Positions 1 to 27,008 of a stretch of 27,008 nt of DNA are shown piece by piece (position 1 is the stretch's first letter; the number at the start of each line of letters is the position of its first letter). The translations under genes were made by a program, and so were the position numbers. The stretch is from an uncultured Candidatus Saccharibacteria bacterium (GTDB lineage Bacteria; Patescibacteriota; Minisyncoccia; Phycocordibacterales; PALSA-1337), in the NCBI GenBank assembly GCA_964395365.1, contig CAYNAH010000004.1, positions 1 to 27,008 of the forward strand, given 5' to 3'. Below the pieces are notes generated by a model that did no database searches, was not told where the DNA came from, and saw only the letters and a program-made list of their open reading frames with translations.

Positions 1-1
1 T

Positions 2-505
2 TTTAAAATAGTATTCTCGCTATTACTTGGTGTGTATTTTCTTCATTATGCATACTATGCTAAAGATATCGACAACTGGAATATTATTGATAGTGTGGAT
101 CTAATATTCCACGAGGCAGGGCATATGATATTCATATTCTTTGGTGAATTTATGCATGTACTTGGTGGTTCGTTATTCCAAATATTCTTTCCTATTGTTT
201 TTGTACTTTACTTCCTTATATGGAGAAGGGAATTATTTTCTGCATCCATTCTTCTGTTTTGGGTAGGTCAAAATATAATTAATGTTTCAGTTTATATCGG
301 AGATTCGATAAGACAAGAGCTTCCACTATTAGGAGGTGATGGAGCGATCCATGATTGGAATTATTTACTATCTACAACTGGATTATTGAAATACACCGAA
401 GTGTTCTCAATTATTACTTATGATTTAGGATTTTTTGTAGTAATTATTGCAAGTGTGTTAAGTCTGTATTTTGCAATATATTCCGAACCTACTCCCAGTG
501 CGTAA
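2..505 (+). CDS. Membrane protein with HExxH motif (M50B-like zinc metallopeptidase candidate), 5' partial
   Basis: The frame is open from base 2 (FKIVFSLLLGVY...), so the true start lies left of the window. It has an FHEAGH motif, several hydrophobic helices and a later HDWNYLL segment. Its 3' end overlaps recG convergently by 17 nt. Confidence 0.6.
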   Translation, partial: FKIVFSLLLGVYFLHYAYYAKDIDNWNIIDSVDLIFHEAGHMIFIFFGEFMHVLGGSLFQIFFPIVFVLYFLIWRRELFSASILLFWVGQNIINVSVYIGDSIRQELPLLGGDGAIHDWNYLLSTTGLLKYTEVFSIITYDLGFFVVIIASVLSLYFAIYSEPTPSA

Positions 506-2660
506 TATTACTCTCTCTTTGTTTTAATTCTTTTTTAATCTGTGTGTATAGATCCAAACCGTTATTAATTACTAGTTGTGCCTCTGTTCTTGCTGCTTCT
601 ACCATCTTTATATTCTGTAGTGCTTCCATAGCGATATCTGAAACTCCCCATTGTTTGCCTCCAGAAAGCTCTCCAGCCCCTCTAAACTTCAGGTCGTACT
701 CAGCCAGTTCAAAACCATTCTTAGCTGTTTTAAGGGCATTTAATCTATCTACAGTCTTCTGTGAATTTGTTTCTGCAAATACGTAACAATATGCTTGGTG
801 ATTCGATCGTATAACTCGACCGCGTAATTGATGAAGTTGAGCTAATCCAAATCGTTCGGCACCTTCAATAATTATGATTGTTGCATTAGGTACATTTACT
901 CCAACCTCGACTACAGATGTTGCGCATAGGATATCAATTTTTCCTGCTTTGAAATCTAGCATTACCCTATCTTTTTCAGCTGGTTTCATTTTGCTGTGTA
1001 GTATACCTATTTCATATTCAGGAAATATATTCTCCTTTAGTCTCTTTGACTCTTCTTTAACTGACTTTGCATTTACAGCCATCTCTTTGTCCGGATCTGG
1101 TTCATTTATCCTCGGACAGATGACATATGCTTGTCTACCTAGCTTTAGTTCGCTACGTATACTTTCATATACAGTATTACGTTTTTCGGGTGTGATGATT
1201 TCAGTGATAATTGGTTTTCTACCATGTGGCATCTGATCTAATAGGGTAAGATCAAGGTCGCCATATATTGTTAATGCTAGTGTTCTAGGTATAGGTGTTG
1301 CTGTCATTGAAAGAAGGTGTGGTGCGCGTGCAAGACCTAGAGCATCTTTTTGTACAAGCGATGATCTTTGTTTCAGTCCGAATCTATGTTGTTCGTCTAT
1401 GATTACATATGCCAAGTTTTTAAATTTAACTGTCTTTTGTATCAATGCATGAGTCCCTATGAGTATCGGTATTTCACCGTTATGTACCCATTTTAAAAGT
1501 TGAGATCTAGATATATCCGTCCATCCCTTTGGATTAAGTTTTGAAGGGAACTTCTTACACCCACTACCAGTTATTAAACCAACTTGTATACCTAGGTAAG
1601 AAAAATATTGTATGAAAGATTCAAAGTGTTGTGAGGCGAGTATTTCTGTTGGGCACATATATGCAACTTGTAGATTGCCATACTTACGATCTCTGGGTTT
1701 TGTTGTTACCACTGCATATGCTGTAGATGCTGCAACTGCAGTCTTTCCTGATCCTACATCTCCTTCTAGTAGCCGAGACATGGCATAGTCCTTTTTGAAG
1801 TCTTCAACTATGGTAGTAATTGATCTTTGCTGTGCTTGTGTAGCTTCGAAAGGGAACCTCTTAATGAATTCCTGTAGGTTATTGTTCTCTGAATCTATAA
1901 CAAAAGACTTGTTAAGTTGATACTCTTTTCTAGCCTTCTGTCTTTCAAGTTGTATGAAGAATATCTCTTCAAAAGCAAATCTCTTTCTAGCTGAAGCTGC
2001 ATCAGATGCTTTCATTGGAGTATGAATCCAAATTAATGCAGTCTTTAGGCTAGGGAGATTATATTTATCCAGTATTTCCTTAGGTATTGGATCTGGTATT
2101 GAATCTAATACATTATTTTTAAAAATATCTATAACTTTATGGTATATCCAGTTTGAACTGATGCCACGTGATTCTGGGTATATGGGATACAGTGTGTGTG
2201 ACATTCCGTCACTTCCGAAAAGCGAATCCCCAACACCTACAGGTAACTTGTTTACAATTTCAATCTTTGGGTTTGAAAAATATATTTCTCCAGTCTTTTT
2301 TCTTTCTGAAACCTTACCCTCAACTCTCACCATTGCACCTTCGGGTGTCATTTTTGCTAGGTATGGTTGATTAAACCAGACACAATGTATTTTCCCGCTA
2401 TCATCAAATACCCATGCATCAGCCATTGCTATCTTGGTTTTAAAACCCTTACTTGTTTTTAGGTTGTTGATTTTACCAAAAATGACAGCAACATCACCTT
2501 TTGATAGTGATGAAATATTTCTTGTCTCTGAAGTGTCTCCGTACCGAGCAGGGAAATGGTATAGCAAATCCTTAATGGTTTCTATACCAAGTTTTTTGAG
2601 TGCGGCTTTTTGTGACGGGACTAGACGCGAATGATCTGTAATTAGGGAATTGTATTGCAT
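489..2660 (-). CDS. recG: ATP-dependent DNA helicase RecG
   Basis: N-terminal LLYHFPARY and OB/wedge region (WFNQPYL), Walker A RLLEGDVGSGKT, DEQHRFG, MTATPIPRTL, QLHQLRGRV, DLKFRGAGE. Confidence 0.96.
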   Translation of the reverse strand: MQYNSLITDHSRLVPSQKAALKKLGIETIKDLLYHFPARYGDTSETRNISSLSKGDVAVIFGKINNLKTSKGFKTKIAMADAWVFDDSGKIHCVWFNQPYLAKMTPEGAMVRVEGKVSERKKTGEIYFSNPKIEIVNKLPVGVGDSLFGSDGMSHTLYPIYPESRGISSNWIYHKVIDIFKNNVLDSIPDPIPKEILDKYNLPSLKTALIWIHTPMKASDAASARKRFAFEEIFFIQLERQKARKEYQLNKSFVIDSENNNLQEFIKRFPFEATQAQQRSITTIVEDFKKDYAMSRLLEGDVGSGKTAVAASTAYAVVTTKPRDRKYGNLQVAYMCPTEILASQHFESFIQYFSYLGIQVGLITGSGCKKFPSKLNPKGWTDISRSQLLKWVHNGEIPILIGTHALIQKTVKFKNLAYVIIDEQHRFGLKQRSSLVQKDALGLARAPHLLSMTATPIPRTLALTIYGDLDLTLLDQMPHGRKPIITEIITPEKRNTVYESIRSELKLGRQAYVICPRINEPDPDKEMAVNAKSVKEESKRLKENIFPEYEIGILHSKMKPAEKDRVMLDFKAGKIDILCATSVVEVGVNVPNATIIIIEGAERFGLAQLHQLRGRVIRSNHQAYCYVFAETNSQKTVDRLNALKTAKNGFELAEYDLKFRGAGELSGGKQWGVSDIAMEALQNIKMVEAARTEAQLVINNGLDLYTQIKKELKQRESNITHWE

Positions 2661-2667
2661 TATGTCC

Positions 2668-3105
2668 TTATTCTTCTACTGTGATCATACCCTTATCTGA
2701 TGGTTTAAGGTGATTATGGAATCCCCACACCCCAACCTTATCAAAGGTAAAGTCGTACGTGTTGCCAGCAGGTATGGCTTTTTTTGGATCAAATTCTGGA
2801 TATATTTTATGTGAAGGATGACTATCTGAAGCAGGCCAAAAACTATTTGATGACTTGTTTTCAAAAGTTACAACCTCTCCTTGCTTAATTGTGACTTTGT
2901 TTGGACTAAAGCCTGTGTCTGTATATGTTATTACTGTCTTTACCCTTAAGTCCGAAGCGTCATTTCTTGGAGGAATATTAACTTTCTCCTCAGAATCAAT
3001 ATTTTTTACTGGTAGATTGGTATCGTCTTTAGGATCGAAACCAAAACGAATTACAAGGAAGATAACTATAGCTAAGAGGATTACGTATATTATAGTTTTT
3101 TTCAT
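2668..3105 (-). CDS. Membrane-anchored cupredoxin/plastocyanin-fold protein lacking the Cys ligand
   Basis: N-terminal TM helix, then GFSPNKVTIKQGEVVTFEN and YDFTFDKVGVWGFHNH, matching the cupredoxin beta-strand pattern. The protein has no Cys. Confidence 0.72.
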   Translation of the reverse strand: MKKTIIYVILLAIVIFLVIRFGFDPKDDTNLPVKNIDSEEKVNIPPRNDASDLRVKTVITYTDTGFSPNKVTIKQGEVVTFENKSSNSFWPASDSHPSHKIYPEFDPKKAIPAGNTYDFTFDKVGVWGFHNHLKPSDKGMITVEE

Positions 3106-3185
3106 ATTGTGTATGTATTAGATGATAATATTCCAATTATACTACATTTTGATTAAAAGCCAGTTTTATGCAAGAATTGCAATAC

Positions 3186-3273
3186 GGAACCGTGTTAGAG
3201 TGGTTGAATAAGCATCTTTGCTAAAGATGTAGGCCCCTTAAAGGTCTCGAGGGTTCGAATCCCTCCGGTTCCG
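3186..3273 (+). tRNA. tRNA-Ser(GCT)
   Basis: Acceptor GGAACCG/CGGTTCC, anticodon arm CATCT-TTGCTAA-AGATG, long variable arm, T arm GAGGG-TTCGAAT-CCCTC, discriminator G. CCA is not encoded. Confidence 0.95.
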
Positions 3274-3297
3274 CACTAAGAACCCGGTAGTTTTGAT

Positions 3298-3307
3298 GAC
3301 CCACAAA
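3298..3307 (+). repeat. 10-bp direct repeat GACCCACAAA, copy 1 (copy 2 at 7478-7487)
   Basis: Exact match read at both positions, each near one end of the island. Confidence 0.6.
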
Positions 3308-3369
3308 GGTCTCGATTTTATAAGATATTTATCAAGATTTTATCGTAATTATGTATAGTGATATACGTC

Positions 3370-3398
3370 TTCAATAATTGCAGGCAATGCGCTATAAT
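3370..3398 (+). promoter_or_regulatory. Sigma70-like promoter for a leaderless transcript
   Basis: TTCAAT-N17-TATAAT, with ATG 6 nt downstream (3405). Confidence 0.6.
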
Positions 3399-3404
3399 AG
3401 GCAT

Positions 3405-3644
3405 ATGAAAAAGACACAACAGTCAAAAAACAAAATGGTTGCCAAACTGGTATCGAGACGAGTTCTGGATGCTAACTCTGTTGCTCTTAAATCCTACGGC
3501 AATTACAAAAAGGCCGCTGACATTATCGAACGCGCAGAGTTTGCATCGGGCAAGAGAGTGATCTTCAAATCTGATACTGGCTCAACGCTTAATTTTGAAA
3601 TTAACCGCCATGGAGCCTACTCAACAACCGCGCAAACGATTTAA
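3405..3644 (+). CDS. Small basic hypothetical protein (79 aa)
   Basis: ATG placed 6 nt after TATAAT. Lys/Arg-rich. Overlaps the start of the downstream protease by 35 nt. Confidence 0.55.
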   Translation: MKKTQQSKNKMVAKLVSRRVLDANSVALKSYGNYKKAADIIERAEFASGKRVIFKSDTGSTLNFEINRHGAYSTTAQTI

Positions 3645-4632
3645 GACCACTCAAGACTGGAATAACCACATCGGTCCCATTCTTCAGGCGGGTACCCCAA
3701 TAACAGGAAACGATCTTTTCCAGATCAGAAAAGGTTGCTACGAAGAAATAGAGAAACTTCGAGGCAGGCCACTTTTGGTTTATGCCACAAAATTTATAGA
3801 CGGTGTACTTCCAGGCACTCCAAATCAGATTGATCTTCCCGATGTGGATGGGTTCACCGATCTTGTAAATAACGTCAACGGTTCAGACTCTGTTGATGTA
3901 CTTCTGCATAGCCCGGGCGGACGTCCTGACGCGACTGAGCGAATCGTGGGTATTTTACGTAATAAATTTAAGGAGGTTCATTTCCTAATTCCTCACTCTG
4001 CATATTCAGCCGCCACGATGCTGGCTCTTTCTGGAAACAGCGTTACTCTCCATCCGAGCGCTACTCTTGGTCCGATTGATCCACAACTTGGTATTCCGAC
4101 CAAAGAGGGTGCGGTGCGCTTCGTTCCTGCAAAATCAATCCTGAACGGATTTGCTAAAGCCCGAGGAGTGATTAAAAAGGAAGGCCCAGACGCTCTGCCA
4201 GCCTATATTCCTCTGATCGAAAAATATTCACTCGATCTCTTCGAACTTTGTGAAGATTCTGAAAAGCTTTCAAAGGATCTGGTTTCATCATGGCTCAAGA
4301 AATACATGCTCGCCGGAGAATCAAAAGCGATAAACAAGATCAAGAAAGCGGTATCTTTCTTCTCTGATTATGATAAGCACAAAATTCATTCCCGACCTCT
4401 TATGTCCGACAAGCTCAAGGAGTTTGGTCTGAAGGTTGAATCAGCAACGGGCGACTTGCAGGATCTTATGTGGGAAGCACATATTCTCCTTAACGGATTC
4501 TTTACTATCGGCCCTTTCGTGAAGCTATATGAGAGCGCGCACGGAGTATCTTGGGGTAAGCAGTATCAACTTTTAATGGCACCAACTTCACAGCAACCTC
4601 CACAACCTCAGCCTCCTAAGCCCAAAGCTTAG
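3610..4632 (+). CDS. SDH-family ClpP-fold serine peptidase
   Basis: Motifs LHSPGG, AYSAATMLAL, LGPIDPQ and HSRP. The ATG at 3610 is preferred over the TTG at 3595. Confidence 0.85.
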   Translation: MEPTQQPRKRFKTTQDWNNHIGPILQAGTPITGNDLFQIRKGCYEEIEKLRGRPLLVYATKFIDGVLPGTPNQIDLPDVDGFTDLVNNVNGSDSVDVLLHSPGGRPDATERIVGILRNKFKEVHFLIPHSAYSAATMLALSGNSVTLHPSATLGPIDPQLGIPTKEGAVRFVPAKSILNGFAKARGVIKKEGPDALPAYIPLIEKYSLDLFELCEDSEKLSKDLVSSWLKKYMLAGESKAINKIKKAVSFFSDYDKHKIHSRPLMSDKLKEFGLKVESATGDLQDLMWEAHILLNGFFTIGPFVKLYESAHGVSWGKQYQLLMAPTSQQPPQPQPPKPKA

Positions 4633-5921
4633 TTTTCCTCCACGAACGTAATCTTCTTGTCATTCAGCACCAATCTACTTCTTAGATGACCCATCAGTTC
4701 TCGCTTCTCAAGTGGCGTACCCTCGCGGAGTACGTATTTTGCATATTCCTTTGTGGCAATATCGTCCTCATCGATCTGCATCTTCGGCTTGCCTTTGACC
4801 GCTAGTCTCTGCAATCTATTGAATCGTTTTATTTCTTCTTCGAGCTTCATCCGCATGCCAAGTTCGTTCATATTGAGCTTGTCGATGATCTTAAATAGTT
4901 CTTCGATAAGCTCCTCCTCACGAATGTATTTGTTCTTGCAGTTTCGGTTTCTCGCTTTCGAACAGGAGTAGTAGACGTATTTCGCATTCGTACCATCCTT
5001 GAGTTCCTTGTACTTTTCCTGCGCCGTTATGCCTGATCCGCACATGCCGCAGGTAAATAATTTGGTAAAGGCGAATTCTCTATTTTCTCGAACAATTTTG
5101 TCTCGCTTCAATTGCTCCTGCACTTTCTTGAAGAGTTCCTCGGTGATGATTGGCTCATGATTTCCTTGGTACCAGTTGCCGCTGTTCTTTGGATATTCGA
5201 ATGGTCCGTAATAGATAGGTATCTGTAGCATTCGATAGACTCCACTTAAAGTTAGAGGCTTATTACCTCGGGTGTAGAAGTTCAGCTCAAATCGGAGCCA
5301 GTTGTATACCTTGCGACCAGACCAGAGTTCGTATCCTACCTTTTCGAACATTTGCTTCACGACCGGAGCACGCTCTGGATCGATGACGATCCGACATTTC
5401 TTTTCCATCAGTTTCTGATTGAGATATCCGAGCGGCGCCATCCCTGGCCACAATCCCATCTCCACTCTCGTTCGCAGTCCTCGCTTCACGTTGATGCCTC
5501 GGTTGTCATTTTCGAGCTTCGCCTGCGAGCCCAGAATCATGAGAAGGAATTTCTCGTTGGGATTATTGGTAAAGCACTGACCATAGGTCCGTATTTCATG
5601 GAGCTTCCCGACATCCATCAGGTCGATCACTTTGCCGAGGTCGCCCGCGTTACGGCTGATGCGATCGGGCGCCCAGGTGAGGATACCGTTGTACTTGTTA
5701 TCCTTAATTTCTTCGATGATCTCGTTGAAGACAGGTCGCTGCCCGGTCTCTTTGGCAGAGTGCGATTCTCGCTTCATCGTCACAACCTCCAGCTTCTCTC
5801 GCTCAGCGAGCTGGAGCATCTCTTTAATCTGGGAATCAATGGACAACGCTTGCCTTTCCTCGGCTTCGCTCGACTTCCTTGCATAGAGGCAGTACTTGAT
5901 TGGCTTCTCGATTGTTTCCAT
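4629..5921 (-). CDS. Large serine recombinase (resolvase + recombinase + zinc-ribbon domains)
   Basis: Catalytic YARKSSE, ESHSAKETGQRPVF, WAPDRISRN, APLGYLN, HEPIITEELF, and zinc ribbon CGMCGS...YYSCSK...C. Start placed at METIEK (5921) because the longer N-terminus precedes the conserved YARKS region. Confidence 0.93.
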   Translation of the reverse strand: METIEKPIKYCLYARKSSEAEERQALSIDSQIKEMLQLAEREKLEVVTMKRESHSAKETGQRPVFNEIIEEIKDNKYNGILTWAPDRISRNAGDLGKVIDLMDVGKLHEIRTYGQCFTNNPNEKFLLMILGSQAKLENDNRGINVKRGLRTRVEMGLWPGMAPLGYLNQKLMEKKCRIVIDPERAPVVKQMFEKVGYELWSGRKVYNWLRFELNFYTRGNKPLTLSGVYRMLQIPIYYGPFEYPKNSGNWYQGNHEPIITEELFKKVQEQLKRDKIVRENREFAFTKLFTCGMCGSGITAQEKYKELKDGTNAKYVYYSCSKARNRNCKNKYIREEELIEELFKIIDKLNMNELGMRMKLEEEIKRFNRLQRLAVKGKPKMQIDEDDIATKEYAKYVLREGTPLEKRELMGHLRSRLVLNDKKITFVEEN

Positions 5922-5995
5922 ACACACGAACATACCGCGAACGTTCACGAAGTCTAGCGGAATACGACTCACAGAGCAGAAGCGGAAGGAAGTCA

Positions 5996-6026
5996 ACTAC
6001 ACAAATGAGGAGAAGGAAGCTAAGCT
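5996..6026 (+). repeat. 31-bp imperfect direct repeat, left copy (ACTACACAAAT-gagg-AGAAGGAAG-c-TAAG-c-T)
   Basis: Matches 6977-7007 at 25 of 31 positions without gaps. Lies 35 nt upstream of the methyltransferase ATG. Confidence 0.85.
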
Positions 6027-6061
6027 GTAAAAGTCCATAATTTATGGCATAATATAGCAAC

Positions 6062-6964
6062 ATGATCGGCTCTGACGGCAAAAATACAAAAGCTGGATTC
6101 GATGACAGGATCGTCGATTTTAGTGTCATACACAACCACAAAAAAGAGGATGTCACAGCCTTTGTGGATATTATTGATGCCAAGAAAGGACAGGTAATTC
6201 TCGATGGAATGGATGGCTATGGATCCGTGGCAAAAGAGATATTAAAAAAGACTGAAGCCGAAGGATTCCATCTAGAAATCTATACCGTTGATGAAAGTTC
6301 GGTACAAGTCGAGCGAGCGCGACAAAATATTCCACATGCAGAGGAGCAACATATAATTCAGGCAGACATACGAAAGGTTCCTTTTGAAGATAATAAATTT
6401 GATACGGTAGTAATCAAAATGGGAATCCATGAGGTACCCAAGGGCGAACAAATAAAAGTTGTTCAGGAAATGTATCGGGTATTGAAGCCTGGAGGTAAAT
6501 TTGTAACATGGGAACTTTCATTTTTAGATCCCGAAACACAAAAAGCGTTTCAAGACATTATCCGTAAAAAAGATGAAATAGCAGGTTTTGAAAAGCTTGT
6601 AACAAATAGATATTTTCCAAGACGAGATGAGTTATTAGAGCTTTTTACAGAAGCAGGTTTTCAAAATGTCGCTGTGGCACATCGTATAGATTCGCAGTTA
6701 ACTATGAGGGTGAGAGAAACAGAGCTTGTTTCTAAAGATAAGAAAAAGCTTTTAGATGAAAAAGGAAGTCTTAGATCAGAGGATGAAGATTCTCTTAAAA
6801 CACTTGGCACAAAACGTTGCGACGAACTGGTGTCTTTTATTAAGAAATATATGGCAGATGCTCCTGATGAACTCAAAAAGAAATTTGATTACTACGAGTT
6901 AGAAAATGATGTCCACCTCGTCCCCAACAAGGAAATTATTGTTGGATTCAAGCCAGTTGCTTAA
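6062..6964 (+). CDS. Class I SAM-dependent methyltransferase (Methyltransf_11/UbiE-like) with C-terminal extension
   Basis: Motif I variant ILDGMDGYG, then QADIRKVPFEDNKFDTVV and EMYRVLKPGG. Own extended -10 candidate TG-G-CATAAT at 6045-6053. Confidence 0.85.
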   Translation: MIGSDGKNTKAGFDDRIVDFSVIHNHKKEDVTAFVDIIDAKKGQVILDGMDGYGSVAKEILKKTEAEGFHLEIYTVDESSVQVERARQNIPHAEEQHIIQADIRKVPFEDNKFDTVVIKMGIHEVPKGEQIKVVQEMYRVLKPGGKFVTWELSFLDPETQKAFQDIIRKKDEIAGFEKLVTNRYFPRRDELLELFTEAGFQNVAVAHRIDSQLTMRVRETELVSKDKKKLLDEKGSLRSEDEDSLKTLGTKRCDELVSFIKKYMADAPDELKKKFDYYELENDVHLVPNKEIIVGFKPVA

Positions 6965-6976
6965 GTGGATAACCCG

Positions 6977-7007
6977 ACTACACAAATCTAAAGAAGGAAG
7001 TTAAGTT
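6977..7007 (+). repeat. 31-bp imperfect direct repeat, right copy (ACTACACAAAT-ctaa-AGAAGGAAG-t-TAAG-t-T)
   Basis: Lies 981 bp from the left copy and 12 nt after the methyltransferase stop. Contains the stop codon of the DUF5681-like gene. Confidence 0.85.
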
Positions 7008-7381
7008 ACAGACGTTCCCGAATCAGGTCGAGGTTCTGGGATATTCTTCCGCTTGAACATCTTGATGTATTCCTCCCAATCTTCTTCGCTTTGCACCACA
7101 TAGCCATGCTCTAGCCTTTCCTTGTCATAGTTCTCTGGCTTGCCGTCCACTCGATCCATCACCATCTCTGCTGCTTTCAAATTACCTTTAGCAGCCTTCC
7201 TCAGAAGCTGCTTTATGATGATTACATCCTTGCGCGTCATCCTTCCTTTGAACAAGATTTTCTCCTTCAATATTTCCATAAGCACGGTTCTCACGTTCCG
7301 AGAACCTTTCGGTCTTCCTTTGGTATTTCGTCTTGAATCGTAACCTGACTGAAAAGGTTTTAAAGTTTTAATATTTCCCAT
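7001..7381 (-). CDS. DUF5681-like small basic protein (terminase-small-subunit-like N-terminal motif)
   Basis: PFQSGYDSRRNTKGRPKGSRN resembles the DUF5681 signature, followed by KAAKGNLKAAEMVMDRVDGK. Start placed at MGNIK; upstream starts at 7393 or 7423 are possible. Confidence 0.65.
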   Translation of the reverse strand: MGNIKTLKPFQSGYDSRRNTKGRPKGSRNVRTVLMEILKEKILFKGRMTRKDVIIIKQLLRKAAKGNLKAAEMVMDRVDGKPENYDKERLEHGYVVQSEEDWEEYIKMFKRKNIPEPRPDSGTSVT

Positions 7382-7439
7382 AACCGGTATCATATCGGCT
7401 TTTTTGTGCAAAATCTGGTGCATTACTTTGCCTTCGAAA

Positions 7440-7468
7440 TTCCCGTAATTTCACAGTATTTACGGGAA
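7440..7468. repeat. Perfect 9-bp inverted repeat TTCCCGTAA-N11-TTACGGGAA
   Basis: Read directly, upstream of the DUF5681-like gene. Confidence 0.7.
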
Positions 7469-7477
7469 AATTACCCC

Positions 7478-7487
7478 GACCCACAAA
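7478..7487 (+). repeat. 10-bp direct repeat GACCCACAAA, copy 2
   Basis: Exact match to 3298-3307. Confidence 0.6.
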
Positions 7488-7539
7488 CCTTCTTGAGTCC
7501 TTTGAAAAAGGCTAGAATACCCTTATAACACCTAACAAG

Positions 7540-7566
7540 TTGGGTACCGTACCCACCGTCTCCGCA
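7540..7566 (+). pseudogene. Degenerate tRNA-Ser 3' fragment (T arm + 3' acceptor strand), possible att remnant
   Basis: TTGGG-TACCGTA-CCCAC-CGTCTCC-GCA aligns without gaps to tRNA 3249-3275 at 17 of 27 positions, with a compensatory A-T to T-A change in the T stem. Confidence 0.55.
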
Positions 7567-7696
7567 AAAAAGCATGACCGAGTGTGTATGGGAGGAGCGC
7601 AATCACTGTACTTACGGATTATTTCTTTACTTTATATACTTTATGTAGTATGGTTTTTTTAGAGTTTGAAACACTCTACCAACGAAAGGGAATCTA

Positions 7697-8197
7697 ATGA
7701 AGATGATACACGTGCTTTGCACCGGCGGAACTTTTGACAAGGCTTATGGAAGCGGTTCGGGAGTTAGAGATTTCTCATTTCCCGAGGAAACGGCTGTTCT
7801 CGGCATAGTAACTCGGCTAGGTATTCGTAATATCGAAGTGTCCTATAAATCAGAAACGGCGAAAGATAGTCTCGATATAACGGACGATGATCGCTCGGCG
7901 ATCGCAACGTGGTGTGCCCAAAGCCCCCACAAATCATGCGTTGTGATTCACGGTACCGATACCATGATTAAGACGGCATCTGTCATCGCTAGACGCTGTC
8001 CGAGTAAGGTCGTGGTACTTACTGGCTCTTTACAACCAGCTCGCATGCGTGATACTGACGCTGAATTCAATTTTGGTGGCGCGCTCATCGCTGCACAGAT
8101 TAGCCTGCCGGGCGTTTATATCGTCATGAGCGGCACCATCTACAAGTGGGACAAGTGCAAGAAGAATCTGATAACAGGACAATTCGAGCCGATCTGA
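7697..8197 (+). CDS. Short asparaginase-domain protein (N-terminal domain only)
   Basis: TGGTFDK, DSLDITDDDR, HGTDTM, VVLTGSLQPA, DAEFNFGGA. SD-like GAAAGGG upstream. Confidence 0.88.
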   Translation: MKMIHVLCTGGTFDKAYGSGSGVRDFSFPEETAVLGIVTRLGIRNIEVSYKSETAKDSLDITDDDRSAIATWCAQSPHKSCVVIHGTDTMIKTASVIARRCPSKVVVLTGSLQPARMRDTDAEFNFGGALIAAQISLPGVYIVMSGTIYKWDKCKKNLITGQFEPI

Positions 8198-8214
8198 ACT
8201 CTTCTGTGAAGCAC

Positions 8215-8252
8215 AGACCGTACATTGCGAGAATAGCGTGTACGGTCTTTTT
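8215..8252 (+). terminator. Rho-independent terminator
   Basis: AGACCGTACA...TGTACGGTCT 10-bp stem followed by a T run, just after the asparaginase stop. Confidence 0.8.
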
Positions 8253-8335
8253 GATACAAACCAACAGCAGGCAGAAAATTAGGTGATATAGAAAAAGAGT
8301 GGTAGAATCTTGGCCATATAATTAATCAAACAAAA

Positions 8336-9472
8336 ATGAACCAACAAAGCGCGTTACAGCAGCAATTCCCCTTAAGTACAAGAAAGATATGGAAGAAGTT
8401 AATTGAGAGACTGGCTGCACTATATGTTCTTGCACTATTAATCGCAGTTGTGGACATAATCATTATGTATGTAGCGCGTGGCTCTATAGATTCTCTGATC
8501 ACCTCAATACTCTGGGGTGTAATATTGGGTGGTATGGTATTACTAGCCGTAATTACTTTAATTTATGCCTGGTATCTCAGGGTATATATCAGACGCTATT
8601 ATTACGATGGTGAAGAGCACTTTATTACAATCAAGAAAGGAGTTTTTGCTCCAACTGAAATACATGTACAGTGGTTAAAGATACAAGATGTATATGTTGA
8701 TCAAGATATTCTAGACAGAATCCTTGGTATATATGACGTTCATATTGCAAGTGCCACTGCTTCATCTGGTATCGAGGCTCATATTGATGGAGTTGACCAC
8801 GCTGCCGCAGAAGGACTAAAGAAGTTTTTATTAAACAAGGTTTCAGGTTCTGGAAAGAATAGTTCACATACCAGTGATAACGTTCAGACATTAAACCAGA
8901 CAGAAGCGCCCAAGGTAAAGACAATTAATCTAAGTGAGGATATATCTAGTGATAAGTATCCTTTGCTCGATAAGTGGTTCTACATATCAATGGTACTAAG
9001 GGTACTCGGTTCTATTTTCGGCCCATTAGTAATAGTTCTATGGATATTTGGTGGAATGTCTGATTCTTCTACTTTCCAAACTAACTTACTAATATGGATT
9101 GTAATGTGTGTTGTTTCTTTGGTATACAATATCATCTCTCTTTTCCTGTGGAGAAAGAACTATGCTTTTAAATTTAATACAGATAATATCTATTATCGTA
9201 CTGGCGTGATAAGTATTTCAGAAAAACATATGCCTTACTCATCTATACAAGATGTGACAATAAACCAGGGAATGGTGGACAGACTATTTGGAATAGCAAG
9301 TGTTGTGATTGAAAACGCTGCTCAACAAACATTTACTTCAAAAAATGGTAAGCAAGTATCTGTATTTAATGGTGTTTCCATTGAAGGTATCTCATTAGAT
9401 GATGCAAAGAAAATCACAGACATGCTAAAGACAACAGTTCTTGGTGTGAATACTAGTAAGCACGGACTATAA
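8336..9472 (+). CDS. YdbT-like membrane protein with two bacterial PH (bPH_2) domains
   Basis: Two repeats of [2 TM + PH domain]: IKKGVF...KIQDVYVDQDILDRILGI and YRTGVI...SIQDVTINQGMVDRLFGI. Confidence 0.85.
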   Translation: MNQQSALQQQFPLSTRKIWKKLIERLAALYVLALLIAVVDIIIMYVARGSIDSLITSILWGVILGGMVLLAVITLIYAWYLRVYIRRYYYDGEEHFITIKKGVFAPTEIHVQWLKIQDVYVDQDILDRILGIYDVHIASATASSGIEAHIDGVDHAAAEGLKKFLLNKVSGSGKNSSHTSDNVQTLNQTEAPKVKTINLSEDISSDKYPLLDKWFYISMVLRVLGSIFGPLVIVLWIFGGMSDSSTFQTNLLIWIVMCVVSLVYNIISLFLWRKNYAFKFNTDNIYYRTGVISISEKHMPYSSIQDVTINQGMVDRLFGIASVVIENAAQQTFTSKNGKQVSVFNGVSIEGISLDDAKKITDMLKTTVLGVNTSKHGL

Positions 9473-9510
9473 AATCGACATCAATCCCTGGAGTTGGAAC
9501 AAAGAAATAG

Positions 9511-10182
9511 CTATTTCCAATCTATCTCCTCAATCCCATGTTTTTTAAGATATACATTTGTCTTACTAAACGGTTTTGAACCAAAGAATCCATTGTGTGC
9601 TGAGAATGGAGAGGGATGTGGAGATTCAATAACTAAATGCTTTTTTCTGTCTATGACCACCCCCTTGTTTCTTGCATAGTTTCCCCAAAGTATAAAAACT
9701 AAATTCTGTCTTTTCTCTGACAGTGCTTTAATAACTGCATCAGTGAAAAGCTCCCAACCTTTACCTTGATGAGAACCAGGAGAACCCATTTTAACTGTAA
9801 GGGTGGCGTTTAGAAGAAGTACCCCTTGTTCTGCCCAACGCGTTAAATCACCATCTTCTTTGGGTAATATTCCTGTATCACCTTCAATTTCTTTGAATAT
9901 ATTTTTAAGAGAAGGAGGAAGAGTTACTCCTGTATTTACAGCAAATGAAAGACCATTTGCTTGTCCTTGACCATGATATGGATCTTGTCCAAGAATCACC
10001 ACTTTAACCATATCAAAAGGGCATAAATCAAAAGCCCTAAACATATCCTTTGGTGGAGGAAATATCTTGGATTTAGTATATTCTGATCTAACAAAAGAAG
10101 ATAATTCTTTGAAATATGTCTTTTCAAATTCATCTTTCAATACTTCCTTCCATGATTTTTCTAGACGAATCTGTGTAGTCAT
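9511..10182 (-). CDS. ung: Uracil-DNA glycosylase, family 1
   Basis: VKVVILGQDPYHG, GLSFAV, PPSLKNIFKE, WAEQGVLLLN, HPSPFSA. Confidence 0.97.
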   Translation of the reverse strand: MTTQIRLEKSWKEVLKDEFEKTYFKELSSFVRSEYTKSKIFPPPKDMFRAFDLCPFDMVKVVILGQDPYHGQGQANGLSFAVNTGVTLPPSLKNIFKEIEGDTGILPKEDGDLTRWAEQGVLLLNATLTVKMGSPGSHQGKGWELFTDAVIKALSEKRQNLVFILWGNYARNKGVVIDRKKHLVIESPHPSPFSAHNGFFGSKPFSKTNVYLKKHGIEEIDWK

Positions 10183-11289
10183 TTATATCTTAATTCCTCG
10201 TTCAGGATCAATGATTTCTTTTGGATCAAAGTATTCTTCCAGATGTTCTGGTGTTTGAATTAGTCGTATACCATCTATATTTGCTCTATCCATCATTACA
10301 TAGTTAGGGAAGTATTTGAGGTACAAGTCCATACCTACACCGAAGAGGATTTTAAAGCCTTTTGAGAGAATATAGTCTCTTCTAGAATCACCAGGCTTAA
10401 ATGTCTGACCAAACGGTCCAATGAATATATCAGTATCACCGACTAATGGTCTTACCTCAGCGTCCCATCTATCAGTGTCATAAATAACAAGTCCAAGAGT
10501 GGCAGTATCATTTCTAAATGACATATCGTGTGAATAGCTATGGCTTGCAAACTGCCATCCAGTTTCTTTTAGTTTTTTAACTACCTCTTTTGCCTTAGCG
10601 ACATCATCTGTGTATGTAGGAGAATCTTTCTTGTTTGTTCTGTATCCCAATATACCTTCATATCCAGTGAGTGCAATGATTCCCTTTGCACCATTAAATG
10701 AGAAATCTGGGTGTGAGGCTATGAAGTCATCAAGTATGGGTACTACATCTCCATCTCTTGTTACAATGGTTTGACCTTCTGGAGTTGTAATTTCTGTTGC
10801 CACCTTTCCATTGCTATCTATCACCAATCTATTAGCAAAACCATGACCATCTTGATCACTGTAATAGCTTAAATCATCAAGTGAGAGTATTAGCGGTCTC
10901 TTACCCTTTGGAATTATTAAATCTCTTTTTAATATCGTTCCATCTGTACTCGTTGAATACATAAGGTGTGTATCTATTAACACAAAGTTATCCTTATAAA
11001 GTATTGGTAGTATCTTATTAAATTCACTTCTTGTAATCATATAGTCCTGATATCCTTGAGCATGCGGAGTACCATCAAATGCAAGTTTTGGGTATACGAT
11101 GAGACTGTGGAAGAAGATATGGTAGATCTTTCCAGTGTACAGCTCAGTTTCAACTGGTGGAGGAGGTGGTAAATCCTTTTCAACCTTTCTATGTTTTATA
11201 TATCCAGAAACATATGTAATTAAAAGGAATATAATCGCAACACCTAAAAGTGCTATAAGTGATCGTATATTCGGATGCCAGTCTTTCAT
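10183..11289 (-). CDS. Membrane-anchored polysaccharide deacetylase (CE4/NodB-like)
   Basis: N-terminal TM and poly-Pro linker, HIFFHSLI, ILSLDD, FASHSYSH. TAATG coupling to the upstream oxidase. Confidence 0.8.
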   Translation of the reverse strand: MKDWHPNIRSLIALLGVAIIFLLITYVSGYIKHRKVEKDLPPPPPVETELYTGKIYHIFFHSLIVYPKLAFDGTPHAQGYQDYMITRSEFNKILPILYKDNFVLIDTHLMYSTSTDGTILKRDLIIPKGKRPLILSLDDLSYYSDQDGHGFANRLVIDSNGKVATEITTPEGQTIVTRDGDVVPILDDFIASHPDFSFNGAKGIIALTGYEGILGYRTNKKDSPTYTDDVAKAKEVVKKLKETGWQFASHSYSHDMSFRNDTATLGLVIYDTDRWDAEVRPLVGDTDIFIGPFGQTFKPGDSRRDYILSKGFKILFGVGMDLYLKYFPNYVMMDRANIDGIRLIQTPEHLEEYFDPKEIIDPERGIKI

Positions 11290-12938
11290 TATTTTGTATT
11301 TTTAATTGCTTTTCTAATATCTTCAAATGTACCAAAAACCTTTTTCCCAGGATTCATAATATTCAAAGGATCAAATATATTTTTTGTTTCTTCAAATAAT
11401 TTTACTATCTCCTCACCAAACTGTTGTTTAAGATATGGAGTTCTAATGATTCCATCATTGTGCTCAGCAGTAATTGAACCATGATATTCCTTTACCAGTG
11501 AATATATCTTCTCTGAAAGCTCCAATATAATATCTGAAGAGAAGGGAGAATTCAAATCCATGAGTGGAATGATATGGAAGTTACCATTTCCTAGATGACC
11601 TTGTACAGTGTAATCGAGTTTATATGCATCAAGGAGAGCTTTTACTTTTGGTAGGAATGCAGGTAAGTATTCTGGCTTTACGATAATATCATCGATAAAT
11701 GGGGCAGTCCTCTTTCCTTTAGTATGCTTTCTTAAAAGATTAAAGCTTTCATGTCTAATTCTCCAATACTTATCAGCTTCAGCACTCGAGTGAGCTATAT
11801 GCATATGGAAACCAAAATGTTTTATTTTGTCTCTAACCTGAACAAGATGCTCTTTAATTCCTTCCTCTGTTTGACCAGCAAACTCAATCATTAAAATTAA
11901 TTTAGGTATACCACCTAGGGTAATCATCCATGTTTCTGGAATGAATTGTAGACCTAAGCGTATAGCGCCCCAGAAACCTAACTGTTTAAAGAAGTCAAAG
12001 AAGAATCTAACTGCAAGAAACATACTCTTGTCGTCGTATGTCTCTAGACTATCTGGTTTAAAGGGAAGTATTTCTGTAATCAATTTACTCACATCATTTA
12101 GTGATGGGAGGAATACAACAAGAATATTTGAATATTTCTCAAAAGGAACTAGTCTAAAGTTAATTTCACTAACTATACCAAGGCTACCTTGAGAACCAAC
12201 AATTAATTTACAAAGATCGAAATTACCTGTATTCCTATCAAATACATTCCAGAGATAGTACCCAGCTGAGTTTTTGGATACATCAGGTTTCGCTGATACT
12301 ATTTTTTCATAATTATTATTAATTAAATTGTATATTTTTTTGTATAGCTCACCCTCAAAATCATTTTGTTTAATTTTCCCTTCAATACCAGCTCTATTAA
12401 GTGGTTTTATTTCATATTCATGTCCATCAGAGAGAATGACCTTAAGAGAATTGATATAGTTTTCAGTCTTGCCATATTTAATTGCCTTCTCACCTCCACT
12501 ATTGTTTCCAACCATTCCACCAAGTGCATTAATCTCTCTTGAAGCTGTAAAAGCTGGCATGTATGATCCAACTTTCTTTGTTTCTTTATCGAAGTCTCTA
12601 TAGAAACAACCAGGCATAGCGATTGCATGATCTGGAGATACTTCTATAATCTTACTCATATATTTAGTGAAGTCGATTATGATGGAGCTGCCTATAGCAC
12701 CACCTGACATATCTGTTCCAGCAGAACGTGCAGTGATTGAAAGAGTCGAATCTTTCACCTTATTCTCATTTACCCATTTCACTAGACACTTTATATCCTC
12801 ACTATCCTTTGGAAATGCAACCATACGAGGTCGTATTTCAAAAAGACTGGCATCATGAGAATATTTCTTTAATATTTCATCACTAGTATCAATATCTCCC
12901 TTAAAGAGAGGTTTTAGGGAATTAAAGATGTCATTCAT
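11289..12938 (-). CDS. FAD-linked oxidase (GlcD / D-lactate dehydrogenase family)
   Basis: YSHDASLF, RSAGTDMSG, LGGMVGNNSGG, GSQGSLGIV, GHLGNGNFH, ITAEHNDG, FDPLNIMNPGK. No C-terminal Fe-S domain. Confidence 0.9.
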   Translation of the reverse strand: MNDIFNSLKPLFKGDIDTSDEILKKYSHDASLFEIRPRMVAFPKDSEDIKCLVKWVNENKVKDSTLSITARSAGTDMSGGAIGSSIIIDFTKYMSKIIEVSPDHAIAMPGCFYRDFDKETKKVGSYMPAFTASREINALGGMVGNNSGGEKAIKYGKTENYINSLKVILSDGHEYEIKPLNRAGIEGKIKQNDFEGELYKKIYNLINNNYEKIVSAKPDVSKNSAGYYLWNVFDRNTGNFDLCKLIVGSQGSLGIVSEINFRLVPFEKYSNILVVFLPSLNDVSKLITEILPFKPDSLETYDDKSMFLAVRFFFDFFKQLGFWGAIRLGLQFIPETWMITLGGIPKLILMIEFAGQTEEGIKEHLVQVRDKIKHFGFHMHIAHSSAEADKYWRIRHESFNLLRKHTKGKRTAPFIDDIIVKPEYLPAFLPKVKALLDAYKLDYTVQGHLGNGNFHIIPLMDLNSPFSSDIILELSEKIYSLVKEYHGSITAEHNDGIIRTPYLKQQFGEEIVKLFEETKNIFDPLNIMNPGKKVFGTFEDIRKAIKNTK

Positions 12939-12944
12939 AGCGAG

Positions 12945-12953
12945 ATTATATCA
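12945..12953 (-). promoter_or_regulatory. Extended -10 promoter for a leaderless oxidase transcript
   Basis: Reverse strand reads TG-A-TATAAT-N6-ATG. Confidence 0.65.
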
Positions 12954-12957
12954 ATAT

Positions 12958-12986
12958 TTGTAAAATCATCATAATTTCCGTATAGT
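12958..12986 (+). promoter_or_regulatory. Sigma70-like promoter of tRNA-Ser(ACT)
   Basis: TTGTAA-N17-TATAGT, ending 9 nt before the tRNA. Confidence 0.6.
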
Positions 12987-12995
12987 ATACGTTGA

Positions 12996-13085
12996 GGAAA
13001 GATGGGTGAGCGGCTTAAACCAGCGGTTTACTAAACCGCCGTTCCTTTATTGGAACCGCGAGTTCGAATCTCGCTCTTTCCGCCA
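12996..13085 (+). tRNA. tRNA-Ser with anticodon ACT
   Basis: Acceptor GGAAAGA/TCTTTCC, G73 and encoded CCA, D arm GGTGAGCGGCTTAAACC, anticodon arm GCGGT-TTACTAA-ACCGC, variable arm GTTCC-TTTATT-GGAAC, T arm GCGAG-TTCGAAT-CTCGC. Confidence 0.93.
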
Positions 13086-13110
13086 CTGTAAGATGTTTTA
13101 TAGTTAAACT

Positions 13111-13407
13111 ATGTTGGAATTTATTACATACCTTATCAAAGAATATACTCTAGTCTGTATCATACTAGTTTGTCTTATTCTTTTCTTGATTTTTTCTTTA
13201 CGTAAAAAGGAGGTTGATACACAATCAGTAGCAAACAAATATTTACTCCCGATTTGCTCCATTCTTCTTGTTCTTGGCGTCTTAATTTCTGTATGGATAA
13301 TTCCACTTAATCCTAATCCTGGTATTTGGCCAGTAGTTGGTATCTGTCTAATAGCTGGAGGAGTCTTCGGTGTAATAAGTTCCGTTATTCAAAAAACAAA
13401 GAAATAG
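13111..13407 (+). CDS. Small hypothetical membrane protein (about 3 TM)
   Basis: Hydrophobic ORF with TATAGT-N6-ATG. Confidence 0.65.
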   Translation: MLEFITYLIKEYTLVCIILVCLILFLIFSLRKKEVDTQSVANKYLLPICSILLVLGVLISVWIIPLNPNPGIWPVVGICLIAGGVFGVISSVIQKTKK

Positions 13408-13456
13408 GCATTTTAATGCGTACCATTATCAGCCATTTTTGTGTATTATATATAGT

Positions 13457-13744
13457 ATGTTGAATTCATTCATAGCTAATGTCGCAGATACATCACTACC
13501 AAATGGAATGTGGACCATATTTATTTTTGTAATACTAGCCCTACTCTTCTTTGTATTAATTATAGGTCTCTTAATTCTTAAAGGATATTCACTCTGGACA
13601 GCAGCTAGAAGAGGAGATTCAGGATGGTTTGTTGCCTTACTCATAGTTAATACCGTTGGTATCCTGGAATTATGTTATCTGTACTTCGTAGTTGGTAAAT
13701 GGAAAAAACCTAATGTGCCACCGTCAGCGCCTTCACAACAGTAA
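13457..13744 (+). CDS. DUF5652-like small membrane protein
   Basis: LKGYSLWTAARRGDSGWFVALLIVNTVGILELCYLYF matches the family pattern as I recall it. ATG at 13457 chosen. Confidence 0.7.
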   Translation: MLNSFIANVADTSLPNGMWTIFIFVILALLFFVLIIGLLILKGYSLWTAARRGDSGWFVALLIVNTVGILELCYLYFVVGKWKKPNVPPSAPSQQ

Positions 13745-14324
13745 AGTTGGATTTTACTAATACTTCATAAGCTTCTTTAAGAGTACTACCTGTAGTTGTA
13801 ACATCATCAATTATTATAATTTTCTGATTAGTTAGTGGACCCTTATTTACTTCAAACACATTCTTTGTGTTTTTAATTCTATCAACTCTACTCTTCATTG
13901 TTTGTTTATCAATATGTTTGGATCTAACTAGAAGGGAAAAGTCTTTTGAAAATCTTTTATCCTTATCAAGTCTCAACACTGCATCAATCAATATTTCACA
14001 TTGGTTATACCCCCTCTCCTTCCTTCTACTGCTTGAAATGGGTATTGGTATTAGGGTAATTGAATTACCATATCTAATTAATTCCATGTATAGGGCATAT
14101 GCTGCACATTCAATGGCATGTCTATTCTTCTTGTATTTTATCTGCCAAATCATCTCCCTAACTACCGGATCCTTATATGAGAATATAGAAGTTATATATG
14201 AGAACTCTGATTTAACTGCTCTGTTAGCTGTTTCAAACAGTTTAATAGGGGATACAGATCTGAGTTTGAGCTCAATTTGTGATGGAGGGAATATGAAATC
14301 GGCCAGATACTCAATTATTTTCAT
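13710..14324 (-). CDS. comF: ComF family phosphoribosyltransferase-like competence protein
   Basis: FSYKDPVVREMIWQIKY, LIPIPISSSRRKERGYNQ, IIIIDDVTTTGSTL. Start placed at MKIIEYLADFIFP. Confidence 0.9.
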   Translation of the reverse strand: MKIIEYLADFIFPPSQIELKLRSVSPIKLFETANRAVKSEFSYITSIFSYKDPVVREMIWQIKYKKNRHAIECAAYALYMELIRYGNSITLIPIPISSSRRKERGYNQCEILIDAVLRLDKDKRFSKDFSLLVRSKHIDKQTMKSRVDRIKNTKNVFEVNKGPLTNQKIIIIDDVTTTGSTLKEAYEVLVKSNFTVVKALTVAH

Positions 14325-14357
14325 AGTATTATATTCTACACTATACACTAAAGCATG

Positions 14358-14366
14358 TGATATAAT
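14358..14366 (+). promoter_or_regulatory. Extended -10 promoter of the pil operon (leaderless pilM)
   Basis: TG-A-TATAAT-N6-ATG. Confidence 0.65.
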
Positions 14367-14372
14367 GTAAAA

Positions 14373-15533
14373 ATGGATTTTCTTAATAAAATATTCTCAT
14401 CAATATTCTCAAGCAAAGGACAAAGTGTCTTAGGTATTGATATTGGTTCTTCAGCTATTAAAATAGTTCAGATCAAGAAGAAAAGAGGAAGAGCGGTACT
14501 TGAGACGTATGGTGAACTTGCTCTAGGTCCGTATGCTGGAGTTGAGGTTGGAAGATCAACTGGACTACCAAAAGAAAAGATTATCGATGCTTTAAAGGAT
14601 ATTTTAAGAGAAGCAAAAACAACTACTCTATCTTGCGGTGTTGCATTACCACTTTCTTCTAGTCTTATTACTTTTATAACCATACCTCAAGTTCCTGAAA
14701 AGCAATTACAAGAAGTGGTTTCATTGGAGGCAAGAAAATATATACCTGTACCTATGAGTGAGGTTATGTTTGATTATTCAGTAATACCTCGTGAAGATAG
14801 TTTTTCATCTGATCCACAAGATGTTGAAGGTGTGAAGGCGGATGAAAAGGTTCCAGGAAAAGAAGCTGCACCGGTTGCAAAACAGCAATCACAAGATGTA
14901 TTAGTTGTTGCTATACACAATGAATACATTAATAATTATCAGGCAATATCTGCTAGCTTAAACCTCCAACCATCTTTTTATGAGATAGAAATATTTAGTT
15001 CTATAAGAGCAGTGGTAGAACAAGGCATTCAAGCTGTTATGGTTATAGATATGGGTGCTCAATCAACAAAGCTATATATTATCGAAAGAGGACTATTACG
15101 AGCATCTCATATCATTAATCGTGGATCGCAGGATATAACATTAGCAATATCTAAATCTCTGAGTCTAACTGTGAATGAAGCAGAAAATATGAAGAGATCC
15201 TATGGGCTCAAGGGTGGTCCAGAGTATAAAGAGCTAACTGAGGTTATAACTGTCAATCTAGACTATATATTCTATGAAGCTAATGCGGCACTTCTAAACT
15301 ATCAGAAGAAATATATGAAAAACATTAGTAAGGTAATCCTAACTGGAGGAGGAGTGCTCTTAAAGGGCTTCACTGATTTAGCAAAAGTGAGCTTCCAAAC
15401 TGAAGTTGTCTACGCTAATCCATTCTCTAAACTAGAAACTCCAGCATTCCTTAATGAACAATTCCAAACAGCAGGTCCAGAGTTTGCTGTAGCTATCGGC
15501 TGTGCATTACGTAGATTGTCTGAATTGGAATAA
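14373..15533 (+). CDS. pilM: Type IV pilus assembly protein PilM
   Basis: Actin-like motifs LGIDIGSSAIK, VIDMGAQST, VILTGGG, NPFSKL, FAVAIGCALR. Confidence 0.92.
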   Translation: MDFLNKIFSSIFSSKGQSVLGIDIGSSAIKIVQIKKKRGRAVLETYGELALGPYAGVEVGRSTGLPKEKIIDALKDILREAKTTTLSCGVALPLSSSLITFITIPQVPEKQLQEVVSLEARKYIPVPMSEVMFDYSVIPREDSFSSDPQDVEGVKADEKVPGKEAAPVAKQQSQDVLVVAIHNEYINNYQAISASLNLQPSFYEIEIFSSIRAVVEQGIQAVMVIDMGAQSTKLYIIERGLLRASHIINRGSQDITLAISKSLSLTVNEAENMKRSYGLKGGPEYKELTEVITVNLDYIFYEANAALLNYQKKYMKNISKVILTGGGVLLKGFTDLAKVSFQTEVVYANPFSKLETPAFLNEQFQTAGPEFAVAIGCALRRLSELE

Positions 15534-15551
15534 TCAACTATAATTATATTG

Positions 15552-16187
15552 ATGGATACTAAATTTCAAACATCGTTCATTCCCAAAAAACCAATTCTCA
15601 TGGATCAGAAGGTTACAAAACACTCTGGCGGTGGAAGTGTGTTTATGTTTATCTCCGTAATCCTTTTTCTAGCATCAGTTGCTGGTGCAGGATTTACTTT
15701 TGTTTGGAAAGACATACTATTAAAACAACAAGAAAATTACAAAGTAGAATTAAAAAAAGCCGAAGCACGTTTTGATGTTGAACTGATTTCAAAATTAAAA
15801 AAGGTAAATACAAAGCTTGATTTAGGTAGCAAGTTGTTGAAGAAGCACCTAGCAATATCAGAAATTTTTGCAATCCTAAACTCGCTGACTACAGAGGGTA
15901 TACGTTTTACTAGCTTCGAATTTACTGCTCCTGAGTCAGAGAAAGACCTATTAAAGATATCCCTTAAGGGAGTGGGTAATAGCTTCAGTGCTATCGCATG
16001 GCAATCTGATGTATTTGGACAATCAACTAAGTTTGGAAAGAACAAGGTGGTTAAGAATCCAATTCTAACCGATCTAGTACTTGATGATAAGGGTAATGTT
16101 GCTTTCACATTCACAGCGAGCCTCGATCCATCAGATGTATCATATGAAAAAGTTTTAACAGAGGATACTAGTACTTCAAAACCATAA
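15552..16187 (+). CDS. PilN-like pilus assembly protein
   Basis: Follows pilM. Has an N-terminal TM, a coiled coil and a ferredoxin-like segment (EGIRFTSFEF...ISLKGVGNSF). Confidence 0.7.
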   Translation: MDTKFQTSFIPKKPILMDQKVTKHSGGGSVFMFISVILFLASVAGAGFTFVWKDILLKQQENYKVELKKAEARFDVELISKLKKVNTKLDLGSKLLKKHLAISEIFAILNSLTTEGIRFTSFEFTAPESEKDLLKISLKGVGNSFSAIAWQSDVFGQSTKFGKNKVVKNPILTDLVLDDKGNVAFTFTASLDPSDVSYEKVLTEDTSTSKP

Positions 16188-16191
16188 TTTT

Positions 16192-16758
16192 ATGAATAAA
16201 AACGTAACACCTCTCATACTAATAGTGCTAGCAATTGGAATATACTTCACCTTTACGCGTACAAAGATGGAGGAATTAGATTCTGTAAAAGTTGTAAATG
16301 CTCAGTACCAGCAAGCTCTTGATAATTCAGAGAAACTAATCAAGGTTAGAGACTCAGTTCTTGCTACGTATAACAAAATAAGTCCAGATGATCAGGATAG
16401 ACTGGAAAGAATATTACCTGACAATGTAGACAATGTTCGTTTAATTATTGATGTTAACGGTGTTGCATCAAGACATGGTTTAGCTATAAAAAATGTTAAG
16501 ACAATAACAACTAAGGATGCAGTAGAACCACTTAAAACTGCAAATCAAGCTGTGGCTGGATTGAGTACTGCAAATACTTACAATACAGTAACCCTATCTT
16601 TTGATATTAATAGTAATTATCAGAATTTTATTAACTTCCTTCAGGACCTGGAGGCAAGTTTACGTGTAATTGAAATATCAAAGATTACCTTGAAGGCAAG
16701 TGATACAGGAAATTATGATTACAATGTTGAGATTAAAACATTCTGGTTAAAACAATAA
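16192..16758 (+). CDS. pilO: PilO-like pilus assembly protein
   Basis: TM, coiled coil, ILPDNVD, YQNFINFLQDLEASLRVIEI. Operon position fits. Confidence 0.78.
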   Translation: MNKNVTPLILIVLAIGIYFTFTRTKMEELDSVKVVNAQYQQALDNSEKLIKVRDSVLATYNKISPDDQDRLERILPDNVDNVRLIIDVNGVASRHGLAIKNVKTITTKDAVEPLKTANQAVAGLSTANTYNTVTLSFDINSNYQNFINFLQDLEASLRVIEISKITLKASDTGNYDYNVEIKTFWLKQ

Positions 16759-16762
16759 TATT

Positions 16763-17122
16763 ATGCAACAAAAATCACCATCAAAAGGTACATTCATAGC
16801 TCTCATCGTTATAGCCATGGTAACACTAGGTCTCTATTTCTATTACAAAGGCACACCATCAGATAGTACATCTTCACTCAGTGTTATTGGCTCACCAGAA
16901 TCTGCAGATGCACAACTTGCTGCTGATAGGGTCTTGGTCCTTTTGAATACAATTTCATCTCTAAAGATAGACGATTCATTGTTTAAATCTGCTGTATATA
17001 ATTCTTTACGTGACTATACAATCACAATACCAGAACAAGGTGTGGGTAGACCAAATCCATTTGCACCAATCGGTGGGGCTGTACCATCGCCAATTAAATT
17101 ACCAGCAGGTACTGGACGTTAA
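16763..17122 (+). CDS. Membrane-anchored pil-operon protein (PilP position; GRPNPFAP motif)
   Basis: N-terminal TM and a GRPNPF motif reminiscent of PilP RDPF. Lies between pilO and pilB. Confidence 0.65.
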   Translation: MQQKSPSKGTFIALIVIAMVTLGLYFYYKGTPSDSTSSLSVIGSPESADAQLAADRVLVLLNTISSLKIDDSLFKSAVYNSLRDYTITIPEQGVGRPNPFAPIGGAVPSPIKLPAGTGR

Positions 17123-17132
17123 TGATTAATAT

Positions 17133-18851
17133 ATGAGTGTTGTAGATATACTTTTTAACAAAAATCTCATAACAAAAGATGATATTGCAGAGATTAAAAA
17201 AAGAATCTCTAAGGGCGAAATTCTTGATCAAATTTTAATCGAGAAAGGTATACACCCAGATGACATCCTCGCTGCACATGGTGAATTTCTAAATATCCCA
17301 ACTAGAAGTCTAGGAGATGCTACTGTTCCATTTGAGGCCCTAGACTATATTCCTGAGGAATCAGCTTCACATTACAAATTTGTACCTATAGGTTTACAAG
17401 ATGGGGCACTTGAAGTTGGTATCGTTGATCCAGATAATATAGAGGCAAGGGATGCTCTTAACTTTATAGCAGCAAAGAATAATGTTCCATATAAAGTCTA
17501 TCTGATCACTCTAGAAGACTTTCAAAAGGTTCTGGGTTCATACAAGGGTATTGGTGGTGAAGTATCAAAGGCACTGACTGAACTCGAATCAGTTCTTTCT
17601 GTTGATAAGGCAGGAACTATTGATCTAAAACAAGATAATAAACCAGATAAAAAGGCTGATGCTGTAATCATTGAGGATGCACCCGTTGTTAAGATCGTTG
17701 CAACTATAGTTAGATATGCAACAGAAGGTAATGCATCCGATGTACACATTGAACATATGCGTGATAAGGTTCGTGTACGTTTCCGTGTTGATGGAACTCT
17801 AAATACAAGTCTTGTACTACCACCACAGGTGCATAACGCTGTAGTGGCTCGTATAAAGGTGTTATGTAATATGAAGCTTGATGAAAAGAGGAAGCCTCAG
17901 GACGGTAGATTCTCTGCAAGAATAGATGGTAGAAAGATAGACTTCCGTGTATCTACATTCCCTGCATATTATGGAGAAAAGGTTGTGATGCGTATTCTAG
18001 ATCAGGAAAAGGGTGTAAAGAAAGTTGATGATATGAGTTTAACACCAAAGAATCTAGAACTCATAAAAGAAGCGATTACGAGACCATACGGACTAATACT
18101 CATTACTGGCCCTACTGGTTCCGGTAAATCTACAACCCTGTATTCCATGTTAAATGAAGTAGATAGAGAGGGTATGAATGTGCTATCTCTCGAAGACCCT
18201 ATCGAATACAACATGGATGGTGTAAGTCAGTCACAAGTCCATCCAGAAATCGGATATACCTTTGCTGCCGGTTTGCGTACAACACTTAGACAAGACCCAG
18301 ACATAATCATGGTGGGAGAGATTCGAGACAAGGAAACTGCTCAACTAGCTGTACAAGCAGCTCTAACAGGACACTTGGTGTTCTCAACACTCCACACTAA
18401 TAGTTCTGCTGGAGTTATCCCGCGTTTGATTGATATGGGTGTGGATCCGTATCTAATTGCGCCAACTTTGATTCTAACAATCGCTCAACGTCTTGTATCT
18501 ATGCTACCTCCTAATGCTGGTAAACCAATACCAGTGGAGGGAAGTATAAAAATGATGATAGACAAGCAGTTTTCTGATCTTCCTGAACAGTATAAGAAAG
18601 ATATACCTATGACAAATACTGTTTATGGTATCGAACCTACACCTGATTGCCCTAAGGGAACAAGAGGAAGAATGGCGGTGTTTGAAGTATTTAAAATGGA
18701 TAAGGAAATTGAGAATGTTATCCTCAAGAGTCCAACAGAACTGGAGATCAGTAGACTACTTCGACAGAAGGGTATGTTAACAATGAAAGAGGATGCAATG
18801 ATAAAGGCATTCCAGAGACAGATTCCTTTTGAAGAAGTGAATAAGCTGTAG
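17133..18851 (+). CDS. pilB: PilB/GspE-family pilus extension ATPase
   Basis: N-terminal GspE/MshEN-like region, ASDVHIE, RKPQDGRF, Walker A GPTGSGKST, LEDPIEY, LRQDPDIIMVGEIRD, TGHLVFSTLHTN. Confidence 0.93.
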   Translation: MSVVDILFNKNLITKDDIAEIKKRISKGEILDQILIEKGIHPDDILAAHGEFLNIPTRSLGDATVPFEALDYIPEESASHYKFVPIGLQDGALEVGIVDPDNIEARDALNFIAAKNNVPYKVYLITLEDFQKVLGSYKGIGGEVSKALTELESVLSVDKAGTIDLKQDNKPDKKADAVIIEDAPVVKIVATIVRYATEGNASDVHIEHMRDKVRVRFRVDGTLNTSLVLPPQVHNAVVARIKVLCNMKLDEKRKPQDGRFSARIDGRKIDFRVSTFPAYYGEKVVMRILDQEKGVKKVDDMSLTPKNLELIKEAITRPYGLILITGPTGSGKSTTLYSMLNEVDREGMNVLSLEDPIEYNMDGVSQSQVHPEIGYTFAAGLRTTLRQDPDIIMVGEIRDKETAQLAVQAALTGHLVFSTLHTNSSAGVIPRLIDMGVDPYLIAPTLILTIAQRLVSMLPPNAGKPIPVEGSIKMMIDKQFSDLPEQYKKDIPMTNTVYGIEPTPDCPKGTRGRMAVFEVFKMDKEIENVILKSPTELEISRLLRQKGMLTMKEDAMIKAFQRQIPFEEVNKL

Positions 18852-18885
18852 TGATACTGTGTTATAATTGTGTCATAATATAACC

Positions 18886-19275
18886 ATGAATCCAAAATCA
18901 ATTCTTTTTGTAGATGATGATAAATTTCTTCTAGATATGTATGCTTTGAAGTTCTCAAAGAATAACTTTAAAGTGAATACTTGTGCTGGTACTGAAGAAG
19001 CTTTGAAAATGATTAGAGATGGTTTTGAGCCAGATGTACTTTTACTTGATGTAGTAATGCCAGGTATGGATGGTGTTGAACTACTCGCTACACTTAGAAA
19101 AGAGAATTTAATTAAAAAAACTACTGTAATCATGCTTACAAACCAAGGGTTACCTGATGATATATCGAGAGCGAAGAAACTTGGTGTTGATGGGTACATT
19201 ATTAAAGCAACAACTATACCTTCAGAAGTCTTAAGTGAAGTGGAGAAGATTTGTGCAGGTGTTGTAAAGAAATAA
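18886..19275 (+). CDS. Single-domain CheY-like response regulator
   Basis: ILFVDDD, LLLDVVMPGMDG, IMLTN, YIIKA. ATG at 18886. Confidence 0.92.
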   Translation: MNPKSILFVDDDKFLLDMYALKFSKNNFKVNTCAGTEEALKMIRDGFEPDVLLLDVVMPGMDGVELLATLRKENLIKKTTVIMLTNQGLPDDISRAKKLGVDGYIIKATTIPSEVLSEVEKICAGVVKK

Positions 19276-19284
19276 AATAAAAAT

Positions 19285-20343
19285 ATGGATTTTAAAAAAG
19301 ATATAGAAGAATTGGTAAGTACGGTGCTTAGAGAAGGTGCATCAGATTTGCATCTTTCACAGGGACGCGTGCCACATATACGTGTATCTGGAAATTTGAT
19401 ACCACTTGCAAAGAAATCTGTTAGTACTGAGGCTGATATGAAAGGGTATATAAATACCTTTTTAAGTGATGAGAATAAGGAGCTTTTAATGAAAGATAAG
19501 GATGTAGATTTTTCATATAGTTTAACAAATGCTCGTTTCCGAGGTAATGCATACTATCATCAGTCTTCACTATCTATCGCACTTAGACTCATTCCTAAAC
19601 AAATTAAAACTCTAGCAGATCTAAATCTTCCACCCATACTTGAATCTTTTACAAGAAAACAACAAGGATTCTTTCTGTGCGTGGGTCCAATTGGTCAAGG
19701 TAAAAGTACAACTCTAGCAGCTTTGATTGAAATCATTAATCAAACAAGAAGTGAACATATAATAACCATTGAAGATCCAATAGAATATATATATGAGTCA
19801 AAGAAATCTATTATTGATCAAAGAGAAGTAAGAATTGATACTCCAGATTTCAAGAATGCATTGATTGCCATGTTCCGAGAGGATATCGACGTTGCTTTGG
19901 TGGGTGAGATGCGAGATCCAGAAACTATATCTACTGCCGTAACCGCAGCTGAGACAGGACACCTAGTTTTCTCAACTTTGCATACCAATAATGCTGCACA
20001 GACAATAAACCGTATAATAGACTCATTCCCATCATCTCAACAGGATCAAATCAGAGTTCAACTTGCTGGAAGTATGACAGGTATATTCTCTCAGAGATTA
20101 ATTCCAAGAATTTCTGGTGGTTTGATTCCTGCATATGAATTGCTAATTAATAACGCAGCCGTTGCCAATTTAATCAGAGAAAAGAGAATTCATGAAATAA
20201 ATACAGTAATAGAAACAAGTTCAGGTGATGGAATGATAGATATGAATAGATCACTTGCTGAACTCGTAAGAAGGGGAGAGATAACAGTTGAGAGTGCATA
20301 TGTGAACTCATTTAATCCAAAAAATCTTGAACGAATGGTATAA
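19285..20343 (+). CDS. pilT: PilT/PilU-family retraction ATPase
   Basis: ASDLHL, Walker A variant GPIGQGKST, IEDPIEY, VGEMRD, AETGHLVFSTLHTN, AVANLIRE. Confidence 0.92.
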   Translation: MDFKKDIEELVSTVLREGASDLHLSQGRVPHIRVSGNLIPLAKKSVSTEADMKGYINTFLSDENKELLMKDKDVDFSYSLTNARFRGNAYYHQSSLSIALRLIPKQIKTLADLNLPPILESFTRKQQGFFLCVGPIGQGKSTTLAALIEIINQTRSEHIITIEDPIEYIYESKKSIIDQREVRIDTPDFKNALIAMFREDIDVALVGEMRDPETISTAVTAAETGHLVFSTLHTNNAAQTINRIIDSFPSSQQDQIRVQLAGSMTGIFSQRLIPRISGGLIPAYELLINNAAVANLIREKRIHEINTVIETSSGDGMIDMNRSLAELVRRGEITVESAYVNSFNPKNLERMV

Positions 20344-20355
20344 TATAATCAATAT

Positions 20356-21564
20356 ATGCTTTTTAACTATCAATCAGTAGACCAAACAGGTGCACCAAAG
20401 ACAGGATCAATAGATGCTGCAAATGTTGATATAGCAATTGCATCCCTGCAAAGAAGAGGCTTGGTCATCACATCAATTAATGAAGAGGGGAAGAAAGATG
20501 GTATTCTATCAATGAATATTAACTGGTTTGAAAGAGTGTCTAATAAAGACGTTGTGATCCTTTCTAGACAATTGGCTACACTCTTTGAGGCTCAGGTGTC
20601 GGCGCTACGAATATTCAGACTTCTAGGTGCTGAAGCTGAAAACAAGCTTCTAGGTAGAAACCTGGTTCAGATTTCTGATGATCTACAAGCTGGAAGTACA
20701 ATTTCTGCTGCCTTACAAAAACATCCAAAAGTTTTCTCTGAATTCTACGTAAGCATGGTTAAAGCGGGTGAAGAGTCTGGTAAGTTGAATGAAACTTTCA
20801 GCTATCTTGCAGATTACCTAGATCGTACATATGAACTTGTCTCAAAAGCAAAGAGTGCCCTTATATATCCAGCTTTCGTTATGATGACTTTTATTACTGT
20901 GATGGTTCTAATGTTCACTATGGTTATACCTAAGATTAGTGCAATTCTTGTTGATTCTGGTCAGGATATACCTGTATATACAAAAGTAGTGTTGGGGATA
21001 AGTAATTTCCTAGTTAATAATGGTTTTATAATGCTTGCAGTAGTAATTATCGGAGGATTCTTCTTGGTTAGGTTTATAAGAACACCTGCTGGTTCAGCGA
21101 TATTTGATCAATTCAAACTAAGTATCCCATATTTGAGTAATTTATATAGAAAGCTATACTGGGCTAGACTATCTGACAATATGAATACAATGCTTTCTGC
21201 TGGAATACCAATGATTAGATCTATAGAACTAACCGCATCCGTTATAGATAACAGTATATATAAGAAAATTATGGCAGATGCTGTTGAATCAGTTAAAGCG
21301 GGAAAAACTGTATCTGAATCTCTATCAGGAAATGGGGAAATACCAGGAATCATGATTCAAATGATGAGAGTTGGGGAGGAATCAGGAGAATTGGGAAATA
21401 TATTGAAGACACTGGCTCGTTTTTATGCTCGTGAGGTAACCACAGCAGTAGATGCTCTGGTAGATCTTATCGAACCATTGATGATTGTTATGCTCGGTCT
21501 CGGTGTAGCAACACTCCTTGCCTCAGTTCTTATCCCTATTTACAACGTTGCGAGTGCACAATAG
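20356..21564 (+). CDS. pilC: PilC/GspF inner-membrane platform protein
   Basis: Two T2SSF repeats: GEESGKLNETF...ALIYPAFV and GEESGELG...LIEPLMIV...PIYN. Confidence 0.93.
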   Translation: MLFNYQSVDQTGAPKTGSIDAANVDIAIASLQRRGLVITSINEEGKKDGILSMNINWFERVSNKDVVILSRQLATLFEAQVSALRIFRLLGAEAENKLLGRNLVQISDDLQAGSTISAALQKHPKVFSEFYVSMVKAGEESGKLNETFSYLADYLDRTYELVSKAKSALIYPAFVMMTFITVMVLMFTMVIPKISAILVDSGQDIPVYTKVVLGISNFLVNNGFIMLAVVIIGGFFLVRFIRTPAGSAIFDQFKLSIPYLSNLYRKLYWARLSDNMNTMLSAGIPMIRSIELTASVIDNSIYKKIMADAVESVKAGKTVSESLSGNGEIPGIMIQMMRVGEESGELGNILKTLARFYAREVTTAVDALVDLIEPLMIVMLGLGVATLLASVLIPIYNVASAQ

Positions 21565-21575
21565 CTAGATTTTAC

Positions 21576-21584
21576 TTATCCACA
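21576..21584 (+). promoter_or_regulatory. Perfect DnaA-box sequence TTATCCACA
   Basis: Exact consensus 9-mer between pilC and the first pilin. Single copy, function unproven. Confidence 0.4.
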
Positions 21585-21613
21585 CGGGGTATTTAACCTA
21601 TTTTCCTAGGTTT

Positions 21614-21622
21614 TGCTATAAT
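21614..21622 (+). promoter_or_regulatory. Extended -10 promoter of pilin copy 1
   Basis: TG-C-TATAAT, 53 nt upstream of the ATG. Confidence 0.55.
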
Positions 21623-21675
21623 TAGCGCCATAAGTTTAATTATTAAAGTTTATTATTTAGGTTAATTAATTCGTT

Positions 21676-22167
21676 ATGAAGAAAACATATTTACAAAGAG
21701 GATTTACATTGATTGAGTTGCTTGTAGTTATTGCTATAATCGGTGTACTATCTTCCGTAGTGCTAGCTTCTCTTTCAACAGCAAGAAACAAAGGAAAGGC
21801 TACAGCTGTTAAGAGTGGTCTAGCTAGTCTAAGAACACAGATGGAAATTAAAGCAAATGGTACCAATTATGGTACAGGAACAGTTGGTGTTGGAGACGAT
21901 GCTTGTAACCTTGCTGGTACAAATTACACAACAGCAGTAGATGCTGCTGCAGGTGCTATCGTAACAAACATCACTAGTAACCTATCAGCAGCTACAAACC
22001 TATACTGTTCAACTGATGCAGCGTCTGCAGCAACAAAGTTTGCAGCAGCAGCACTACTTCCAGATGGAACAGGAGTACAATGTGTAGATACTAGTGGAAA
22101 CACAAAGTTGTATGGAGGCGTAACTTCAGTCACAACAACACAAATCAACAACGGTGCTTGTATATAG
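21676..22167 (+). CDS. Type IV pilin (PilA-like), copy 1
   Basis: Class III signal QRG|FTLIELLVVIAIIGVL with E5. Four Cys; Thr/Ala/Asn-rich head. Confidence 0.95.
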   Translation: MKKTYLQRGFTLIELLVVIAIIGVLSSVVLASLSTARNKGKATAVKSGLASLRTQMEIKANGTNYGTGTVGVGDDACNLAGTNYTTAVDAAAGAIVTNITSNLSAATNLYCSTDAASAATKFAAAALLPDGTGVQCVDTSGNTKLYGGVTSVTTTQINNGACI

Positions 22168-22192
22168 TTATACAGTTAATATCTAAACCAAC

Positions 22193-22219
22193 AAAACTCC
22201 GCCCACAAGGCGGGGTTTT
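22193..22219. terminator. Bidirectional intrinsic terminator
   Basis: AAAACTCCGCC-CACAA-GGCGGGGTTTT, between the pilin and the convergent gene ending at 22227. Confidence 0.85.
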
Positions 22220-22226
22220 GGTTTGA

Positions 22227-23813
22227 CTAAATTGCGACTTCCATCACCTTTAATTCTTTGTCTGAGTATACTGTTTTTCTTATATATTTTTTCATATCCT
22301 TATTTAGACTATTTAATTCATTAGTGTTGAGCACTAAGTATTTTACTCCGTAATCGCGAACAGCTTTTTTGAATGTAATTTCATCACGTAATACATTTTT
22401 ACCGACGAACTCTCTTTCTTTTGAGTGGAGGTAGTAATATTCAAAATTAAGGGTCCATAATTGTTTTACGTTGGTAAATATCGGTACTAGGTTTTCAATG
22501 TTTGGTGACACTATTACACTATCAATTGGTAATTCTGATTGAATGAAGTTGAGGACAGGGGCATATTTTTGATTCAATATTGATTGTTGTAGATATAGGC
22601 CATATATCTGAGTCTGTACAATCAAACCATTTGTTGTTGTAATGAGTATAACCACAACCAGTATTATATTATTGGTTCTTACGTGCTTTATTGTTACATT
22701 CATAACATAACACACAAAAATTATAAAGATTGGGGTAATATAATAATTGTAGAAATGGAAGTATTGCACTACCATGCCCGATATTACATGCTGGTTTACA
22801 GCGACGAAGCAACTTGAAATGAGAGTCAAAATAAAGACCTCATTCGAGGTTAGTGTTTTGTTCTTTTTAATCCAAATTGATACTATTGCTAATAGTGTAG
22901 CTAAGATGCAAAGACCGTAATATGTGATATGGGGAACATGTGTACGTATTACACCGTAATCAATCATATTACTCTGGAATGGGTGTAAAACTAGTAAAAT
23001 TGAAGAGGTGATAATGGGTATTCCAATAAAAATTCCCATTACAAAAGAAAGCATAAAGTATATTGTACTTTTTTTATCCTTTTTATAAAAAAAATATAAA
23101 ATATAAATAACCATAATTGAGGTTATGAATAGGTAGGTATATAAATAAATATAAAACGATACTCCATACAACACACCTAATACTAAAATATTGAATCTCC
23201 TTGGGTCTCTGGTGACTGAAAGGAGATAATGTAGATAAGTGAAAAAGAAGATAGAGCTGAAAAGAGGATTTACAATTCTTGAATATAACATATAGTCAAG
23301 ATAATCTATTTTATCTAAAGTAATGATTGAAAGTATATTGGGTAGGTAGATTAAATCACGTACATTTATTAAGTTATTGCCTAATAGTATCAATAGCATT
23401 CCTGTTGATGACACACTCTTTTTTTGAGTTAGTCTATAAATTAATGAGTATATTAGAAGTGAAAGTATGACTGGTAATAAAAAATCATAAGTATACTTAA
23501 GTTGTGTAATTGATAAGCCGGTAAAAGTTTTCGGTATGGCAAGAAATATCGTCGAAATTGAAGTGTCAAAAAAGGGTAAATCCTTCTGCTCCATTTCAGA
23601 AAAAGGATTACATTTGAGCCAGCATCCTCTAGATGCGGCATTTATGCGTGACAGATAAAAATCATCAGAATCAGAATACATCATCGGTATGCCACGGTAA
23701 TTAGTATTATATACGAATAGTGTGTTTGGTAATGACAATACCAATCCTATAATTATCGCTAATATTATAGCCAAATAATGACTTTCAATTACTTTTATTA
23801 ACTTCCCAATCAT
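22227..23813 (-). CDS. Polytopic membrane protein, probable GT-C-fold glycosyltransferase (STT3/ArnT-like architecture)
   Basis: N-terminal TM, then DSDDFYLSR in the first external loop, about 11-13 TM helices, and a soluble C-terminal domain ending in YGVKYLVL. Co-transcribed with a GT2. Confidence 0.6.
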   Translation of the reverse strand: MIGKLIKVIESHYLAIILAIIIGLVLSLPNTLFVYNTNYRGIPMMYSDSDDFYLSRINAASRGCWLKCNPFSEMEQKDLPFFDTSISTIFLAIPKTFTGLSITQLKYTYDFLLPVILSLLIYSLIYRLTQKKSVSSTGMLLILLGNNLINVRDLIYLPNILSIITLDKIDYLDYMLYSRIVNPLFSSIFFFTYLHYLLSVTRDPRRFNILVLGVLYGVSFYIYLYTYLFITSIMVIYILYFFYKKDKKSTIYFMLSFVMGIFIGIPIITSSILLVLHPFQSNMIDYGVIRTHVPHITYYGLCILATLLAIVSIWIKKNKTLTSNEVFILTLISSCFVAVNQHVISGMVVQYFHFYNYYITPIFIIFVCYVMNVTIKHVRTNNIILVVVILITTTNGLIVQTQIYGLYLQQSILNQKYAPVLNFIQSELPIDSVIVSPNIENLVPIFTNVKQLWTLNFEYYYLHSKEREFVGKNVLRDEITFKKAVRDYGVKYLVLNTNELNSLNKDMKKYIRKTVYSDKELKVMEVAI

Positions 23814-24505
23814 TTCTTAAAGATTATTTTGTTTAAGTAAAATCCCACTACTTCTTTCCCGGCTCTGAAAATTACATGAAATTTTGCTCCCGTGGGGTTC
23901 CCGTGTATTCTTGCAAAATGCTTTACTGGCAATTCTTTAATTTTACAACCCTGTGATTTCATATTAAACATTAATTCTGGACTTATCATTGCACCACTGG
24001 AGATTAGTTTAATGTTCTTCAATTTACTAGCCTTAAAAAGTTTAAAAGCACAATCAATATCTTTATAATTAAGACCAAAAAGTAATTTGTTTATCTTGTT
24101 CCAAATCCAAGCATTTATTAATCTAATAATCGGATCATTCCTTTTGTATCTGTATCCTACAACCGCATCATATTCAGGAATAAATTTAATAAATTCGCAC
24201 AATTCATTTGCATCGAATTGCAGATCAGAGTCAGTGATAAAAATGTAATCATACATAGTACTTCTAATACCACTTTTTAGCGCTTCTCCGTAGCCAAGAT
24301 TATTTTTATGATTGACTATCACTAGGTTTTTAGAGTCGATACTGTTTAATATCGAACTAGTTCTATCAGTTGATCCATCATTCACAACAATTATTTCAAA
24401 TTTATCACATATTGATCTAGAGACGTCGATTAATGTTTTTACCGACCGATCTATGTTTTCGGCTTCGTTATATGCTGGTAATACTATAGATAATGAATAT
24501 TTCAT
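23810..24505 (-). CDS. GT2 glycosyltransferase (polyprenol-phosphate sugar synthase, DPM1-like)
   Basis: SIVLPAYNEAENI, IIVVNDGSTDRT, NLGYGEALKSG, DSDLQFD, DIDCAFKLF. ATGA overlaps at both ends. Confidence 0.93.
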   Translation of the reverse strand: MKYSLSIVLPAYNEAENIDRSVKTLIDVSRSICDKFEIIVVNDGSTDRTSSILNSIDSKNLVIVNHKNNLGYGEALKSGIRSTMYDYIFITDSDLQFDANELCEFIKFIPEYDAVVGYRYKRNDPIIRLINAWIWNKINKLLFGLNYKDIDCAFKLFKASKLKNIKLISSGAMISPELMFNMKSQGCKIKELPVKHFARIHGNPTGAKFHVIFRAGKEVVGFYLNKIIFKK

Positions 24506-25230
24506 TTTTTTGTACATACAAGGTAGCAGGATACTCCAAAGGGGAATGATATAGCAGGAAGGAAAGCTAACTCTGATTTGAAGATGTTATACATAATGTA
24601 ATTGGTTAGTGAATTCCCTAGATTATTCTCCGATTTGATATCTATCCGAAATACTCTAACAAGTAGACGAAATATTGCTATTGGTAAAAACAAGAGAAAA
24701 TTGAAGTATGATGAATCTAATATTATTAAACTCTGATTAACAACTAAAGTTCTAATTTCTTTCAATGTATACCTTCTAAAATGTTCGCTAACTACATCAG
24801 TGATTCCCCAAAGAAACATAAAGCAGGGAACAAATACAATTATTTTCCCATTCGGCTTCAGTATCCTTCTGGCTTCTTGCAGAACTCTGCTATCGTTTTT
24901 TGTATGTTCGAGTACATCGAGTAGTAGTACCATATCGAATGAATCGTCAGAGTATTCTAGGTTTTCTATGTCACTAACTTTTACGTTATTTAACCCCTTG
25001 TTCTTGCAAAATTCAATTGCATCTTTAGAGATATCAACACCATTAACCATGCCGTATCCCTGAAGCTCCGTCATCAACAGTCCTGTCCCACACCCAAGGT
25101 CAATAATTTTCAGGTCGTTTTTGTTCGGGAAGTGCTGACTGACTAGTTTATGAATCAGCTGTCTTCGTACTCTATACCACCAGTGTTTCTGTTCGGTTTC
25201 GTTAATAATCTCATGATGAGTCTTTCTCAT
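24502..25230 (-). CDS. Class I SAM-dependent methyltransferase (Methyltransf_11)
   Basis: EQKHWWYRVRR, IIDLGCGTG, FDMVLLLDVLEH, RILKPNG, FPFGVS. Confidence 0.92.
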   Translation of the reverse strand: MRKTHHEIINETEQKHWWYRVRRQLIHKLVSQHFPNKNDLKIIDLGCGTGLLMTELQGYGMVNGVDISKDAIEFCKNKGLNNVKVSDIENLEYSDDSFDMVLLLDVLEHTKNDSRVLQEARRILKPNGKIIVFVPCFMFLWGITDVVSEHFRRYTLKEIRTLVVNQSLIILDSSYFNFLLFLPIAIFRLLVRVFRIDIKSENNLGNSLTNYIMYNIFKSELAFLPAISFPFGVSCYLVCTKK

Positions 25231-25328
25231 GGTATAAGTACTTTATCATATTACATAAGCAGCGAATAGGCATAGATTCAGGGTGTTTATAACTACAGAT
25301 ATCGTGTATATACCTTAAATTCACCATA

Positions 25329-25337
25329 TGTTACAAT
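25329..25337 (+). promoter_or_regulatory. Extended -10 promoter of pilin copy 2
   Basis: TG-T-TACAAT, 35 nt upstream of the ATG. The surrounding sequence differs from the copy 1 promoter. Confidence 0.5.
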
Positions 25338-25372
25338 TGCAAATGTATTAGTTAATTAATTTATCGTATCTT

Positions 25373-25864
25373 ATGAATAAAACATATTTACAAAGAGGAT
25401 TTACATTGATTGAGTTGCTTGTAGTTATTGCTATAATCGGTGTACTATCTTCCGTAGTGCTAGCTTCTCTTTCAACAGCAAGAAACAAAGGAAAGGCTAC
25501 AGCTGTTAAGAGTGGTCTAGCTAGTCTAAGAACACAGATGGAAATTAAAGCAAATGGTACCAATTATGGTACAGGAACAGTTGGTGTTGGAGACGATGCT
25601 TGTAACCTTGCTGGTACAAATTACACAACAGCAGTAGATGCTGCTGCAGGTGCTATCGTAACAAACATCACTAGTAACCTATCAGCAGCTACAAACCTAT
25701 ACTGTTCAACTGATGCAGCGTCTGCAGCAACAAAGTTTGCAGCAGCAGCACTACTTCCAGATGGAACAGGAGTACAATGTGTAGATACTAGTGGAAACAC
25801 AAAGTTGTATGGAGGCGTAACTTCAGTCACAACAACACAAATCAACAACGGTGCTTGTATATAG
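25373..25864 (+). CDS. Type IV pilin (PilA-like), copy 2
   Basis: Identical to copy 1 except K2N in the leader, so the mature proteins are identical. Confidence 0.95.
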   Translation: MNKTYLQRGFTLIELLVVIAIIGVLSSVVLASLSTARNKGKATAVKSGLASLRTQMEIKANGTNYGTGTVGVGDDACNLAGTNYTTAVDAAAGAIVTNITSNLSAATNLYCSTDAASAATKFAAAALLPDGTGVQCVDTSGNTKLYGGVTSVTTTQINNGACI

Positions 25865-25889
25865 TCATACAGTTAATATCTTAACTAAC

Positions 25890-25916
25890 AAAACTCCGCC
25901 CACAAGGCGGGGTTTT
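25890..25916 (+). terminator. Intrinsic terminator (identical to 22193-22219)
   Basis: Same hairpin and T run. Confidence 0.85.
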
Positions 25917-25964
25917 GGTTTGTATGAAAGCATGCTAAAATATCCCATATAAAGTTCTAAAACT

Positions 25965-27008
25965 ATGAATGAAGAAAGGATTACATATTTCGGTGAAACT
26001 GATGCTCGAAATAAGAGAGTAAAATTTGGTATTAAGGCTAAAGATCGTACCAAACATGTATACATAATAGGTAAGACAGGTATGGGAAAGTCTACCGTAC
26101 TTGAAAATATGGCTGTTCAGGATATTAAAAATGGTGAAGGTATGGCCTTCATTGATCCACACGGTAAGACTGCTGAACTACTACTAGAATATGTTCCAGA
26201 GCATAGACAAAAGGATGTAGTATATTTTGCTCCTTTTGATATGGAATACCCAATATCTTTCAATGTGCTTGAAAGTGTTGATCCTGATAAACGACACTTG
26301 GTTGTATCTGGACTAATGAGTACGTTTAAGAAGATATGGCAGGATGCATGGTCAGCCCGAATGGAATATATCCTGACAAATACACTACTCGCACTTCTTG
26401 AATACCCAGATGCAACTCTTCTAGGTGTAAACCGAATGCTGTCTGATAAGGAGTATAGAAAGCTGGTGGTGTCATATGTTACAGATGCATCGGTAAAAGC
26501 TTTCTGGACTCAAGAATTTGCAAACTATACCGAAAGAATGGCAGCTGAGGCTGTACCAGCAATACAAAACAAAATTGGTCAGTTCACAGCTAATGCTTTG
26601 ATTAGAAATATGATAGGGCAACCTAAATCATCATTTGATATTCGTACAATGATGGATCAGGGTAAATTGTTCATAATCAACCTATCAAAAGGAAGAATTG
26701 GTGAATCAAATGCAAACCTTCTAGGAGGTATGATAATTACAAAGATATATCTAGCTGCACTTTCTCGTGCTGATGTTCCAGATACCGTACTTAAAAAACT
26801 CCCCAATTTCTATCTCTTCGTAGACGAGTTCCAATCTTTTGCCAATGAATCTTTTGCTGACATTCTCTCTGAGGCCAGAAAATACAAACTAAACCTTACA
26901 ATGGCGCATCAGTATATCGAACAGATGGAGGAGGAGGTAAGAGCAGCAGTTTTTGGTAACGTTGGTACAATGATTGTATTTAGAGTTGGTGCGTTTGATG
27001 CAGAGGTT
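25965..27008 (+). CDS. VirD4/TrwB/TraD-like (DUF87/HerA clade) ATPase, 3' partial
   Basis: Missing from the ORF track because it has no stop in the window. My translation: MNEERITYFG...HVYIIGKTGMGKST (Walker A), FIDPHG, INLSKGRIG, LFVDEFQSF (Walker B), EARKYKLNLTMAHQYIEQ. Confidence 0.9.
   Translation, partial: MNEERITYFGETDARNKRVKFGIKAKDRTKHVYIIGKTGMGKSTVLENMAVQDIKNGEGMAFIDPHGKTAELLLEYVPEHRQKDVVYFAPFDMEYPISFNVLESVDPDKRHLVVSGLMSTFKKIWQDAWSARMEYILTNTLLALLEYPDATLLGVNRMLSDKEYRKLVVSYVTDASVKAFWTQEFANYTERMAAEAVPAIQNKIGQFTANALIRNMIGQPKSSFDIRTMMDQGKLFIINLSKGRIGESNANLLGGMIITKIYLAALSRADVPDTVLKKLPNFYLFVDEFQSFANESFADILSEARKYKLNLTMAHQYIEQMEEEVRAAVFGNVGTMIVFRVGAFDAEV

Follow-up and report, generated by a model that had tools for sequence, protein, structure and literature searches.

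Twin type IV pilin genes bracket a candidate glycosylation operon in a CPR genome, probably as a stable and evolutionarily swappable module

Introduction

The locus described here raises the question of what two nearly identical type IV pilin genes, set in the same orientation on either side of a putative glycosylation operon, do for the bacterium that carries them. The chief surface organelle of the CPR/Patescibacteria is the type IV pilus, and in Pseudomonas the glycosylation of pilin blocks pilus-specific phages. In cultivated Saccharibacteria, type IV pili mediate host binding, and pilin glycosylation is predicted only (PMC11623550). A first-pass annotation of the sequence proposed that recombination between the twin pilins could excise, amplify or exchange the enclosed cassette. 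We consider it fairly probable that the locus is a stable, evolutionarily swappable pilin and glycosylation module within a chromosomal type IV pilus locus, with its twins kept identical, and not a working switch.

Results

The window, that is, the whole 27,008-nt stretch of DNA that was analyzed, belongs to a 67-contig short-read metagenome-assembled genome of 643 kb (G000; CPR, Paceibacteria-like). Its relevant features are as follows.

20356-21564, plus strand: pilC, encoding the T2SSF platform protein and forming the conserved flank to the left of the variable interval (Pfam T2SSF, 2.4e-51)
21593-21622, plus strand: promoter-like site 5' of pilin copy 1, TTAACC, 18-nt spacer, TG-extended TATAAT (consensus scan, pattern match only)
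21674-22225, plus strand: direct repeat copy 1, pilin ORF and terminator (self-comparison)
21676-22167, plus strand: major type IV pilin gene copy 1, 163 aa, leader MKKTYLQRG then FTLIE (Pfam N_methyl, 3.8e-9; TIGR02532)
22191-22224, unstranded: GC-rich hairpin, A-tract before and T-tract after (minus-strand terminator-scan hit at 22213-22199)
22227-23813, minus strand: GT-C-fold membrane glycosyltransferase, 528 aa (AF2 and Foldseek)
23810-24517, minus strand: GT2 glycosyltransferase, 231-235 aa, resembling polyprenyl-phosphate sugar synthases (Pfam Glycos_transf_2, 1.8e-28)
24502-25230, minus strand: methyltransferase of the class I SAM-dependent type, heading the cassette operon (Pfam Methyltransf_11, 1.8e-22, with related families)
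25231-25372, unstranded: divergent intergenic region between cassette operon and pilin copy 2 (read by eye)
25371-25922, plus strand: direct repeat copy 2, pilin ORF and terminator
25373-25864, plus strand: major type IV pilin gene copy 2, leader MNKTYLQRG
25889-25917, unstranded: terminator hairpin 3' of pilin copy 2, 12-pair stem with 7 GC pairs (terminator scan, plus-strand call)
25965-27008, plus strand, running off the contig: VirD4/TraD-like coupling-protein-type ATPase (T4CP), conserved right flank (Pfam TrwB_AAD_bind, T4SS-DNA_transf, DUF87)

Alignment bore out the twin-pilin direct repeats that had been reported: 552 nt each, four mismatches, and a spacing of 3697 nt. A whole-genome search found exactly two copies of this repeat, which is the longest in the assembly (the next longest is 212 nt). 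One mismatch (21681/25378, G/T) falls in leader codon 2 and changes K to N; the other three (22169/25866, 22185/25882 and 22189/25886) all lie between the pilin stop codon and the terminator. The interior contains no mismatch across 487 nt, the mature pilins are identical, and identity is lost sharply at 22226/25923. Similarity of the copies beyond the repeat edges was not significant, either upstream (p ~0.05) or downstream, and an older, wider duplication is not borne out by this genome itself.

Pilin copy 1 lies directly 3' of pilC, a placement matched in 40+ relatives. Its promoter-like site agrees with the consensus at 10 of 12 positions and carries the TG extension, as a pattern match only. 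Upstream of copy 2 the consensus scan made no call, and a TG-extended -10-like TACAAT was found by eye at ~25329-25337; the similar TGCTATAAT sits upstream of pilin B in a sister species, G002. Both G002 pilins are followed by a matching terminator hairpin. Each pilin copy has its own predicted terminator and probably its own promoter, and the hairpin at 22191-22224 is predicted to terminate transcription bidirectionally, for pilin copy 1 and for the convergent cassette operon.

The enclosed methyltransferase, GT2 and GT-C genes form the opposite-strand operon that had been described, on the minus strand throughout, and the GT-C stop codon does start 1 nt past the repeat edge. Of the ATGA overlaps claimed, the one joining GT2 to GT-C is present (23810-23813); its counterpart at the methyltransferase/GT2 junction exists only if GT2 starts at its second ATG (24505). 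The GT-C and GT2 genes are AT-rich, as had also been noted, with a GC content of 0.30-0.31 (2nd-3rd percentile among genome ORFs). Their GC3 is ordinary (56th-76th percentile), however, so the AT-richness would reflect amino-acid composition, and the low GC was rejected as evidence of foreign origin.

The 528-aa protein has no Pfam or NCBIfam match. Its AF2 model (pLDDT 93.7, pTM 0.93) retrieved GT-C enzymes as all of the top 30 Foldseek matches in the PDB (probability 0.99-1.00), among them DPY19, STT3, PglB, AglB, AftA, ArnT, ALG3/9, PMT and Emb, and Swiss-Prot models gave the same picture. TM scores normalized by query were 0.31-0.56, and about 0.5 for the top 26. By its predicted fold the protein belongs to the GT-C glycosyltransferase superfamily, which supports the claim of a glycosylation cassette. 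Residues D48, D50 and D51 directly follow the first helix, and position 50 is acidic in 90% or more of the 80 family members compared; judged from the fold, this loop would be extracytoplasmic. The likeness to the STT3/PglB/AglB oligosaccharyltransferases is one of fold at the superfamily level, and that identity was rejected: the protein has no Pfam STT3 match, no WWDYG in its translation, and a C-terminal soluble domain of only ~100 aa. A PglL/TfpO-type O-oligosaccharyltransferase was likewise rejected, as there was no Wzy_C or other Pfam match and the fold matches were not Wzy or WaaL.

The sugar donor of the GT-C protein is suggested by its partners. The coupled GT2 resembles ArnC, DPM1 or PpgS, with NCBIfam matches below cut-off to ArnC, AglJ, dolichyl-P hexose transferase and PpgS. 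Some of the 2595 members of the GT-C family are fused to GT2, GtrA or GT4 domains. These features hint at a polyprenyl-phosphate-linked sugar. We envisage two major pilin copies that bracket a convergently transcribed three-gene operon in a chromosomal type IV pilus locus. GT2 would attach a sugar to polyprenyl phosphate on the cytoplasmic side of the membrane; once this had been flipped, the GT-C enzyme would pass the sugar to an acceptor on the outer side, and the methyltransferase would act on the sugar or its carrier. The cassette contains no GtrA-type flippase gene, and the only GtrA domain in the genome, fused to GT4, is on contig C18.

Synteny suggests that the glycosylation target is pilin, and the likeliest acceptor would be the one encoded on both sides, as with TfpW in the Pseudomonas group IV pilins. 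A subgroup of ~520-aa GT-C proteins adjoins the pilC-proximal pilin in seven loci, including this one, in either orientation. In one of these (L143) the convergent pilin / GT-C / GT2 layout recurs, with a GT2 that precedes the closest GT-C homolog and is 46% identical to the GT2 here. In four loci (G002, L138, L140 and L141) the equivalent convergent place 3' of the major pilin is taken by a GT-A gene family unrelated to the GT-C family. A 507-aa membrane protein beside the GT-A homolog in L140 proved unrelated to the GT-C family of this locus.

The cassette might instead modify a cell-envelope glycan, a lipid or another surface protein, and be merely parked between tandem pilins. We regard this as the lesser possibility. 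The wider GT-C family lacks the linkage, and most members are not beside pilins. Across 29 other loci of the class, neither a pilin nor a flanking repeat turned up within 1.5 kb, so that twin pilins around the family elsewhere in the class were rejected; three distant members belong to general glycan clusters. The gap is also permissive, as G006 has an IS1595 transposase between its pilins and G017 an AAA/DUF4143 gene between pilC and pilin. Finally, the four N-X-S/T sequons in the pilin are not significantly above the 2.4 expected by shuffling (p = 0.2) and were rejected as an N-glycosylation signal. Against these points stand the linkage conserved in seven loci and both orientations, the unrelated GT-A family at an equivalent position, and a sequon count that is higher in GT-C-adjacent pilins (mean 2.8) than in other pilC-proximal pilins (1.2; one-sided MWU p = 0.003, samples non-independent). 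We retain pilin as the likeliest target.

The first-pass annotation also suggested that the interval from pilC to the ATPase be compared among relatives. As it anticipated, the contents differ, and one sister species has twin pilins around another glycosyltransferase: in G002, pilC is followed by pilin A, a 468-aa gene on the opposite strand, pilin B and finally T4CP. The same layout is present in L058, an independent contig of 76.8 kb. The G002/L058 twins are 86% identical in amino acid sequence, with one terminator type 3' of each. The model of the 468-aa cargo matches GlfT2, hyaluronan synthase, K4CP and GtrB, and its homologs exceed the Pfam GT2 cut-off; by its modeled fold it is a GT-A glycosyltransferase. 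The G000 and G002 PilC proteins are 100% identical, and the two genomes align at 92% nucleotide identity over 13576-21794 of the window. This alignment ends inside the pilin 5' region, and the pilin C-domains are only 31% identical. T4CP lies 3' of the pilin block in nine relatives, G002 included.

The pilC-to-T4CP interval is hypervariable across the genus. Because its contents differ among relatives and the G002 twins enclose a different glycosyltransferase, the data support a pilin-glycosylation module that is exchangeable on an evolutionary scale; this part of the swappable-or-switchable proposal stands, and active excision or amplification is not supported. The twin-pilin layout is real and old, since it is common to G002, whose twins have diverged to 86%. 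We propose that the interval is a slot replaced by recombination within the genus, whose homology arms would be provided on the left by the conserved 5' part of the pilin gene and on the right by the terminator/T4CP region. Tandem pilin duplicates are common in the genus, with identities of 100, 86, 81, 77, 74 and 72%. L141, in which two pilins flank an opposite-strand GT-A gene, was rejected as a twin case, as its pilins are only 35% identical.

A bolder reading is that the twin bracket is a selected, recurrent CPR design. Homogenized pilins and terminators would then serve as homology arms that move with the module: pilin type and matching glycosyltransferase would travel, and be replaced, as a unit through natural transformation followed by homologous recombination, without a recombinase, as serotype-like cassettes under phage or host-recognition pressure. 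We hold this to be unlikely.

Population data came from unitig graphs of Logan k=31 contigs in four independent metagenome studies (X1, X2, X3 and X5). At k=31 a deletion product makes no new 31-mer and, like rare forms, is invisible; integrated twins and a single pilin plus a free circle give identical de Bruijn graphs. In all four studies the pilin node had about twice the flank depth, close to the sum of its in-edges. In run X2, flank depths were 18.3 and 20.2, cassette depth was 17.6-21.4, and a single 544-nt pilin unitig had a depth of 32.9 (~1.7x). Ratios in X3 were similar, and depths in X1 were compatible with a cassette/flank ratio near 1. In X5 the cassette (4.4-6.3) was at ~0.7x the flanks (7.5-8.6), and some genomes there could be without the cassette. 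The k=31 graphs, which cannot reveal the deletion product, contained no alternative junction at the twin-pilin locus. Exact-sequence look-ups with pilin, GT2 and pilC found no alternative arrangement, and returned only an X3 contig that ends at the repeat.

These data bear on the proposed on/off or amplifying switch, in which RecA-type crossovers between the twins would often delete or amplify the 3697-bp unit, producing glycan-on and glycan-off subpopulations and a transferable circle. The direct-orientation perfect homology of 487-544 nt is a competent substrate for homologous recombination, a single crossover would leave an intact pilin, and the X5 depth is in the expected direction. Yet cassette depth is close to flank depth in the other three studies, the several strains in X5 can explain the difference there, and the circle would be without a replication or integration function. 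The layout has also been stable enough in G002 to persist with diverged twins. An active switch is accordingly quite improbable. A crossover between the twins could remove the cassette, but the population data are consistent with a twin-plus-cassette form at about one copy per genome.

The X2 pilin unitig differs from the window by 14 substitutions, all of them within 25429-25480. As there is a single unitig, both X2 copies share changes that are absent from both G000 copies, an identity deduced from unitig topology and depth, not spanning reads. Between X2 and G000 the cassette diverges by 0.4% and the flanks by ~1%. Since the 14 changes are shared, gene conversion accounts better for how closely the copies agree; the pattern points to concerted evolution and not to fresh duplication. 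Intragenomic conversion would keep the twins identical over a tract that starts immediately 3' of leader codon 2 and extends to the terminator.

The competing account is a young duplicative acquisition with no gene conversion, in which circular or tandem DNA carrying pilin and cassette entered an identical resident pilin by a Campbell-type single crossover. Direct repeats of gene and terminator flanking cargo are the expected scar of such an event, and just four mismatches separate the copies. The X2 patch, however, would require either that the copies were homogenized once the strains had diverged or that two imports happened in parallel. G002 has the same architecture with twins of long standing, and the mismatches lie only at the repeat edges, like the ends of conversion tracts. 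We find this origin rather improbable, and favor twins maintained by conversion. It is very improbable that one chromosomal pilin and a separate molecule or second strain carrying pilin and cassette were threaded into one path: a short-read assembly and a shared de Bruijn graph would permit it, but cassette/flank depth is near 1 in three of four studies (~0.7 in the fourth), copy-specific SNPs are resolved, the 3.7-kb unit has no replication gene, and in G002 and L058 the twins are integrated, diverged and unambiguous, on contigs 40 and 77 kb long.

Discussion

The locus is a variant of known pilin-plus-glycosylation loci, and on/off flipping left no sign in k=31 graphs, which are blind to the deletion product. 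It resembles pilA-tfpW-tfpX of Pseudomonas aeruginosa group IV in placing a gene for a membrane GT-C-type enzyme directly beside the major pilin gene. TfpW is a GT-C-type arabinofuranosyltransferase that uses a polyprenyl-phosphate-linked donor made by other enzymes, with involvement of a GtrA-like component (bioRxiv 10.1101/2020.04.19.049825). P. aeruginosa has five pilA allele groups, in which pilin allele and accessory gene co-vary at a conserved chromosomal slot (bioRxiv 10.1101/150227), much as pilin and accessory gene vary together at a conserved position here. In contrast to group IV, donor-synthesis genes (GT2 and methyltransferase) lie inside the locus, the operon is convergent with the pilin and not co-transcribed, and the pilin gene occurs twice, once per side. 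The GT-C protein also has no detectable sequence relation to any named TfpW/TfpO family (no Pfam match).

Three-component Gtr and ArnC-ArnT glycosylation systems combine a GtrA flippase, a GtrB/ArnC GT2 and a GT-C transferase. The cassette shares with them a GT2 of the polyprenyl-phosphate sugar synthase type, translationally coupled to the GT-C gene, as well as GtrA or GT2 fusions within the GT-C family and a predicted fold that matches ArnT. Unlike these systems, it has an added methyltransferase and no flippase gene, and its acceptor is probably a protein, not O-antigen or lipid A.

The locus is a concrete candidate for a pilin-glycosylation system, comprising a GT2, a member of an unnamed GT-C family (~2600 members) and a methyltransferase. 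Pilin type and glycosyltransferase appear to have been replaced together between close species, with pilin copies kept identical within the genome. If the target is confirmed, this would be the CPR counterpart of the Pseudomonas pilin-group system, and would offer a way into the phage or host specificity of episymbionts that have not been cultured.

RecA-dependent gene conversion homogenizes duplicated bacterial genes, for example tufA/tufB. Legionella PilA1 and PilA2 are tandem major pilins (PMC13170364). Like these pairs, the twins described here appear closer within a genome than orthologs are between strains, and have an identical tract with sharp edges and both copies intact. They differ in enclosing 3.2 kb of opposite-strand cargo with a putative functional link to them, and in a putative conversion tract that corresponds exactly to the ORF and its terminator.

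Twin pilin genes bracket a convergent cassette

The best reading of this locus is a stable pilin-plus-glycosylation module, occupying a slot that is replaced by recombination, whose twin pilins are homogenised by gene conversion. A repeat finder, pairwise alignment and base-by-base comparison concordantly returned a 552-nt direct repeat (21674-22225 and 25371-25922) at a spacing of 3697 nt, confirming the first-pass annotation down to its four mismatches (21681/25378, 22169/25866, 22185/25882 and 22189/25886); similarity is lost sharply at 22226/25923. The first mismatch changes codon 2 of the pilin leader (K to N) and the other three lie between the pilin stop codon and the terminator; therefore, both copies encode the same mature pilin. 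The host MAG (G000; 642,772 bp, 67 contigs, 90% complete), of which the window is the entire contig C4, holds only these two copies, which form its longest internal repeat (runner-up, 212 nt). Upstream lies a complete type IV pilus operon (pilM, a pilN-like gene, pilO, a small ORF, pilB, a response regulator, pilT and pilC); downstream, a VirD4/TraD-like ATPase gene (T4CP) runs off the contig. Size, GC and gene content of the genome are in keeping with a CPR bacterium, and a homologue of one neighbouring-locus protein is labelled Candidatus Paceibacterota at its source.

Features of the cassette and its edge
24502-25230, minus strand: class I SAM methyltransferase (MT), between the pilin copies
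23810-24517, minus strand: GT2, between the pilin copies
22227-23813, minus strand: polytopic membrane protein of 528 aa (GT-C), between the pilin copies
22191-22224: GC-rich hairpin inside the repeat, A-tract before and T-tract after, scored as a terminator on the plus and the minus strand

The tight coupling proposed for this opposite-strand operon holds at the GT2/GT-C junction, an ATGA overlap; the MT/GT2 junction shows the same overlap when translation of GT2 is taken to begin at the second ATG. As had been described, the final stop of the cassette sits at the repeat edge, with the GT-C stop codon starting one base beyond it, and the hairpin serves pilin and cassette operon alike, which converge on it. 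The cassette was also said to look more AT-rich than the pil genes, and GT-C and GT2 have a GC of 0.30-0.31 (2nd-3rd percentile among 397 long ORFs). Third-position GC of the cassette genes is ordinary (56th-76th percentile), so this AT-richness is an amino-acid effect, and low GC was ruled out as a mark of foreign DNA.

The pilin gene (21676-22167) has a very low GC3 of 0.207 (3rd percentile of long ORFs), although its overall GC is the highest of the locus; the low GC3 is compatible with the strong codon bias of a highly expressed gene. Both pilin ORFs contain a promoter-like TTGAGT, a 16-nt spacer and a TG-extended TATAAT (21713-21740 and 25410-25437) in the segment coding the conserved N-terminal helix; such a match could arise by chance where the DNA is AT-rich.

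The cassette membrane protein has a GT-C fold

The 528-aa protein had no match in Pfam or NCBIfam, and only three relatives came up in a word-indexed search. A profile search with six sequences recovered 2595 proteins at E < 1e-3, 756 of them at E < 1e-30, from a 1.8-billion-protein library (metagenomes). An AlphaFold2 model built on an alignment of 80 family members (pLDDT 93.7, pTM 0.93) matched, at significance, GT-C enzymes without exception: DPY19 C-mannosyltransferase, STT3/PglB/AglB, AftA, ArnT, ALG3/ALG9, PMT and Emb. An acidic cluster (D48, D50, D51) lies just past the first helix, with an acidic residue at position 50 in ≥90% of family members. Longer members carry N-terminal GT2, GtrA or GT4 domains, fusions that tie the family to lipid-phosphate-sugar glycosylation. 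The family, for which there is no model, occurs in 66 of the 401 class genomes sampled, frequently with several paralogues in one genome.

The window GT2 gave sub-threshold matches to ArnC, AglJ, dolichyl-phosphate hexose transferase and PpgS. On the usual three-step scheme, GT2 would make a polyprenyl-phosphate sugar, which would be flipped across the membrane for transfer by GT-C on the outside; MT may act on the sugar or the carrier. The MAG encodes a single GtrA domain, fused to GT4 on contig C18 (433-1881) and with a second GT4 gene adjoining; this fusion could be the flippase that works with the cassette.

The pilin as a candidate target

Across 45 species genomes of the genus, a short GT-C form (~520 aa) occurs in G000, G015, G050, G020 and G022, and in all five it directly adjoins the pilC-proximal pilin, as it does on two metagenome contigs (L061 and L143). 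L143 repeats the convergent order of pilin, GT-C and GT2, its GT2 being 46% identical to that of the window. Counting against a pilin target, three distant GT-C family members lie in general glycan clusters, and the top 29 class-level loci all lacked a pilin within 1.5 kb of the GT-C family gene. The proposal of a glycosylation cassette is supported at the level of fold and context.

The window pilin has four N-X-S/T sequons against 2.4 expected from shuffling (p = 0.2), which is no excess. GT-C-adjacent pilins carry 2.8 sequons versus 1.2 in other pilC-proximal pilins (p = 0.003, among related genomes), and the L061 pilin has a single one. We judge the odds to lean slightly towards the pilin being the target of the cassette. 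For Patescibacteria, pilin glycosylation is to date a prediction only (PMC11623550).

Pilin and glycosyltransferase are replaced together in relatives

The sister species G002 has pil genes 97-100% identical to those of the window at the amino acid level. Its left flank is 92% identical in nucleotides, reaching ~120 nt into the pilin gene, and its right flank is 86% identical from the terminator onward; the T4CP protein is 99% identical despite the latter value. Between them, the order is pilin A, an opposite-strand gene of 468 aa, pilin B and T4CP, which is the window architecture with a different enzyme as cargo. This gene ends 16 nt after the pilin A terminator, and the same terminator follows pilin B. 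The G002 twins are 86% identical to each other in amino acids and 31% identical to the window pilin in the C-domain.

The 468-aa protein itself has no Pfam match; homologues at 44-46% identity pass the GT2 cut-off, and its model (pLDDT 84.9) matches almost exclusively GT-A glycosyltransferases. Its homologues, a GT-A-like family of 460-470 aa, take the same convergent place directly behind the major pilin in three other Paceibacteria lineages (L138, L140, L141), at L140 with sugar-nucleotide and UbiA-type genes next in line. The G002 layout recurs on L058, an independent metagenome contig of 76.8 kb. Taken together, these comparisons show that the twin bracket is real and that it either predates the G000/G002 split or was passed on as one unit.

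Between G000 and G002, the pilin type and the glycosyltransferase were replaced together. The comparison of post-pilC intervals thus bears out, on an evolutionary scale, the suggestion that the module is swappable. Among known systems, the nearest is that of the Pseudomonas pilin groups with TfpW (bioRxiv 10.1101/2020.04.19.049825; bioRxiv 10.1101/150227).

The interval after pilC is hypervariable in the genus. Tandem pilin pairs show graded identities of 100, 86, 81, 77, 74 and 72%, and the transposase between the G006 pilins indicates that the inter-pilin gap can also hold a mobile element.

Content of the post-pilC interval in genomes of the genus
G012, G008, G001: single pilin
G017, G016, G023 and many others: tandem arrays of two to four pilins
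G015, G050: pilin, then GT-C
G020, G022: pilin, GT-C, further pilin-like genes
G006 (contig C1, 9070-11356): twin pilins, 74% identical, flanking an IS1595-family transposase and a pair of small ORFs
G017 (contig C6, 8342-9565): AAA_14/DUF4143 ATPase gene, with pilC on one side and a run of four pilins on the other

Population data favour a stable two-copy repeat, probably homogenised

At least four studies, on wastewater, aquatic and aquaculture samples, have sequencing runs that contain the region, analysed here as Logan k=31 contigs. In run X2, the left flank (depth 18.3) and the cassette end (20.3) both enter one 544-nt pilin unitig (32.9), from which paths continue into the cassette (17.6) and the right flank (20.2). 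This topology is that of a repeat in two copies whose enclosed cassette is as deep as the flanks. In the wastewater run X3, depths are 13.9 for the flank, 16.1 for the whole cassette (one 3213-nt contig) and 23-25 for the pilin. X5 contains several strains, with the cassette at ~0.7 of flank depth; X1, too shallow for a firm ratio, is compatible with equal depths. The X3 pilin-cassette-pilin module is 99% identical to that of the window, and the T4CP flank (25925-27008) has no match there at ≥95% identity; the module therefore abuts a more diverged T4CP region.

These depths do not support the excisable or amplifiable switch that had been envisaged. No deletion or circle joint appears among the k=31 contigs, in which a deletion gives no new 31-mer and rare variants are dropped; rare excision may therefore still occur. 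A single chromosomal pilin accompanied by a free circle would give the same k=31 graph, but it is unlikely, given a cassette-to-flank ratio near 1 in three independent samples (~0.7 in X5), a 3697-bp unit without a replication gene and the unambiguously integrated state in G002.

X2 also bears on exchange between the copies. Relative to the window, its pilin unitig carries 14 changes, confined to 25429-25480, and agrees with copy 2 at the three 3' SNPs; the X2 cassette is only 0.4% different. Seven of the 14 changes match G002-A-type sequence, with spacing unchanged. Since one unitig carries all 14, both X2 copies share a mosaic patch absent from both window copies. This pattern is probably the signature of concerted evolution by gene conversion, plus import of allele patches in the conserved N-terminal segment.
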